DNA of 64,000 nucleotides from a virus, in IMG/VR virus record IMGVR_UViG_3300008952_000005, positions 32,001 through 96,000 of that record; one strand, written 5' to 3'. Positions 1-64,000 of this stretch are shown in pieces; positions within the stretch are counted from its first letter, which is position 1; the number at the start of each line of letters is the position of its first letter. The translations under genes and the position numbers were made by a program. The notes beneath the pieces are model-generated. The model was given only the letters and a program-made list of their open reading frames with translations, was not told where the DNA came from and made no database searches.

Positions 1-72
1 GAAATAATATCAAAAGCAAAACTAGTACATTTAATAAACAAAAGATTTGACGAACTATGGGAGGTAATATAA
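1..72 (+). CDS. 3' end of a truncated upstream CDS
   Basis: Open frame EIISKAKLVHLINKRFDELWEVI* from the window edge; the stop overlaps the next ATG. Confidence 0.5.
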   Translation, partial: EIISKAKLVHLINKRFDELWEVI

Positions 73-1214
73 TGTGGAAATTTCCTATTGACATAATGCT
101 AGATGTAACTACTCGTTGCAATGCTGGTTGTCCTCAATGTCATAGAACCGATCCAATGGGTTTAAAAAAAGCTAGTTGGTTACCAGATATTAGTTGGACT
201 TTAGAAGAATTTAAACAAGCTCTTCCTGAAAAATTATGTAAACACATTTATAATTATGATTTCTGTGGAACCTGGGGTGATTGTTTAACCAATCCAGATA
301 TATTACCTATGGTAAAATATATTAAAGAAAATGCCCATCCCGAAGTTTCTATTTGCATTAATACAAATGGTTCATTGAGAAATGAGGAGTTTTGGTGGGA
401 TTTAGGTGTAGCAGGTGGTAAAAACCTACAAGTTGTTTTTTGTGTTGAAGGTACAAACCAAGAAATGCACCAAAATTATAGACAATTTACTTTCTTGAAA
501 AAAATATTTGACAATATGGATACACTTGCACTTACGAAAGCAGTAATAAGAACACAAACTTTAGTGTGGAAACATAATGAAAAACATTTACCTGAAATTG
601 AAAAAATGTGTATGGATCACGGTTCAATAAGACACCATTTTGTTGCAACTGATAGATGGCACGAAGGAGATAATTTAAAATTTTCTATTAAAGGTAAACC
701 AGGAATTTTAGAAGCAACCTCACCAGATTGGCAAAAAGTTTTTAGACAAACACACCAAGAACTTTCCAATACACAAGCAAGAAGTGAACTTGATAATAGA
801 CCAAACTATACCAGAATAGATAGAAGAAGATTTACAACACAAAAGATTAAAGTAGGTGTAGGTGAACATAAATTAATGAAAAAATTAGAACAAAAAGCAA
901 AAACTTGCCCGATTAACTGTGAATGGGGAGTTAGAAACAAAGTTGTAATTAATCCAGATGGTCAAGTTTTACCTTGTTGTTATTTCTGTAATCCTCATTA
1001 CTATCATAAAAACGACCCAAAAATGAGAAAACGATTTATAGAACATCCAATTATGCAAGAATATCAAAAACACCAAAAAGAACTTAATGTATTTTCTGCT
1101 AATTTAATGGATATAATTTCTCACCAATGGTTTCAAAAAACATTACCAGATAGTTGGAACACACCTAATCCAGTATCTCAATGTTCCAAATATTGTCAGA
1201 ACTATAAATTATAA
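72..1214 (+). CDS. Radical SAM protein with C-terminal SPASM/twitch-like domain
   Basis: CNAGCPQC (CxxxCxxC), GTWGD motif, C-terminal INPDGQVLPCCY...CSKYC. Start moved from 57 to ATG 72 because of the GGAGG SD. Confidence 0.85.
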   Translation: MWKFPIDIMLDVTTRCNAGCPQCHRTDPMGLKKASWLPDISWTLEEFKQALPEKLCKHIYNYDFCGTWGDCLTNPDILPMVKYIKENAHPEVSICINTNGSLRNEEFWWDLGVAGGKNLQVVFCVEGTNQEMHQNYRQFTFLKKIFDNMDTLALTKAVIRTQTLVWKHNEKHLPEIEKMCMDHGSIRHHFVATDRWHEGDNLKFSIKGKPGILEATSPDWQKVFRQTHQELSNTQARSELDNRPNYTRIDRRRFTTQKIKVGVGEHKLMKKLEQKAKTCPINCEWGVRNKVVINPDGQVLPCCYFCNPHYYHKNDPKMRKRFIEHPIMQEYQKHQKELNVFSANLMDIISHQWFQKTLPDSWNTPNPVSQCSKYCQNYKL

Positions 1215-2392
1215 TGTTTGAATCTGAAATAAAAAAATTCTATGAAGATAATAAGGCATATTGCACTATGCCCTTTAAAGAAATTTATTCGGATAGTGCT
1301 GGTCGTTATAGACTTTGCTGCCACGCAAAACAATATATACCTATAAACAAATATAATGTTAATAACACTACACCATTTAAATTTTTTAAATCTCCTGAAA
1401 TGGAAGAGTTAAGAAATAAAATGTTAGCAGGTAAACAAGTGGATGCTTGTAGAGTATGTTATAAATTAGAAGAAACAAGTGGCGAATCATATAGAAATGG
1501 AGTAGGGTCAGAAACATTTAGTAAAAATTTAGGAATACTTTTAGAACCTAATAGAGTAGGAATAAAATTAAGAGTACATAGCACCTATTGTAATTTGAGT
1601 TGTTATATGTGTCATCCTTTTAATTCATCTACTAGAAGAAATGAAGTGAAAGAAATTTATGGTCCAAATGCTTTATCAGGTATCGCTGGTGCCACTATGG
1701 GTTGGGCAAATGAATCATTTAAAAGTGTAAATCATAAAGAATGGAATGATATTAAAAAAGATATTTTAGATAATGCTGATTTATTAGGTTATATGAATAT
1801 GACTGGCGGGGAACCTTTACAATTACCAAAACAATGGGAACTTTTAGATGAAATACCAAAAGAACACGCAAAACATATCACTTTATATTTTAATACCAAC
1901 TTAACAGAATTAAGATGGAAAAAGTGGAATATATTTGATTATGTTGATAAATTTGAAAAAATAGAATTTGGAGTATCGTGTGACCACTATGGAAGAAAAT
2001 TAGATTGGATGAGATATCCTATTGATAGAGTAAAATTTGAATCTAATTTAAAAGAGGCAAAAGATTTAATAAAAGAAATAAATTTGACCTCTTCAATATT
2101 AAACATTTTTGATTTAATTGAAATTAGAAATTACTATAGGGACAACTTTGGCATACCTATGACATTTCAAAATATAGTTAGAGGACCTTTTATGTTATCA
2201 ATAAGAAATCTAAAACAAAAAGATAAAGATATATTATTAAAAAAATATGAAAAACTACCTGACTATAGTTATATAAAATCAGAATTATTATTAAAACCTT
2301 TTGATCCTAACCATAAAGAAATGAAAAAATATTGTGATGACTTATCTAAACATAGAAACTTTAACTGGCGTGAACTTTGGAATGAATTTTAA
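1214..2392 (+). CDS. Radical SAM protein with N-terminal twitch domain
   Basis: N-terminal CTMPF...RLCC...CRVC, then CNLSCYMC and TGGEP. Confidence 0.85.
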   Translation: MFESEIKKFYEDNKAYCTMPFKEIYSDSAGRYRLCCHAKQYIPINKYNVNNTTPFKFFKSPEMEELRNKMLAGKQVDACRVCYKLEETSGESYRNGVGSETFSKNLGILLEPNRVGIKLRVHSTYCNLSCYMCHPFNSSTRRNEVKEIYGPNALSGIAGATMGWANESFKSVNHKEWNDIKKDILDNADLLGYMNMTGGEPLQLPKQWELLDEIPKEHAKHITLYFNTNLTELRWKKWNIFDYVDKFEKIEFGVSCDHYGRKLDWMRYPIDRVKFESNLKEAKDLIKEINLTSSILNIFDLIEIRNYYRDNFGIPMTFQNIVRGPFMLSIRNLKQKDKDILLKKYEKLPDYSYIKSELLLKPFDPNHKEMKKYCDDLSKHRNFNWRELWNEF

Positions 2393-3050
2393 AGATAGAA
2401 ATATTAACATTGATTTAACCTTTAGATGTCCTTTAGAATGTCCAAAATGTTTGCGACAAGCTATTAGAGATATAGGATTTAAAATACCAGGTCAAGATAT
2501 GCCATTAGATGACCTTAAAAAAATGGCAAATTACTTTAAAGGATTAATTTTTTGTGGTCAAATTTCTGACCCTATATTTCATCCAAAATTTATAGAAATA
2601 TTAAAGTATTGTTCAGACAATAATATACCGACAATAATTAATACCGCTGCTTCACAAAGACCTATGAAGTGGTATAAAAAAGCATTTGAAGCACACCCTA
2701 AAGCAGAATGGTTATTTGGTATAGATGGTTTACCTGAAGATAGCCATAAGTATAGAATACACCAAGATGGCAAACATCTTTTTGAAATGATGAAATTATG
2801 TGCTAAAATGGGTCTTACTTCTCGTTGGCAATATATTGTTTTTAATTACAATGAAAATGATATAGAAACTTGTAGCAAAATGGCAAGAGATAATGGTATT
2901 CTATTTGATGTAATTTATTCAGGTCGTTGGAGTACAAGAGATAAGTATAAACCTAAACATCCAAATCTATATTTAAATAGTAAACAAAATTCATTGAACA
3001 AGTTTTTCCCAAAAAAATTTAGTAAAGGATTGAAAGAAATAGAATGGTAA
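2382..3050 (+). CDS. Radical SAM protein (core only)
   Basis: CPLECPKC, GQISDP, FGIDG; likely start ATG 2382 overlapping the upstream stop. Confidence 0.85.
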   Translation: MNFKDRNINIDLTFRCPLECPKCLRQAIRDIGFKIPGQDMPLDDLKKMANYFKGLIFCGQISDPIFHPKFIEILKYCSDNNIPTIINTAASQRPMKWYKKAFEAHPKAEWLFGIDGLPEDSHKYRIHQDGKHLFEMMKLCAKMGLTSRWQYIVFNYNENDIETCSKMARDNGILFDVIYSGRWSTRDKYKPKHPNLYLNSKQNSLNKFFPKKFSKGLKEIEW

Positions 3051-4135
3051 AAATTTATCCAAAATGTCTGCATAAAAAAGAACTTTCTTATACAGCAACT
3101 GGTTATTTACTGCCGTGTTGCTGGTTAGATAATCCTATAGGGTGGCAAGAACCTCAAATAAAAAGATTAATGCAAAAACATTTATTACTTAAAAACAATG
3201 AAAAGGTAGAAGATATTATTAATAGTAAAGAATGGAAAGAATATTTTGAAGAATTAAAAACTAATCCATCATTAACTTGTCAAAAATATTGTAGTGTACC
3301 TTTACATCAAGCAATAAACAAAGCAAGAGAAAAATATAACAGAAATTATTATGAACATCAAGATTATAAATCAAATGTTAAAGACCAAAAAATAAAAATA
3401 TGTTGTGTTTATTTTAAAGGAAAATATTCACCTGATTATGTTGCAAAACTTTATAATGGATTAAAAACATACTGTACACTACCATTTGAGTTTATATGTT
3501 ATAGTGATAATCCAAATGTCAAAGCAGATGTAGTAATACCTTTAAAACCTCATAGTGATATAAAATATCATTGGCACAAACTAACTTTCTTCTCACCTCT
3601 ATTTGCATATCAAAAACCAGGTGATGAAATTATTATTATGGATATAGACCAAATTATTACAGGCAATGTAGATGATATGATTGGATGGCCTGTAGCAGAC
3701 AATGAAATAATAACTTACAATAAATGGTGGGGTAAAAGACAAACACCAAAAATTCAAGGAGGTTTTATAAAATTTAAATCAGGAACAGGTACCGTTATAT
3801 GGGATAGTTTTATAAAAGCTGTAGAGTATTGGCAACTATTTTATTATAATAATAATATAGTACATTACAAATATTTTGGTGAACAAAATTTTATCAAAGA
3901 TAGAGCCAATAAAAATAATATAACCATAACATTAATGAATCCAGAATGGGTAGGAGTATATGGTTCAGATAAAAAACAAAATGATATAAACCATAGAAGA
4001 TATATAGAAGATGGTTTTGGAGATTATATGATATTAGATAAACCAAATCCAAAAATAAAGATTGTACATTTTGCTAACCCTCTAACAACTATACATCATT
4101 GTAAAGATGATTGGATAAAGGACTATTGGAAATGA
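3044..4135 (+). CDS. SPASM-like domain fused to a glycosyltransferase-like (GT-A, DxD) domain
   Basis: N-terminal KCLHKKELSYTATGYLLPCCWLD...CQKYC; C-terminal ICCVYFKGKYSPDYV...MDID...IVHF. Confidence 0.7.
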   Translation: MVKIYPKCLHKKELSYTATGYLLPCCWLDNPIGWQEPQIKRLMQKHLLLKNNEKVEDIINSKEWKEYFEELKTNPSLTCQKYCSVPLHQAINKAREKYNRNYYEHQDYKSNVKDQKIKICCVYFKGKYSPDYVAKLYNGLKTYCTLPFEFICYSDNPNVKADVVIPLKPHSDIKYHWHKLTFFSPLFAYQKPGDEIIIMDIDQIITGNVDDMIGWPVADNEIITYNKWWGKRQTPKIQGGFIKFKSGTGTVIWDSFIKAVEYWQLFYYNNNIVHYKYFGEQNFIKDRANKNNITITLMNPEWVGVYGSDKKQNDINHRRYIEDGFGDYMILDKPNPKIKIVHFANPLTTIHHCKDDWIKDYWK

Positions 4136-4698
4136 GAATAATTTGTGTAAATACAGGAGATAAGTTTGGTACTTGGTATGTTAAGAATTTAAAACATATG
4201 ATTGATACTTACTCTGGTTTAAAGTATGATGAATTTGTTGTTATATCTTCTGAAAATTACAAAGGTGTTTTTAATAAACTCCAAATGTTTGACATCTATA
4301 GAGATGGAGAAAACTTATATTTTGATTTAGATATTTGTATCTATGGTAAAGTACCTAATTTAATTAGAAAAGACCCAACAGTTTTACACGCTTGGTGGAG
4401 AGATAGAGACCATACAACATTTAATTCATCTATTATATCTTGGACTGGCGACCAATCTTACATCTATAATACATTTAAAAAAGACCCTAAAATGTGGCAA
4501 GAAAAATATAACAAAGGTATTGATGAAATGTTAGAAAAAGAAAAATTGGTTGTTAACACTTATGATAAAGTTTGTTATTCTGTAAAAGGTAATGAATACA
4601 AACCTAAAGATGATAATTATAGTATTATGTTATTTAATCAAAGTCAATATTTAATGGAACAAGGTTGGACTGGTTGGTGGACTAATTACTTTATTTAA
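4132..4698 (+). CDS. Glycosyltransferase-like protein (GT-A fold, DxD)
   Basis: IICVNTGDKF..YV..L, KLQMF, YFDLD, FNSSI; paralogous to the C-terminal domain of the previous ORF. Confidence 0.65.
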   Translation: MRIICVNTGDKFGTWYVKNLKHMIDTYSGLKYDEFVVISSENYKGVFNKLQMFDIYRDGENLYFDLDICIYGKVPNLIRKDPTVLHAWWRDRDHTTFNSSIISWTGDQSYIYNTFKKDPKMWQEKYNKGIDEMLEKEKLVVNTYDKVCYSVKGNEYKPKDDNYSIMLFNQSQYLMEQGWTGWWTNYFI

Positions 4699-5228
4699 TT
4701 ATATAAATCATCACCAGCAAATGGTCTTACCAATTCATCTCTAATTTTAAGATATTCTCTAAAAGCAGCTATAGGTGTTTTTGCTCTTCTAATATTACTC
4801 TTTGCTTTTTCATTTTTAGAATGTTTAACTTCTTCTAATTCAAATAAAAATAATTTAAAATTAAATAAACGGTCTATATGTTCCTTTTTAGAACTTAAAA
4901 GAAAATCAAACAATGCATTAAAAAAAACTTCTGATTGAGATTTATTAGTAATTTGTAATACCTTTTTAAAGAGACCCTTCTTTTCTGCTATTTTTATAAT
5001 TTGTTCCTCAAAAGCTTTTGTTTCTTCCTTTTTCTTTTGCCAAGTATTTTCGTGAAGTTGGTCTAAAGGACAAACCTTTAATAATTCTTGACAAGTTGGA
5101 TCATCTGTACTGTATTCAACTATATGAGAAATAACTTTTTCATTTTTTTCATCTCTTAATAAAATCTCAATATTTTTTCTTTCATTATCTATAAAGTTTG
5201 CTGTAATAAAATTTTCTTTTGTTATCAT
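4695..5228 (-). CDS. Hypothetical protein
   Basis: 177-aa ORF coupled to the epimerase gene. Confidence 0.7.
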   Translation of the reverse strand: MITKENFITANFIDNERKNIEILLRDEKNEKVISHIVEYSTDDPTCQELLKVCPLDQLHENTWQKKKEETKAFEEQIIKIAEKKGLFKKVLQITNKSQSEVFFNALFDFLLSSKKEHIDRLFNFKLFLFELEEVKHSKNEKAKSNIRRAKTPIAAFREYLKIRDELVRPFAGDDLYN

Positions 5229-5980
5229 TAATTCGTTCTCCTATTTTCTTCTATATATTTTTTTACTTCATATTGAGGTTCCCAACCATAACTTGTCATT
5301 GCTTCTATATTCGCTTTGTTGTCAAGTCTTTCAGTATCACCACCAACTCTTTTTTCAGGAGTAATTCCAAAGTAGTCCATCATATCAGTTAACTTATTTG
5401 TAATACCTGTTCCTATATCTATTGCACCTGTCTTTTCAGGAAATGCTGTAATTGATTTTTGTCTTAATATAGATTCAATCGCTGAACAAATATCATACAC
5501 GTGTATAAAATCTCTACTATGATTTGTATTAATATATGGCACATCATTTTTTAAAATTTTTGGTATCAACATAGTATCTCTTGCACCAGGTCCATATACA
5601 GTAGTAAATCTCATACCTAAACTATTTGCAGGAGCAATTTGTTCCATACTATACTTACTCATTGCATAAGGATTTCTCCAGGGTTCATATGCAGTACTTG
5701 AACTTGCATACAAAATTCTTGTATCTTTAAAATAGTCAAATATTCTTTGACTTACGATAACGTTTTGTTTCCAATAGTCTGTAGGATTTTCAAAACTTTG
5801 TCTGACACCAGATAGACCTGCCAGATGTACAACACAATCAACATCATATTTTAAATCACAGGTAAGTAATTCTTTACCTGTATTACGGTCTAAACCAATT
5901 ACATCAAAATGTTTTTCTGATAACCATACTGAAAGATTTTTACCAATAAATCCATCACTACCAGTTAATAATATTTTCAT
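5228..5980 (-). CDS. NAD-dependent sugar epimerase/dehydratase (extended SDR)
   Basis: ILLTGSDGFIG, VVHLAG, YASSS, YAMSK (YxxxK), RFTTVYGP. Confidence 0.9.
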   Translation of the reverse strand: MKILLTGSDGFIGKNLSVWLSEKHFDVIGLDRNTGKELLTCDLKYDVDCVVHLAGLSGVRQSFENPTDYWKQNVIVSQRIFDYFKDTRILYASSSTAYEPWRNPYAMSKYSMEQIAPANSLGMRFTTVYGPGARDTMLIPKILKNDVPYINTNHSRDFIHVYDICSAIESILRQKSITAFPEKTGAIDIGTGITNKLTDMMDYFGITPEKRVGGDTERLDNKANIEAMTSYGWEPQYEVKKYIEENRRTN

Positions 5981-5995
5981 AATAAAATCTCATTT

Positions 5996-6925
5996 CTAAC
6001 TCTTATTTATCTTCAAATACCAAGTGTTTGCTGCTGACGCTGTTCCATCTGGAAATTCTTGCGCTCTATAATCATCTGCACCCGCTTGATAAGTTTGATA
6101 ATCTCCTGTACCATTTAATATTGTATCTGCCATACCAGAACCTCTATTTAATCCTGTTGTATAACTGTAAGTTATTTTATAACCATCTACTGAAGCAGCG
6201 GCAGTATATTTAATATGACTTGCTAATAAAGTTTCAAAAGCAACTTCTGTATATTCTTGTAAATCATTTCCACCAGTTATATAAACTGGACTTTTTGTTA
6301 TAGTAGTATCAACACCATCTACTCTATGCAAATAATAATTTTGAATTGTTGTAGGTTGGTCTAACGCTTCAGGAATATTACCTGCTGTATAAGCAGTTGT
6401 ATCTGCTTGAGTATTTACAAAAATTGCTGTTGCGTCAACTAAAGTAGAACCTGCAACACTATTTGAACCATTAATATGATATGTTCCAGCTTGTTCGCTT
6501 GTTGTAGTCGCCGCTGTCAATAAATCAATAGCAGGATGTATAAATGTATCTTTAACATCTTGCAACGTCATTGCTTGAATATCATTACCTGCTGTTCTAT
6601 AGACAGGCCAAGTTTTTCCTGAATCAGTTGGAGCTGAACCAGAGGTTACAGTTTGCTCTATTTTATCGTAAGTAATAGTTACCGTTGTAGGTTCTGCTGT
6701 TGTTGCTTCAGATGGAAAAGCTGAAGCGTGAGTTGACATAGCACCCGCTTGTTGTCTTGTATCTGTTATTGATCCAACATTACCACCAGAACCTACTACT
6801 GATAATGCAACAGATGGTGTTTGTGAATATTGATAAATTGCTTGTGCTATTATTTGGTCTACTTCGGCAGAAGACATCTCTTTTAAATAACCGCCGCTAT
6901 AGTATAAAGGAGCTCGTATAGCCAT
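5996..6925 (-). CDS. Putative virion structural protein
   Basis: Thr/Ala/Gly-rich 309 aa at the end of the tail operon. Confidence 0.5.
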   Translation of the reverse strand: MAIRAPLYYSGGYLKEMSSAEVDQIIAQAIYQYSQTPSVALSVVGSGGNVGSITDTRQQAGAMSTHASAFPSEATTAEPTTVTITYDKIEQTVTSGSAPTDSGKTWPVYRTAGNDIQAMTLQDVKDTFIHPAIDLLTAATTTSEQAGTYHINGSNSVAGSTLVDATAIFVNTQADTTAYTAGNIPEALDQPTTIQNYYLHRVDGVDTTITKSPVYITGGNDLQEYTEVAFETLLASHIKYTAAASVDGYKITYSYTTGLNRGSGMADTILNGTGDYQTYQAGADDYRAQEFPDGTASAANTWYLKINKS

Positions 6926-6936
6926 AATTAAATCTC

Positions 6937-7869
6937 CTATGTAGCACTACCAACAATCGTCTTTTGCGCTACTCCCGCTGAGTTGTATATTATTAAAGTT
7001 GATGAAGCTGTAAAGATATCACCTGTTGCATATGCTGTTGAAGTATCTAAAATTGCAGTTCCAGTTAAATCAGGTAATGTTACTATTCTTTCTGCTGTAG
7101 GGTCTGTAGGTCTTATATATGTTTTAAATGCGTCATTTGTTGCACCTTCAAAATAAATACCTAAATTGCTATTTGCACCTGTTAAGTAAATAGCCCCACT
7201 TGTTGTTATATTATTTGTTGATATATGACTATTACCAAAACTAACACTATCTCCTGTGCGAGCAGACATAGTATTTGTTCTTAATGTTCCTTCAACTTGA
7301 ACATCATCATCAAAATGAATTACAGTAGAATCTGTAGATGAAATTGTATTACCAACTATTAAAATTGTTCCTAATGTACTCGTCCCACCTGTAGTTGTAA
7401 TACTCGGCGCTGTCAGAAGATTTGCTTGTATGTCACCAGTTGTTGTTAAATTTTCATTACCAAAATCTATAGTACCACTTGAATCTGTAATAGAACCATT
7501 TGTTAAAGTTAAATTTCCTGCAACTACAATTGGAGATGTTAATTGAGTTGTAATAGTTACACTATTAGTCAATCCAATTGTTAAAGTATCTGGAACAGTT
7601 ACAACAGCAGTTGTTTGGTTTGAAACACCTTTAAATATAGCAGTTTGACCTGCACCAACTTGCTGTATAGTTGAAGAAGAATCTTCCATCTTCCAACCTT
7701 CAGCGGCACCTACTTGAGCAGACAATTCATTTACAGCACCTATAACACTTGTTGCCGCCAATGAAGAGTCTAACGTTCCTATATCGCCAAAGTCATCTGC
7801 CGCTAACGCATTAAATTGCGTTCTAAACGTTTCTAGTGTATCTGTTATTGCTATATTTCTTACAGCCAT
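6937..7869 (-). CDS. Putative tail fibre / short fibre protein
   Basis: N-terminal TDTLETFR..FN fibre-type start; Thr/Gly-rich beta repeats. Confidence 0.55.
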   Translation of the reverse strand: MAVRNIAITDTLETFRTQFNALAADDFGDIGTLDSSLAATSVIGAVNELSAQVGAAEGWKMEDSSSTIQQVGAGQTAIFKGVSNQTTAVVTVPDTLTIGLTNSVTITTQLTSPIVVAGNLTLTNGSITDSSGTIDFGNENLTTTGDIQANLLTAPSITTTGGTSTLGTILIVGNTISSTDSTVIHFDDDVQVEGTLRTNTMSARTGDSVSFGNSHISTNNITTSGAIYLTGANSNLGIYFEGATNDAFKTYIRPTDPTAERIVTLPDLTGTAILDTSTAYATGDIFTASSTLIIYNSAGVAQKTIVGSAT

Positions 7870-7870
7870 T

Positions 7871-8092
7871 TTATTTTATAACCTTCTTAATTAAATCTTT
7901 TATTTCTCTTAATTCTTTCTTTAAATTATTTATCTCGGAACACATACCTCTTAATTGGTCTGCATTCTCTTCTCTTTGTTTTATTCTTTTCATATAGATA
8001 GCATATTCATTACTTGTTCTAACTATCGCATTAGTATTAATATCTCTAACTAAATTTGAGTGTCCTTCAACTTTCAATACTCCGTTTGCCAT
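7871..8092 (-). CDS. Small conserved coiled-coil protein of T4-like tail region
   Basis: KVEGHSNLVRD..TNAI start, coiled-coil C-terminus, position after the VrlC-like gene. Confidence 0.65.
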   Translation of the reverse strand: MANGVLKVEGHSNLVRDINTNAIVRTSNEYAIYMKRIKQREENADQLRGMCSEINNLKKELREIKDLIKKVIK

Positions 8093-8096
8093 TTTA

Positions 8097-11000
8097 TTAT
8101 ATTGCTAATGCAATTCCTCTCATATCTTTACAGATTGGTGGATAAGATGATATAGACCCTTTCATTACAATTTTAATTTGAAATGAAGTGAAATCATTTA
8201 ATCCGCTTGCTGTATATTTGTATTCTCTAAATGTACTATCGTCTTCTGCAGGAGGAATTGAAATATCTTCGCTACCATCTGAATTAAATGGCAACCAATT
8301 TATATCTTCAATTTTTCTAGTTTCAGAACCACCAGATGTTCTGTAATAAAGTCTAATTAATGAACTTGAACGAACATTTGCTGATAGTCTTATATCAAGA
8401 GAAGTAGAATTATTTTCTATAACAATAGGTCTAGTTAAGTACACACCTGCTGTTGAACTTCCAGTTGGAGCAGTATCAGCAACAAAGTCTGGTGTATTAC
8501 CAGATGTTGGATTATTTAATCTATTTTGTATTGTGTATGCACTAATTCTTTGTAAATCTATAAGTGGTGATAGTTTAGTACTTGTACTTGTCATTTCTAC
8601 ATTTACATACAAAGATTTTAAACCGTTCATTTCATTTGTTTCATTTATTTGACTTGCAACCATTTTAGGTGAAGTACAATAGATATTATCATTTGCAATT
8701 ATAGACCCAGCGTTTGCAACTGCAACTGTACTAAATTCTGCTTCTGAACCGTGTATTGATTGTCCAGTAGTAGGTCTTAATTTATAAGATATACTCGTAC
8801 CTGGTAAACTCATTGTTGATAAGTTTAAATTCATAACATCATACAATCTATTTTGTGTTGCATAAACAGCATTACTTCCAATATCTCCGTTTGTAGTTGC
8901 GGTTGTTGAACCTGGTATTTGTATATCATAACTATCTAAAGTTATGTTTGATATACTTGTATATGTTCCATTAATTGAACTATGCGCTAATCCGTTGTAT
9001 GTTCCTGAAGGAACTCCAGATATAGTTACATTGTTTGATGTACTATGCATTCCGTGATTTGGATGATAAACTCTAACTACATCTGAACCTTGCGTTGTTC
9101 TAATAGGATTGTTTTTAAGTTTTCTTGCTGGTAATTCGTCATTGCAAAGTGTAACTCTACCAACAGCGTCTGCAAATTCTGCTCTCTTTAATGTAAATTT
9201 AATATCTTCGTTTTGTTCAGCAGTCCAAGTTGAACCATTTTGAGATTTAAACATAACACCAGCATATGGTTGTTGTGATATTGTTCTATCAGAACCTAAT
9301 ACTGTTTCACCTAATCTTCCAACATAAGCATTATACTCATTTGAGTTTGCAAGTACAACAAAACAATACTCAACATTTTCTTGTACATATACAGGACCTG
9401 AAAAAGTAAATGTAGTTGCTACTGTTCCATCAGCACTTGTATTAACTGAACCTGGATTTATTGTTGTTTCACTAAATGGTAATATTGTTGATCCTGGATA
9501 TCCATTTACAACTTCTCTTATTTGAACTGTAATTGGAATATTACTATCTTTAGTACCGAAAAATAAATCAACAGAAGTTAAGAATACACCACCAACATCA
9601 TCAATCATAAATGTTTGTGCTAATGGGTCAACCCAACCAACCGTTCTTTCACTTCGTCTTGTAGATGTTCTTGTAATACTTCTGTTTTCAGTTGTAGCCT
9701 GTCTTTCAAGTCTAGGTTCTCTTGTTGATATAATTGTATTCTGTACAGTTTCTAAAATTCCTCTTGCGACATAATCTGCTTCTCCTGAAGTTTCTACATC
9801 TGTACTTGTATCATTTGTAACTGAACTTGTTAATCTGAATACTCTTTGACCAGTACGCCATCTTGGATTTGAATTATTAGTTGGATCAGGAATTGCAAAA
9901 GTACCTGAACACGCACCATTGGCGTCGGTTACAATATTGCCTCCTAATGAACCGCCAGTTGGTGTACAATAAGTTGCTATTGCAATATTATCAAAGTAAG
10001 GATAAACTCTTGTATTTGGTTTCATCCTTGTTCCACTAAATGATATTGTTCTACTTCTAACAAATGGTACAAAAGCAACATTAACAATTCTATCGCCTAT
10101 TGAATTTCTTACTACTTGAGGAACTAATCTTTGTCTTAATCCTGTTCTTGTTTGTTGAACATTTTGAGCAGTTTCTATTTCATCAACAGCAAATACTCTT
10201 CTTCCTGCTCTTCCGCCACCAACTTGTCTACTTGCGACATCTCTAGTTGAACCAGACCAAAAATCTTGCCAATCATTCCATATTGTTCCTATTTCAACAC
10301 CTTGTAAACCATTGTTTGGAATTCCAGAAACTAACGTATCAAAACCACCAACATTGTTTATAACTAATTCTGGTCTTCGTTCTGTTTCTTTCCACTCATC
10401 ACTTGGTGGAGTTAATTCTATTGCACCTGACCAAGTAAAGACATCAAATGGATTAACATTGACACTCTTACTTGCGAAAGGTTGTGTTATTAAAGCAGTT
10501 TCAGTATAAGGTAATGTTAAACAATCTCCAGTTTTTTGATATGTTCCATCCGTTCTATCTGTTGCTAAAATAGCAGTACCATCATCATCTGCTTCTATTA
10601 ATTGTACTGCGTCCTCATTGAACATAGGTCTTAATTGACCTCTTGCCATATCAATAGATGATTTGTAATCTATATTTCCTACATCACCTATATTGTGACC
10701 ACTAAAGTTGTCTACTATAATTCCGTTTTTAAATCTATCAAAACCATTTGCGTCTTGTATTTGTAAATTTTGTGCTTGTGTTTCTAACAATGATAATTGA
10801 GTATAATATTCCATATTCTCAATTCTAGTTTCTAAATAACCAATATCTCTCATTGTATATCTTCTATTATCAACTGCTTTAACAGTAATATCATCTAAAG
10901 ATAAAACGTAAGATGGCATTTCTAAAGTATATAATAGCATTGCGCCATCTAAAGATTTTGGAACTTGAGGAACCAATGCACTTGCACCTTTAGAAACTTT

Positions 11001-14000
11001 AAAATTTCCTTCTTTATCTAAAAAGATTTTATCTATTCTTGGTAAGTAGTATTCAAAATCAGAAGTAATATCTGATCCAAATTTAACCATATCAACTGTA
11101 GAAGCACCTGTGCCGTCATAAGAACGGTCTTGAATACCTGAATTTATTGTTGAAGAGTCATCTACTCTTGGTCTAAAATCTAAACAATCTCTTAATCTAA
11201 ATATTTTTCCTGTTGTGTCAGAAGAATAATTTGAAATGTCTTCATAGTTAACAACACCTGCATAAGAGTCTACATCAAAATAATCTCCAGAACCGTGAGA
11301 GAAGTAATCAAAATTAACTAGTAATCTTCCTATTGGAGTTATTGCACCATTTTTTAATTTAAGTCTTCCAATGTCATAGAAGTTATCTCTTTGTCCTGTA
11401 TCTAAAGTAAATCTATCTGTAATATCTGTATCACCAGCAATAGCATTTGTAGAAAAATCTGCTGACATATAAACATTATTAATTTTATAAACGTCTGCTT
11501 TACCTAGACCACATACTCCACTTTCTACTTCTGCTTGAGTTGATATCTGTACTGTTTGTGCTGAAGCTAAAGTTTTAGTTTTAGAACCTGCAACACTTCT
11601 ATTAACTGTTGCTAATATTTTTACTTTATGTCCTGCATAATTAGTACCAAAAGTTAATGTTAAAGTTTTACCTGTTGGAGAACCACCTAATGTAAATATA
11701 TCACCCGCTAAATGGTTAGTACCACTTAAACTTAATACAGCGCCAACTTCTCCTCCTGTACCTGCACCCATTGACATAATAGATACAGAAAAATCTTTTT
11801 CTGCTAATCCACTAAATGTTTCATTTGTTCCTGATGTTATAGTTGCGTCACCATTTGATCCTAATGTTGCTGTAAATGCTCTTCGTATAGAAAAGTTTGT
11901 ATCAGTTATTCCTGAATTAACAGTTGTCTTTAATGTCTTAACTGTTTCATTTGGCATTTCAAATATTGAAATATTTTTACTTGGTTCTTTTACTGCACCT
12001 CGTCCTCTAGTAAAAGATGATTTGCTAACATCACCACCTGCACCTAAAGTTACTGCAAAACTTGTATCATTAATAATATAAGCAACTTCATTTGTTTCAG
12101 AAAGAGGTGTATTTGTTGTATATGTAATTTTATCTCCAATTTTTAATTCATCTGTAAATCTTGTACCAAATCCACTAACTATTGTTCCTGCACCTCCGAC
12201 AGATATTGTACCTGTCATACTAGCATTATCTCTCACTACATCAGCAGTATACGTTGGAGAACCTGCCATTGCAACTTGTTTAATATCAGAAGGACCAAAA
12301 ACTGTTGACCCTTTACGTCCTAAAACATCTGCTTGTATAACTGCTGTATTACTTGAAGAACCACCTGTAATTGTTTCACCTGGAAGAAAAGTACCTTGTA
12401 CATTTGAAACTACTACAACTCCGTGTGTTGATGTTCCACCTGTACCTGGATTTGTACAATTAACAGTAGTTATTCCATCTTCTTTGTATAAATTATAATC
12501 TGTAGCATTAATTACTCTAACTGTAAATGTTCCACCAGTTACTACTACTGAATCAATTGCCCAAGAACTTCCAACGCCAGCAATTGTAATTTGTTGTCCA
12601 TCTTTAAAATTATGGGAACTTGCGTGTTGAACTACTGTAGGATTTGCTTGAGTTATATTATTAATTGCTTGTGTTTCTGTAGTTGATGATGATTGAACTG
12701 TACCAGTCGCACCAGATGATGATGTTACAGTTTCACCAGTAGTAAAACCTTGAGCAGTTAGTATGTTTAAATGATTAAACATTTCTACATCAAATAGATA
12801 ATGTTTAAAAACAGAACTTGTTAAACCGCCAAATGAAAAAATATTGTTTGAAGCAGTACCAGATGAATATTCAAATCCTCTTGACTTTGCTCTTCCTATT
12901 AAATTAATACTTGATTCAGCACCATTATTAGGAGTACCTCTAACAGTAGTTGCTGATTTATGTAAAGTAATATTTTTAAATGATTCTGAATCTCCTGAAA
13001 CGAAACCAACATCTGGCGAACCATAAACGTTAGTTACGTTTAAGTAATTACCTAAACTAAATCTTGTTTTGAAATTATTTTCTGTATCAAAATCTCTCGT
13101 CTTCTCAATATCAACAAAAGTTGTACCTATTGTTTCTAATTCATAACCACGAACATATGCTTTACCTGGTCCCATACCAGCAGCAATTTTAGTTGCGTCC
13201 CCACCTTGACCTGATGTATAGATACCTCTATTATCTCCTGATACTAAATGTTCTCTTAAATCTAAATCAAAATCTCTTAATGCATAATCACCTGACTCGT
13301 CATATGTTCTACGAGCAAAAGTATCTTCTATTACAGCGTATTCTGTTGTTCTAACTTGATTTTGAATAATACCATTTTTTAATCTTAACAACTCTACAAA
13401 GTTTGCGTCTGCTGTTGAAGCTAAAGATAGTTTTGTTAATGTTAAAAGTATTTTAAATCTATGAGCACCTGGAGCATTTTGATTTGATGTTCCTTGAGCA
13501 TTATCATTTAAACTTACATCTTCATTTGGAGTTACAAAAGATTCTGTAACTAATAAACCAACTCTATATGAAGGTGTGTTTGTATATTTGTCTAGTACTA
13601 CTGTTTGTTTTGAAACTTCAACGTGATATCCATTAATGTAATAAACTCCTGCTTGAACTTCGGCAGCACTACCTGAATGTGTTGAAGCAACAGTCGCTGT
13701 AGCAGCCAAAGCATTAATTGTACAATCTAAAATTTCTGTATCAGTAAAAGAAACTGCTACATTGTCTGTTCCAGTTTTTGTATATTTTACAAATAATGTA
13801 TCTGGATCAGTTCCATCAGCTACAGATACACCTATAACTTTTGCAACAACGCCTGAAGTTGCACCTGTTAATTCTACTCCGTTATAATCTGCTAAAGTTG
13901 AGTTTGATTTTGCTGAAAGTTTTACTGAAGTGTAATTTAAGTCGTACCCGATTTCTCCAGGTATAACCATAGAACCTTTTTCAAATAGATGGTCACTAAC

Positions 14001-14153
14001 CCTTTCTACTTGGTTTTGTAATTGCGTCTGTGATTGTGTTAACTCTCTCGCCTGTACAGCAAATGCTGGTCTGAAAAGAACTCTATGAAATTTTTTACTT
14101 TCATTAAAGTCATCATAATAGGGCGATAAGTTAAAATCTGTTGGACTTGGCAT
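8097..14153 (-). CDS. Large virion structural protein (VrlC-like / DUF4815)
   Basis: N-terminal TDFNLSPYYDDF..K.FHRVLFRP..AVQARELTQ, ARRTYDESGDY, DPLAQTF; 2018 aa directly after gp8. Confidence 0.8.
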   Translation of the reverse strand: MPSPTDFNLSPYYDDFNESKKFHRVLFRPAFAVQARELTQSQTQLQNQVERVSDHLFEKGSMVIPGEIGYDLNYTSVKLSAKSNSTLADYNGVELTGATSGVVAKVIGVSVADGTDPDTLFVKYTKTGTDNVAVSFTDTEILDCTINALAATATVASTHSGSAAEVQAGVYYINGYHVEVSKQTVVLDKYTNTPSYRVGLLVTESFVTPNEDVSLNDNAQGTSNQNAPGAHRFKILLTLTKLSLASTADANFVELLRLKNGIIQNQVRTTEYAVIEDTFARRTYDESGDYALRDFDLDLREHLVSGDNRGIYTSGQGGDATKIAAGMGPGKAYVRGYELETIGTTFVDIEKTRDFDTENNFKTRFSLGNYLNVTNVYGSPDVGFVSGDSESFKNITLHKSATTVRGTPNNGAESSINLIGRAKSRGFEYSSGTASNNIFSFGGLTSSVFKHYLFDVEMFNHLNILTAQGFTTGETVTSSSGATGTVQSSSTTETQAINNITQANPTVVQHASSHNFKDGQQITIAGVGSSWAIDSVVVTGGTFTVRVINATDYNLYKEDGITTVNCTNPGTGGTSTHGVVVVSNVQGTFLPGETITGGSSSNTAVIQADVLGRKGSTVFGPSDIKQVAMAGSPTYTADVVRDNASMTGTISVGGAGTIVSGFGTRFTDELKIGDKITYTTNTPLSETNEVAYIINDTSFAVTLGAGGDVSKSSFTRGRGAVKEPSKNISIFEMPNETVKTLKTTVNSGITDTNFSIRRAFTATLGSNGDATITSGTNETFSGLAEKDFSVSIMSMGAGTGGEVGAVLSLSGTNHLAGDIFTLGGSPTGKTLTLTFGTNYAGHKVKILATVNRSVAGSKTKTLASAQTVQISTQAEVESGVCGLGKADVYKINNVYMSADFSTNAIAGDTDITDRFTLDTGQRDNFYDIGRLKLKNGAITPIGRLLVNFDYFSHGSGDYFDVDSYAGVVNYEDISNYSSDTTGKIFRLRDCLDFRPRVDDSSTINSGIQDRSYDGTGASTVDMVKFGSDITSDFEYYLPRIDKIFLDKEGNFKVSKGASALVPQVPKSLDGAMLLYTLEMPSYVLSLDDITVKAVDNRRYTMRDIGYLETRIENMEYYTQLSLLETQAQNLQIQDANGFDRFKNGIIVDNFSGHNIGDVGNIDYKSSIDMARGQLRPMFNEDAVQLIEADDDGTAILATDRTDGTYQKTGDCLTLPYTETALITQPFASKSVNVNPFDVFTWSGAIELTPPSDEWKETERRPELVINNVGGFDTLVSGIPNNGLQGVEIGTIWNDWQDFWSGSTRDVASRQVGGGRAGRRVFAVDEIETAQNVQQTRTGLRQRLVPQVVRNSIGDRIVNVAFVPFVRSRTISFSGTRMKPNTRVYPYFDNIAIATYCTPTGGSLGGNIVTDANGACSGTFAIPDPTNNSNPRWRTGQRVFRLTSSVTNDTSTDVETSGEADYVARGILETVQNTIISTREPRLERQATTENRSITRTSTRRSERTVGWVDPLAQTFMIDDVGGVFLTSVDLFFGTKDSNIPITVQIREVVNGYPGSTILPFSETTINPGSVNTSADGTVATTFTFSGPVYVQENVEYCFVVLANSNEYNAYVGRLGETVLGSDRTISQQPYAGVMFKSQNGSTWTAEQNEDIKFTLKRAEFADAVGRVTLCNDELPARKLKNNPIRTTQGSDVVRVYHPNHGMHSTSNNVTISGVPSGTYNGLAHSSINGTYTSISNITLDSYDIQIPGSTTATTNGDIGSNAVYATQNRLYDVMNLNLSTMSLPGTSISYKLRPTTGQSIHGSEAEFSTVAVANAGSIIANDNIYCTSPKMVASQINETNEMNGLKSLYVNVEMTSTSTKLSPLIDLQRISAYTIQNRLNNPTSGNTPDFVADTAPTGSSTAGVYLTRPIVIENNSTSLDIRLSANVRSSSLIRLYYRTSGGSETRKIEDINWLPFNSDGSEDISIPPAEDDSTFREYKYTASGLNDFTSFQIKIVMKGSISSYPPICKDMRGIALAI

Positions 14154-14162
14154 TTAACTCCC

Positions 14163-15623
14163 CTAAAATTCTATAATCAATTTGATATTTTCGGTTTGGT
14201 CAGCAGCTCTAGTGATTGGCGCTCTATTTTCTACATAAACTATTTCACCTGAACCGTGGTCAATTTCCGAACTAGAATATCCGTTTGAAAATGTTTGACT
14301 ATTAACTGTACCTGTTGTCGTAGCAGGTGTTAAAGTTGCGTTTGTATCTGCACCAGTAATAATATTTGTGCCACTAAATGCTGTCTGATTACCGTTAGTA
14401 TCTATTCCCTCATCATTGTGTCTTGGTTGAATATAATATAATATTTTATTTGTTGGATCCCACTCTACTACTTTACCAACTGCACCTGTGCTTGCTTGTG
14501 AAATTTTTTCATCAACTGAAAATGTTAAATTACTAGACGCACCAACAACTGCTGTAGTTGCTCTCAATGTAGCGGCAGAAGCAGCAGTACCACCTGATTT
14601 CGGGTCTCTTATTAAACTTACTTTTCTAAAATCATTTGCAACAGTTACGTCACCTGAATTAGCTGATTCTGTTCCTTCTAAACTTGTATTCAACATAACA
14701 AAAAATCCACCTAACTCTTGTACTGCATTAAATCCGTGTCCACCTTTTGGTTCAATCATACAATCTAATTCTGTAGTAATTAATGAACCACCACCAGCAG
14801 CATTTATATCTGCAAGTTTAATATATGCGTAAGTATATCCTGTTCCTGGAGTAGTTACGGTTACCGCTGTAACTGCACCTGAAGCAATGGTTACTGAACA
14901 AACTCCACTTGATCCATCTCCTCGTATTGGAACACCTGTATGTGTTCCATCTGTACCAGCAGAACCCGCTGTTTTAATTTTTACTATATTGATTGCACCA
15001 TCTACAGCAGCAGCATTAACTGTTCCATTTGTACCAACTGCCATAAAATCTACTGATAAAAATTCTGCTTGTTGAGCAGCAGTTAAAGTGTAAATATATT
15101 TCCACTTGTATCCATCAGCAGTTGCTAATATTGTTGTTGATGTTCCTGTAGGTTCTACAGTTGAATTCGCACCATTATTATTATCTAAACATTTATATAC
15201 GTTTCTTGCTGTAGTTAGAACATAAAAAGTTGCGTCATATAAAGTACCTGCACCACTATTTGAAGTTTGTACTGTTGTTGTTCCAGTAATGTATTCTCCA
15301 TAATCGTGTCTGTAATAATCATATACAGTAGCAGTCGTCCAATTTCTTCTAGGAATTACAAATCCAGCATTTGTACTTGCTACTTTTTTACAAGCAAGCA
15401 TATCATCATATGTAAAATTTTGTGTATTTTCGTTGTCTGCAGGAGTCACAGGTAATAAATCTGTACCTTCATTATTTGTTCTTCCATCTCCTCTTGTAGA
15501 AGTCGTAAATGCTTGAGGTCTTCCTATACCTAAATAGAAAGTATTTCCTGACGCTTCAGAAAACGCTTCGTGGAATTGTTCCGAGTTGTGTATTCTGAAT
15601 TTATTTGTTATAATTGCTGGCAT
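14163..15623 (-). CDS. gp8: Baseplate wedge subunit gp8
   Basis: MPAIITNKFRI, PRRNWT, VYKCLDNN, DGYKWKYIY, YVENR.PITRA..QTENIKLIIEF. Confidence 0.85.
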   Translation of the reverse strand: MPAIITNKFRIHNSEQFHEAFSEASGNTFYLGIGRPQAFTTSTRGDGRTNNEGTDLLPVTPADNENTQNFTYDDMLACKKVASTNAGFVIPRRNWTTATVYDYYRHDYGEYITGTTTVQTSNSGAGTLYDATFYVLTTARNVYKCLDNNNGANSTVEPTGTSTTILATADGYKWKYIYTLTAAQQAEFLSVDFMAVGTNGTVNAAAVDGAINIVKIKTAGSAGTDGTHTGVPIRGDGSSGVCSVTIASGAVTAVTVTTPGTGYTYAYIKLADINAAGGGSLITTELDCMIEPKGGHGFNAVQELGGFFVMLNTSLEGTESANSGDVTVANDFRKVSLIRDPKSGGTAASAATLRATTAVVGASSNLTFSVDEKISQASTGAVGKVVEWDPTNKILYYIQPRHNDEGIDTNGNQTAFSGTNIITGADTNATLTPATTTGTVNSQTFSNGYSSSEIDHGSGEIVYVENRAPITRAADQTENIKLIIEF

Positions 15624-15641
15624 TCTTATTTCCTTTATCTA

Positions 15642-15649
15642 TATTTATA
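15642..15649 (-). promoter_or_regulatory. T4-type late promoter TATAAATA
   Basis: Exact consensus about 20 bp upstream of gp8. Confidence 0.75.
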
Positions 15650-15661
15650 CAAGTTTTCTAA

Positions 15662-16960
15662 TTAGTAATTAATTCCTATTCCGTGGAGTTGTGTTTCTTT
15701 AGTAGTATCTGCCTGGTTCGCCCAAACAGCTTTGTAAATAACTCCTGTGCCACTTGTACAAGTTGTTTCTCCCAAACGGACTTGTTTAACACCAGTACTA
15801 TAGACTGGAGTAATAGTATCATAACTTGACGCTTCAGTCCAATTTGAACCATTATCACAACTGAAATATATTTTTAAATCCGTTCCGATAACTCCTGTTC
15901 CAATACCATCTTTATAAAGCATTGTTCCAGCTACTTTTGTTTTAGCTACATCTACTGTATTAGCTGATTGAATTAATGTTCCTGTTGCTGTTGATGTTGT
16001 ACGTTCTTGTGGAGTAAAAGTTGTTCCATTAGGATATCTACAATTATTTGATATTCTCATTTCATCTAAATAACCGTTAAGAACACCATAAGAGTCAGTA
16101 TAAGCTCTTTTACTTATCCATACTTGACCACCTAAAGCACCAGTCATTAAATGACCACCAGAAGAAGTTGGTACAGAAGCAGAACCATCTTGTACACCAT
16201 CTTTATAAAATCTTATTGTACCTCCATCTCTAACTACTGCCATATGATACCATTGACCTGTTGACATAGCAGTACCAGATTCAAAAGAAAAATCATCTGC
16301 TGTTGTTGTACTATTTCTATGATAAACATTAAATTTTTGTTTCATTCCTGCATTAGGACTAATACCCCAATGCCAAGCACCACCTACATCTGTACTATCT
16401 GTTTTTGCTTGGTTGAATATATCATATCCGTGTGTGCCTGTATTGACGTTCATATATATCCAAGTTTCCATAGTCCAATCACCTGTCCCCCAAATCCAAT
16501 CATCACTATCAGGCATTGATAAAGAGTCATCTGAACCATCAAAGAAAGCAGAAGCACTTCCAAATTTTTTAGTTCCTGTATTTGTAGTAGGTTGATTACG
16601 TCTAGTTATTGTTCTATTGTGTGAAGAACTATCTGTAAATACTGTCCCACCATTAGAACCATTATAATGTAATAATGCTAAAGTATTAGCGTCGCTTACC
16701 CATTCGTCAACAGTTGTTATAGCAGTTGTTATATGACCACTAACTCTATCTACATCTGTTTGTGTTCCTAGATTTGTGTCATCTGAAAACGTATCTATAA
16801 AAGTATTAGGCAAATTGAAAGCAGCAGACGATTCGTTTGTTGCTTCTCTCAAAGCCAAAGCTGTTACATCATCTTTAACTGGTTGCACACTTGCACCTAA
16901 AGTTAAAGGTGTGCCATCTGTATTTACATTGTTAGCTCTATTTCTTGTTCTAATTCCCAT
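15662..16960 (-). CDS. Tail-associated protein with LamG/ConA-like lectin domain
   Basis: ALLHYNGSNG...FGSASAFFDG..DWT.ETWIY...WYHMAVVRDG...GYLDEMRIS. Confidence 0.7.
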   Translation of the reverse strand: MGIRTRNRANNVNTDGTPLTLGASVQPVKDDVTALALREATNESSAAFNLPNTFIDTFSDDTNLGTQTDVDRVSGHITTAITTVDEWVSDANTLALLHYNGSNGGTVFTDSSSHNRTITRRNQPTTNTGTKKFGSASAFFDGSDDSLSMPDSDDWIWGTGDWTMETWIYMNVNTGTHGYDIFNQAKTDSTDVGGAWHWGISPNAGMKQKFNVYHRNSTTTADDFSFESGTAMSTGQWYHMAVVRDGGTIRFYKDGVQDGSASVPTSSGGHLMTGALGGQVWISKRAYTDSYGVLNGYLDEMRISNNCRYPNGTTFTPQERTTSTATGTLIQSANTVDVAKTKVAGTMLYKDGIGTGVIGTDLKIYFSCDNGSNWTEASSYDTITPVYSTGVKQVRLGETTCTSGTGVIYKAVWANQADTTKETQLHGIGINY

Positions 16961-16961
16961 T

Positions 16962-18464
16962 TTATGATCCTAAATATCTTATTACTATTTCTGCACTAGC
17001 GGCAGGTGCTGTTATGAAAGTTAATGTTGTTCCAGCATATGTATAATCGTCTGTTGGTACTAAACAAATACCATTTACAAATACTAAAATATTATCTACA
17101 GTTCTACTAGCAAGAATTGTAAATCCTGTTGTTGAACCATCACCTACGTGTGATTTATCTGTTGTGAAAGGTGTAGCACTAGCAGCAGCAGCTGGTTCAA
17201 ATTTTGTAGTTGAAGAATTCCATTGTAATACTTGTCCATTAGTAATTCCTGTCATACTTATATTTGAAATATCATCAGCACTAGAATTTTCTGTTAACAT
17301 TTCAACCCAACCTGAAGTAGTTGCTATATAAGGTTTAAGTGTTGTTTCATCTAAAGCAGGTGTACCTGAATAAGTAGTTGAATTAGGAAAGGCTGCTAAG
17401 TTTGCGTGATTAAATCTTATTGCTGAATTTTGTCCACTAACTGTTATATAAGCAGAACCTATTAGTGATAAACCATTTATTGTTGAAGCAGTTGATCCTA
17501 ATGAAATTGCTGTAGAACCAATAGTAATTGAATCATTTGCTAAATTAGCATTTGTAATTCCAGCAGTACCACTTAATTCTGAATTTGTAAGTCCTCCAGC
17601 TGTTAGTGTAACAGTATCACCACTTACAACTGTTGTTATACCAGTACCACCAGATATTTTAAAAACATCTCCTTGTTCTATGGAAGAAGTTGTTGATGTA
17701 TCATCTGCAATATTGAATAAAGAACCTGTAATTATAGGAGTTAAAATAGTTTTATTTGTTAGGGTTTGAAAACCTGATAATGATACTACATCACCTGTTG
17801 GTGTGTTAATAACTGGACTTGTTAATGTTTTATTTGTTAAAGTTTGTGTTGCAATTTCTGAAACTAAAGTTGAGCTACCCTCTTTTGGTAATAACATTGT
17901 GTTAGTTACACCCTCACTATGAGGTTGTGCTGCTATAGTCTGTCCGTGTGTATTGGCGTAGCAATTAAGTATAATTTTTGCGTCAGCGGAAGAACCATCA
18001 CCTCTAACTTCTAAAATTGCACTAGCTGGTTCTAATTGCATATTACCAGTATCGTTTGTCAATTTACTGCCAAGAGTAGCAGTAGTTAAAGTTTTACTTG
18101 AAAGAGTTTCTGTACCACCAAGTGTCGCAAAATCATCATCTGATAAAGCAGTATTAAATAGTGCTGTAGTACCTGTAATAGTATTAGTTGCTAAATCAAG
18201 TGATTTATTTGTTAGTGTATCTGTTGATGATTCTGTAAGAACTGTAGAGTCAATATCAAAAGTTAAAGTATTACCAACTAAAGTAGTATCAATACCAGTA
18301 CCACCTGCTAAATTAAGTAATCTATTCTGGTCTATAGAACTACCGTCACCTAAAGCAGTATAAATTTCATTAAAGTTATCATTTATAATACCACCACCAA
18401 CACGTAGGTTACTACCTGTTCCGTCATTAGCTGCTGATCCTATATCTATTGATTTTTTTGCCAT
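16962..18464 (-). CDS. gp9/gp10-like baseplate tail-fibre connector with fibre repeats
   Basis: N-terminal IDIGSAANDGTG..LR.GG..INDNFNEIY; repeated TLTNKTL motifs; C-terminal GDGSTT.F...VFVNG...DY. Confidence 0.7.
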   Translation of the reverse strand: MAKKSIDIGSAANDGTGSNLRVGGGIINDNFNEIYTALGDGSSIDQNRLLNLAGGTGIDTTLVGNTLTFDIDSTVLTESSTDTLTNKSLDLATNTITGTTALFNTALSDDDFATLGGTETLSSKTLTTATLGSKLTNDTGNMQLEPASAILEVRGDGSSADAKIILNCYANTHGQTIAAQPHSEGVTNTMLLPKEGSSTLVSEIATQTLTNKTLTSPVINTPTGDVVSLSGFQTLTNKTILTPIITGSLFNIADDTSTTSSIEQGDVFKISGGTGITTVVSGDTVTLTAGGLTNSELSGTAGITNANLANDSITIGSTAISLGSTASTINGLSLIGSAYITVSGQNSAIRFNHANLAAFPNSTTYSGTPALDETTLKPYIATTSGWVEMLTENSSADDISNISMTGITNGQVLQWNSSTTKFEPAAAASATPFTTDKSHVGDGSTTGFTILASRTVDNILVFVNGICLVPTDDYTYAGTTLTFITAPAASAEIVIRYLGS

Positions 18465-18485
18465 TTCTTCCTTAAATTACTTTAC

Positions 18486-18493
18486 TATTTATA
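18486..18493 (-). promoter_or_regulatory. T4-type late promoter TATAAATA
   Basis: Exact consensus upstream of ORF 16962-18464. Confidence 0.75.
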
Positions 18494-18498
18494 ATCAT

Positions 18499-21084
18499 TT
18501 ACGGTGTTGTATCATCAAAAGTTGGTCCTGTTTGAGAGAAGTTAGTTACTGTATTACTGAACTCATTACTACTATAAGTTAAGAATGAAGGAAACGCAAG
18601 AGCCATTTTAACTTTCTGTCCTTCAGGATGTGAAGACATTAAGAATACTCCACCTTGACCATCTAAACTAGTTCTTGTTCCAAATACTTTTAAATTATTT
18701 AATTGTTCAAACGTATGTCCTGTACCACCAATTGAAGTATTAAATATAGTATTTGCATACTTATTAAGTGTTCCCCATTTTGGTCCAGCATATGCGTAAC
18801 CAGCTTTAACAAATTGACCACCTATTGTTGCCCTTTTTCTACTCAAATAATCTATTGTTAATCCAGGTCTTGTTAAAGTTACATCCCTTTGATTTGCTTC
18901 AAAATGTTCATTTGTATTATGGTCTAAATCAATTGCTCCTGGTTCAAGAGGTTTTGCTCTTAAAGATGTTCCATCATCTATCGTTCCTAATCTTCTACCA
19001 AATATCACCGAGAATAAAGTATTAAGAATTGCAATTAATGGTATTTCAACTTCCGTTCTACCAGAAACAGCACCAACTAATGGTAATGATCCTTTAGCAC
19101 TTAATCTATTTGTAATATCTACTTGACCTGTAAAATAGAATCCTGCTGTATGCATTGTCTTTTTAAATGCGTCCCGCCATACTGCAATAGAACTAGCAAC
19201 TTTTAATACATAAGAAAAATCTTGATAGTATCTACTATCTTGTACTTTCATTGTTACTTCAGAAAGTTTACCATCTTCATTAATAAATTGTCCATCTGTA
19301 TCTGAAACTGAAACTACATTGACATTTGCTGTTGCAACATCAATTTTAGCAATAGTTCCTGACCCACCTGAATCTGCTGATAATAATTGACCTTCTGTAA
19401 ATGCACCTGTAATATTTTTAATTCTTAATACATTTGTAGAAGTGTTATATGAAACAATTGTTCCTTGTCCACCTGAAACTGTACAAGATTGCCCTACTGT
19501 AAATGCACCACTAACACCTGTTAATACACAACTGTTATAAAATTCTAATACTGGAGGACTAGGAGCGTCTTGATATTTTTTTCCTAACTCAATTGTTTTT
19601 AATGCAATAATTCTTCCAATTTCATCACCCCACGCATTTACACTTCCAGTTGAACCGCCTGATGATGTTATAGTTACGCCAGGTAAAGAAGTATATCCTG
19701 TACCACTATAAGTTAAAAATACTTTTTCAATTGTTCCTGTGCCTGTTCCTAATTCTTGCATAATACTATTACCAAAATATGGGTCTGCTGCCATAGTACC
19801 ATCTTCTAAAACTATTTGGTCAGAATCTTCACCTGCAATACCACCATTAATAACTCTTACAAATCCAGCAGCATCCCTTCCGTTTGTTCCAGTATTATCA
19901 AATACTAATTTATCACCGACTTCATAATTTATTCCTTTATTATTAATTACAATATCTGTAATTCCACCAGAACCAACTTCATCAATATTAAATATAGCAC
20001 CTATACCACCTGCAATAACTTTAATTGTATCAGTAGTTTCATTTAATGCACCATCATTTGTAAGTGATTTTGTTCCTGGAATACCAGTTATAGTTGCTTT
20101 AATATACCAATCATCTGTATCAGAAGCAGAACCTTGTATTTGTTCTCCAATTTGAAATGTGCCTTGAATAGAATCACTATTTAAAATAAATTCTGTAACT
20201 GTATCTGCACCTATTTGAAAATTGGTAACATTTTCAACAACTGCATAGGCACCACTATCTGCACCTGTAATTGTTCTTCCAACTAATTGTGCTGTATTAC
20301 CAATATCAGCAATAGCTCTTAAAACTTTTAATGTATCATACTTACCATCTGATATTCTTAATATTTGTTCTCTTGGATAAAAGGTTTGTGATTCTTCATT
20401 GAATAATATTCTAAAAAATATTTCGTGTCCTCTATTCGTTCCTTTTGAACGATAAAGTGATTTAACATTTTTTATAAGACTTCTTTTGTCAACTTGATTT
20501 GCTAATGTATCTGGTAATGTTGCAAGAAACTCATCCCTAAAATTTGATAAGAAATTACTAATTACATTATCTGGATCTCTAAAGTTAACTAGGTCAGCAA
20601 TATTATTTACTGGATTTGGTTTATAATTATCTATTGTTGCATATGCATTTGAACTACCACCTACAACTATTTCACCTTTTATAAATTTATCTTGAGCAGA
20701 TATGAATAAACGTCCAGTATCTAAATCTTCTGTTAATACAACAGCAGTTGCACCAGAAGTTTGTCCTGTTATATTTTCTCCACGAGTAAATTTTCCATAT
20801 TCAGTACCAGAATAAGTTTCAAAAATAACTTTATCACCTGCGTCAAGTAATGTTCTTGTACTACCTAAAGAACTTGCATTTAAAACTAAATTATTTGCTT
20901 GGTCTGTTTCTGTTTCTAATAAGATACCTTCTGTAGATTTAACAGAAGTTACTGATAACTCAGCGGACTCTAGTAATTGGTAATAGACTTTAAGAAATTC
21001 AGCAAACTTTGGATGTTCACTAACTACGAATTCAGGTAGTTGACCAGAAAGTATTGTAGAAATCTTATCATTAAATTTTGCCAT
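18499..21084 (-). CDS. gp7: Baseplate wedge initiator gp7-like
   Basis: QLPEFV..EHPKF..FLK.YY, YRSKGT...IFFRILF, QDSRYYQDFSYV, H.AGF; synteny gp6-gp7. Confidence 0.8.
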   Translation of the reverse strand: MAKFNDKISTILSGQLPEFVVSEHPKFAEFLKVYYQLLESAELSVTSVKSTEGILLETETDQANNLVLNASSLGSTRTLLDAGDKVIFETYSGTEYGKFTRGENITGQTSGATAVVLTEDLDTGRLFISAQDKFIKGEIVVGGSSNAYATIDNYKPNPVNNIADLVNFRDPDNVISNFLSNFRDEFLATLPDTLANQVDKRSLIKNVKSLYRSKGTNRGHEIFFRILFNEESQTFYPREQILRISDGKYDTLKVLRAIADIGNTAQLVGRTITGADSGAYAVVENVTNFQIGADTVTEFILNSDSIQGTFQIGEQIQGSASDTDDWYIKATITGIPGTKSLTNDGALNETTDTIKVIAGGIGAIFNIDEVGSGGITDIVINNKGINYEVGDKLVFDNTGTNGRDAAGFVRVINGGIAGEDSDQIVLEDGTMAADPYFGNSIMQELGTGTGTIEKVFLTYSGTGYTSLPGVTITSSGGSTGSVNAWGDEIGRIIALKTIELGKKYQDAPSPPVLEFYNSCVLTGVSGAFTVGQSCTVSGGQGTIVSYNTSTNVLRIKNITGAFTEGQLLSADSGGSGTIAKIDVATANVNVVSVSDTDGQFINEDGKLSEVTMKVQDSRYYQDFSYVLKVASSIAVWRDAFKKTMHTAGFYFTGQVDITNRLSAKGSLPLVGAVSGRTEVEIPLIAILNTLFSVIFGRRLGTIDDGTSLRAKPLEPGAIDLDHNTNEHFEANQRDVTLTRPGLTIDYLSRKRATIGGQFVKAGYAYAGPKWGTLNKYANTIFNTSIGGTGHTFEQLNNLKVFGTRTSLDGQGGVFLMSSHPEGQKVKMALAFPSFLTYSSNEFSNTVTNFSQTGPTFDDTTP

Positions 21085-21090
21085 TTGTCA

Positions 21091-22944
21091 TTAATAACTG
21101 GAAGTAGTTGTGTATCCCACACCTGCCTCAGCACTTCCTCCTACAAAACTATCGGCAGTAACCGTTATAGTTGAATTTGCAATATCCATTTCAACAATTT
21201 GGTCTCTAACTGGAACAACATCATTAGAACTTGGTGTTACTGTTAATTCAACTACTGTTGAAGTTGTGCCTCTAATATTTGATATACTAGCAATGTTTAA
21301 TGAATTAAGTGTTATTGCACCTGTGCTATAATCAATTGTTCCTTGTGTTGAATTTAAATAAGATTTTACTCCACTTGCTACATAATATAAACGAACATTA
21401 CCTGCGCCGTCATCATCAAAAAAGCATTCGTTATCATTACCATCAATTTTAAATCCAGATGAACTTAATATTCCACCTGTACTTGCCATATGTCCAGAGT
21501 GTGGATTATATAATGCATTTCTAAAATAGATATTATATTTTGAAGATGTTAAAAGTATCGGTTGGAAAACTTTTCTTATTTTAACAGTTGTTATGTTTGA
21601 TAAAATACTATCGTCTGTACCATCAATCAAACCTGTTACCTTTGAATATCTGAATACTGAATCAAACTTTTGTAAGTTTTCTAAATTATAATTTATTAAT
21701 GTATCAATAACATCTGCCTTTATAGTATCAGAAGTTTTTGCTGTTGCCTTTGCGTCATACTTAACATTTGAAGTAATTAATACAGAAGTTGTTTCTGGAT
21801 CTTTTATAATTGGTCTTACTGAAGCAACGTTATAAGGTTTTAATTGAGTTACTATATCTGCTTTTGATGTATCTGATAATACTGTTCCTGATTTTGCTTT
21901 AATAGAAATATTTACAACACCGTAAGTTGGAGTTTCGTCATCTTCACCACCCCACGCACTTACTGATAATGCATTTGGATAAATTGATTTAACTATTGTT
22001 TCATAGTCAGTTGCTGTAACTGCTCTATCTTGAGCGGCATAATTTAATGGTGCATTAAATTTTATTGATTGATTTGATTCTGAAACTGAACCACCTTGTG
22101 AATTTGAATCAGTTGTTATAGTTACGTCTGTATAACCACCAATGTTTCCTGATAAATTAAATTTTGAAGCACCGTTTGATTCTTCTTGATTGGTAACAAT
22201 ATATTCTAAAATAATTATATTACCATCATCTAATTTCTTACCTGTTACACCATCACCAAAATAAATTTCAAACTGACCATCTTGACTCTCTTGTATAAAA
22301 TAAACTTTTGAAGAACTTGATACATTATTATAACCACCAGCTAAAGTAAAAACACTTTGTGTTGTATCTGTATTACTATTTTGAACTGTAACTTTTAAAG
22401 TTGAAGTATCTGCACTAATAGATGGTATCAAAAATCTTTGGTCACTATCAGTTGCGTCAGCTGTATATTTAAATGTAACCAATGTTCCTTCATAAAGAGT
22501 TACATTTTCAAATGTATAAACTCCATTTACTGGTGCAATTGTTATATCTGAATTAGTTGTATATTGATAATCTATTTTATCAACTGTAGTTGTGAAAACT
22601 GTTCCCTTCTGCATTGTAACTGAGGAACCTATTGCGCCATTAACAAGAATATCAATAGACGCTCTTGGTGCTCTCGGAGATGATGGAGTATAACCTAACA
22701 TCTTCGCAATTGATACAATATTATTTCTAATATCAGCACTATCCAAATACATTTCATTAGTTGACATATTAGCAATATATGACAAATAGTGAGTGTTGTA
22801 AGATAGTAAATCTATTAGAATAGATAAACCAGAACCTTCAAAATCAAAATCTTGAAATTGTGTTTGACTTTGTAAAAAAGTTTTTAAATTTACTTTAATT
22901 TTATCAAAATCTAATTCTGATACATTTAATTTATGTTGCGACAT
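21091..22944 (-). CDS. gp6: Baseplate wedge subunit gp6
   Basis: ELDFDKIK.NLK.FL..Q..F.DFDFEGSGLS.L.DLL.YNTHY, Q.RAVT..DY. Confidence 0.92.
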   Translation of the reverse strand: MSQHKLNVSELDFDKIKVNLKTFLQSQTQFQDFDFEGSGLSILIDLLSYNTHYLSYIANMSTNEMYLDSADIRNNIVSIAKMLGYTPSSPRAPRASIDILVNGAIGSSVTMQKGTVFTTTVDKIDYQYTTNSDITIAPVNGVYTFENVTLYEGTLVTFKYTADATDSDQRFLIPSISADTSTLKVTVQNSNTDTTQSVFTLAGGYNNVSSSSKVYFIQESQDGQFEIYFGDGVTGKKLDDGNIIILEYIVTNQEESNGASKFNLSGNIGGYTDVTITTDSNSQGGSVSESNQSIKFNAPLNYAAQDRAVTATDYETIVKSIYPNALSVSAWGGEDDETPTYGVVNISIKAKSGTVLSDTSKADIVTQLKPYNVASVRPIIKDPETTSVLITSNVKYDAKATAKTSDTIKADVIDTLINYNLENLQKFDSVFRYSKVTGLIDGTDDSILSNITTVKIRKVFQPILLTSSKYNIYFRNALYNPHSGHMASTGGILSSSGFKIDGNDNECFFDDDGAGNVRLYYVASGVKSYLNSTQGTIDYSTGAITLNSLNIASISNIRGTTSTVVELTVTPSSNDVVPVRDQIVEMDIANSTITVTADSFVGGSAEAGVGYTTTSSY

Positions 22945-22947
22945 TTA

Positions 22948-23430
22948 TTATCTTAACCTTTGTAATTCTACCGACATTGATTGTGGACCTGGCACTCCAA
23001 TAATATAAAAATGTATTTCAACTACTAATCTATTACTATCAACATCATCACCAAATGGACTGTTAGTTACAAAATTATTATCATTAATAACGATAGATGT
23101 TATACTTATTCTTGGTTCGTGATTTTGTAAAACTTCTTCTATTTTTCTTTTTAAAAATATAGAAGTCATTGGTGTATAATTTTCAAAAAGAAGTTGTCTT
23201 ACACCACACCCCAATTCTGGATGAAAAGGTCTCTCATAGTAATTTGTTAATATCAAATTTCTTACAGACCTCTTTATAGCATTAGCATCCTCAAGTGTAC
23301 CAATATCGTTGGTAATTGGATGCCTAGTAAAATTTAAATCTATATCTTTAAACTTCCTAGATTGCCTCGTACTAGAGCTTTTTACCTCACTAGTATAATC
23401 TGATTTAAATTTCTGATTTTGTTGTCCCAT
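22948..23430 (-). CDS. gp25: Baseplate wedge subunit gp25
   Basis: FKDIDLNF..HP, AIKRSVRNLILT..YERPF.P..G, HEPR. Confidence 0.9.
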   Translation of the reverse strand: MGQQNQKFKSDYTSEVKSSSTRQSRKFKDIDLNFTRHPITNDIGTLEDANAIKRSVRNLILTNYYERPFHPELGCGVRQLLFENYTPMTSIFLKRKIEEVLQNHEPRISITSIVINDNNFVTNSPFGDDVDSNRLVVEIHFYIIGVPGPQSMSVELQRLR

Positions 23431-23438
23431 ACTGTATA

Positions 23439-23446
23439 TATTTATA
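23439..23446 (-). promoter_or_regulatory. T4-type late promoter inside an 8-bp inverted repeat
   Basis: ACTGTATA-AATA-TATACAGT (23431-23450) directly before the gp25 ATG. Confidence 0.7.
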
Positions 23447-23450
23447 CAGT

Positions 23451-23753
23451 TTATCCCGCTCTTACGTTAGATGAACCTTGATACATTGCTCCAAAATCAA
23501 AAGAATCTCCAATTCTTGCTACACCCTTACCTTCAGCACGAACTGTTGTTGACGCCATATTAACTTTAGCTCCACCGTGTGGGACACAATAAATACCTAC
23601 AAGCCACGTATGTGGTAAAGCAGGATCATTAAGTCTAACAATTGGTATACCATTTGCTTTAACTGTAAATTGTGTTGCTTTAACTCCTATAACTGCTGTA
23701 CAAGGATGTCCTGTTGTACCTAAATCTATTGTATCCCTACAAATTTTTGGCAT
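23451..23753 (-). CDS. gp5.4: PAAR spike-tip protein (gp5.4-like)
   Basis: D..TTGH.C, V..NG.P..R..D...PH, V..EG..VARIGD; His/Cys metal ligands. Confidence 0.8.
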   Translation of the reverse strand: MPKICRDTIDLGTTGHPCTAVIGVKATQFTVKANGIPIVRLNDPALPHTWLVGIYCVPHGGAKVNMASTTVRAEGKGVARIGDSFDFGAMYQGSSNVRAG

Positions 23754-23757
23754 TACT

Positions 23758-23862
23758 TTATGCTAATATCCAAATGGCTACTATAACTATTAATACCCAA
23801 TTAGGTACTGAACTTTTAGTAAACCATTCTTTTACTTTTTTCGTGTCTATTGGTTCTATCAT
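23758..23862 (-). CDS. Small single-TM protein (34 aa, not in ORF track)
   Basis: MIEPIDTKKVKEWFTKSSVPNWVLIVIVAIWILA*; ATGA overlap with the rplL stop. Confidence 0.6.
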   Translation of the reverse strand: MIEPIDTKKVKEWFTKSSVPNWVLIVIVAIWILA

Positions 23863-24221
23863 TTTACCTCTATTTTTCCTCCAGCAGACTCAATGTCTGC
23901 TTTTATTTTATCTACTTCTTCTTTTTGTTGGTCTTCTGCAATTACAGAAGGGACTCCTTCAACAAAATTCTTTGCTTCTAGTAATCCCATATCTTTAAAT
24001 GCTCTAATTGCTTTAATTACACTAATTTTTTTATCAGGATCAAAACCTGTTAGTGTAATTTTGAATAAAGACTCTTCTTTTTCTTCTACTACTGCCGCTG
24101 GTGTACTCATTATAGCATTTAAATCTAAACCCCAAGTCTTTTCAAGTTTTTTTGCTAATTCACCCGCTTCAATAACTGTTAATTTTCCCAATTGTTCTAC
24201 TAACGTATCAATATTACTCAT
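23859..24221 (-). CDS. rplL: 50S ribosomal protein bL12 (L7/L12)
   Basis: NTD LVEQLGKLTVIEAGELAKKLEKTWG; CTD F.ITL.....KKISVIKAIR...MGLLEAKNFVEG.P.....KEE...IK..IESAGGKIEVK. Confidence 0.93.
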   Translation of the reverse strand: MSNIDTLVEQLGKLTVIEAGELAKKLEKTWGLDLNAIMSTPAAVVEEKEESLFKITLTGFDPDKKISVIKAIRAFKDMGLLEAKNFVEGVPSVIAEDQQKEEVDKIKADIESAGGKIEVK

Positions 24222-24224
24222 AAT

Positions 24225-24431
24225 TTACTTTCCTAACTTGTCTTTTCTACCAATAGGTAGTTTTTGCCACTTGGTCATCTCTTGACCTTTCTTACTTATC
24301 CACTCAATAAAGATTAATGGCGTTTTTACTTTATTTTGGAAAGATTTAACTGCCTTTTTCCAACTCGTAGCAGATATTTCTTGATTTATTTCTTTATTAT
24401 CTGTAAATTTAAACTTTTTTTCTTTTGACAT
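24225..24431 (-). CDS. Small hypothetical protein
   Basis: MSKEKKFKF...; likely start 24431. Confidence 0.6.
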   Translation of the reverse strand: MSKEKKFKFTDNKEINQEISATSWKKAVKSFQNKVKTPLIFIEWISKKGQEMTKWQKLPIGRKDKLGK

Positions 24432-24570
24432 TCTGTTTATTCCTTTTCGCACTACATTTTTTATCATCACATCTACAATATTTACAGATTTCCAATTTTC
24501 TTGCTTCCATCATTTCGTACTTTGGCTTTCCGCAATGGGATTCTCTCCCACAATTGTTGCAATAAGTCAT
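24409..24570 (-). CDS. Small Cys-rich (zinc-finger-like) protein (53 aa, not in ORF track)
   Basis: MTYCNNCGRESHCG...ICKYCRCDDKKC; immediately downstream of a late promoter. Confidence 0.6.
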   Translation of the reverse strand: MTYCNNCGRESHCGKPKYEMMEARKLEICKYCRCDDKKCSAKRNKQNVKRKKV

Positions 24571-24577
24571 AATATAG

Positions 24578-24585
24578 TATTTATA
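24578..24585 (-). promoter_or_regulatory. T4-type late promoter TATAAATA
   Basis: Exact consensus heading the Cys-rich ORF / rplL / PAAR run. Confidence 0.75.
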
Positions 24586-24741
24586 CTAAAAATTACAAAG
24601 ATAAATTGCTTCCCGATTCGGAAATTTGTCTATATCATAGGAAAATCTGCAATTATGAACGTTTCCACAAGAAACTAGAACAAAAAGCGAACACATAACT
24701 AAAAAAACCTTGATTTTTCTCATTTTTTTTAAATTTTTCCC

Positions 24742-24770
24742 TTGACTTTCCTAAATTTTTAGTGTATATT
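24742..24770 (+). promoter_or_regulatory. Sigma70-type promoter
   Basis: TTGACT-17 bp-TATATT, then AAAGGAGA SD before ATG 24799. Confidence 0.75.
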
Positions 24771-24798
24771 TAACGTATAAGTTGAAAAGGAGAACATT

Positions 24799-25005
24799 AT
24801 GAAAAAAATACTTGAATATTTAACAATTATTTTATCAATAGGAGGAACTTTCTGTCTAATCGGCGCTGTCGGCGCAATTGACGGCGGTTATAACGGAATT
24901 CCTATGAACGATAATTGGTTTTTATGTGGTACTTTGTCATTGTTAGGAATTGCTATGTTTATTTTAGCATTATACTCGCAAACGTTGTATTCTGAACAAG
25001 ACTAA
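24799..25005 (+). CDS. Small two-TM membrane protein
   Basis: Two hydrophobic segments, own promoter and strong SD. Confidence 0.75.
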   Translation: MKKILEYLTIILSIGGTFCLIGAVGAIDGGYNGIPMNDNWFLCGTLSLLGIAMFILALYSQTLYSEQD

Positions 25006-25880
25006 TTACTAGATTTTAATAAATAGCCTATCTCTAATCCTAGCTCATCTGCTTTATCAATAGTTTTAGATGATTTTGAATAGAATCTATCTTTACCATC
25101 TGGTGAAAATAGTTCTGCTTCAAGATTTATCGTATTACCATCAATATTTGCAAATACACCTACCGCTGTATCACAATCTCCTTCTATAATCTTAAGCACG
25201 TTCCTTTCTGCCTTAACACAATTGTGTGTTTCTGTATGATTAACACTTTCTAATAACTCAATTATCTCTTCATCATTATCTCTACATTGTAAAGCAATAA
25301 CTCCTTGACCAGCACAAGGTATCATTTCACTAGTAGAAAACGTTTGAGAAATCTTGTTCTCTAAACCTAATGATTGAATTCCTGCATAAGACAAAATTAT
25401 AGCGTCAAATAAACCATCATTTAGTTTTTTAATTCGTGTATCAACGTTTCCTCTTATTAACTTATAATTAAGGTCTTCTCTTATTCTTTTTAATTGGAAT
25501 TCTCTTCTAAATGAAGAAGTACCTATAATTGAATTTGGAGCTAAATCTTTTAAGTGTTTATTATCTCTACTAATTAAAATTTCTCTTGGATCGTTTCTTT
25601 CTAAAAAACAGTTTGTTAATAAACCTTCTGTTTCTTCCGTTGGCATATCTTTTAATGCGTGGACGGCTATATCTATTTTTTTACTTAATAATTCTTCTTC
25701 AATCTTTTTAGAAAATAGTCCTTTACCTCCAGCTTCAGAAAGTCTTACATCTTTAAGTTGGTCGCCCTTGGTTTCAATTTCTTTGATAATTACTTCTTTG
25801 TTTAATACTGCTTTAGCTTTTTCAGCATAGATACGTGCTAATTTACTTCCTCTTGATCCTATTATAAGTGATGTCGGCAT
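25002..25880 (-). CDS. hemC: Porphobilinogen deaminase (hydroxymethylbilane synthase)
   Basis: IGSRGSKLA, GGKGLF.K.IE..LL...IDIAVHALKD, GTSS.RR, RGNVDTR..KL, PCAGQG, cofactor Cys in AERNVLKIIEGDC. Confidence 0.96.
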   Translation of the reverse strand: MPTSLIIGSRGSKLARIYAEKAKAVLNKEVIIKEIETKGDQLKDVRLSEAGGKGLFSKKIEEELLSKKIDIAVHALKDMPTEETEGLLTNCFLERNDPREILISRDNKHLKDLAPNSIIGTSSFRREFQLKRIREDLNYKLIRGNVDTRIKKLNDGLFDAIILSYAGIQSLGLENKISQTFSTSEMIPCAGQGVIALQCRDNDEEIIELLESVNHTETHNCVKAERNVLKIIEGDCDTAVGVFANIDGNTINLEAELFSPDGKDRFYSKSSKTIDKADELGLEIGYLLKSSN

Positions 25881-26656
25881 AATCGTCTTGCACCATAAGT
25901 TATCATATAACAAGCACCTGCTCTTTTGAATATGTGATATGTTTCTTCTAAACTACCAGGCGCACCAATACCTAACCATTCTCCAGATGTTTGATATACA
26001 CCTACAGGTTTCTTTGTAATATTTCTTATTGGTTCAATTAAGTCTAAACTTGTCATACCAGGTTTTACCATTAATTCATCTGCGCCATCATCTGAATATT
26101 TTATAGACCTTGCAATTGCCTTATGTCTATCGCTAACATCTAATTGATAGGGTCTATGAATACCTTTTGGTATCTTCATTACATCACGCCAACCTCTATA
26201 AAATGTTGAACGAAATTTTGTACTATAACTCATTACAGGTATCTGACCATTATTAATTGATTTAATATTCTTAACTGTATTGTCTTGACAATCACTTGGC
26301 GCTACTGTAGCACCTGACGCTGTGTAAATCTCTACGGCTGATTGTAGTAATAGGTCATCTGTTTTTTCTTGGTCTCCTGTTACACAACAATGTCCGTCTT
26401 GCGTGTAAGAACATAAACATACATCAACATTTAATTTTATAGGTAACGTTGAAAGACTAGCGGCAGTTAAACAAACTTCCTCAAAGTTAAATAACTTTAA
26501 TTCAGGTATGTAAAATAAAAGAAATTCTTTTACTCCTAAATCAATATCTTTCTTAACACGTTCTTTAACTTCTTTTGCATTAAAGATTTTATTATCTTCT
26601 CCTAGTCCAGTTTCTCTTGTAGTATTACTGGCGAATATCGGTTGTATTAATCTCAT
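25862..26656 (-). CDS. hemB: Porphobilinogen synthase (ALA dehydratase), compact Zn-type
   Basis: DVCLCSYTQDGHC Zn triad, APSDCQD, MSYSTKF (Lys1), YQLD, DGADELMVKPG (Lys2), YQTSGE, FKRAGA. Confidence 0.93.
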   Translation of the reverse strand: MRLIQPIFASNTTRETGLGEDNKIFNAKEVKERVKKDIDLGVKEFLLFYIPELKLFNFEEVCLTAASLSTLPIKLNVDVCLCSYTQDGHCCVTGDQEKTDDLLLQSAVEIYTASGATVAPSDCQDNTVKNIKSINNGQIPVMSYSTKFRSTFYRGWRDVMKIPKGIHRPYQLDVSDRHKAIARSIKYSDDGADELMVKPGMTSLDLIEPIRNITKKPVGVYQTSGEWLGIGAPGSLEETYHIFKRAGACYMITYGARRLCRHHL

Positions 26657-26660
26657 TATA

Positions 26661-27440
26661 TTATTCTTCCCATATCGCACCTGGTGGCATAGACATTAAT
26701 ATTGCTTCAGGATTTCCTCCACTTCTCAATCCAAACTTTGTTCCTCTATCATACATTAAATTAAATTCAACGTATCGTCCACGTTTTAATAGTTGTGTGT
26801 ATTTATCTTGCTTCGTATATTTTAAATTCATCTTTGGTGTTATAATCTCTTTAAGTAATTGACAAAAGGTTCTACCAACATCTTTAACAAATTCAAAATG
26901 TTTCTTACCATATTTGTAATCAAAGAAGATACCACCTACACCTCTTGTTTCTTCTCTATGGGGTAAATAAAAATACTCATCACACCATTTCTTATATGTT
27001 TTGTAATAAAGTTTATTATGTCTATCACATAATTGTTTTAATCTGTAATGCCATAAATTTCTTTCTACATCATCTTTCAAACACGGTGTCATATCTGTAC
27101 CACCACCAAACCAACTTTTTTCTGTTTCAATATATCTTGTATTAAAATGTATTGCAGGTACTTTAGGATTCTTTGGATGTAATACTACTGATACTCCTGT
27201 TGACCAGAAGTTTCTACTATGTTTTGTACCAGGGATTTCTTTTGCAAAGTCTTTTGGAAACTTACCTACAACATTACTAAAGGTGACACCTCCCTTTTCA
27301 ATCACATCACCTTTAATTGTTTTAAAGTTACCAAATTTCCATTTGTTATCTTTAAATTTTGCTTTAGTTTCTAACTCTTCAATAGTCTGACAAATTAACT
27401 TTTGCAACTCCATAAACCATTGCAACGCTTCTTGTTTCAT
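26661..27440 (-). CDS. hemF: Oxygen-dependent coproporphyrinogen III oxidase
   Basis: EKGGV.FS.V.G, F.STGVSVVLHP.NP.VP.IHFNTRY, WFGGGTDMTP, RGVGGIFFD, RGRYVEFNL.YDRGT.FGL. Confidence 0.96.
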   Translation of the reverse strand: MKQEALQWFMELQKLICQTIEELETKAKFKDNKWKFGNFKTIKGDVIEKGGVTFSNVVGKFPKDFAKEIPGTKHSRNFWSTGVSVVLHPKNPKVPAIHFNTRYIETEKSWFGGGTDMTPCLKDDVERNLWHYRLKQLCDRHNKLYYKTYKKWCDEYFYLPHREETRGVGGIFFDYKYGKKHFEFVKDVGRTFCQLLKEIITPKMNLKYTKQDKYTQLLKRGRYVEFNLMYDRGTKFGLRSGGNPEAILMSMPPGAIWEE

Positions 27441-28222
27441 TACTTTATTTCAGCGGCTATTCTTGAAGCAAAGCTACTTTCTTCTTTTTTTAATTTTACT
27501 TCTTCAAGTGTCTTTGATTCAGCTTTAGGATGATTAAAGTATAAATTGCCTGATACACTTATTCTTGTTCCTTTTGTTTTAAAAGGAATTACTTGATGTC
27601 TTAATTGTGCTGGAAATATCCACATACCACCCATTTGAGGATTATAACCATATGAGTGTTCTGCCCAAGTTGGATTAGCTTGTTCACCATAATGAAACGT
27701 AACACCACCTGGACCAAAACTCTTGCCTTTATAATTTTTTCTTTCTTCTGTTAAGTCTGGCGTATTTAAAAAGATAACCCAAGATAACATTCCATCGTGT
27801 GTATGTTCAGGATTAGCTTCGTTCTCTTTCATATAATTAATCCATAAGTTCATAAGTGTAAATTTTGTTGAAAATCGGTCTTCTGTAAAAGGTTGTCCAA
27901 TATAGTTCGCTGACGCTTTAACGTAATCATTAATGTATCGTTGAAACTCTTTTATAAACCATTTTTTATCTTCTAAACCAAAACCTCGTTGGTCTTCTAT
28001 TATCCCTGCTAAGTTTTCATTGACTGAACCTGGTATTAGTTTTTGTCCTCTTTCAGTAAGTCCTTCTAATAACTCTTGATGAACATAATACATTGCCACA
28101 TAAGGACCAAAATTTAAATTACCACCCCTTTGTTCGTCTTCAACAGGTTGCATAAACTCTTTATGTTTACGGTGATTTAAAAAATGTGGATTAAATTTAT
28201 CGTTATTATCTGTCATATCCAA
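27440..28222 (-). CDS. 2OG-Fe(II) oxygenase-like protein
   Basis: LWINY....E.NPEHTHDG.LSWV, IFPAQLRH.V.PF, RISVSGN. Confidence 0.8.
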   Translation of the reverse strand: MDMTDNNDKFNPHFLNHRKHKEFMQPVEDEQRGGNLNFGPYVAMYYVHQELLEGLTERGQKLIPGSVNENLAGIIEDQRGFGLEDKKWFIKEFQRYINDYVKASANYIGQPFTEDRFSTKFTLMNLWINYMKENEANPEHTHDGMLSWVIFLNTPDLTEERKNYKGKSFGPGGVTFHYGEQANPTWAEHSYGYNPQMGGMWIFPAQLRHQVIPFKTKGTRISVSGNLYFNHPKAESKTLEEVKLKKEESSFASRIAAEIK

Positions 28223-28398
28223 TAATCATATTCATTTGGTTTAGGTTTGTATCCGTCATTATCAAAATGTTTATCTGCCCATATTGAAAAACATAAGACA
28301 ATCATTGCAAATCCAATTATCAACCAAAGACCCTTTCCTTCTTCCCAATTTGTTAATAAGTACCATAGTACTTGTAGTCCATTCATTTCATCATACAT
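28213..28398 (-). CDS. Small membrane protein
   Basis: 61 aa with one TM helix, coupled to neighbours. Confidence 0.6.
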   Translation of the reverse strand: MYDEMNGLQVLWYLLTNWEEGKGLWLIIGFAMIVLCFSIWADKHFDNDGYKPKPNEYDYWI

Positions 28399-28400
28399 AG

Positions 28401-28883
28401 TTATTCTTTCCTTATTTTATCCATTTTTTGTAAAACTGCTTCTTGTTGTCTTTCATTATAAAACCTTTTATGTTCTTCTTCTGTAATCGTTGCTTTTCGT
28501 CCATCACGTACTATTATCTTTAGTTCTGTATCTGTTAAATATATTACTGGTGAGATATAATATATGCCTTGATAACTATAAGGTTTGTTAACATCTGGAT
28601 CCATAACGTAATCATATTTAGTTTCTTTTTTTGGTATCGTATCATAATGCACTCCTTTATCTATGTTCCAACAATGATGGATGATTGGTGTTGCATTGAT
28701 ACTTTCATTATAATTATCAACCAACCAACCTGTAATAAACTTCGTACCAAAGTTTTTTGCTTCTACGACAGACATAGTAATACACTCACGTCTTTGATAA
28801 TTACTATTCGGTCTATGTTCAACCTTTTCTATGTATTGTGCGTTTGGTCTATACTTTAGAAATTGTTGTGTTGCGTTTTTCAT
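28401..28883 (-). CDS. Hypothetical protein
   Basis: 160-aa ORF in the operon. Confidence 0.65.
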   Translation of the reverse strand: MKNATQQFLKYRPNAQYIEKVEHRPNSNYQRRECITMSVVEAKNFGTKFITGWLVDNYNESINATPIIHHCWNIDKGVHYDTIPKKETKYDYVMDPDVNKPYSYQGIYYISPVIYLTDTELKIIVRDGRKATITEEEHKRFYNERQQEAVLQKMDKIRKE

Positions 28884-29031
28884 ACTGTAGTTTGTCTTTC
28901 AATGCGAGTTTCATTTTCTTTAAGTCTTTCAATTCTCGCCAAGAAGTAAATGACCTATCGTTCTTTCTTACTGCCTCCTGTAGATTTACTTTTCTTTTTA
29001 AGTCTTTGTGATTTGCTTTTAATTCCGCCAT
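28849..29031 (-). CDS. Small coiled-coil protein (DUF465-like)
   Basis: LK..H..L..KV...E.......EL..LKKMKLALKD. Confidence 0.5.
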   Translation of the reverse strand: MAELKANHKDLKRKVNLQEAVRKNDRSFTSWRELKDLKKMKLALKDKLQYEKRNTTISKV

Positions 29032-29392
29032 ATATTGTCCTTTCGTCTATATCGTGTATTCGTGGGTTATATCCTTTCGGCCAATTCAGATTGAGTGTTA
29101 AAGTAGAATCATCTTGACATATTATTCTTATTTGGTGTCCTGTGGGTGTTGAGTTATCCCAATAACGTTCATAGTTATTTAAGTTAATGACTTGATGTTT
29201 TTTCTTCTTTGATTTTTTCTTGACTGAATCAAACATACCCGAGTTGGGTGTGTTGTTTGCGATATCATCTAAAAATTTGGAATCTTTAGGACTTGCGTTA
29301 AAGTCATACGTAGCAGGATAGATACCTGCGTCTTGTTCTTGCGCTATTTTTTGTGCAAAGGTCTCCATAATATTAACATTACTTTTATTCAT
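28955..29392 (-). CDS. Hypothetical protein
   Basis: 145-aa ORF with AGGA SD, directly after a late promoter. Confidence 0.6.
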   Translation of the reverse strand: MNKSNVNIMETFAQKIAQEQDAGIYPATYDFNASPKDSKFLDDIANNTPNSGMFDSVKKKSKKKKHQVINLNNYERYWDNSTPTGHQIRIICQDDSTLTLNLNWPKGYNPRIHDIDERTIYGGIKSKSQRLKKKSKSTGGSKKER

Positions 29393-29411
29393 ACATAATC
29401 TCCTATAATAC

Positions 29412-29419
29412 TATTTATA
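29412..29419 (-). promoter_or_regulatory. T4-type late promoter TATAAATA
   Basis: Exact consensus heading the run that ends in hemF-hemB-hemC. Confidence 0.7.
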
Positions 29420-29478
29420 AGACCTGCGCCCACGCTTAGAGGTACTACGATTGATTCAGATTCGCAAAAATTTCAGAC

Positions 29479-29507
29479 TTGACATTACCAGCCAAACCTG
29501 ATAAACT
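29479..29507 (+). promoter_or_regulatory. Sigma70-type promoter (extended -10), followed by TATAAATA at 29510-29517
   Basis: TTGACA-17 bp-TAAACT with TGn. Confidence 0.7.
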
Positions 29508-29527
29508 CTTATAAATATAACTTTAGA

Positions 29528-29803
29528 ATGGTTGTACCGTCTAAAAACAAAATCATCATAGAATCAAGCCATCATAGTCACACCTTTGCTGACGTAGACT
29601 TTATCGTTTACTGCCAAAAAGCCTTATATAGTAAACAACCATTTCGTGTAAGAATTGTAGATTGGGAACCAGAATATTGTATTGCCTATATAAAAACATT
29701 ACGTTTACACGACAGATGGAAACCTTTAACTATTACGTATAAAAGACAAGGACATTATATCTATTTGTGGAATAAAAACTATGTAAAAGGAAAGAGATAT
29801 TGA
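29528..29803 (+). CDS. Hypothetical protein
   Basis: 91-aa ORF with its own promoters, opposite to neighbours. Confidence 0.6.
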   Translation: MVVPSKNKIIIESSHHSHTFADVDFIVYCQKALYSKQPFRVRIVDWEPEYCIAYIKTLRLHDRWKPLTITYKRQGHYIYLWNKNYVKGKRY

Positions 29804-29927
29804 AATTTGACGTTTTTGGTGCTTAGGTACTTGGAGCATTCTTGCAGACACTACACGTCTATATATAATTTATAAGTTTCCAAGAATTACAGCCATTATA
29901 ACAAATACAATGAATAGTATATAAACG

Positions 29928-30284
29928 CTAATCATCCCAAGGAAAAACCTCATCTAATTTATTTCTTGCACGTAGGACAACTTTACGTCCTGGCTTTGTA
30001 TATGGGATTGCTTTAACTTGGTCTTTGGGTTCGCCTTCCCATTCAAATCTGTAATCCTCATTTTCTGGTATCCAATTAACACTTGGTGTTTCATAGGCCT
30101 CTTGTGGAAGTTTAGTCCAGATACTATCAAAGAGTTCTTGCTCGGACATCAACCCCATTTGGTTATACACTTTACCGTGCATTTCTTTGGACATCAACCG
30201 AAGTTTCTCTTTATTGTATTCTATCTTACGTTGAAAGTCCCAGTACTCTTTTAAGTCGGCGTATGATTCTTTTGTGATGGACAT
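29928..30284 (-). CDS. Hypothetical protein
   Basis: 118-aa ORF, near-consensus CATAAATA upstream. Confidence 0.7.
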   Translation of the reverse strand: MSITKESYADLKEYWDFQRKIEYNKEKLRLMSKEMHGKVYNQMGLMSEQELFDSIWTKLPQEAYETPSVNWIPENEDYRFEWEGEPKDQVKAIPYTKPGRKVVLRARNKLDEVFPWDD

Positions 30285-30455
30285 TATAGAGATATTTATG
30301 CTGGCCGGTTTTTTTCTGGAAAAGGAAGTGTGTATATTGTTTGTGTCTGTTATTGCATTTATAGTTTAAATTTTTTAATTTTTTAAACAAATGCGTTTTC
30401 TCTGGCCTCGTTTTTCAGATTCCGTTTTGGTTTATTTTTGAGTTGAATATATATG

Positions 30456-31553
30456 TTATTGACCTGGCATACTGCCTGGGTTTAAGTCAATTGTAGACCC
30501 TTTGTGTACGACAGCGCCTGTGGTACTTGATGTCTTCGTGCCTTCAATGATTTCTGATTTATAGCCTTCTATGACAGAAGAGTAGTTGCCTTTTACTTTC
30601 AAATTATAATCACCTCCACTATTGACATTGATGTTGCCTTCTACGGTGACCAAATTGATATTGCCTTTGTCCACTTGTATATTCACATTGGCATTGGGAC
30701 CTATTTGTATATCGTAATTGTTATTGGCTTGTTGGCTTTTGTTAATAAAAATCTTGTGGCGACCATCTATAGTAATGTCACTTTTCCCGCCGATACTGTA
30801 ACGACTGTCACCTGTTGTAATACTGTAAATATCTTTTTTGTTAAGGTAAGTAATGTTGCCTTCAGGATCAATTTCATAAGAGGTGCCTTTTCTATGCGCC
30901 TGATAAATTCTTTCGGTGCCAACTGAATCGTCTATTTCAAAAATATGCCCTTGTTCACTTTCATAAACTTTGTTATGAGGATAAACAGCGTTATAGGTAA
31001 TTTCATTTTCATCCCAGGTGTCACCATCACTTGCAGGCATATCGGAATAATTGCTTGCCTTCGTTGCGTTAAAGTCTGCCGTCGGTACGCCTTTAGTCCG
31101 CAATTCTTTACGCAATGTTAAACTTTCGTGAGGAGTACTAGTACTGTTCACCGCCAGTCTATTGACATCACTCTCACCTATATGTTTAGGATAAATGTCA
31201 TTCGGGTCGGCAAAACCTTTTGTAGAGTCGCCTTTCGCAATGGGATTGCCTGGCATTGAACCAATTACACACGGCTCTTGACAACTTGCGCCATCTCTAA
31301 AATATCCAAAGACCCAACTGCCTTCAACCAAAAAGGTCGGCGAGTGTCCAAGACCGCTTATGCCTGGTGATGTAACAGGCAGTATGACTTGCGCCCAAGG
31401 TAAATCTTCTGTAGACAAAACTTCTTTATCATCTGTATGTATGCCAAGACAACGCACTCGCACTCGGCCAACCTGCATTGGGTCGTTTCTATCTTCAACG
31501 ACACCGTGAAAGTAAATGAAGTTCTGAAATCCTAAAATATTTGTCGTGGCCAT
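30456..31553 (-). CDS. gp5: Baseplate hub/spike protein gp5 (OB-fold + beta-helix, no lysozyme domain)
   Basis: F.GVVEDRNDP...GRVRVRCLGIH.....LPWA, WVFG.F.DG...Q.P, YP.N.V.ES..GH.FE.DD. Confidence 0.9.
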   Translation of the reverse strand: MATTNILGFQNFIYFHGVVEDRNDPMQVGRVRVRCLGIHTDDKEVLSTEDLPWAQVILPVTSPGISGLGHSPTFLVEGSWVFGYFRDGASCQEPCVIGSMPGNPIAKGDSTKGFADPNDIYPKHIGESDVNRLAVNSTSTPHESLTLRKELRTKGVPTADFNATKASNYSDMPASDGDTWDENEITYNAVYPHNKVYESEQGHIFEIDDSVGTERIYQAHRKGTSYEIDPEGNITYLNKKDIYSITTGDSRYSIGGKSDITIDGRHKIFINKSQQANNNYDIQIGPNANVNIQVDKGNINLVTVEGNINVNSGGDYNLKVKGNYSSVIEGYKSEIIEGTKTSSTTGAVVHKGSTIDLNPGSMPGQ

Positions 31554-31584
31554 TTAGTTTTTTCCCATATTGTTTTTCTTTTAA

Positions 31585-31740
31585 TGCGTAGCACTTACGC
31601 AATATAATATTATTTAGTTATCCTTTACGCAACCTTTACGCAGGTTCGTGTGCATTCTGCGTAAACTATTTCCTTTACGCAGGCGAGTTTGCGTACCTTC
31701 CGAGTTCTTTACGCACTCTTTACGCACCTTTGCGTAAAAG
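31585..31740. repeat. Array of ten TACGCA-core repeats (consensus CTTTACGCA), direct and inverted
   Basis: Forward cores at 31596, 31626, 31637, 31676, 31710, 31721; inverted at 31585, 31658, 31690, 31731; two pairs spaced 11 bp. Confidence 0.9.
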
Positions 31741-31865
31741 GTATTATTGTACCTAATAGCCAATCCGAACACATCTTGGTTACCGTCGGATGGCTGTGTG
31801 GCTTCGGAGTACAGCCAAGTACGCTTAGGTATACCTGGCGACCTTGCTGTGGTCTGCTCAGTTGG
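31740..31865 (-). ncRNA. Candidate structured non-coding RNA / leader
   Basis: GC-richer non-coding tract after a consensus promoter; hairpins GACC/GGUC, GCCAGGUA/UACUUGGC, AGCCAUCCGA/UCGGAUUGGCU. Confidence 0.4.
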
Positions 31866-31870
31866 TCTGC

Positions 31871-31899
31871 GTTATACACTATTCCGCTCACATTGTCAA
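31871..31899 (-). promoter_or_regulatory. Sigma70-type promoter
   Basis: TTGACA-17 bp-TATAAC on the minus strand. Confidence 0.75.
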
Positions 31900-32060
31900 T
31901 GGGTGAAGTTCGGAGTTGTTCTATATTTGTTCTAATATGCTGTGTCATAGTTCTGTCATATTCTCTACGTATGCCTGCTGTAGTGGTAGTCTTACACGTC
32001 TAGCGTTAGCAAACCCCAAAATTTTGCGAATCTCCGAGGGTCTTTCAGTTGTTCTCATAA

Positions 32061-33575
32061 TTAAAAAGTTTTCATCCTATTGAGTAGTCTTCTATTCTTT
32101 GCTTTATCGGCTCTTACTTCCATATTTTTATCCAATTTATTAATATCATATGTACCCCAACCTTTTATTCCATCTGCCCAACTACCTTCCTCAGCAAGAT
32201 AATCAAATTTAGGTGTTTGTTTAACTGCATTGATAGTCATTTGATATTCACTCTTTTCGGAAGTATCAATATCGTGTTTTATAGAAGCAACCAAATATCG
32301 TCCAGACCATTGTGGATTTAACCTTCGTGGTTTTGAATCCCCTACTGGTCTATAAAATGGCATTTCAAATTCTATCACATCTCCTGCGTGGATTAAACTA
32401 TTGCCTGGCACTATCAATGACAGTAACCCTTGTTGCAATAATCCTCTTTGAGATATGGATTGTTGCGTTAAATTCTTATGACTATCCTTATCAATGGATA
32501 TACCATAGGTATTTGATGTACTACATTTAAGATGAACAACGGAATCATATTCTTCTGCAATGTATTTTTTATTACCATCAAACGTTGCTTTAGGTAATGG
32601 CATTGGTGTATTATAATGTGGACTACGTACATCTTTAGATTCAGTATTAAAATGGTCATACCAATCTTTAATATAATTAAATTTATTTGTCGTAATGGTT
32701 TTATAAAAGGGATCAAATTCTATTAACTTACTTGAATAAGCACCGTAACTTATATTGTCCAATATATTAACTGAATCATCTAATCGCCAATCTTCAACTT
32801 GGTGCATTCCTTTATGAATCTCTATCACACCAGTTCTTGGATTACGTATGTTTTTAATAGATGGACTGTACCACCATTTTGTTGGTCTAGCCGTAACTCC
32901 ATCTACTGCCAATAAAGATTCAATACTTCTATAATGGAATCCTTCTGGTGTTTCAAAGAATAGATAACCTGAATTATTATATTTTTTTGATTCACTTTTC
33001 TTTCCTAATAAATTAATTGCCTGTACAGGACTACAATTAGGTATCACCATTTTAGTCTTCGTCTTTGTTGGTTCAACAAACAACCTCTTTTTACTATTAA
33101 GAAAAAACTTACTTTTAACTATATCCTCAACTCCCAATTCAGGATTACCATTATAAACCTTTGTTACCTTTCTCATTGAATCATAATATGCTTCTTTTGA
33201 GCAAAAATGTATATCGTACATCAATACTTTATTTGCTGATTGGTCTTCTTTGACTGTTTCTATTTTGTAAATGTAGAATGGATCACCTGTAGGAGCAACG
33301 GCATTTACTCCGCTAACACCTGGGGTATTAAATCTTAAATGTAATCTTTCTAAACCTGTGATAGGTAATAATGTACGTATATCATTTGCGTCATAAAGTT
33401 GTATGACACCTTCCATAAATGGATTCTCAATGTTTTCAGTTAATGATATTGTAGCAATTATACCTCTAATATCTATTCTAAATGGTTGTTCACCATCAAC
33501 CAATCTGTAAGATAATATTTCTGCTTTGGTTAAAGTATAATCACCTGGACGTATTATTCTATTATCGTTTGCCAT
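32061..33575 (-). CDS. Baseplate hub protein (gp27/GpD-like)
   Basis: I.LTENIENPF.EG.I.L.DA, Y.FFETP.GFHYRSIE, VPGNS...AGDVI, SGRYLV..IKH; position between gp53 and gp5. Confidence 0.6.
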   Translation of the reverse strand: MANDNRIIRPGDYTLTKAEILSYRLVDGEQPFRIDIRGIIATISLTENIENPFMEGVIQLYDANDIRTLLPITGLERLHLRFNTPGVSGVNAVAPTGDPFYIYKIETVKEDQSANKVLMYDIHFCSKEAYYDSMRKVTKVYNGNPELGVEDIVKSKFFLNSKKRLFVEPTKTKTKMVIPNCSPVQAINLLGKKSESKKYNNSGYLFFETPEGFHYRSIESLLAVDGVTARPTKWWYSPSIKNIRNPRTGVIEIHKGMHQVEDWRLDDSVNILDNISYGAYSSKLIEFDPFYKTITTNKFNYIKDWYDHFNTESKDVRSPHYNTPMPLPKATFDGNKKYIAEEYDSVVHLKCSTSNTYGISIDKDSHKNLTQQSISQRGLLQQGLLSLIVPGNSLIHAGDVIEFEMPFYRPVGDSKPRRLNPQWSGRYLVASIKHDIDTSEKSEYQMTINAVKQTPKFDYLAEEGSWADGIKGWGTYDINKLDKNMEVRADKAKNRRLLNRMKTF

Positions 33576-33579
33576 ATCA

Positions 33580-34110
33580 TTATCTTATCAAACTTCTAAA
33601 TTCTTCAACAAAAGTTCCAACATATGTCGTATCTAATATTTTAATTAATCTTTTCTTATTCTGTATTCTCATTTCATATTCAAAATTAGTAACTGGACCT
33701 GCACCTGTGTCCGTTGAATTGCACTCTATCATATGGGAATAATCTTCAGGTCCATTACCTATTTGTCTACCACTTGATTGTACTTTTTCATAATGATGTA
33801 TTGCGCCTGGATCATCATATTTGTCATTAACAAATTCATTAAATGCAATACTAGAGAGTGGCCAATCGTAATAGATATTTGTAATATCATTTAACAATAA
33901 AATAATCCAATGATAATTTGAATTGCCATATACTTTATATGCTAAACTTTCAGGAGTTTCGCCATCTTTTACCTCATACTTATCTAACAATGGTACGTTA
34001 TCTTTTATTTTATTTTTTACTTTTATTCTTCTGAATATATCAGGCACAACCTTATAATTATTATTGCCTTTTATATCATAGACTAATTTTGGAAATTGAG
34101 CAAAATACAT
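33580..34110 (-). CDS. gp53: Baseplate wedge subunit gp53
   Basis: MYF.QFP, Y.VKDGETPE.LAYK.YG....HWIILL.N.I......WP, HHYE. Confidence 0.9.
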   Translation of the reverse strand: MYFAQFPKLVYDIKGNNNYKVVPDIFRRIKVKNKIKDNVPLLDKYEVKDGETPESLAYKVYGNSNYHWIILLLNDITNIYYDWPLSSIAFNEFVNDKYDDPGAIHHYEKVQSSGRQIGNGPEDYSHMIECNSTDTGAGPVTNFEYEMRIQNKKRLIKILDTTYVGTFVEEFRSLIR

Positions 34111-34111
34111 A

Positions 34112-35350
34112 TTAGTAACCTTTTTCCATTTTATCTTTAGTCATATATTCTAATTCTTTAAATGTTAAATTTATTTGATAACTTACTGGAGAATTATCTT
34201 CAAAGAATTTAGGATTGCCGTCTGGATTATAACTAACTTCACAATCTGATAATGCACATCTTGATATTTTATTTAATTTTTCATTTACTCCATCTTTACA
34301 TAGATAATGTATTTCAAATTCAGATGGTATTCTAAACATCCTACCATAGTAATCTTCATCTGTTATTGGGTGCATATGATATTTAAATAATTTAATTATA
34401 TTTTGTACTCTATGAGATTCATCCTGGGTTCTAGGCCAAAATTTAAAACTATATTGAAATTGTCTAAATTGTGGTCCTTCATAATACATTTCTGCTCGTG
34501 GGTTGATTGCCATACCAAATGCCTTTGATGTTAATTTAAATGCGTCACCACCCCCAAAACCTGCTAAAAGTTCACCTCCTTGTTTCTTAATAAATCCTGT
34601 AGCAGCACCGATACCACCTTTGATTGCTTCACCAAACATTTCTCCAACAGTACCCGCTTTTTTCACACCTTTAATTACTTCTGCTATATCACCTGCCAGT
34701 TCAGCGTCATCTGTTTCCCAAGTTGCCTTGTATGATACCTTAACATCTGGTGGCATATACAATGCAATCGCCGAAGTTACAATCTGACCATCTGGTACTT
34801 CCGTTAATACTGTATTATCTAAAGCAACTTGTTGTACAGCATACTTAACTTTGTTAGTACCTTTTCCTTGGGTATATTGTGTTCTTAAATTAGTTGACCT
34901 TGTACTTGTATATGTGCCAATACCTGTAGTTCCAAATTTGCTGGATAACGCTGGTGAACCTATTGGTTTATTTTCTTGAGCATTATATTTAATATCACCT
35001 TCGCCAGTATCACCTGTTACAAGACCTAATGATTTTGAATATGCTAAATCCATACTTGCTTCTTTATCACTAACCATTCTATTTGTTAATGTAAAAAATA
35101 GTATGTAGTGACCTAGTTCAGCACTACCAAGGTCTGCTGGGTATTGTATGTTTTCAAACCCTAAAGGGTCTGCTGTTATACGCTCTATTGGTGTAGGTGG
35201 TATTTCAAATGGTGAGGCATTTATTTGTAGTTGTTTAGGCATTCCAGAATTATTACCACTATTCTTGTTGAGATTGAGCATTCCGCCAAGAGCGGTGTTA
35301 GTAACAAAGTTTGCTACACCATTTCTTATGAATTCTGATATTTTTGTCAT
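34112..35350 (-). CDS. gp48: Baseplate tail-tube cap gp48
   Basis: IALYMP, NP..E..YEGP.FRQF.YSFKF.PR...E...V..II..FK.HM.P, P.EFEI.Y, L.FKELE..TK. Confidence 0.88.
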   Translation of the reverse strand: MTKISEFIRNGVANFVTNTALGGMLNLNKNSGNNSGMPKQLQINASPFEIPPTPIERITADPLGFENIQYPADLGSAELGHYILFFTLTNRMVSDKEASMDLAYSKSLGLVTGDTGEGDIKYNAQENKPIGSPALSSKFGTTGIGTYTSTRSTNLRTQYTQGKGTNKVKYAVQQVALDNTVLTEVPDGQIVTSAIALYMPPDVKVSYKATWETDDAELAGDIAEVIKGVKKAGTVGEMFGEAIKGGIGAATGFIKKQGGELLAGFGGGDAFKLTSKAFGMAINPRAEMYYEGPQFRQFQYSFKFWPRTQDESHRVQNIIKLFKYHMHPITDEDYYGRMFRIPSEFEIHYLCKDGVNEKLNKISRCALSDCEVSYNPDGNPKFFEDNSPVSYQINLTFKELEYMTKDKMEKGY

Positions 35351-35370
35351 TTGTATATTTAGGTCCTTGT

Positions 35371-35393
35371 TATAAATACTTCTAATATTTATA
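35371..35393. promoter_or_regulatory. Pair of oppositely oriented late promoters
   Basis: TATAAATA on + (35371-35378, towards gp4) and on - (35386-35393, towards gp48). Confidence 0.75.
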
Positions 35394-35410
35394 TGATTTA
35401 TAGGTAATAT

Positions 35411-35845
35411 ATGAGAAAGAGTTACAAAGGAATTTACAGACCAACGTACCCTAGAAAGTATGTAGGCAACCCTAATATGATAGTGTATAGGTCACTATTA
35501 GAGCGTAGGTTTATGCACTATTGCGACCAAAATCCTGATGTTTTAGTTTGGGCAAGTGAAGAGTTACCTATCAGATACTATAATCCATTAGACAAGAAAT
35601 TTCATAGATACTTTCCAGACTTTATCATTAAAACAATAAAGAATAAAAAGTATATGATTGAAATTAAACCATCAAGACAAACTGTTAAACCTAAAAAACC
35701 TAAAATAAAGACAAAAGCATTTATGCGTGAGTCATTTAACTACATTAAAAATAAGGCAAAATGGCAAGCAGCCAGAGCATATTGTGTAAATAATAATATG
35801 GAGTTTAAGTTACTTACTGAAAAGAATTTAGGTCTTAAATACTAA
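35411..35845 (+). CDS. gp4: Head completion nuclease gp4 (TnsA-like)
   Basis: YKG.Y.P.YP.KY.GNP..I.YRS..ER.FM.YCD, W.SEE..I.Y, YFPDF, IEIKP, KW.AA. Confidence 0.92.
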   Translation: MRKSYKGIYRPTYPRKYVGNPNMIVYRSLLERRFMHYCDQNPDVLVWASEELPIRYYNPLDKKFHRYFPDFIIKTIKNKKYMIEIKPSRQTVKPKKPKIKTKAFMRESFNYIKNKAKWQAARAYCVNNNMEFKLLTEKNLGLKY

Positions 35846-36143
35846 ATGATGTGCCACAACCACAAGAGGATTTGGCTTTAGGGTTATTGAATACAAAATT
35901 AGAACCAAATAAATCGTTTTTATAATCTAATTGCATACCTAATAGATACATTTCATATACTTTATCTACTAATAATATACCATCAACAAGAATATCATCT
36001 GGTTTAGATTCATTTTCAAACGACCAATCATACCCAAACCCAGCACAACCACCACCCTTTACAGATAGTCTAACAAATACTTTTCTATTTGTATTGGTTA
36101 ATTCTGTTAATCTATTTTTTGCGTTTTCTAGTATTGTTATCAT
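35835..36143 (-). CDS. iscA: A-type Fe-S cluster carrier (IscA/ErpA/HesB family)
   Basis: RLSVKGGGCAGF.Y, LDY..DL.GS.F.F.NP.AKSSCGCGTSF. Confidence 0.93.
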   Translation of the reverse strand: MITILENAKNRLTELTNTNRKVFVRLSVKGGGCAGFGYDWSFENESKPDDILVDGILLVDKVYEMYLLGMQLDYKNDLFGSNFVFNNPKAKSSCGCGTSFSI

Positions 36144-38138
36144 TTAATAGGCACCAACCTGGCGCATAGATGGTGGTAGCAAAGAATTTGGTTTATTAAC
36201 ATCTGGTTGATGTCTACCTGTTCCAAAAATAGTACCTGTATAATTTACTACATTATTTTTCTTTGCATTACTTTGATTAACAATAGTAGAGGCATCAATA
36301 TTTTGTGGATAACTTCGGTTGTTCTCCATCAACTTCCACTTTCTACCTATTTTTTCAATTTGTACATTTAACGACTGATAATAAAGAGTTAAAAAATCTT
36401 CTAGTCCTAACAATTTAATTTGTTTCTCATAATCAAAGTCCTTACCAAGTCGCATACCTACATCACGGTCTAACTCTTTTTTCAATATCCTCATAGTATG
36501 CATTTCTTGTTCCATCGCTTGTAATTTTTCCCAATTCTCGGGACTCATAGTCGCCTTTAGACTATATGGAGCAGCTTCTCCTTCTTTTATACCGTGTTTA
36601 TATCCTAAATCACTTAAAAATTTCATTCTTTCTGCTTCCAAACCTGCCAAACCTGAAATTGATTCATATCTTGGCATAAAATTCATTTTCCTTAAAACTT
36701 CCATTTCATCCGATGAACCTTCTGTCTTCCCTTGTATAATATCATTTACATAGGATGCTGTCTTTTTCTGATTTTGCTGATTTTCTGTATGTATTTCCAT
36801 ACTCATTTTTTGGATTTGATTCTTATGAGCACTCAATAATTTTGAAAATTCAGCACTTTTTTCAGGACCAAATGCTTGTGATTGTATCAAATATTCCATA
36901 TCATTTAAAAAATCCATATGTTCGGAAGCTCTATGTTTATCTGATAGAACATCTTTCAATCCTTTATTTGATAAGTTAAGAAGATTATCAGCAATACCTT
37001 CTATAATCATTGCATTTCTAGGGTCTACTTCTTTTTTCTTTTTAATATTAGATACCATATCACCACTTGTTATATTCGCTTTTTGCATATCGGTTAAATC
37101 AATGCCTACGGTACCTGCTAATGATGGAAACATCCTAGCAAACCAATGTGATTTTTGTTCTTTTAATCTCTTCTCAAATTCATCTTGAGTCAACTTACCA
37201 AATTCATCTAAATCATCAAGTACAGATATTTTATACTCACCTATTTTACCAGCCAACCATTTTATTCCTACACCTAATGCGACACCAATTCCAACTGTTA
37301 ACACAACTGGCCAAGCGGCAAGCATACCACCTAATGTTGCAATTGCACCACCTTTCGCCCCAACCATTGTTAATATTGAACCTATACCAAATGTGGCAGC
37401 AACACCTGACAAAGAGGCAGCACCCCAATCAAAACCAGATACGTCTTTAAAATTTTTCTTACCAGTTAAATATTCTATTACACTAAACATACCTGTAGCA
37501 GCAACTGCTATCAACGCACCTGGTAAAGTTCTTGTCATCATAAATCCAAATATACTCATAGGTATATATTTACTAAATGCTTGTTCAGTCATTGAGCCTT
37601 CTTCTGCACCTATCTTTTTAACTATTGCGTCACCTATCATCTTGGCAACTATAGCATAGAACCCACCTCTTAATAATGTACCACCAAATTTAACTAAAAA
37701 TGCTTTGGCAGTTGTCATCCAACTACCAACACCAGTAATAAAGAGAGCAGATAAAAATGGATTTTTAGCAATCCATCCTAATAAACCTCCACCTTCGTTA
37801 TCACCTACTTCCCCAGCAGTTTCATCTATAGATTTACCAGTTCCACCTTTAAATTTAGCTTTTTTAAATTGGTCTTTTCTTTCTTCTCTTAATCTCCTAG
37901 CCTCATTTTCATCAAATTTTAATTGAGCAGCAAGCACTTCCCAAATTTCAGTTAGTTTCTCTACTGCTGTGGTCTGTAATTTTTTGATATTGTCTAGTAT
38001 GCCTGTGGCACCTTCTGATTGTGTATCAGTAGTTGCTTTAGCAGTTCCTCTCAACCCAATAAGAGTTGCGCCTACTTTAGATTGTATATTATTTGCTATT
38101 AACTCTACGTTATCAGCAACTACTACCGATTCTGCCAT
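36144..38138 (-). CDS. Probable tape measure protein (gp29-like)
   Basis: 664 aa, coiled-coil plus Gly/Ala-rich hydrophobic segments, position downstream of gp26/gp51. Confidence 0.55.
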   Translation of the reverse strand: MAESVVVADNVELIANNIQSKVGATLIGLRGTAKATTDTQSEGATGILDNIKKLQTTAVEKLTEIWEVLAAQLKFDENEARRLREERKDQFKKAKFKGGTGKSIDETAGEVGDNEGGGLLGWIAKNPFLSALFITGVGSWMTTAKAFLVKFGGTLLRGGFYAIVAKMIGDAIVKKIGAEEGSMTEQAFSKYIPMSIFGFMMTRTLPGALIAVAATGMFSVIEYLTGKKNFKDVSGFDWGAASLSGVAATFGIGSILTMVGAKGGAIATLGGMLAAWPVVLTVGIGVALGVGIKWLAGKIGEYKISVLDDLDEFGKLTQDEFEKRLKEQKSHWFARMFPSLAGTVGIDLTDMQKANITSGDMVSNIKKKKEVDPRNAMIIEGIADNLLNLSNKGLKDVLSDKHRASEHMDFLNDMEYLIQSQAFGPEKSAEFSKLLSAHKNQIQKMSMEIHTENQQNQKKTASYVNDIIQGKTEGSSDEMEVLRKMNFMPRYESISGLAGLEAERMKFLSDLGYKHGIKEGEAAPYSLKATMSPENWEKLQAMEQEMHTMRILKKELDRDVGMRLGKDFDYEKQIKLLGLEDFLTLYYQSLNVQIEKIGRKWKLMENNRSYPQNIDASTIVNQSNAKKNNVVNYTGTIFGTGRHQPDVNKPNSLLPPSMRQVGAY

Positions 38139-38149
38139 TGATTATCCTA

Positions 38150-38290
38150 TTAGATACTATCCATTATTGCTTTAACAAAGTCAGCATTTGCTTTCTTTGT
38201 TTTATCACAAATAGTTCCTGCTGTATTAACAGTTTCATTACATAGTTCTTTTGAAACTTCAATACACCATCTTTTTATTGCGTTTATCAT
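38150..38290 (-). CDS. Small hypothetical protein (46 aa, not in ORF track)
   Basis: MINAIKRWCIEVSKELCNETV...; TAATG coupling and AGGA SD. Confidence 0.55.
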   Translation of the reverse strand: MINAIKRWCIEVSKELCNETVNTAGTICDKTKKANADFVKAIMDSI

Positions 38291-38778
38291 TATTCGTCCT
38301 TCTTATGTTTGCCTAGAATTTCTACAATTTCCCACGAACCATCATTATAATGATGTACTCTTGCGTCAACTAAATCACACATAAATGCTAAACTTTCTCC
38401 GTCTATCTTGTAAGTGATACCATTTATTTCTACACTATCTGTTTCTTCAGATTTGTTTCTCCACTTTTTCTCTACTTCTCTTTTAGTCTTTAAGCAATCG
38501 GACATACTATTTGCACCTTTATGGTCAATTAATGAACCATCTGCAAATACACATACTGCAAATACTACTTCTGGTTTATTGTGTTCGTGGTCAGCACCTT
38601 CTACTGGACAAATTTGGTGTCCATCATCTCCGCAACCTGTACAATCTGCATTGGCTCTTGTACTATGCAATACTACACCAAATACTATTGCAATTAAAAA
38701 TAAACCTGCTAAAATCTTTAATAACCATTTAGTATCACCGTTTCTAAATCCTATCATATCGTATAATTTTTTAAACAT
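38290..38778 (-). CDS. Membrane-anchored/secreted Cys-containing protein
   Basis: TM segment, CTGCGDDGHQIC, SDCLKTKREVEK; likely start 38778. Confidence 0.65.
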   Translation of the reverse strand: MFKKLYDMIGFRNGDTKWLLKILAGLFLIAIVFGVVLHSTRANADCTGCGDDGHQICPVEGADHEHNKPEVVFAVCVFADGSLIDHKGANSMSDCLKTKREVEKKWRNKSEETDSVEINGITYKIDGESLAFMCDLVDARVHHYNDGSWEIVEILGKHKKDE

Positions 38779-38786
38779 AGTTCTCC

Positions 38787-39821
38787 CTATCTTATTGGTG
38801 GTACGTACATTACGCCACCGTTTTTCCAAAGATTATTTAATCCTCGTTCTAATGCAAGTGGAGTATTAGGTCCTACATTTCTCTCAAATGATTCCCCATA
38901 GTTTCCTACTTGTTTGATAATATTATAACCAAATTTCATACCAAGTCCTAACATAGGACCGATATAACCTTCAACACCTAATATTCTTTTAACTTCTTTA
39001 TTCTTTGAAGTTAACATTAAATCTACATTGTACATTGTAATACCTGCCTCTTCAGCATTTATCATAATGAAATGTGTCCATCTTATTACATCTTCCCACT
39101 CTTGGTCGCCTTGTCTTACAAGTGGACCTAATGGTTCTTTAGATATAATTTCAGGTAATACTAACCATTTACTAGGGTCTTCTGCACCTGCTCTAGCACT
39201 TGCTAAACCAGAAGCGTCTGTTGTGAATACATCACAATCACCATTAAATAGTTTTGCCTTTGCGTCTTTATTACCTTCAACATATACTGGCACATATGCC
39301 ATATTTTGTTCTGCAAAGTAATCATTTAAATTTAATTCACTTGTAGTTTCTTTTGTAATACATACATACGCACCATCTAATTCTGTAGCGGTTTTAATAT
39401 CTAAATCAGTAGGTATCAAGAATCCTTGTCCATCATAATAGTTAACACCTGCAAATTCAAACATCAAGTTAACATCACGACTAATTGTCCACGTTGTATT
39501 TCTTGCAAGTACATCAATATTGCCAGACGCCAATGTTGGAAATCTTTGACTAGCATTTAATCCTACAAATTCTACTTTACTTGCGTCACCAAATATACCA
39601 GCGGCAACTGCCTTACAGAAATCTACATCTAAACCACTCCAGTTTCCTGCGTCATCTTGAGCAGAAAATCCTGGTAGACCTGCATTAACTCCACAAATAA
39701 CATAACCTCTTTCTTGTACGGTTTTTAAGAGACCGACTTCTTGTTCTATTTTAATACTCTTTGTTGTATTACAACCTACTAAAAATAGAGCAACTAATAA
39801 ACTCATTAATATTTTTTTCAT
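38787..39821 (-). CDS. aapJ: General L-amino-acid ABC transporter substrate-binding lipoprotein (AapJ/BztA family)
   Basis: Lipobox LVGC; L..V.ERG..ICGVN.GLPGFS, G.DVDFC.AVAA.IFGD, RF..L.SG.IDVL.RNTTWT.SRD, ISKEPLGP.VRQGD, GNYGE.FERN.G. Confidence 0.92.
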   Translation of the reverse strand: MKKILMSLLVALFLVGCNTTKSIKIEQEVGLLKTVQERGYVICGVNAGLPGFSAQDDAGNWSGLDVDFCKAVAAGIFGDASKVEFVGLNASQRFPTLASGNIDVLARNTTWTISRDVNLMFEFAGVNYYDGQGFLIPTDLDIKTATELDGAYVCITKETTSELNLNDYFAEQNMAYVPVYVEGNKDAKAKLFNGDCDVFTTDASGLASARAGAEDPSKWLVLPEIISKEPLGPLVRQGDQEWEDVIRWTHFIMINAEEAGITMYNVDLMLTSKNKEVKRILGVEGYIGPMLGLGMKFGYNIIKQVGNYGESFERNVGPNTPLALERGLNNLWKNGGVMYVPPIR

Positions 39822-39831
39822 ATCATCTATC

Positions 39832-40131
39832 CTATTGCGTTAATACTTTAGTCTTTTTTTCTTTTTTCTTTTCTGTTAAAGACTTCGCCGTGCCACCTAG
39901 TTTTAAACTACCAGATTGGTCAGGCATTTTGTTTTTTATACTGACAATGTTGCCATCTTTATCTATTTCTGCCATAGATGGTCCACAAATAACTCTACGA
40001 CCATCTTTCATTTTTTCTATTTTTCTTTTGTCTTTAAGACAATCCATCAGTCCATCATACTTAACAAATTCGCTTGAAGTATTGGTCACAATAAACATTG
40101 TGATGATGGTCACTAGTGTTGTTGCGTCCAT
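39832..40131 (-). CDS. Hypothetical exported protein
   Basis: Hydrophobic N-terminus, MDCLKDKRKIEK motif. Confidence 0.6.
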   Translation of the reverse strand: MDATTLVTIITMFIVTNTSSEFVKYDGLMDCLKDKRKIEKMKDGRRVICGPSMAEIDKDGNIVSIKNKMPDQSGSLKLGGTAKSLTEKKKEKKTKVLTQ

Positions 40132-40134
40132 ATC

Positions 40135-40587
40135 TTATCCTCCTGTATTTCCGTTTTTGACACTTCTTATTTTGTCCTTTAATTTCTCTACGTCTGCTAG
40201 AACCTTCTCCATATCTTTCTGCAACCTCTCAATGTTAACTGCATTGTTCATCATATTCTGTAAATCTTTTTGGATTTGTTCTACTTGTCCACTTAAAAAT
40301 TCAATCAACATAAATTGCTCGGAATCAGCAGGCGGTGAACCTAAATCACCTCTCGGCCACTTGATCCTAAATTCGTTGTTCTTCTCTATATCAGCAACTA
40401 GAGCTGTTTCTGCTTGTGTTAAATCTTTTTCTAATAATGTTGTATTAGTTTCCAATTTATTCAATCGCTCAATCACACCGAAATATGCCCACACGCCAAC
40501 GGCAACGGCACCGATTATAGCAATTAAGTTCTTCATAGGCATACTTACTGCCGTTTGGTCTGATATATCTAATCTATTTTTTGCCAT
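40135..40587 (-). CDS. TM + coiled-coil protein
   Basis: TM LIAIIGAVAVGVWAYFGV followed by heptad repeats. Confidence 0.65.
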   Translation of the reverse strand: MAKNRLDISDQTAVSMPMKNLIAIIGAVAVGVWAYFGVIERLNKLETNTTLLEKDLTQAETALVADIEKNNEFRIKWPRGDLGSPPADSEQFMLIEFLSGQVEQIQKDLQNMMNNAVNIERLQKDMEKVLADVEKLKDKIRSVKNGNTGG

Positions 40588-40589
40588 AA

Positions 40590-40910
40590 CTATTTCTTTT
40601 TAGGTAACTTCGCACCTGGTTTGCCAACATATAATCCAAAGAAGGCAGCACCAGCACCAACTATAGTTGATATGTACATTGCCTGTGAATTGGTTGGGTC
40701 TGGTAATTGCATAAACCAAGTTACTGATTTATAGAAGGCATAGATATATGCCAACATTACCATTCTAGGTATAACCCTAAATTTGTCTAATAGACCTGCT
40801 GTCTTATTATACCAAGTAGCAGCGTCTTCTCCTTCATCAGGAACAAGGTCGCTTTTCTTTAGTTCATACTCTTCAGTTGTCTTTTTTACTTTTATTAAAT
40901 CGTCTGCCAT
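40590..40910 (-). CDS. Two-TM membrane protein (holin-like topology)
   Basis: RVIPR TM1...TM2 GAGAAFFGLY, basic C-tail. Confidence 0.55.
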   Translation of the reverse strand: MADDLIKVKKTTEEYELKKSDLVPDEGEDAATWYNKTAGLLDKFRVIPRMVMLAYIYAFYKSVTWFMQLPDPTNSQAMYISTIVGAGAAFFGLYVGKPGAKLPKKK

Positions 40911-40922
40911 ATAATTCCTCTA

Positions 40923-41120
40923 CTATTTACCTGCGTTTCTCAACGCCATCTTATCATTTTCTTGTTTTATATAGTTTGATAACAAATTCACATATATTTC
41001 CCTCTCCCAAGGCAGCATAAGTTCTAGTTCAGATAATGAATATTTATGATGTTGCATTAATGCAAAATTCACTTGATAGTAATTCTCTAAACTTTCGTGA
41101 GAGAGGGCAATACGAAAAAA
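40923..41120 (-). CDS. gp51: gp51-like baseplate/tail assembly segment (first ATG at 41057; possibly -1 frameshift extension of gp26)
   Basis: SHESLENYYQVNFALMQHHKYSLSELELMLPWEREIYVNLL; not in ORF track. Confidence 0.8.
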   Translation of the reverse strand, partial: FFRIALSHESLENYYQVNFALMQHHKYSLSELELMLPWEREIYVNLLSNYIKQENDKMALRNAGK

Positions 41121-41824
41121 TCCGTTAACCCTTGCAAAGTCACTAAACTCTTGACCTTTGTCTTCGGGTTCTCTAATTCTATCTCTTGCTTTAATTTAGG
41201 CATAGTATCAAAAAAAGTATTAATCTTTTTGTATGTTTTTGCGTCTAAACTCTCTATAAACTTGTTTAATTCTTCCTTGGTATAATCTGCAGGTGAATGC
41301 ATTTTATCGCCTTCGTATATTTGATGTATTGAATTTGCTAACATATCAAATAATTGTGCTGTCTTCATACCTTTGACACTCAACTTTGGATCAACTGTAT
41401 TGATTGTAGGATAACTCATAATAATCCCAATCTTTTTCGTTTCATCAATCACAATCTTATTTGTATGACCATCATCAACGTGTACCTCAACTTTAGATAA
41501 ATCTATTTCTTTTTCAACATAAGTTTCTCTATCATCTGGACACAACAATTTAACTGTTGCTTTTTCTCCAACTGATTTTGCCCTTATTTGTAAAAAAATA
41601 TATTCTAAATCAAAGGTAGGCAATGTATCAACATCTATAAAACCAAATGTACAAGTATGTACTATTTGTTTCAATGCGTCAATCAAAGCCTTATTGTCTT
41701 CTGATTCCATCGCTTGCAACAAAATTTTCTCTTCTTTTACAAGAAAAGGTCTGTACTTAACTTTCACATTTTTAGATGGTAAAGTCAACTCAAATGTCGC
41801 TGTTTCTAATATCGGCAATGCCAT
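41087..41824 (-). CDS. gp26: Baseplate hub assembly protein gp26
   Basis: MALP.L....FELTLPS....VKYRPFLVKEEKILL.A.ES, L..FDLEYIFL.IRAKSVGE, FF.TMPKL. Confidence 0.9.
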   Translation of the reverse strand: MALPILETATFELTLPSKNVKVKYRPFLVKEEKILLQAMESEDNKALIDALKQIVHTCTFGFIDVDTLPTFDLEYIFLQIRAKSVGEKATVKLLCPDDRETYVEKEIDLSKVEVHVDDGHTNKIVIDETKKIGIIMSYPTINTVDPKLSVKGMKTAQLFDMLANSIHQIYEGDKMHSPADYTKEELNKFIESLDAKTYKKINTFFDTMPKLKQEIELENPKTKVKSLVTLQGLTDFFVLPSLTKV

Positions 41825-41856
41825 AATTTACTCCTTTTTTATTATATTATATTATA

Positions 41857-42870
41857 TTAAAAGAACGGTGGAAAACTCTTTCCATATGGTGGAAATACTC
41901 TTCCTCCTGTTGCTCTTCCAATTGGTATATCTCTTCTAATTTTATTAGCTATATCTCTACCTGCACGTCTTAACTCTGGTGGTAATTTAGAAATCATACC
42001 CATAAGACCTTTCGTGCTATCAGTAGTAGTGTGTGGCATACCTGCTTCGGTCTTACCAATATTTGATTTACCCATTTGGTCTAATGTTAAATTTTCCCAA
42101 GTTCTAAATGCAAATGATATAGGCATTTCCATAGGTATCATATCGTCTGTTAATGCTTGATATTGTACCTCACCAATTGTTTCTGGATATACTTCGTGCA
42201 ATCTTATTGCATAGGTAATTCTTAAATTGTCTGACATTCCTGCCCTATTTTCAGGAGTTTCCTTATCTTCTTTATACATACCCAACTGATAAATGTCCAT
42301 AGAACCTATATAACTATCATAGTAAGTTAAATCGTGAGTTTTAGAATTAAACATTAAATTTTGCCACTCCTCAAAAAACGCCCTTTGTCTTAAATACTTA
42401 TCCCCCATAAATGTACACTCAATCTTTGAATTAAAATGATATGCTTGAGGCATTTGTCTACCAGGTCCATAAGTTACAACATTTTCTGATTTAATATCTC
42501 TTGATGGCAACGTTGCTTTAGAACAAAATAACTCCACATTTCTATTCATTTCATCCATATGATAATTACTGCCGTACTTACCAGTACTTCCTTGATAATC
42601 AGCAGTTTCAAGATGGTCAATATCTTTATCAATTTTTACTTTAAATTTTGGTGGAAAAAATCTAACTAAAAATCTATTTGCTCTAGCAATACCTTCACCC
42701 TTTGATATAGCAGACATAAATCTATTAATGGAACTTACGCTTCTATTTCCAGAAATAAATTTTTCTTTTAATCTTTTATCGCCTTCAACGTCATCTAATG
42801 ACTTATCTCTTGGAAGTCCTACTCGGATATCAAAATTACCGATACGTTTCCCTGCTCTAAATATTGCCAT
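41857..42870 (-). CDS. gp54: Tail tube initiator gp54 (gp19-like fold)
   Basis: G.ARANRF.V, C....LP.R.I, YGP.R..P, F..D.....R.FFEEWQ, YY..Y.G...IYQL, L.EVYP..I. Confidence 0.7.
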   Translation of the reverse strand: MAIFRAGKRIGNFDIRVGLPRDKSLDDVEGDKRLKEKFISGNRSVSSINRFMSAISKGEGIARANRFLVRFFPPKFKVKIDKDIDHLETADYQGSTGKYGSNYHMDEMNRNVELFCSKATLPSRDIKSENVVTYGPGRQMPQAYHFNSKIECTFMGDKYLRQRAFFEEWQNLMFNSKTHDLTYYDSYIGSMDIYQLGMYKEDKETPENRAGMSDNLRITYAIRLHEVYPETIGEVQYQALTDDMIPMEMPISFAFRTWENLTLDQMGKSNIGKTEAGMPHTTTDSTKGLMGMISKLPPELRRAGRDIANKIRRDIPIGRATGGRVFPPYGKSFPPFF

Positions 42871-42872
42871 TT

Positions 42873-43013
42873 CTATTTCCTATCCTTTGGGTGTCTGCCC
42901 ATATAATGTTCGGATGGTTCGTAGTTCCATCTATGTCCGTGGTGTCCTCTAACGTCAGCATACCACATCCTGATTTTAACTATCAAAACTCTCCATAATG
43001 TTCTCTTTGCCAT
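42873..43013 (-). CDS. Small basic hypothetical protein
   Basis: MAKRTLWR...HHGHRWNYEPS; likely start 43013. Confidence 0.55.
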   Translation of the reverse strand: MAKRTLWRVLIVKIRMWYADVRGHHGHRWNYEPSEHYMGRHPKDRK

Positions 43014-43020
43014 TTTACTA

Positions 43021-43575
43021 TCAGATTGCTCTCCTACTGTCTGCCCATACTCTACTTGCTGGTGCTTTGCGAAATTGCTGAATAGGCAGATAAACAGCAA
43101 TAGCCATTTCGTCTGCGTCTATTCTTAAAAAGTTTGACCTTACGTGTCGCCACAAATATTTCTTAATCGTTGGTTGTATCATAGGTATATTTTTAAGTGT
43201 AGAATATGTTGCCATTATTCTTGTTGTACTATCAAATTGTGTATTACTAGCATATTTTTGTATGTCTTGTAATAATCTAAATCTCATTATATATGGTAAA
43301 TAGTGAAAATTTAACCCTACAAACCCACCTTTAAATGTATCTACTGGTAAAACTAATGGGAATAAATCATAATATGGTAATTTATCTTTAGTTTTAGGGT
43401 CATAAAAATACATATTCAAACGTCCTGCACTAGGTCTTTGATTTAGTTTTCCACTTCTCATAAGAGCAGTACGAGTCGCCTTACGTGCTATACTTTGGAC
43501 AGCATTTCTATACCATTGTGCTGACTTTAGTACACCTTTTTGTCTATCTACTATGGGTCCAAATATATTTGCCAT
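43021..43575 (-). CDS. gp2: DNA end protector gp2
   Basis: G.LNMYFYDPKTK..LPYYD.FPLV, F.GLNFHYLP, K.YL..HV.S. Confidence 0.9.
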   Translation of the reverse strand: MANIFGPIVDRQKGVLKSAQWYRNAVQSIARKATRTALMRSGKLNQRPSAGRLNMYFYDPKTKDKLPYYDLFPLVLPVDTFKGGFVGLNFHYLPYIMRFRLLQDIQKYASNTQFDSTTRIMATYSTLKNIPMIQPTIKKYLWRHVRSNFLRIDADEMAIAVYLPIQQFRKAPASRVWADSRRAI

Positions 43576-43580
43576 ACTAC

Positions 43581-43588
43581 TATTTATA
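43581..43588 (-). promoter_or_regulatory. T4-type late promoter TATAAATA
   Basis: Exact consensus just upstream of gp2. Confidence 0.75.
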
Positions 43589-43589
43589 A

Positions 43590-43620
43590 TGAAAAAGGGC
43601 ACCTATTACTAGGTGCCCTT
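43590..43620 (-). terminator. Rho-independent terminator after gp32
   Basis: AAGGGCACCTA-4 nt-TAGGTGCCCTT followed by a U-run on the minus strand. Confidence 0.85.
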
Positions 43621-43651
43621 GAAGTTTTAACGTTTTTTGAGAGAGAAAGGT

Positions 43652-44542
43652 TTACTCTTCGTCTGCCAATTTACTAAAATAAGACAACGTATCGTCTTCC
43701 TCACTAGCAGGTTTAGAGTTCACAACGTTAGTACTTTTCACCTTGCCATTGACCTGTTGTGGGAGGTCAACTGTTTCAACAGTTTCGGTGCTTCGTGTAC
43801 CCATAATTATCCTATTCAGTTTCTCTTTGAGTTCCTCATAAGATTTAAAATTACTAGGGTCCACAAATGGTTTCAAAGGATACTGTTTCGCCCATATCGC
43901 TTTTATAGCAGCGTCATCACTTGCTACTGGCGTAACACCTTCAAATTCAGATTTGTCGTAGTTCCAATAACCATCAACTTTTCTAATTTTTAGTTTAAAG
44001 TTTGCACCTTTCCAAAAATCAAATGGGTTGATTGCCTTTTCATCCGCAAATTGAGGTTGCATTGCTTCTGATATCTTATCAAATATCTTTTTACCAAATT
44101 TGTATAAGAAAACTTTGCCTTCATTTTCGGGATGTTTTGGATCACTAACAATATAGATGTTAGAATAGTATGATAATTTTCTTTTTCTCTTACGAGCAAT
44201 ATCCTTATCACTATCTACACCTGTATTCCATAATCTAGTATTATCTTCACTAACTGGATCTTTAGTATTTAAAGTTGTTAATGAATTTTCAATGTACCAA
44301 CCACCTTTGTCTTGAAATGCGTGTGACCATACTCTTTGCCAAGGCATTTCTTCGTTGTTAGACGCAGGTAAAAATCTAATAACAGCATAACCGTTACCAG
44401 TTTTATCTAACTCTGGTTTCCAAAGTCTATCGTCTTGATACTTGTTTTTGTTTGCTTGATCCTCGGGACCGAGGTTCTTTTCAAGTGCCTTTGTAATCTT
44501 ATCAAAGTTACTTGATGATGATTTTAATGTTTCAAAATCCAT
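43652..44542 (-). CDS. gp32: Single-stranded DNA-binding protein gp32
   Basis: DDRLWKP.LDK.GNGYAVIRFLP, W.IENSLTT, RKRKLSYY.NI, F.YKFGKKIFDK, FDFW.GANFKLK, acidic tail. Confidence 0.97.
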   Translation of the reverse strand: MDFETLKSSSSNFDKITKALEKNLGPEDQANKNKYQDDRLWKPELDKTGNGYAVIRFLPASNNEEMPWQRVWSHAFQDKGGWYIENSLTTLNTKDPVSEDNTRLWNTGVDSDKDIARKRKRKLSYYSNIYIVSDPKHPENEGKVFLYKFGKKIFDKISEAMQPQFADEKAINPFDFWKGANFKLKIRKVDGYWNYDKSEFEGVTPVASDDAAIKAIWAKQYPLKPFVDPSNFKSYEELKEKLNRIIMGTRSTETVETVDLPQQVNGKVKSTNVVNSKPASEEDDTLSYFSKLADEE

Positions 44543-44608
44543 ATGTATTCTCCTTTTGTATTAACATATTCGTTGTATTTGTGTAGGCTATATAATCGCC
44601 TTCATTAT

Positions 44609-44659
44609 TATTTATACACTCACTATGTCTAATATAACATAATTAGAGCATAGAGTCAA
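44609..44659 (-). promoter_or_regulatory. Tandem sigma70 (TTGACT-17-TATATT) and late (TATAAATA) promoters for gp32
   Basis: -35 at 44654-44659, -10 at 44631-44636, late box at 44609-44616. Confidence 0.75.
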
Positions 44660-45530
44660 GTGTGGTATAATCTATGTACTTCAGGTTAGGTATGCCTTTC
44701 CACTCTTCAATAGGTCCATTGACCTTATCCCTGCCATCATTATATCTATTGACCTTATAAAAATGTATGTCTGGATACCATTGGAACATAGTTCTCCATT
44801 GATTGATCCAATTCAACCCTGGTGTTGGACTGTTATCTTTTGCTGTATAATGCTTACTACTCTTGTAGATATTATTAATCTTCTCATTATGACTATGTAA
44901 ATCGTGTCCTATTAGGTACACTTCACAAGGATTCTCTTTCTTAACTGCAACTAAACCAGCACTTGCCCCACACGCCCAACCGTGGTCTCTAGGTTCGCAT
45001 ATATCATCTAATGAGTGTGAATAGTCTGGTTCTTTTATCCAACTAACTTTAATTTGAGCTTGGTCAACTTTCCTTTTAAGTACTGCACCATCTGTCAATA
45101 CACTTACTACACCTTTTAAATTAGAACCGTGTAAAACATATTCTTTACTATCACCACGTCCATTGGTTATAACAGCACCTTGTTCTATTGCTTTATCTAA
45201 TTCTTCTTTAGGTAAACCATCTTGTATTATTGCGTCATATGTATGAGCAGGCACTTTAGTCCAATTTCTAAAATAACAAGGTATCTTTTGTGCCATACCT
45301 GCGTGATATATTTCGTGTATCATTCCGTGGTCTACACCAGTTAACACATCACATAAATTAGGGTGGTCTCTATAAATGGCATTGCAACCATATATCTTAC
45401 CAAATTCTTTATACTTTAATAAATCTATACCTATTCTACTCTCACCGTTACCGATACAGAATACTCTACTAGACCTTTTTTCTTCTTTAATTTCTTTTGC
45501 CAAGTCTTCAACGTCTTCAGATATTATCAT
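44643..45530 (-). CDS. Hypothetical protein, possible MAF/sialyltransferase-like Rossmann fold
   Basis: FCIGNGESR, IYGCNA.YRD, G.ACGA.A, VYLIG.D, N.IYK. Confidence 0.5.
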   Translation of the reverse strand: MIISEDVEDLAKEIKEEKRSSRVFCIGNGESRIGIDLLKYKEFGKIYGCNAIYRDHPNLCDVLTGVDHGMIHEIYHAGMAQKIPCYFRNWTKVPAHTYDAIIQDGLPKEELDKAIEQGAVITNGRGDSKEYVLHGSNLKGVVSVLTDGAVLKRKVDQAQIKVSWIKEPDYSHSLDDICEPRDHGWACGASAGLVAVKKENPCEVYLIGHDLHSHNEKINNIYKSSKHYTAKDNSPTPGLNWINQWRTMFQWYPDIHFYKVNRYNDGRDKVNGPIEEWKGIPNLKYIDYTTLDSML

Positions 45531-46098
45531 TTGTAGTCTTTTCTATTTTAAAAAAGAAAGATAATGTTAATCTTTCTTTAAAGGTATAATCTAAACAAGG
45601 AGAGTGGTATCTACCACCGTGATATAAAACTAGTCTATTTGGAACAGCACTTATATAAATGTCTGGCACTCTCTCCATTTGATTATTAAAAAATGCCGTA
45701 CCACCATCATATGCCTGGTCAAAGTACATCATACCTGCTATTAAAGGTTCTTCTTTTTCACCTGCTGGATAGTCCCTATGTACAAGACCATATTTACCAA
45801 AGTTTTGTGGAGATTGTTTTATTTCACTCAATATAATCTTTCTAGCAACTGTCCTGAAATCAGTAATTTTAGTTTGTAGTATACCTTCTATTTTATTTGT
45901 GATGTAATCGTTCTCTTTATCATATTGATTTTCATAACAAGGATACGCCTGCAATCTATTACCATAATACCCACTTCCTGGTTGATGTTGTGCTTCATAG
46001 TTCAACCTATCTAAATCTGATTTAATATTAGTATACTTTTCTTTTGTGAAGAAATTATAATGAATTGATATTCCACCATTTAAAATATAATCAATCAT
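45517..46098 (-). CDS. 2OG-Fe(II) oxygenase
   Basis: HRD, AGMMY, GGT.F, PNRLVLY.G..YHS, RLT..FF. Confidence 0.8.
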   Translation of the reverse strand: MIDYILNGGISIHYNFFTKEKYTNIKSDLDRLNYEAQHQPGSGYYGNRLQAYPCYENQYDKENDYITNKIEGILQTKITDFRTVARKIILSEIKQSPQNFGKYGLVHRDYPAGEKEEPLIAGMMYFDQAYDGGTAFFNNQMERVPDIYISAVPNRLVLYHGGRYHSPCLDYTFKERLTLSFFFKIEKTTNDNI

Positions 46099-46637
46099 TT
46101 AAATATATTACCTTGCACATTTAAGTAATTAAAGTTTATATTAACTCTTCTTGTATCGTTTGTTGTGCTTGTACTAGTATGGTCAATACTTGGATCAAAT
46201 AGTATTGCTCTATTTGCAACACTATCAATTTTCTTATCTCCTATCCTTGTATATCCATTGCAAGTGTTCAAAGCAAACAGACACCCCACACAAGGAAAAG
46301 GATAATCTCGGTGCATACCGTGTTCAATAAGCTTACCTTGATTAGGAAATGAATTTACTTTTACTCTTAATAAAGTTTCCATCTTAATATTTGGATCTTT
46401 AAATTCTTGTAATTTACGTAAAACTGGATCCATTATTTCCCAAGATGTAGTAAATGTTGGTCTGTCATTGTCATATAACATATGCATATTAAAGAATTGA
46501 TAACCAATTTTTCCTCTATCAGATGTTCTTACTATTGTGTCATAATAAAACCAAGGAAAGTATTTACCCATTACCTTTTCTTCTAATACATCAAAATCTT
46601 CTTTATATAAAAAATTATCTATTACTATTGTTTTCAT
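46095..46637 (-). CDS. 2OG-Fe(II) oxygenase
   Basis: IDNFL, R.KVN, H.D, NTCNGYT, SVANR..LFD....H.S, RR.NINFNY. Confidence 0.85.
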   Translation of the reverse strand: MKTIVIDNFLYKEDFDVLEEKVMGKYFPWFYYDTIVRTSDRGKIGYQFFNMHMLYDNDRPTFTTSWEIMDPVLRKLQEFKDPNIKMETLLRVKVNSFPNQGKLIEHGMHRDYPFPCVGCLFALNTCNGYTRIGDKKIDSVANRAILFDPSIDHTSTSTTNDTRRVNINFNYLNVQGNIFK

Positions 46638-47177
46638 TTAAAAATAATTAAAGTTTATATTAACTCTTCTTGTATCGTTTGTTGTATTTGTACTGCAATG
46701 TGGAATGGTTGAATCAAATAATACTGCTCTATTTGCAACACTATCAACTTTAGTACCATCTTCAAACTTTGTATATCCATTGCAAGTATTTATACTAAAT
46801 ACACACGCCCTACGGTTTAAATTACCCTTACTCCCTAGCAACGGCCAATCTGTATGCATAGTGTGTTCCCTAAATATACCTTGATTAGGATATGAATTTG
46901 CTTTTACTCTTACTAAAGAAGTCATACGAATATTTGGATCTTCTAATTTCATTAATTTATCCAAGACTGGATCCATTAATTCAAAAGATGTAGTAAATGT
47001 TGGTCTGTCATTGTCATATAACATATGCGTTACATAAAATGTCATATCTTTCATATATTCTTCTTCTAGTATTATTTCATTATAATGAAACCAAGGAAAG
47101 TATCTACCCATTATCTTTATATGTAATTCATCAAAATCTTTTTTATCTAAAAAATTATCTATGACTATTGGTTGCAT
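46638..47177 (-). CDS. 2OG-Fe(II) oxygenase (tandem paralog)
   Basis: Same motifs as the adjacent copy; likely start 47177. Confidence 0.85.
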   Translation of the reverse strand: MQPIVIDNFLDKKDFDELHIKIMGRYFPWFHYNEIILEEEYMKDMTFYVTHMLYDNDRPTFTTSFELMDPVLDKLMKLEDPNIRMTSLVRVKANSYPNQGIFREHTMHTDWPLLGSKGNLNRRACVFSINTCNGYTKFEDGTKVDSVANRAVLFDSTIPHCSTNTTNDTRRVNINFNYF

Positions 47178-47234
47178 ATAATCTCCATTGCCTCTAGTAT
47201 CTCTTGTACAGTCCACGTACCATTTATTTTCTTA

Positions 47235-47858
47235 TTAAGATTTGAGTTCACTAGTTATAATCTCTTTCATTACTAATTTAGCTTTCGTCTTGTTAAATGA
47301 TATAAATGGTTTCATTTTCCGCAATTTTCTGGACATATCAGTCCACACAACTTTTTCCGTAACTTGTTTATCCCAGTCTTTAATAAAACCAAGGACTGAA
47401 TCAAGTATGATGGCGGTTGGGTATGAAACTTTCCGTTGAATAAGTAATCGTAGCATTCGTGGATGTTGCCCATTAACCACCCTAAAGCCATCATCAAAAG
47501 AAATGCCCCTCCTGCTAAAGTCATAAACAATACTATTAATACTGCTTCGTAAACTGTAGTCAAAAGACTCAAAATATTTTCTGTACTGAAGGTAGGTTTT
47601 GTGTCCATTGTCATTTAATAAATTCCCTATCCATTTCTTACTATCGTCAATAAAATTACTTACAAAGAAATCAAGCACTTCACTTGGACTATATCTTGTA
47701 GATAACTTATAGAAGAAGTATCTATCTTTTCTTTTAGTAAATGAATCCAATGTTGCATTTACCTTACCTGTATATTTATGATAGTCATAGGTGTCTGTTG
47801 TAAAATGCAACTTAACACCTAGATATATCTTATATACGTCAAATCCTCCATATGCCAT
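47235..47858 (-). CDS. gp59: Helicase loader gp59
   Basis: FDVYK.YL..KLHFT...YDY.KY.GK......F.KRKD.YFF.KL, F.VSNF. Confidence 0.88.
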   Translation of the reverse strand: MAYGGFDVYKIYLGVKLHFTTDTYDYHKYTGKVNATLDSFTKRKDRYFFYKLSTRYSPSEVLDFFVSNFIDDSKKWIGNLLNDNGHKTYLQYRKYFESFDYSLRSSINSIVYDFSRRGISFDDGFRVVNGQHPRMLRLLIQRKVSYPTAIILDSVLGFIKDWDKQVTEKVVWTDMSRKLRKMKPFISFNKTKAKLVMKEIITSELKS

Positions 47859-47859
47859 A

Positions 47860-48474
47860 CTAATCTATCAAATACTTATAACAAATTGGGAAATGGTCTT
47901 TCATATGTCTTGATAACTGGTGAGTGACCATTCTCGTTTCTGCTTGAGCATTACTCTTACTCCTTAAATTACATACTCTACTAAATGCAAATACACTACC
48001 TGACCATATCCACTCGGTCATCATACATTGAGGTAGTACCATACGTGCCATTTCTGGTGCAATACCTTCCTCTAACATATCATTGTATGTTTCTGTAGCC
48101 ACATTTATTAAATGTGTAATATCATATTCTACTTCTTCATCACTTGAACCTTGTTTAATACTCTTCTCTGGTTTCTTTCTCCACATAAAAGGTATATAAA
48201 ACTCTGGTTTATCTGAAACATATCGTCTACTCACTTCGTTCCAACTTAAACCTACTTGATGTTTAACTAATTGTCTTGCAACAAAGATAGGTGCTTTAAT
48301 TCTAAATGATAGAAAGGCGTGTGCAAATGGTGACCAATGTCCGTGCAATGCCAAATACTTAATTAACTTGTCATCTTTTTCATCAAGTACATCTTTTCTT
48401 TTTGCAAAGGATACTCTAGCAGCATTGACTACTGATAGGTCACTACCTAACTTATCTATAAGTTCTATATCCAT
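47860..48474 (-). CDS. thyX: FAD-dependent thymidylate synthase
   Basis: GSDL.VVNAARVSF, H.SPF.H, APIFVARQ..KH.VG.SWNE.SRRY, APE.ARMVLPQ. Confidence 0.96.
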   Translation of the reverse strand: MDIELIDKLGSDLSVVNAARVSFAKRKDVLDEKDDKLIKYLALHGHWSPFAHAFLSFRIKAPIFVARQLVKHQVGLSWNEVSRRYVSDKPEFYIPFMWRKKPEKSIKQGSSDEEVEYDITHLINVATETYNDMLEEGIAPEMARMVLPQCMMTEWIWSGSVFAFSRVCNLRSKSNAQAETRMVTHQLSRHMKDHFPICYKYLID

Positions 48475-48662
48475 TAAAATAACTTCCCTAGTTTATATAC
48501 ACCCCATAATGCCATAAAGACAAATAATGCACTTAACATCCCACCTTCAAACAAAGCAACTAATGTAACTGTTGCCCACAATGCATAGAACACTAAAGAT
48601 TTCCAGTTCATAAAGAACCAAACTAATGCTAATCCAATTACTTTTAAATATTCTTTTATCAT
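48474..48662 (-). CDS. Small membrane protein
   Basis: Highly hydrophobic 62 aa, TAATG coupling. Confidence 0.6.
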   Translation of the reverse strand: MIKEYLKVIGLALVWFFMNWKSLVFYALWATVTLVALFEGGMLSALFVFMALWGVYKLGKLF

Positions 48663-48877
48663 TACGGTAATACTCCAGGTTTACCACCTTTTAATAAGTT
48701 TAACTGTTGTGATTGATGTTGTATTTTTTCTTTGAGTTGTTTTGTAATTAGACGTGCTGTAGTTTCAACTTCAATAGTATTTTCTTCACAATATTTAACA
48801 ATAGCATCCACATATAACATATCTTTATGCTTCTTTACTATGTCCTCTATGATTAAAGAAAATTCTTTTGAGTTCAT
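48662..48877 (-). CDS. gp33: Late-promoter transcription coactivator gp33
   Basis: FS..IE.IV......Y.DAI..YCEEN.IE.E....LI...LKEKI. Confidence 0.85.
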   Translation of the reverse strand: MNSKEFSLIIEDIVKKHKDMLYVDAIVKYCEENTIEVETTARLITKQLKEKIQHQSQQLNLLKGGKPGVLP

Positions 48878-48883
48878 TTTATT

Positions 48884-48912
48884 ACTATAACATATTTATT
48901 AGCAAATGTAAA
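48884..48912 (-). promoter_or_regulatory. Sigma70-type promoter
   Basis: TTTACA-17 bp-TATAGT upstream of gp33. Confidence 0.6.
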
Positions 48913-48913
48913 G

Positions 48914-49165
48914 TGTGTAGTTTCTGTTGCCACGTACTACACAACGCCGTTTGCCTATTAACTAGGCAGCAAGAGCATAACTTTCGTTAGCTTTTATGTG
49001 TTTGTCCTTTAAAGTAGCAACCTACTATCTAACTCCAGTTAGTTTTGATTGTGAATCGATTCCATATCATCCCCCATAAGCACACTTGAAATCAATGTGT
49101 TTATGGTGGAGATGTTGGGAATTGAACCCAAGTGTTCTCCAACTATTATCTAACCTTCAACGTCA
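48914..49165 (-). ncRNA. ssrA: Two-piece (circularly permuted) tmRNA
   Basis: Acceptor piece with T-arm TTGGG-TTCAATT-CCCAA and CATCTCCACCA (3' end 49104); 29-nt spacer; coding piece starting GGGGATG at 49074 (7-bp acceptor stem with G3:U70); tag frame 48991-48962 ANESYALAA*; closing hairpin 48914-48943. Confidence 0.93.
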
Positions 49166-49171
49166 AATTCA

Positions 49172-49567
49172 TTATAAACTTATTCCTTGTTTGTTTGGCA
49201 TAAACTTTAAATCAAATGACTTGTATAACATACAAGATTCCATTCCATTCATTGTTGACATAACTACAAGTGATATTGTATATGTAGGGTCAACATAATA
49301 ACTTACTATAAAAACTGGTTCACCATCTGGTCTAGCACTATCTCTACCAACAGAAACATTAACCAAAGTCATTTCGTTCTTTTCTATATATGCAAGTACA
49401 CTTTCACTAGTTCCACATATAACAGGCATTTGTAACCAATATAATTGTCCTTGCAAATTATCTTGTGGCATTTCAGGCAATGGTGATGTTTCCTGCTCCG
49501 CCATAGCAAGTGTGCTCATAGTTATGAGTACTGCTCCAAATATTATTGATTTTAACCTTTTTAACAT
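49172..49567 (-). CDS. Exported hypothetical protein
   Basis: Signal peptide, PVICG...C motif. Confidence 0.65.
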   Translation of the reverse strand: MLKRLKSIIFGAVLITMSTLAMAEQETSPLPEMPQDNLQGQLYWLQMPVICGTSESVLAYIEKNEMTLVNVSVGRDSARPDGEPVFIVSYYVDPTYTISLVVMSTMNGMESCMLYKSFDLKFMPNKQGISL

Positions 49568-49602
49568 AAGTGACCTCTCGTGGATAATCTCTAGCCACTT
49601 TG

Positions 49603-50301
49603 TTAATGATTTTGCTTGATTTTATCTTTGTTTAGTTCTTCATAGTATTTATAAAAATACTGTATAGATTTTTCTAGTTTTGGCTCAAATATTTTTTTAT
49701 CTTTGACAAAAGAACGCATTGTGCCGTCTTCACCTGCCATTAGTATAACTAATTGTTCTATGCGTTTGCCAAATAGCTCTTCATACATAATTGCATAGGC
49801 AGTTGTTTGGACAAAATAGTTTTCTATCCAATCTTCTTTACGTTCCTTATTTGCTGTCTTGAAATCTATTACTGATAACTTACCATTGTACTCAGCAACA
49901 CAATCAACTTGACCTGCAATGGTCAATTTATGACTGTACATAATTTCTTCTAGTAAATGTATGTTATTAATTTGTGCTAAATATGGCAACATCAATCTAA
50001 ACATACCTAATGGCAACACATCACGAATACTTGGAGTTTCACCTCTTAAATATTGTTCAACAAGTGTATGAGTTGCTTTGCCTCTACGTGCCGCTCTACC
50101 CATTTCCCAATTGGCTGCTTCTTCACCAACTGCTTTTCTCCACTTATCTAATCCTTCTTTTTTCTGTACACCTAAAACTGTAGTGATAGATGGATAGTTC
50201 TTACCATCAATATCATAGAAACGGAAACCGTTTATACGTCTACCTTTTGTTTTTGGAAGTTTTGTCTTATCAATATTAATCCAAGTAAATTTATCTGCCA
50301 T
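49603..50301 (-). CDS. PD-(D/E)XK exonuclease (Cas4/RecB-like)
   Basis: YPSITTVL, RG...H...E.YL, AG.VDC.AEY.GKLS.IDFKT, Q..AYA.M..E. Confidence 0.88.
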   Translation of the reverse strand: MADKFTWINIDKTKLPKTKGRRINGFRFYDIDGKNYPSITTVLGVQKKEGLDKWRKAVGEEAANWEMGRAARRGKATHTLVEQYLRGETPSIRDVLPLGMFRLMLPYLAQINNIHLLEEIMYSHKLTIAGQVDCVAEYNGKLSVIDFKTANKERKEDWIENYFVQTTAYAIMYEELFGKRIEQLVILMAGEDGTMRSFVKDKKIFEPKLEKSIQYFYKYYEELNKDKIKQNH

Positions 50302-50453
50302 TATTTGTTCCTCAATTTCTTTCTTAATACACTAATTCGGTGTTTGATTCCATCTATTGTTGTGTACATCCATCCACAATCGTGTGGTTCAATTTGAGTT
50401 CTGAACCACTTGATTGTATCTTTTAATACTTCAATCTGTTTTTTTATACTCAT
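50301..50453 (-). CDS. Small hypothetical protein (50 aa, not in ORF track)
   Basis: MSIKKQIEVLKDTIKWFRTQIEPHDCGWMYTTID...; TAATG coupling. Confidence 0.6.
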   Translation of the reverse strand: MSIKKQIEVLKDTIKWFRTQIEPHDCGWMYTTIDGIKHRISVLRKKLRNK

Positions 50454-50459
50454 AATCAT

Positions 50460-50488
50460 ATAATAACATTATATTGCCAATTTGTCAA
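50460..50488 (-). promoter_or_regulatory. Sigma70-type promoter
   Basis: TTGACA-17 bp-TATTAT with TGn. Confidence 0.7.
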
Positions 50489-50572
50489 TGCTTATTACGT
50501 ACCCTTTTGAGCGTACATATCAATGATTTTATTACGTTCATTGACCCTATCATTATCAATAATTTTAACCTC

Positions 50573-51043
50573 TCAACTAGGGTCGTATGGCTCATATATC
50601 GTCTTACCATCACTATTTCTATATGCTCTTAATATCTGCTTTCTATTGTCTTCAGCATTCTTATATGAGCAATGGATCCAACCGCTATTCGGTTCATCCA
50701 CATTGTGGTACTCTAATATCAACTGGTCAAAATCTAAATTGTCAATGATGTATTTTGCTAGTTCAGCATTTGGTAACCCAAATATTTCAAAATCAGCGGC
50801 TTGCCCTTTGGCGTGCTGTGATTTTAAACTTGAACCTATCTTAACACATAACTCTGGTGAACGGTACCCACTTGATACTGATACTACTTTACCATAATGT
50901 GTTCTAATAGGTTGTAGTATATTCTCACACAATTCTTTTAAATTATCTTGGTGGTCTTCACTAGGATTATTACTAATGCCGTGTCTTTCAGCGGTTTGGC
51001 TTTTAACCATCTCCGATAATGAAAAGTTTTCTGTTAATCTCAT
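50573..51043 (-). CDS. Peptidase M15A (Zn D-Ala-D-Ala peptidase; probable endolysin)
   Basis: L..NFSL.EM..S.TA, VSSGYRS..L, SQH..GQAAD, WIH.S. Confidence 0.88.
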   Translation of the reverse strand: MRLTENFSLSEMVKSQTAERHGISNNPSEDHQDNLKELCENILQPIRTHYGKVVSVSSGYRSPELCVKIGSSLKSQHAKGQAADFEIFGLPNAELAKYIIDNLDFDQLILEYHNVDEPNSGWIHCSYKNAEDNRKQILRAYRNSDGKTIYEPYDPS

Positions 51044-51046
51044 CTA

Positions 51047-51439
51047 TTATCCTCTTGTTAACTTTAATAGTTTCTCTATTTGACCTTTTATAATTGGACC
51101 CCTATTCGGCCAATGTATATAAGGTTCATCACTCTTTTGTAAATTATATAAAAACGGTAACACAATCTTTTCAATGTCTTTAAACCTTGCTTTAGTTTCT
51201 TCATCACTAATCTCTTTTGTTATCGTTTCTTTATCGTTCACTATTTGCATAATTTCGTTCATCATACTTTTAATAGTAGAAACATCTGACTTAACTTTAG
51301 ATAGTTCTATGTTTGTACCTTCTACTACTTTAGGATCAATGCTTGGTGTGTCTGATGGTTTAGATGATACTGGAGTAAAACCCCAATCGTTATCTAAATC
51401 AAATCCACGCATAAAATCAGGTATATCTTTGTCTGCCAT
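51047..51439 (-). CDS. Hypothetical protein
   Basis: 130-aa ORF, D.GF..V and YI.WPNR motifs. Confidence 0.7.
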   Translation of the reverse strand: MADKDIPDFMRGFDLDNDWGFTPVSSKPSDTPSIDPKVVEGTNIELSKVKSDVSTIKSMMNEIMQIVNDKETITKEISDEETKARFKDIEKIVLPFLYNLQKSDEPYIHWPNRGPIIKGQIEKLLKLTRG

Positions 51440-51762
51440 TAATCTGGTACTCCGTGTTCTTTTTTGTTTATTAGTCTATGTTTAGCTCTTATTTGTTCTG
51501 TTTTAATTTCTTTTATGCCTCTACGTCTATGGTGTTTTGCAAAATTACTATTTGGGTGTGCTTCTGCAATCTTGCTATAAACATCTTTGAATCCTTGGTC
51601 GGTCTTATGAGTTATCCCTTGAACACCAGATACTATATTTAGGGGAAATAAGACTTGTCTAACGTGTGGGTTCTTCTCTAACAGTTCTTCCATTTCTGCA
51701 ATCATCATAAAGTCTACCCATTGTTTACCTGTCTTCGTATTTTCAAACGTATATCTAGGCAT
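51439..51762 (-). CDS. Conserved T4-like hypothetical protein (FmdB-like N-terminus)
   Basis: MPRYTF.N..TG......M...E.E..L..NP; likely start 51762. Confidence 0.65.
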   Translation of the reverse strand: MPRYTFENTKTGKQWVDFMMIAEMEELLEKNPHVRQVLFPLNIVSGVQGITHKTDQGFKDVYSKIAEAHPNSNFAKHHRRRGIKEIKTEQIRAKHRLINKKEHGVPD

Positions 51763-51898
51763 TGAGATATCTCTTCTTGTACCATTTATAAAAAGGTTTG
51801 TCAGAAAAGTACTCAAATACTGCCGAGGCAGGTACTTGGTCACTTCTGATACAATCAGCGATATCTTGATATTCAGTTTTCTTAATTTTTAATTTCAT
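51755..51898 (-). CDS. Small hypothetical protein (47 aa, not in ORF track)
   Basis: MKLKIKKTEYQDIADCIRSDQVPAS..FEYF. Confidence 0.55.
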   Translation of the reverse strand: MKLKIKKTEYQDIADCIRSDQVPASAVFEYFSDKPFYKWYKKRYLNA

Positions 51899-52076
51899 AT
51901 TTCTTTTTTAGTTTGTTATAGTCTGACTCACTACTTATTCCGAATTCATCATCTGCTGCCCCAAAATTATAATACTTCTTTATCATAGGAGCAATCGTAC
52001 CTTTTTGACGACCTCCTTTATTTCTATGTATACGTCTAGGAGTTCTATTACTAGACATATTTTTTTTAGATGTCAT
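51882..52076 (-). CDS. Small basic hypothetical protein
   Basis: 64-aa ORF in a run of overlapping small genes. Confidence 0.5.
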   Translation of the reverse strand: MTSKKNMSSNRTPRRIHRNKGGRQKGTIAPMIKKYYNFGAADDEFGISSESDYNKLKKKYEIKN

Positions 52077-52260
52077 TTAGAGTTTCAATAATCTCTTTAT
52101 TATCTGCTATGACTTTTAATTCTTTAACAACTGTATCAACTGAATCCATATGCGTTGCAACACCAACTGGATTATTTAAAAATATATCCACGTTTGTCTT
52201 TGCTTTTGCAATATTACCTTCAGCGTGTTGTCTAATTGCGTCTACTATTTTTTGTTTCAT
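52066..52260 (-). CDS. Small hypothetical protein
   Basis: H.EG.I.KAK.N...FL.NPVGV..H motif. Confidence 0.65.
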   Translation of the reverse strand: MKQKIVDAIRQHAEGNIAKAKTNVDIFLNNPVGVATHMDSVDTVVKELKVIADNKEIIETLNDI

Positions 52261-52460
52261 TAATGATATGTCACCTTTTCTGTTTTATATTTACTTCTTA
52301 ACTTCTTCCACACTCCGTGCCAAAAGTTCTTTGACCAGTCTGTTACTGACCTGTCTAATGCTTTTTCTGCTTGTTTAATCATCCTATCAGCACATCTAGG
52401 GCAAGCGTATAAATGTGTATTCATAAGTACCATAATATCACTTTTTTTCATTATTGTCAA
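52260..52460 (-). CDS. Small hypothetical protein (CxxC)
   Basis: CPRC, W.KNFW. Confidence 0.55.
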   Translation of the reverse strand: MTIMKKSDIMVLMNTHLYACPRCADRMIKQAEKALDRSVTDWSKNFWHGVWKKLRSKYKTEKVTYH

Positions 52461-52746
52461 TGCTTGTATTAGTTGGTGGATGTATTTTTACATCTTTACA
52501 AATATACTCTATACCTTCTTTTAATGCTCTACTAACTTTACACTCATAACCAGTTATACGTGATAACACAAAATCGTTAGTTGTTGGTAAATCAGCTAAA
52601 CTTAATGTAAAATCTGCACCTGTCTTTATTACAGACATAACTTTATATTCAGAATATGTACCAGCACTTGTTGCTAAAAACGCTGGTGCTGTTGCTCCAC
52701 ACGCATTTAAAAGTAATAGTGATAATAGTATTGCTATCTTTTTCAT
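52438..52746 (-). CDS. Small lipoprotein
   Basis: Lipobox LLLNAC; two further Cys. Confidence 0.65.
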   Translation of the reverse strand: MKKIAILLSLLLLNACGATAPAFLATSAGTYSEYKVMSVIKTGADFTLSLADLPTTNDFVLSRITGYECKVSRALKEGIEYICKDVKIHPPTNTSIDNNEKK

Positions 52747-53801
52747 TTCTTAACTCCCGATTCTAAATAAGGTTTTTCCTTTGGTTCATTCCATTCCATT
52801 ATCTGGTCTAGTTTGATTCTTATCTCATCTGGATCTAAACCTAATTTCATTAACTCTTCTGTACCCATACTCTTAAAAAAATCTTCATAATCTCTATTCT
52901 TTAAATCTCTCTTACCTAATTTACTAAAAAATGTTTTATAAAATCTTTGCTTATCTCGGAGACCTTGCGATATAGTTTTCGCTCTAGTCGCCTCCCTTTG
53001 CCAATTAATCTCTTTTTCTTTCTTCTTATTCTTCGCTTCATTTGCTAATTTTCTTTCCCTTATTGATATGTTAGCAGCAATCAATAACAATACTGCTAAT
53101 GGGTCAAATACAAATATTAATACAATAATAATCCATCTAACTGCCTCGTCAAAATGGTCTTTTGCGTCATCACCATATATCAGTTCTGCAACATATTTAA
53201 GTGGACCAACATCTGCTTCTATCTTTAGTTGGTCTAGTTCTATATTACCTTTCTTTAATGTCAATTGTGCAATCTTATCCATTGCAACTCTTATTTCATT
53301 ATTTAAAAAATCTCTTTCTTCTTTCTGCTTTTTTCTTTCTTTAAGACCTCTACTAACATATTCTTTATCTAGGTAAACCTCTAATGCTTTGTCTAATAGG
53401 TTTAAAGTTTTTTCTGCTCTATCTATAACAACGTTTTCTTGTAAAATCTGCCTATCTATTAATGCTATGTGTACTGTATTATCACTACTAGGTCTTACTT
53501 GGTCTAGGTGTGCCTTGGATAAGAACCCAAAAATACCCATACTAGTTACAAATACTAATACAATAACAGACGTTGTTAAATATGCTCTTATTGTATGTGG
53601 GAGATTTACATTTCTCCAATTATGATATAACCAACTGGCGGCAACTAACTTACCAACTTCTAATGAAGTACCCATAGCAATAATTGCTATCTTCGCACCT
53701 GCAAATAGAGTTGCCAGTCCTATAATACTATAAGCGGCAGCAATACCTGATATAGATATAGCACTAAAAAGTACTATGAATATAAAAAGTAAACTTCTCA
53801 T
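52743..53801 (-). CDS. Multi-TM coiled-coil membrane protein
   Basis: SAI.IS..AA.YSI.GL..LFAG, LE.GKLV.ASW, GIFGFLSKAH, EA.VGP.KY.AE, FDPLAV.LL. Confidence 0.75.
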   Translation of the reverse strand: MRSLLFIFIVLFSAISISGIAAAYSIIGLATLFAGAKIAIIAMGTSLEVGKLVAASWLYHNWRNVNLPHTIRAYLTTSVIVLVFVTSMGIFGFLSKAHLDQVRPSSDNTVHIALIDRQILQENVVIDRAEKTLNLLDKALEVYLDKEYVSRGLKERKKQKEERDFLNNEIRVAMDKIAQLTLKKGNIELDQLKIEADVGPLKYVAELIYGDDAKDHFDEAVRWIIIVLIFVFDPLAVLLLIAANISIRERKLANEAKNKKKEKEINWQREATRAKTISQGLRDKQRFYKTFFSKLGKRDLKNRDYEDFFKSMGTEELMKLGLDPDEIRIKLDQIMEWNEPKEKPYLESGVKK

Positions 53802-53806
53802 TTAAA

Positions 53807-54487
53807 CTACTCCTTTAACACTTGAGCAATTTTTGTCATCATATTGATAACTCTTTTATCATAATTTTCAGTAGTTGAAAACTTATCTAACGTAGCAATC
53901 AACTGTACTGAATCTAACAGTTCACCTTTTTCTAATAGTTTTGCTCTTAATGCTCTAAACTCTTTGTATGCTGGGTGTTCATTTAATATTCTTATATATT
54001 CTTGAACACTATTACACTTCGTTTTAAAAACTCTTACTCGCCAAGGTGTGTCTTCACTCATACCAATAGGTAATAAACCTTTATCTTTATTCCAAGTCTT
54101 AATTCCAAATAAGTTATTTGCTTCTATACCAAATCTACTTGTACCCCAACCACTCTCTAAAGCGGCTTGTGCTGTCACCATTTGAATTGGTACTCTTTTA
54201 TCTGGTGGAGTTTTCCAATTTAAATAATCAACACACTTGTTTACTTCTATTATAAATTCTTTTTTATTTGTATATTCAAAACTAGGTTCGTGTAGTCCTA
54301 AATTTTCTGCCCAAATGGCGTGTTGTATTCTAGTTTCTTCCGTTGCTTTCTTAACTGCAATTGGATTTGGTGTAAATGTTCCCCAACCATATGCTAATGA
54401 AGATACAAAAACAACTACTAAAATTGCTTTAATCCACCAATATGTTTTTCTGAAAGCACCTGAATATTTTTTTAAGTTCAGTTTCAT
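53807..54487 (-). CDS. Glucosaminidase (GH73/Bax-like) with N-terminal TM
   Basis: AQAALESGWGTSRF...NNLFGI, Y...LN.H.AY..FR. Confidence 0.85.
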   Translation of the reverse strand: MKLNLKKYSGAFRKTYWWIKAILVVVFVSSLAYGWGTFTPNPIAVKKATEETRIQHAIWAENLGLHEPSFEYTNKKEFIIEVNKCVDYLNWKTPPDKRVPIQMVTAQAALESGWGTSRFGIEANNLFGIKTWNKDKGLLPIGMSEDTPWRVRVFKTKCNSVQEYIRILNEHPAYKEFRALRAKLLEKGELLDSVQLIATLDKFSTTENYDKRVINMMTKIAQVLKE

Positions 54488-54768
54488 TAAAACCTCGCTA
54501 TCTGGTATTCATAACCACCAATTGATGGTGCATTTTTCTTTTGGACAAAACTTATCTTGTTCTGAAATTGTGCCATACGTTTAAATATCTTTTCTGCTTG
54601 TAGTTCAGTAAAGTTATCATATATGTCTTTTGACCAATCTCCAGTATAATAAGTCATAGAGAATTCACCGTTTTCATCATCTATAAACTGTTGTATTTTA
54701 TCTGGAACTTTTAATATTATTCTCTTTAAATAATAGTCTAGTTCCTTTGTCTTTCTCACTTCTGCCAT
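54487..54768 (-). CDS. Hypothetical protein
   Basis: 93-aa ORF, TAATG coupling. Confidence 0.65.
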   Translation of the reverse strand: MAEVRKTKELDYYLKRIILKVPDKIQQFIDDENGEFSMTYYTGDWSKDIYDNFTELQAEKIFKRMAQFQNKISFVQKKNAPSIGGYEYQIARF

Positions 54769-54786
54769 AATATATCCTTTTTTTAT

Positions 54787-55209
54787 TTATATATCTAATC
54801 CGACTGCTTTTAGTTTTGGTCTAAAACTAAAAAATGTATCGTTGTGATTTCCTGTATCACCTAAATTTACCATTTGATACAGATGGATCATTTCGTGTGC
54901 CAACGTATCAACAAATTCTTTTTTATTACTATAAAACTTTAACATTTCTAATACAAAGTTTCTAGTTCCTTTACCTATCTTATCATTTATTACAACTTGT
55001 CCTATGTAATTTCTTGGTCTATGTACCAACTCAATATCATTAAAGGGAGATAACTTATTATCAAACACGTGTTCATTAATAAGTTTAAAATACTTTTTGA
55101 TATCCTTATATGTAGTTTTATATTTTAACATCTTCACAGCAGAAAGTTCCTTCTTTAACTTTCTTTTGATTTTCTGCCTTTTTGTAACTGTTTTTGTTCT
55201 TTTAGCCAT
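54787..55209 (-). CDS. SprT-like Zn metalloprotease
   Basis: TLAHEMIHLYQ (HExxH)...H...F. Confidence 0.8.
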   Translation of the reverse strand: MAKRTKTVTKRQKIKRKLKKELSAVKMLKYKTTYKDIKKYFKLINEHVFDNKLSPFNDIELVHRPRNYIGQVVINDKIGKGTRNFVLEMLKFYSNKKEFVDTLAHEMIHLYQMVNLGDTGNHNDTFFSFRPKLKAVGLDI

Positions 55210-55352
55210 TCTCTTTTTCTTTTTCTATCCCCTAATTCTAAAATAACAAATAAAATCATACTCCCAAGAATTACTATTACTAATTCTCTAGGAATATATT
55301 GATATATCCAATGTAAAACGTTAACTATATTTTCAATTACACTCATAGTCAC
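55155..55352 (-). CDS. Small membrane protein
   Basis: One TM helix. Confidence 0.5.
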   Translation of the reverse strand: MTMSVIENIVNVLHWIYQYIPRELVIVILGSMILFVILELGDRKRKREWLKEQKQLQKGRKSKES

Positions 55353-55662
55353 TATTCTTTAGAAGAGCACATTTAAACTCCTCATCATTTTTTTGTCTGA
55401 TTTCACTAGCAAGACTATCTAGTATATTTGGTAGGTGTTCTTGTATAACGCCACTAAACTCATTTATCATAGCGTATACTATCCTATGTAGTTCTGCCTC
55501 CATTAAAGCAGTAGTATCTACACCGTTGCCGTCAAGGTTTTCCTTGATAACGTGTGCTATAACTGCTTTATTATAATCATTTGCATTAGCAATATTGGAT
55601 AAACTAGTAAGTCCAAACCATATTACTAAATTCAATAGTATAATAAACATCACTTTTTTCAT
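55333..55662 (-). CDS. Exported hypothetical protein
   Basis: Signal peptide ending ANA; follows an early promoter. Confidence 0.65.
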   Translation of the reverse strand: MKKVMFIILLNLVIWFGLTSLSNIANANDYNKAVIAHVIKENLDGNGVDTTALMEAELHRIVYAMINEFSGVIQEHLPNILDSLASEIRQKNDEEFKCALLKNSDYECN

Positions 55663-55703
55663 AATATATTCTCTCTTTCTATATTTATTGTTTATATGTA
55701 TCT

Positions 55704-55732
55704 ATTATACACAAAAACATATGGAAAGTCAA
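55704..55732 (-). promoter_or_regulatory. Sigma70-type promoter
   Basis: TTGACT-17 bp-TATAAT. Confidence 0.85.
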
Positions 55733-55774
55733 GCACTTAAAATCAAGTAAAACCAAGTCTTTTTGACTATTGTT

Positions 55775-56299
55775 CTATTTTTGTTCTTCTTTTTGGTACA
55801 ATTCGTTCCATCTAAACGCTTCTTTTACTACAGAGTCGCTTAACCCTTTATATGCTCTATGTAATTCTTTATTCTTTACACTAAGCAATAATCTCGCTTC
55901 GTCCATATGTAATCCTTCTAACATTTGGATAAACAAAGTTTCTTTTTGAGTTCTTGTAGTTTTATTGTCTGCACCTCTAATAAAATGCCACAAACGTTTT
56001 GCTTCAGTTTTAAGTGTAGTATGTTCAGTACCTTTCGGTGCTGGATTTTCCATATAAGGAGGTGTACCGTCTGGTAACTCCCACTCAATACTAGGATCAA
56101 ATGATCCTTTTAAAAGCATCCTTAAAGATGGATGGTCATATTGTTTTAAGACCGCCAACTTTTTAGCTTTATCTTTTGCGTTATTTACTCTAGTTAAGAC
56201 TTCTGAAAATAGCAAGTCATCTGAACCAGCCGTAGCTGCCATTGCTTGCATTGAAGACTTACTTATTAATGATGGATGTTGTTTTGCTTCTTCTGCCAT
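55775..56299 (-). CDS. Conserved T4-like hypothetical protein
   Basis: L.SEVL..V..AK...KK..VL..YD.P.LR, W.LP.G.PPY, F.Q.LEGLH..EA.LL...K.K; late promoter at 56334-56341. Confidence 0.75.
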   Translation of the reverse strand: MAEEAKQHPSLISKSSMQAMAATAGSDDLLFSEVLTRVNNAKDKAKKLAVLKQYDHPSLRMLLKGSFDPSIEWELPDGTPPYMENPAPKGTEHTTLKTEAKRLWHFIRGADNKTTRTQKETLFIQMLEGLHMDEARLLLSVKNKELHRAYKGLSDSVVKEAFRWNELYQKEEQK

Positions 56300-56332
56300 T
56301 TTATACTCCAATTTCTAATATTAATCATATAT

Positions 56333-57217
56333 CTATTTATATAACTTATCTACTTGTTCCGCTGTCAATCTTCTCCCTATACTCCAAAATAGCGTCTTTT
56401 CTTTTGTAGTATCTATATTCTCTCTCATCCATTTATGTGCTTTACCTTCATATATATCGTCAATAAAGCCATTACCAACATCTTCCCATATGGGTTTTGA
56501 ATATGGATATGGTGTTTTGTACATTTCATAATCTTGAAACTTCTTAAAACCTGATTCAAGATTACTAAATTGATTTAAATACTCATTAATCTTTTTACTA
56601 CGGTCAACAAAGGTGACCCCTATAATTCTTTTTACCTTTTTCTTAAACTTCTCTATACCTTTTACTATACCTGCAAACTGTATACCACTACCAACTGAAA
56701 TTACTATATTATCTAACTTGTCAGGTATGTTTTTAACTTGATTAGCAACACTATCAAATATTGATTCAGGATTCGTAGCAGCACTATTACCAAACTTGAT
56801 TAACATATAACCTTTTTTAGATATTACTTTCTTTTTTAATCCACTATCTATTGCAACTGTATATCCGTGACCTGCAACGTTTTCAATATCAGCACCATAA
56901 TGTCTTGATAATCTTATCATATGGTGGGTGTCTATTGTTTTAGGTGTTGTACCACCTACACCTATGACGCATTTAAAACCAAAGTCTTTAGCAACTGCCG
57001 CTATGATAGGTGCTTGTGGACTATTAACAGATGAACCTGTAACTACTCCACCATTATATTTGTTTTTAATTTCATCTTTTAATTCTCTAAACAAACAAAT
57101 TGCCTGTCTTGTTTTTCCTCCATTAACATTATCTCTACCATAGGGAGCATAATAATCATCCCTTTTGTAATAAATGTTATTGTGAATTTCTACTGGAGTT
57201 AAATCAGTTGTTTTCAT
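56333..57217 (-). CDS. PLP-dependent enzyme, fold II (ACC deaminase/D-cysteine desulfhydrase-like)
   Basis: YKRDD....NGGKTR, S..SPQ, VISVGSG...AGI..G, D.IYEGK. Confidence 0.75.
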   Translation of the reverse strand: MKTTDLTPVEIHNNIYYKRDDYYAPYGRDNVNGGKTRQAICLFRELKDEIKNKYNGGVVTGSSVNSPQAPIIAAVAKDFGFKCVIGVGGTTPKTIDTHHMIRLSRHYGADIENVAGHGYTVAIDSGLKKKVISKKGYMLIKFGNSAATNPESIFDSVANQVKNIPDKLDNIVISVGSGIQFAGIVKGIEKFKKKVKRIIGVTFVDRSKKINEYLNQFSNLESGFKKFQDYEMYKTPYPYSKPIWEDVGNGFIDDIYEGKAHKWMRENIDTTKEKTLFWSIGRRLTAEQVDKLYK

Positions 57218-57513
57218 AGAGTTAATTTTAATGGTATCATACAGTTCTCACACTCTTCTGCTAAATGATAGTTTAATATACCCATTAAAAAAACTGCTAT
57301 TGCAACTGCATTTAAAAATATCAATGCTCTATCGTGCCACAACATACCAACAACAAACCAACCTGATACACCAACTAAATGTATGTACATATTTAAAGGA
57401 TAAACATCCATTGATGTTAATGCCATTGCCGATAGTATTATAAAGGAGCTAATCCATTTTATATACCAAGATAAATCGTGTAGAGGTGTTATTTTATTAA
57501 TTTCAAATTTCAT
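57214..57513 (-). CDS. Small multi-TM membrane protein
   Basis: SWYIKW.SS, YPLN......G..GW..VG..WHDRALI.LN. Confidence 0.7.
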   Translation of the reverse strand: MKFEINKITPLHDLSWYIKWISSFIILSAMALTSMDVYPLNMYIHLVGVSGWFVVGMLWHDRALIFLNAVAIAVFLMGILNYHLAEECENCMIPLKLTL

Positions 57514-57528
57514 AATTCCTTTTATTAA

Positions 57529-57567
57529 GACACAGGCGAATTTTATACATATATGGTCGCCTGTGTC
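57529..57567. terminator. 11-bp inverted repeat, probable terminator
   Basis: GACACAGGCGA...TCGCCTGTGTC in the intergenic gap. Confidence 0.65.
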
Positions 57568-57597
57568 AATCGTATTGGTTACGATTCAATTACGCAA

Positions 57598-57894
57598 TTA
57601 ATTATATGCGTATTCAGTACCGTACAGTTTAGTTATCCCAGCAGCTATAATAGCTTTTGTAGGAGTACCCAATCTATAAGATGTACCTGAAGATGATTTA
57701 TTAATATAAATCATATGACCTTTTGAACGTAGTTTATCAACCATCGCTCTTGGTGATTGTAGGTCAAATCTGTTTCTTAAAACTTTCCAAGAAACTGGCT
57801 CACCTTTCTCAAATAAGTTTACAACTTTTTGAGTTTTAGACAGTCTTTTTCTGCCTTTAGTTGCTGTTGCAACTTTACTTTTTGAAAAAAACAT
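57598..57894 (-). CDS. Small basic winged-helix-like DNA-binding protein
   Basis: LSKTQKV.NL..KG..VSWK.LR..FDL.SP..MV.KLR..G..IY.N......YR.G. Confidence 0.6.
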   Translation of the reverse strand: MFFSKSKVATATKGRKRLSKTQKVVNLFEKGEPVSWKVLRNRFDLQSPRAMVDKLRSKGHMIYINKSSSGTSYRLGTPTKAIIAAGITKLYGTEYAYN

Positions 57895-57939
57895 AATGTT
57901 TCTTCCTCCTTTGTTTTGCTTTTTAAAGTCTGCATAGGA

Positions 57940-58098
57940 CTATTCCTCAACGGAATTCTTTAATTTCTCACACTTACTACTATCACCTAAACAATCAAAA
58001 AATTTACCCATTGCGTCTAGTTTAGGTGTATCTTTTAACCCTTTAGCACAACCCATAAAAGTAAGCATTATTAATATCATTAAACTATTTCTTATCAT
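57940..58098 (-). CDS. Small lipoprotein (52 aa, not in ORF track)
   Basis: MIRNSLMILIMLTFMGCAK...; hydrophobic leader then Cys. Confidence 0.5.
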   Translation of the reverse strand: MIRNSLMILIMLTFMGCAKGLKDTPKLDAMGKFFDCLGDSSKCEKLKNSVEE

Positions 58099-58600
58099 CA
58101 TCACCGTTCAAATCCATATCAGACTCAAACATATCTGATCCATCTTGTAAATCATTTAACTCTTCTTTAAATTCTTTATTAAAAATATTTCTTTGTTTAT
58201 TTGGTTTTGCTTTCATAAAATCTGAATAATCTATCCTGGCAGCGGATGCTCTACCCATTTTATTAAATTTTATCATTACCATTTTATTTGACATTAATTG
58301 AGCAGCGTGTGCCATATCAAAATCTCTATAAATTAAACCTCTTATACAATCAATAACTAACGCAAGGTCTTTAGTAAATGTTTGTTTTGAAGTCTTTAAT
58401 CCCATATCATTAAATTTTCTTAATAAATCAAATCCAATTTCATCTACACTATGTTCAATAAAATCTCTAGTTTGTTGCTCTTTTAATCGTTTTGTAAATG
58501 GGGATTCTTGTGGTTTTGTAATTCTTTTTTTAATTCTGTTTTCAGGAAATAAAATTAATTTGCCTTTTTTATCTTTATCTTTAGTCACGGATAATCTCAC
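58085..58600 (-). CDS. Hypothetical protein
   Basis: GK.I.FP motif; possible GTG start at 58588. Confidence 0.65.
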   Translation of the reverse strand: MRLSVTKDKDKKGKLILFPENRIKKRITKPQESPFTKRLKEQQTRDFIEHSVDEIGFDLLRKFNDMGLKTSKQTFTKDLALVIDCIRGLIYRDFDMAHAAQLMSNKMVMIKFNKMGRASAARIDYSDFMKAKPNKQRNIFNKEFKEELNDLQDGSDMFESDMDLNGDDDKK

Positions 58601-58874
58601 CTTTAAAATTCACTACACCTTTATTATTAAAATATTCTATAAGTTGATTATATCCACCGACTAGTTCTCCATCAATCTTGATTTGAGGCATTGCTCTTAC
58701 CTTCTTACCAATGTCCTTAATCATTTCGTCAACTGACTTAAATTCTTCTAATTTCTTTTCTGTAAAGATTAGACCAAGTCCCTTTAGAAGGGACTTTGCC
58801 TTCACACAGTATACACAATTTTGTTTTGAATATACTGTGATATCTTTAATTGCTAACTTCTTTATCATTGTCAT
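58581..58874 (-). CDS. Glutaredoxin
   Basis: VYSK.NCVYC.KAK.LL, MPQI.IDGEL.GGY..L. Confidence 0.92.
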   Translation of the reverse strand: MTMIKKLAIKDITVYSKQNCVYCVKAKSLLKGLGLIFTEKKLEEFKSVDEMIKDIGKKVRAMPQIKIDGELVGGYNQLIEYFNNKGVVNFKGEIIRD

Positions 58875-59469
58875 CCTCTTTTTTCATAAGATTTTCAAAT
58901 GACTTGTTAGCGTGATACTTTAAGTTATAAGCGTCTGTAGCTTGTTCAATTGTATAGTTGAACATTTTATTATATTCACCTAATGGCAATCTCAAACCTA
59001 TCCAAGCTCTATAGTAACCGTTCTTTGTTAAGGTTACGTCTTGAGCAAAGATTTCATATCCTCTAACTGGTGTATCTTTAATAATATTGACCAATACAGA
59101 TTCTACTTCACTAACAACTGTCTTACTGTTTGATTTACCAATTTCAGTAATAAATTGTTTTGACTCTTTATTCATCTCCCCTTTGATAATGTCTGCTATT
59201 TCAGCTTTCGCTATCATTTTAGCTTTCTCAATTGCGAGATTTAAGTCTGGTGAAACGCTAGTACCAACTCCAAATATACATTGCTTTTCCTTCTCTTTAC
59301 CGAATCTTGCTATATCACAAGCTTCCTTTTCAGAAAAATCAGCCATATACCATTTTGGAACAGTATTAACTACTTTACCTTTTTCACTTTTGATTTTATA
59401 ATTAGCAGCACAATTAGTCAATAATAGACCTAGTACTGTAACTGATAAAATCTTAATGTATTTGTTCAT
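58846..59469 (-). CDS. Lipoprotein (LPP20-like)
   Basis: Lipobox LLLTNC, P.WY, G.G...S.D...AI.KA...AKAEIA. Confidence 0.7.
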   Translation of the reverse strand: MNKYIKILSVTVLGLLLTNCAANYKIKSEKGKVVNTVPKWYMADFSEKEACDIARFGKEKEKQCIFGVGTSVSPDLNLAIEKAKMIAKAEIADIIKGEMNKESKQFITEIGKSNSKTVVSEVESVLVNIIKDTPVRGYEIFAQDVTLTKNGYYRAWIGLRLPLGEYNKMFNYTIEQATDAYNLKYHANKSFENLMKKEDDNDKEVSN

Positions 59470-59612
59470 TAGTTTTTCACACTCCTTTGTACATTATATA
59501 ACAGTTCTTGCAATAAGTCAATGCTAGATTGAGCATAACCCAAAAATTCTGTAGCACTTACTCCATATACAATAACTAATAGGAGAGCAATTATGATTAT
59601 ATTTTTAATCAT
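59469..59612 (-). CDS. Small membrane protein (47 aa, not in ORF track)
   Basis: MIKNIIIIALLLVIVYG...; TAATG coupling on both sides. Confidence 0.6.
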   Translation of the reverse strand: MIKNIIIIALLLVIVYGVSATEFLGYAQSSIDLLQELLYNVQRSVKN

Positions 59613-60112
59613 TATTTTACCTTCCATTCTCCGTACTCATCTAAACACACTTTTCCGTACGATTTAAAAGCGTGATTCTTACGACTATAATATCTGCAAT
59701 ACTCTGGTGTAGCAGTATTACGGTAGTAAAACTGGGCAAAAAGTTCCCAATAAGAAGGTGTATCTATACCACTACTTCCATCGGAACAATATAATTTCTC
59801 TTCTTTGGATATATTTCCATTTGACTCTTGTTTAATAATAACTTTTATATAACAAAATTGTTCAGTATCATTTTTAGTTACTGGTTTAACATTATCATAT
59901 AATATCTTTTGAGAACCATCTACAACTTTTGTACTACGTTGTATAGTTCCATCTGGATTATGCCACTCTATTTCCATTACTTCAGCAGTTTTTTCAAATT
60001 CTTTTTTATTTAAATCACAATCAACACACGCTTGAGCACCACTTACTGCATAAGCACACATTAATAATATTATTAATATTGTTGTTGCTAAAATTTTATC
60101 TATATTCCACAT
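59612..60112 (-). CDS. Exported Cys-containing protein
   Basis: Signal peptide, several Cys pairs, C-terminal GKVCLDEYGEW; likely start 60112. Confidence 0.65.
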   Translation of the reverse strand: MWNIDKILATTILIILLMCAYAVSGAQACVDCDLNKKEFEKTAEVMEIEWHNPDGTIQRSTKVVDGSQKILYDNVKPVTKNDTEQFCYIKVIIKQESNGNISKEEKLYCSDGSSGIDTPSYWELFAQFYYRNTATPEYCRYYSRKNHAFKSYGKVCLDEYGEWKVK

Positions 60113-60606
60113 TAATTTTGTACCAATCCTTCTGGTTTTTCTATCCATCTGCCATCTGGCAACTGACAAGCAGTTCCAAAAATAACTTCTCTATTAACTC
60201 TACCAATTCCAATCATTGGCCAACCTGATGTTATATCTACTGTATGGTCATAATTTTTACATATTATTGGTCCAATCATATATGACCTTGTTATGTGTAT
60301 AATTCCTCCATTGCCTGATTGTGAATTATACCAATTTGTATAAGATGAACCGTGTCCACTTGTATTTAAATGGTCTACAAAAACAGCATTATGTACATCT
60401 TTATCACTTTTATATAAAATTTCTGCACCAGCAAAAGCAGAACCAACAGCACACGTTGCTATCAAATAAGGATTATCTCCTATATACTGTAAGCATATTG
60501 TTGTTCCTGTTGTTGCACCTAACACGGCACCTGTATGTGACCTGTTAGCACAATTTGTTAGTAATATACTAACTAGTAAAATCCATATTATTCTTGCGTA
60601 TCTCAT
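60112..60606 (-). CDS. Glycine-zipper lipoprotein (17-kDa surface antigen-like)
   Basis: Lipobox ILLTNC, GAVLGA..G, W.N..SGN.G, C..Y...V, GTAC..PDG.W. Confidence 0.75.
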   Translation of the reverse strand: MRYARIIWILLVSILLTNCANRSHTGAVLGATTGTTICLQYIGDNPYLIATCAVGSAFAGAEILYKSDKDVHNAVFVDHLNTSGHGSSYTNWYNSQSGNGGIIHITRSYMIGPIICKNYDHTVDITSGWPMIGIGRVNREVIFGTACQLPDGRWIEKPEGLVQN

Positions 60607-60778
60607 CACATATTTTCTGACTATTAACACTCTTTACAATGTAATAATCTTCGTTATTATCAATTACATAATTATTAAAACCTTTTTGCTGCCAGAACGT
60701 TTGAGCTCTAGCAGTAATAGGTCTGAAATAATGTGTACCATCATTGGCACTTGTACAAACAAAATCTCCTGTACTCAT
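60569..60778 (-). CDS. Small hypothetical protein
   Basis: 69-aa ORF in the early cluster. Confidence 0.6.
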   Translation of the reverse strand: MSTGDFVCTSANDGTHYFRPITARAQTFWQQKGFNNYVIDNNEDYYIVKSVNSQKICDEIRKNNMDFTS

Positions 60779-60993
60779 TAATTACTCCAGTTAAACATTT
60801 TTTTAAATTTCGCAATAGTACTAGCAATTTGGTCTTTACCTTCTTGCCATTTAACTTTTTGGAAATCTACCGTAGATTGCTTCTCATTAGCAAACCACGT
60901 ATTTACTGCATTAATTTTATCTTCAACCATTGTACCTGCGTTAGCAGAAGTTGACAGCATAATTAATACTAGTATTGACATCAAAGTTTTCAT
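60778..60993 (-). CDS. Small exported protein
   Basis: Signal peptide ending ANA; GGAG SD. Confidence 0.65.
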   Translation of the reverse strand: MKTLMSILVLIMLSTSANAGTMVEDKINAVNTWFANEKQSTVDFQKVKWQEGKDQIASTIAKFKKMFNWSN

Positions 60994-61006
60994 AATATTC
61001 TCCTTA

Positions 61007-61315
61007 TTAATGTATACTCGCTTTTTTAAACGGTTCTATCTTATCTTTTGATTGATAAACCGTGTCCATTATTCCGTCATAATCTGCACTAGGCATTACT
61101 GACTTCATAATTTTTAATGTTTGACCCAAAATTGTCATATGTACCATAATAGGATCATTAACTTTTTCAGTTTCTAATCTCACCCATTCGTGAAAATCAT
61201 CACAAACAGTTTGTTGTGGGTCAAAAATTTCTTTAATTGTTGGTTTTGGCATATTATCTTTTATAGTTTCTATTCTTTCTTCTACTTCTATAATATGAAT
61301 CTTCTCCTCCGTCAT
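61007..61315 (-). CDS. Hypothetical protein
   Basis: Likely start 61315. Confidence 0.55.
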   Translation of the reverse strand: MTEEKIHIIEVEERIETIKDNMPKPTIKEIFDPQQTVCDDFHEWVRLETEKVNDPIMVHMTILGQTLKIMKSVMPSADYDGIMDTVYQSKDKIEPFKKASIH

Positions 61316-61631
61316 CTTCTCCTTCGGATTCAGAAGTTTCAAAAGCCATTTGTTCAGCATAAGTTCTGCCGAATACTCTTTTATAGAAATGGTCTCTTGG
61401 ATTTTCAGAAGAATAAGCAGTTATTAAACTGTCCCACTTAATATTTACATCATATAGTCCTGGGTCTTTCTCGTTCAGTTCTTTATGGTCTTTACAAAAC
61501 TGCAATCTATTTGTATGGATATCGTTCTCTTTTTCTTCGTCTGTTTTCTTGTCTGATAGTTCAATGTCTTTTTGTTTTGCAACATTAAACTCTTTGTAGA
61601 TGTTCTCTTTATTATATATTACACTACTCAT
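61254..61631 (-). CDS. Hypothetical protein
   Basis: AAAGGA SD before ATG 61631. Confidence 0.6.
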   Translation of the reverse strand: MSSVIYNKENIYKEFNVAKQKDIELSDKKTDEEKENDIHTNRLQFCKDHKELNEKDPGLYDVNIKWDSLITAYSSENPRDHFYKRVFGRTYAEQMAFETSESEGEDDGGEDSYYRSRRKNRNYKR

Positions 61632-61659
61632 AATGTATGTTCCTTTCTCAATTGTCTTA

Positions 61660-61688
61660 ATATTAACATAAATCGTTGCTAATGTCAA
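61660..61688 (-). promoter_or_regulatory. Sigma70-type promoter
   Basis: TTGACA-17 bp-TAATAT with TGn. Confidence 0.7.
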
Positions 61689-61792
61689 TCCTTAAATTAT
61701 GCTCTATTTTACTCGTTTTCCTGCATTTCCGAACCCCTAGCAAGGGCGCTGGTGAGCTTTTCCAACTACTTTGATAGTCTGCTATAGCGGGA

Positions 61793-61963
61793 TTATTCAT
61801 TTTTTTCATCATTTATCTTATCTATTTTATTCATTAGTCTTTTAGTTCTACCCAATAATCTATCAATTAACGTACTCATTTCATTTGATAAAATTATCAT
61901 ATAAACTAAACCTGCCATTGAAAAAATAAACAGGATTAACAATATCATTCCGTTTCCGTCCAT
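61793..61963 (-). CDS. Small TM/coiled-coil protein (56 aa, not in ORF track)
   Basis: MDGNGMILLILFIFSMAGLVYMIILSNE... Confidence 0.55.
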   Translation of the reverse strand: MDGNGMILLILFIFSMAGLVYMIILSNEMSTLIDRLLGRTKRLMNKIDKINDEKNE

Positions 61964-61964
61964 A

Positions 61965-62375
61965 TTATTTTCCTTTACTCATTTCATTTTCTAGTTCTAA
62001 CATAGTGTCTATATCAGACTCTTCTTTAGTTCCATAAAGTTCTTTTTCTTCAACTTCTTTTAGTTGATTTAAGCTATCTTTAGCGGTATCTAAATCATTA
62101 TCATCAATATTATCAATTATTGAATTAATAGTATCAACTTTATTTGTCATACCATTAATGTATAGTTCGTTTTCATTTAATAATGTCATATATTTTTTAC
62201 CTCCTATTCTTTTTGTCAAATCATATTTTAATATATGCTGTCTTACTTTCTCTCTTCTTTCTGTATCACTTAAATACTCAACTGGTTTCCAATCTTTACC
62301 GTAAATGGTTATATTCATATCATCTACATCATAATAGAATATCAGTTTATCGTATATAATTTTATTACTTACCAT
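61965..62375 (-). CDS. Hypothetical protein
   Basis: Likely start 62375. Confidence 0.6.
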   Translation of the reverse strand: MVSNKIIYDKLIFYYDVDDMNITIYGKDWKPVEYLSDTERREKVRQHILKYDLTKRIGGKKYMTLLNENELYINGMTNKVDTINSIIDNIDDNDLDTAKDSLNQLKEVEEKELYGTKEESDIDTMLELENEMSKGK

Positions 62376-62476
62376 ATATTTGCTGTTAAAATTAAAATAA
62401 TCATTGTTGGCACAACTATTGTCATTGGCCAAAAATCTAATAATTCTAATATAAGTTTTTTTGTTTTCTTTTTCAT
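62369..62476 (-). CDS. Small membrane protein (35 aa, not in ORF track)
   Basis: MKKKTKKLILELLDFWPMTIVVPTMIILILTANIW*; overlaps both neighbours. Confidence 0.5.
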   Translation of the reverse strand: MKKKTKKLILELLDFWPMTIVVPTMIILILTANIW

Positions 62477-62799
62477 TTTGTAACTGATAATTCTTTTATT
62501 GTTTGTTGTATTTCTTCCATATTAGGTTCCATTAAAGTGGATCCGTTTTCTTCACTATTGATTAATAAAACAATATAGTGTATTGCTTTATATAAATCTA
62601 ATTTGTTTCTACCGTTTTTTTTACCGTATCTCATAAGGTATTTTATTGCATTTGATAAACTGAAATCTTTGTCTATATCTAAATGTCTTAATATGTCTTG
62701 TACTTGGAAACCTTCTTTAGTAGTTGAATAATGTTTAGAATAAGTTGTCTTAATATATTCTAATACTTCATTTAATATTTTATCTTCTTTATATTTCAT
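62473..62799 (-). CDS. DUF3310-family protein
   Basis: Y..HY, Q..D.......F...NAIKY..RYGKK.G....DL.KAIHY. Confidence 0.8.
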   Translation of the reverse strand: MKYKEDKILNEVLEYIKTTYSKHYSTTKEGFQVQDILRHLDIDKDFSLSNAIKYLMRYGKKNGRNKLDLYKAIHYIVLLINSEENGSTLMEPNMEEIQQTIKELSVTK

Positions 62800-62963
62800 T
62801 AGTCCGTATCTCCGTTATTTAAATCTCTTAATGATTTTTGAACACTTGTTAATTCTTCTTTTGGTTTATTAGATTTACTTCCGTAATATAAAGCAACAGC
62901 AAATCCAATTACTGTTAAAATAATTCCGATAAACATAAGTCCAAATCCGTGTGCTAAATCCAT
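62799..62963 (-). CDS. Small membrane protein (54 aa, not in ORF track)
   Basis: MDLAHGFGLMFIGIILTVIGFAVALYYG...; TAATG coupling. Confidence 0.6.
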   Translation of the reverse strand: MDLAHGFGLMFIGIILTVIGFAVALYYGSKSNKPKEELTSVQKSLRDLNNGDTD

Positions 62964-63412
62964 TATTTACTCTCTACTAGTTTATAACTGTTATTAGGGT
63001 TTAATGCTTCGTGTAAATCATCAAGTGGTGATTCTTCTTTATCAACAACTTTACCGTCTGCTGTGACTATATCATTTTCTAAAGCGTATGTGTCTAACTC
63101 AACATCACCGTTTTCTATAGCATTTTCTAAACCGTCATAGTCATCATAAACAACTTTTGCAACATATTCAGTTTTATCTGAATCTGTATAGTTGGCGTCT
63201 GTCATATAGGTTTCAACACCGTTTTTTTCTTCTGCTATATCTTTAGTAATTTTACTATAATCAATTCCGCAATCACTTAATTTAGTGTCTGCTTCTTCTT
63301 GATTTTTAGCAAGACAATCTTGTTCTATGCATAAAGTATAATAAGTTTTCTTTCTGTATAGGTTTTTACCGATATCGTCTTTTCCGATATATTGGTCTGT
63401 TATATTACTCAT
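62963..63412 (-). CDS. Acidic hypothetical protein
   Basis: 149-aa ORF in the early cluster. Confidence 0.65.
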   Translation of the reverse strand: MSNITDQYIGKDDIGKNLYRKKTYYTLCIEQDCLAKNQEEADTKLSDCGIDYSKITKDIAEEKNGVETYMTDANYTDSDKTEYVAKVVYDDYDGLENAIENGDVELDTYALENDIVTADGKVVDKEESPLDDLHEALNPNNSYKLVESK

Positions 63413-63648
63413 ATTGTACCGTCCTCTCTCATTTTTTGTACTTCGTTTTGTCTTTCAGCAATAACAAGGTCAATCCACTCTTCTGCGTCATCTGAAGAAT
63501 CAATTCCTTCCATTGCAATGTTATAATTTGTTTCAGTAAGTTTTTTTAAAGCAACGTCTTTAGTCATTTCACCTTCTAATAACTTGCTTTCAATCTTACT
63601 TAAAAATTCAGTTGCTTGGTCCCAAGCGAGATTTTTAGTTGCACTCAT
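63409..63648 (-). CDS. Hypothetical protein
   Basis: 79-aa ORF, ATGA overlap. Confidence 0.65.
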   Translation of the reverse strand: MSATKNLAWDQATEFLSKIESKLLEGEMTKDVALKKLTETNYNIAMEGIDSSDDAEEWIDLVIAERQNEVQKMREDGTI

Positions 63649-63923
63649 TAGTTTAGTCCTTTCATTTGTTCTACTTTTCTTTTATTAGGGTTTAATTTAT
63701 ATGTTAATTCTTTATTAAAATCTTTTCTGAAAGATTGTCTGTCATAAGATTGACCGTAATCATTAAACATATTCATATCATCTTTAGCAGTATCACCGAA
63801 TACTTGTTCGTATGTTTTATAATATTCATCTTGGTCTATCAATTCAACTTTAGTTACGTTTTGAAAGTTAACAGCAGGTTCTTTATAATTCCAATCACAA
63901 AATTTAAGAATTTTCATCTTCAT
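63648..63923 (-). CDS. Hypothetical protein
   Basis: 91-aa ORF, TAATG coupling. Confidence 0.6.
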   Translation of the reverse strand: MKMKILKFCDWNYKEPAVNFQNVTKVELIDQDEYYKTYEQVFGDTAKDDMNMFNDYGQSYDRQSFRKDFNKELTYKLNPNKRKVEQMKGLN

Positions 63924-64000
63924 AGATTTTGTATTGAATTTGTCTTTGAATTTATATGGAACGTTTCTATAGATAGTTTCATATGCATAAAAGAATTCTT

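What the first reader, a model, noticed from the sequence alone, without database searches (positions are those of the whole stretch)
25002..27440. Phage-encoded tetrapyrrole/heme biosynthesis cluster hemF-hemB-hemC
Seen: three contiguous genes with intact catalytic residues (HemB Zn triad and both Lys; HemC HALKD and cofactor Cys; HemF RGRYVEFNL..DRGT). Established: HemB converts ALA to PBG, HemC converts PBG to hydroxymethylbilane, and HemF converts coproporphyrinogen III to protoporphyrinogen IX. HemD and HemE are needed in between, and neither they nor ALA synthase is recognisable in this window. Without HemD, HMB cyclises to uroporphyrinogen I. I do not recall a multi-gene heme pathway cluster in a T4-like phage; novelty needs a search. 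Inference: the phage boosts heme/cytochrome supply, or makes a porphyrin by-product, during infection.
Basis: partly seen in the sequence, partly recalled or inferred. Interest (0 to 1): 0.88.

Follow-up and report, generated by a model that had tools for sequence, protein, structure and literature searches.

The report
Heme-pathway gene island in SAR11 myophage
A complete 177-kb virus of the ocean bacterium SAR11 really does carry three intact heme-pathway genes (hemF, hemB, hemC) in one operon, part of a swappable cargo island; two of the genes were noted once before in a related virus, and the unusually short viral HemB appears to be unreported.

Summary
Observation confirmed. On the minus strand, hemF (26661-27440), hemB (25862-26656) and hemC (25002-25880) follow a 2OG-Fe(II) oxygenase as a tightly coupled operon, with catalytic residues intact and dN/dS of 0.13-0.41.

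The window lies in a complete, terminally repeated 177,460-bp pelagimyophage related to Mosig and HTVC008M. The operon sits between baseplate genes gp5 and gp25. At least ten independent IMG/VR contigs share this synteny, so it is not a chimera.

- **Same genome, outside the window:** ALA synthase, heme oxygenase and a bilin reductase. No hemD, hemE or hemH was found; SAR11 genomes have hemD and hemE.
- **Mosaic origin:** HemF and HemC nest within different SAR11 lineages. HemB does not. It is a Cys-rich (Zn-type) enzyme lacking the whole N-terminal arm, while SAR11 HemB is Asp-rich.
- **Modular island:** hemB is the constant core (31 viral loci). hemF, hemC, hemE, a U32-like protein "X" and DUF454 swap around it. 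Another phage lineage has hemF-hemB-hemO.
- **Precedent:** Zaragoza-Solas 2020 mentions hemF and hemC in PMP-MAVG-4 in one sentence. Wegner 2024 describes viral alaS/hemO/pcyX. Neither mentions hemB.

Verdict: a real auxiliary metabolic island, partly known. Moderate interest.

The parts
30456..31553 (-). gp5-like baseplate hub (OB domain); upstream boundary of the cargo island
   Evidence: PF06714 E 2e-28. The same flank is found in IMG/VR relatives and in Mosig.
29412..29419 (-). TATAAATA, a T4-type late-promoter-like motif 20 nt upstream of the first ORF of the co-directional run that ends with hemC
   Evidence: The motif count in the window is not above chance. The position before ORF starts is suggestive only, so this is inference.
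28955..29392 (-). ORF of 145 aa, unknown function, co-directional upstream of the operon
   Evidence: No Pfam or PHROG family.
28401..28883 (-). ORF of 160 aa, unknown function, co-directional upstream of the operon
   Evidence: No Pfam or PHROG family.
27440..28222 (-). 2OG-Fe(II) oxygenase at the head of the operon; its end abuts the hemF start
   Evidence: PF13759 E 4e-15; phrog_81 E 4e-26. Present in nearly all island variants. A 2OG-Fe(II) oxygenase also lies in Mosig's gp5-gp25 interval, which has no hem genes, so it is probably not heme-specific.
26661..27440 (-). hemF, oxygen-dependent coproporphyrinogen III oxidase, 259 aa
   Evidence: The tree places it inside a Pelagibacteraceae-only clade. 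dN/dS 0.13-0.27.
25862..26656 (-). hemB, porphobilinogen synthase, 264 aa from the ATG at 26656; Cys-rich Zn-type site, no N-terminal arm
   Evidence: dN/dS 0.22-0.41. 31 viral loci carry it. Only 12 clusters at E<=1e-30 among 1.84 billion representatives.
25002..25880 (-). hemC, hydroxymethylbilane synthase, 292 aa from the ATG at 25880; overlaps the hemB stop by 19 nt
   Evidence: Up to 74% identical to chromosomal Pelagibacter HemC. Tree. dN/dS 0.13-0.16.
24799..25005 (+). convergent small hydrophobic ORF of 68 aa with an AAGGAG ribosome-binding site; marks the 3' end of the operon
   Evidence: sequence read directly.
23859..24221 (-). ribosomal protein bL12 homologue; conserved downstream neighbour of the island
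   Evidence: PF00542 and PF16320. Conserved position in the relatives.
22948..23430 (-). gp25 baseplate wedge; downstream boundary of the island
   Evidence: PF04965 E 6e-13. Synteny.

Best explanation
This is a genuine virus-encoded auxiliary metabolic operon (2OG oxygenase, hemF, hemB, hemC). It sits in the hypervariable gp5-gp25 cargo island of a complete pelagimyophage that most likely infects SAR11.

During infection the phage would supply its own enzymes for these steps:
- ALA to porphobilinogen (HemB)
- porphobilinogen to hydroxymethylbilane (HemC)
- coproporphyrinogen III to protoporphyrinogen IX (HemF)

It also carries an ALA synthase elsewhere in the genome. It would rely on host HemD, HemE, protoporphyrinogen oxidase and ferrochelatase for the remaining steps.

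The net effect is higher or sustained tetrapyrrole flux in the infected cell. That flux would serve heme cofactor supply, or feed the phage's own heme oxygenase and bilin reductase branch, or both.

The phage HemB is a minimal, armless, Zn-type enzyme unlike the host's Asp-rich enzyme. It may therefore escape host-type regulation.

Shown here: gene identity, intact active-site residues, purifying selection, viral context, mosaic origin and modularity. Inferred: enzymatic activity, direction of flux, end use and timing of expression.
For: - **Family matches and catalytic residues:**
- **Complete viral genome:** terminally repeated record of 177,460 bp. Its gp6 is 71.5% identical to that of Pelagibacter phage Mosig.
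- **Independent assemblies:** the same gp5 to L12-gp25 synteny occurs in many IMG/VR contigs from different samples. One of them is collinear at 95% nucleotide identity.
- **Composition:** uniform GC and strand bias across the region.
- **Selection:** dN/dS 0.13-0.41.
- **Rest of the pathway in the same genome:** ALA synthase, TIGR01821 566 bits against a cut-off of 338; heme oxygenase; bilin reductase.
- **Host can fill the gaps:** SAR11 genomes carry hemD and hemE.
- **Host-derived genes:** HemF and HemC nest within Pelagibacteraceae.
- **Link to heme breakdown:** a hemF-hemB-hemO operon in a different phage lineage puts biosynthesis and heme oxygenase in one transcription unit.
- **Experimental precedent for a neighbouring step:** a viral AlaS complements an E. 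coli ALA auxotroph (PMC11480375).
Against: - No enzyme assay or expression data exist for these genes.
- HemB scores below the NCBIfam equivalog cut-off (144 against 297). It lacks the N-terminal arm that cellular enzymes use for octamer assembly (the role of the arm is from general knowledge), so its activity level is uncertain.
- hemD, hemE, hemH and a protoporphyrinogen oxidase are not phage-encoded here, so the phage-coded steps are not consecutive.
- Making heme and degrading it in the same cell is only coherent if a bilin, iron release or turnover is the goal, and that goal is unknown.
Confidence: 0.72

Rival explanations
1. The pathway's real end product is a bilin rather than heme cofactors. 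Phage AlaS, HemB, HemC and HemF push carbon into heme only so that phage HemO and PcyX can convert it to biliverdin and a phycobilin-type pigment. The target of that pigment in SAR11 is unknown. This is a sharper version of the main reading, not a contradiction of it.
For: All six genes lie in one complete genome. A hemF-hemB-hemO operon exists in another phage lineage. A further armless-hemB contig has an Aminotran_1_2 gene about 6 kb away, possibly alaS. Wegner et al. 2024 found alaS with hemO and pcyX as cassettes (PMC11480375).
Against: - Here the hem operon is about 47 kb from hemO-pcyX, not linked to it.
- By published report rather than any check of mine, Mosig carries hemO and pcyX-like genes (PMC11480375). 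My searches found none of the three hem genes in it, so the modules occur independently.
- No bilin-binding partner is known in SAR11.
- Most related contigs are fragments, so I could not measure co-occurrence.
Confidence: 0.3
2. The genes are neutral or decaying hitch-hikers picked up from hosts in a recombination hot spot, with no role in infection.
For: The gp5-gp25 interval is hypervariable and holds unrelated cargo in Mosig: pstS, lpxH and tRNAs. Gene content varies among close relatives, including a clean 813-bp indel. HemB is shortened and diverged.
Against: - dN/dS is well below 1 for all three genes, even at 67-69% amino-acid identity.
- Every catalytic residue checked is kept.
- The armless hemB is kept in 31 viral loci spanning 68-98% identity.
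- Tight translational coupling is preserved.
Confidence: 0.07
3. The enzymes make a different product. Candidates are accumulated porphobilinogen, hydroxymethylbilane or uroporphyrinogen I, or free porphyrins acting as a toxin, photosensitiser or signal. Alternatively HemB has a non-catalytic role.
For: The phage lacks hemD and hemE. Over-supply of HemB and HemC ahead of host HemD could spill hydroxymethylbilane into the type I isomer (established chemistry).
Against: - The host hemD sits directly beside hemC in SAR11.
- HemF acts only on the type III branch, so its retention argues for the productive pathway.
- Sister islands carry hemE.
- The related deep-living PMP-MAVG-4 recruits mostly below 200 m (PMC7029224), which would leave little light for a photosensitiser. 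I did not establish that this genome belongs to that ecotype.
Confidence: 0.08
4. Assembly chimera or host contamination: a piece of bacterial DNA joined to a phage contig.
For: HemF and HemC are 64-74% identical to SAR11 genes. Several GenBank 'phage' records with hem genes are plainly mislabelled bacterial sequence.
Against: - Baseplate genes lie on both sides.
- The same junctions recur in many independent contigs from different samples.
- Gene order is unlike any cellular hem locus seen.
- HemB is unlike SAR11 HemB.
- Composition is uniform.
Confidence: 0.02

Closest known systems
Pelagimyophage PMP-MAVG-4, the 'deep ecotype' of Zaragoza-Solas et al. 2020, mSystems (PMC7029224)
   Same: A myophage of the HTVC008M group reported to carry coproporphyrinogen oxidase, porphobilinogen deaminase and GMP reductase. 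The present genome has all three; the IMPDH/GMP reductase family gene was found. bL12 is reported for some genomes of the same group.
   Different: The paper gives one sentence. It says nothing about hemB, operon structure, ALA synthase linkage, gene origin or island variants. I could not compare the sequences directly, so identity with that lineage is inferred from the shared gene list.
Viral alaS, hemO and pcyA/pcyX cassettes (Wegner et al. 2024, Nat Commun, PMC11480375)
   Same: Pelagimyophage-like contigs with ALA synthase plus heme oxygenase and a bilin reductase. The present genome has the 'broken cassette' form: hemO and the reductase adjacent, alaS about 4 kb away. The viral AlaS was shown to be active.
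   Different: That work does not mention hemB, hemC or hemF in its text or its supplements. The operon studied here covers later steps and lies about 47 kb from the cassette.
Cyanophage bilin genes ho1, pebS and pcyA (general knowledge, summarised in PMC11480375)
   Same: Tetrapyrrole-related auxiliary metabolic genes in T4-like marine myophages.
   Different: Those act after heme and serve light harvesting in cyanobacteria. Here the genes are biosynthetic steps before heme, in a phage of a non-photosynthetic heterotroph.
Cellular hem operons, for example the HIMB59-like hemC(504 aa)-hemB-hemE-hemH-hemF-hemJ operon (L077)
   Same: Holds the closest cellular HemB found (42-46% identity, full length, Cys-rich site) and clusters hemC, hemB and hemF.
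   Different: The gene order differs, hemE, hemH and hemJ are included, and the HemB keeps a short N-terminal arm. The phage HemF and HemC derive from SAR11, not from this lineage.
Canonical porphobilinogen synthase (ALAD) of E. coli, human and Pseudomonas aeruginosa (PDB 1b4e, 1e51, 1b4k)
   Same: Both Schiff-base lysines, the Cys-rich Zn site as in the E. coli and human enzymes, and the conserved Arg, Tyr and Gln aligned to cellular enzymes (R157, Y170, Q171).
   Different: 264 aa instead of about 325. The whole N-terminal arm and several loops are absent. The likely host enzyme is of the Asp-rich Pseudomonas type.

Membership tests
Porphobilinogen synthase (HemB/ALAD; PF00490, NCBIfam NF006762) | Score above the curated family thresholds | tested here: inconclusive
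   The Pfam gathering score is passed easily (154.5 against 24.6 bits). The NCBIfam equivalog cut-off is not reached (143.9 against 297 bits).
Porphobilinogen synthase (HemB/ALAD) | Two active-site Schiff-base lysines and the substrate-binding Arg, Arg and Gln | tested here: met
   MSYSTKF and LMVKPG align to the lysine motifs of the mouse/human-type and E. coli enzymes. K147, K198, R157, Y170 and Q171 are invariant in the 17-sequence alignment. The substrate-binding role of the Arg and Gln residues is from general knowledge.
Porphobilinogen synthase, Zn-dependent subclass | Cys-rich metal motif D-x-C-x-C-x-Y-x3-G-H-C (general knowledge) | tested here: met
   DVCLCSYTQDGHC is present. SAR11 and SAR86 enzymes have DVALDPYT..GHDG or GQDG instead.
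Porphobilinogen synthase (HemB/ALAD) | N-terminal arm of about 25-30 residues used for octamer assembly (general knowledge) | tested here: not met
   All seven viral sequences start at the LIQPIF-type motif, i.e. at the point where the arm of cellular enzymes ends. I did not test the consequence for oligomer state or activity.
Hydroxymethylbilane synthase (HemC; TIGR00212) | Score above the equivalog cut-off; catalytic Asp, cofactor Cys, substrate-binding Arg residues | tested here: met
   318.5 against 164 bits. HALKDMP, EGDC, GSRGSKLA, SSFRR and IRGNVDTR align to solved enzymes.
Oxygen-dependent coproporphyrinogen oxidase (HemF; NF003727, PF01218) | Score above the equivalog cut-off; conserved His residues and the RGRYVEFNL..DRGTKFG block; full length for its clade | tested here: met
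   331.3 against 297 bits. Invariant H88, H98, H131 and H161 and the motif block are present. The C-terminus ends after PPxxxW in nearly all of the alphaproteobacterial HemF sequences examined.
Phage auxiliary metabolic gene | Metabolic gene with cellular homologues, lying inside a viral genome with viral hallmark genes on both sides, recurring in independent viral assemblies | tested here: met
   gp5 and gp25/gp6 flank the operon. The genome is complete with terminal repeats. Recurrence is shown, and host-nested phylogeny.
Phage auxiliary metabolic gene | Expressed during infection and alters host metabolism | not testable with these tools
There is no culture.
Viral alaS/hemO/pcyX cassette (Wegner et al. 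2024) | ALA synthase plus heme oxygenase plus ferredoxin-dependent bilin reductase in one phage genome | tested here: met
   TIGR01821 566 bits, PF01126 75 bits and PF05996 55.6 bits, all in G000 between about 4.6 and 10.4 kb. This is outside the window.

The most novel reading that the evidence does not exclude
The armless, Zn-type porphobilinogen synthase is a virus-associated enzyme family. It forms the constant core of a modular viral tetrapyrrole toolkit (alaS, hemB, hemC, hemE or hemF, hemO, pcyX) that marine phages shuffle by cassette exchange. In this genome six of about ten steps from glycine and succinyl-CoA to a phycobilin are phage-coded, so the purpose of the toolkit would be to make a bilin in a non-photosynthetic host. 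The co-travelling U32-like Fe-S-type TIM-barrel protein X and DUF454 would then be new tetrapyrrole-linked functions.
Probability: 0.3. Interest if true: 0.75.

Novelty: new member of a known kind. Interest (0 to 1): 0.5.

Why it matters
SAR11 is among the most abundant organisms in the sea. Tetrapyrrole genes in its phages are an active question, and the purpose of viral alaS, hemO and pcyX in non-phototrophs is still called enigmatic in the 2024 paper.

This genome shows that the viral investment extends to HemB, HemC and HemF. In sister genomes it extends to HemE. That gives a much fuller phage-coded route and concrete genes to test.

The naturally armless, Zn-type HemB is a ready-made probe for how the N-terminal arm governs assembly and regulation in porphobilinogen synthases. 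Its contrast with the host's Asp-rich enzyme suggests that the phage bypasses host control or host metal dependence.

The cassette-level variation (hemF, X, DUF454, hemE and hemC around hemB) offers natural knock-in and knock-out comparisons.

Tried and rejected
- **DNA search of GenBank phages:** blastn with the cluster found nothing.
- **Protein search of GenBank phages:** tblastn hits for HemF, HemB and HemC came only from records that are evidently bacterial sequence filed as phage, for example Acinetobacter phage MD-2021a scaffolds, Salmonella enterica records and small unannotated 'phage' fragments. I rejected these as precedent.
- **PHROGs:** no family for HemF, HemB, HemC, AlaS, bL12 or X.
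- **HemF looks truncated against Pfam:** rejected. Nearly all of the alphaproteobacterial HemF sequences examined end at the same point.
- **SAG loci L020 and L021 as phage contigs inside SAR11 cells:** rejected. They are chromosomal, with the order petA, petB, spoU, hemF, greA. The same holds for L159 and L160, where hemD follows hemC.
- **Protein X as a hidden HemD or HemE:**
  - no Pfam family and no PDB sequence match
  - the first fold, from a 6-sequence alignment, was useless (pLDDT 34)
  - a 64-sequence alignment gave a confident TIM barrel (pLDDT 86)
  - its best structural match is a U32 peptidase, only weakly (E 4e-5, TM 0.45-0.50)
  - so there is no support for HemD or HemE, and X is absent from this genome anyway
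- **Late promoter:** the TATAAATA count is not above chance. Only the position of individual sites is suggestive.
- **Unpublished genomes:** G045 and G245 were flagged as unpublished. They are only counted in the 301-genome tally, and no specific claim rests on them.
Full report
**What is there**

ORF listing and Pfam/NCBIfam scans show a co-directional minus-strand run:
- a 2OG-Fe(II) oxygenase, 27440-28222
- hemF, 26661-27440
- hemB
- hemC

HemF and HemC pass NCBI's equivalog cut-offs (331 against 297 bits, and 318 against 164 bits). HemB passes the Pfam threshold (154 bits) but not the NCBIfam equivalog cut-off (144 against 297 bits).

Reading the junctions gives the true starts:
- hemB begins at the ATG at 26656, 4 nt after the hemF stop.
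- hemC begins at the ATG at 25880 and overlaps the hemB stop by 19 nt.
- A small convergent ORF (24799-25005, plus strand) closes the unit.

A TATAAATA motif at 29412-29419 lies 20 nt before the first ORF of the run. The motif is not enriched in the window, so late transcription is only a suggestion.

**Active sites**

I compared each protein with solved structures.
- HemB keeps the Cys triad (DVCLCSYTQDGHC) and both Schiff-base lysines.
- HemC keeps the catalytic Asp, the cofactor Cys and the Arg clusters.
- HemF keeps the RGRYVEFNL..DRGTKFG block and four invariant His residues.

HemF ends two residues after PPGAIW. That looked like a truncation against Pfam. However, nearly all of the 70-odd alphaproteobacterial HemF sequences I extracted end at that point, so it is full length for its clade.

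Pairwise dN/dS against viral orthologues is 0.13-0.27 for hemF, 0.22-0.41 for hemB and 0.13-0.16 for hemC.

**The genome and whether the cluster is viral**

The window is bases 32001-96000 of a 177,460-bp IMG/VR record with direct terminal repeats, estimated complete. Its gp6 is 71.5% identical to that of Pelagibacter phage Mosig EXVC030M and 55.7% to HTVC008M.

Several lines show the operon belongs to the phage:
- It lies between gp5 (30456-31553) and bL12, gp25 and gp6.
- GC content and skew are uniform across it.
- IMG/VR holds 15 loci with a HemF relative, 31 with HemB and 11 with HemC.
- Many of these loci share the same gp5 to L12-gp25 frame.
- One is collinear with the window at 95% nucleotide identity.

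A chimera is therefore very unlikely.

**The rest of the pathway**

Family searches of the whole genome found no hemD, hemE or hemH. They did find, all outside the window:
- an ALA synthase at about 4.6-5.9 kb (TIGR01821, 566 bits)
- a heme oxygenase
- a ferredoxin-dependent bilin reductase

This is the 'broken cassette' described by Wegner et al. 2024 (PMC11480375).

SAR11 genomes carry hemD and hemE. In SAR11 hemD lies directly downstream of hemC. A SAR11 HemD query finds nothing in the phage. The host can thus supply the missing steps, which makes the uroporphyrinogen I idea unnecessary.

**Origins are mosaic**

- **HemF.** In an 85-row tree the window's protein sits inside a clade made only of Pelagibacteraceae and viral rows (SH-aLRT 98). 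Its nearest cellular relatives are two SAR11 single-cell genomes at 64-67% identity. Their loci are chromosomal.
- **HemC.** It is up to 74% identical to HemC of close relatives of Pelagibacter HIMB1611. It nests in that clade (97), which is a different SAR11 lineage from the HemF relatives.
- **HemB.** It is not SAR11-like. SAR11 enzymes (about 330-340 aa) match only its C-terminal two thirds at 36-38% identity. Only 7 of 301 sampled alphaproteobacterial genomes match along the full length, at 42-46%. One of them is the source of locus L077. L077's HemF groups with that of a contig named HIMB59, so I call the lineage HIMB59-like.

The alignment shows two further points:
- All viral HemB proteins begin at the LIQPIF-type motif, so they lack the entire N-terminal arm.
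- Viral and HIMB59-like enzymes have the Cys-rich metal site, whereas SAR11 and SAR86 have the Asp-rich motif.

Across 1.84 billion cluster representatives, only 12 match at E<=1e-30. The closest full-length ones are 267-284 aa.

**A modular island**

Comparing the loci shows hemB as the constant element, with these layouts:
- 2OG-hemF-hemB-hemC (this genome)
- 2OG-hemF-X-hemB-hemC
- 2OG-DUF454-hemE-hemB-hemC (hemE confirmed, 271 bits)
- 2OG-hemF-X-DUF454-hemB-AspH
- 2OG-X-hemB-AspH
- 2OG-hemB-AspH
- DUF454-2OG-hemB-AspH

Against its 95%-identical relative, the window lacks exactly 813 bp, which is gene X. In another variant, homology resumes exactly at the hemB start. This indicates cassette exchange at gene boundaries.

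In cultured Mosig the same interval holds pstS, lpxH, an Asp/Arg hydroxylase and tRNAs.

Other phage lineages carry related modules:
- hemE-hemF-hemC beside nrdA and nrdB
- hemF-hemE
- hemF-hemB-hemO on contigs that share a gp41-like helicase with this phage
- an armless hemB with an Aminotran_1_2 gene about 6 kb away

**Protein X**

X is 277 aa and has 236 homologues, all unnamed. With a 64-sequence alignment it folds confidently as a TIM barrel (pLDDT 86). Its best structural match is the U32 peptidase Mk0906, weakly, and a language-model search also hinted at PF01136. Four cysteines are invariant.

It may bind an Fe-S cluster as U32 enzymes do. That is inference, and X is not in this genome.

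**Literature**

- Zaragoza-Solas et al. 2020 state in one sentence that PMP-MAVG-4 uniquely carries GMP reductase, coproporphyrinogen oxidase, porphobilinogen deaminase and formate dehydrogenase. The present genome also has an IMPDH/GMP reductase family gene, so it probably belongs to that lineage.
- Wegner et al. 2024 do not mention hemB, hemC or hemF in the text or the supplements.
- Full-text searches for porphobilinogen synthase or ALA dehydratase as a phage auxiliary gene found nothing relevant.
- Earlier unchecked notes of this scan on the same genome list the same six genes. I had found them independently before reading those notes.

**Verdict**

The general interpretation is reasonable but incomplete, and the novelty is partial. 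hemF and hemC in this phage group were already noted, and alaS, hemO and pcyX are published.

New here are:
- the armless Zn-type viral HemB as the core of the island
- the operon and its cassette variants
- the mosaic origin of the genes
- the joint presence of six tetrapyrrole genes in one complete genome

Function remains inferred.

Noticed in passing
L003:3570-4403 (also L004, L006, L008, L125, L141): Gene X, a 277-aa protein of no known family, sits between hemF and hemB in close relatives. It is missing from this genome through a clean 813-bp indel. It is a confident TIM barrel with four invariant Cys and a weak structural likeness to U32 peptidases, and it has 236 unnamed homologues in marine metagenomes.
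   Followed up: partly
L124:3312-4711 and L142: A sister island variant replaces hemF with DUF454 (a YbaN-like membrane protein) plus hemE (URO-D, 271 bits), giving DUF454-hemE-hemB-hemC. DUF454 recurs in several island variants beside hemB.
   Followed up: partly
L192:4564-7372 and L193: A different marine phage lineage (GC 36%) carries OMP decarboxylase, hemF, an armless hemB and heme oxygenase as one co-directional block. This links heme synthesis genes directly to heme breakdown.
   Followed up: partly
L014:9024-11529; L012 and L013; L015:9974-11784: Other viral contigs carry hemE-hemF-hemC next to ribonucleotide reductase genes, or hemF-hemE next to a 2OG oxygenase with DnaK and EF-P nearby. 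Viral heme genes are therefore broader than one phage group.
   Followed up: partly
window 23859-24221 (-): A full-length ribosomal protein bL12 homologue lies just downstream of the island, conserved in the relatives. It was already reported for some group A pelagimyophages (PMC7029224).
   Followed up: partly
window 38787-39821 (-): A stand-alone family 3 solute-binding protein (SBP_bac_3, E 1e-13) with no transporter genes beside it.
   Followed up: no
window 56333-57217 (-): A PLP-dependent enzyme of the PALP family (E 8e-16) among small phage ORFs. Function not examined.
   Followed up: no
G000:C1:97718-98701 (just beyond the window end): An IMPDH/GMP reductase family gene (229 bits). It matches the GMP reductase listed for PMP-MAVG-4.
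   Followed up: no
L068:1042-6780 (SAR86 MAG): A gammaproteobacterial SAR86 contig has an ALA synthase-like gene (46% identical to the phage AlaS) beside a run of hemC, hemB and hemF. That is unexpected for a lineage expected to use the C5 route.
   Followed up: no
GenBank 'phage' records CAKLQH02, CAKLQF02, OR844993, OR851535, AFYI01000004 and others: Records filed as phages in the INPHARED set that carry hemB, hemC or hemF look like bacterial genome sequence. They would give false precedents in automated surveys of auxiliary metabolic genes.
   Followed up: no
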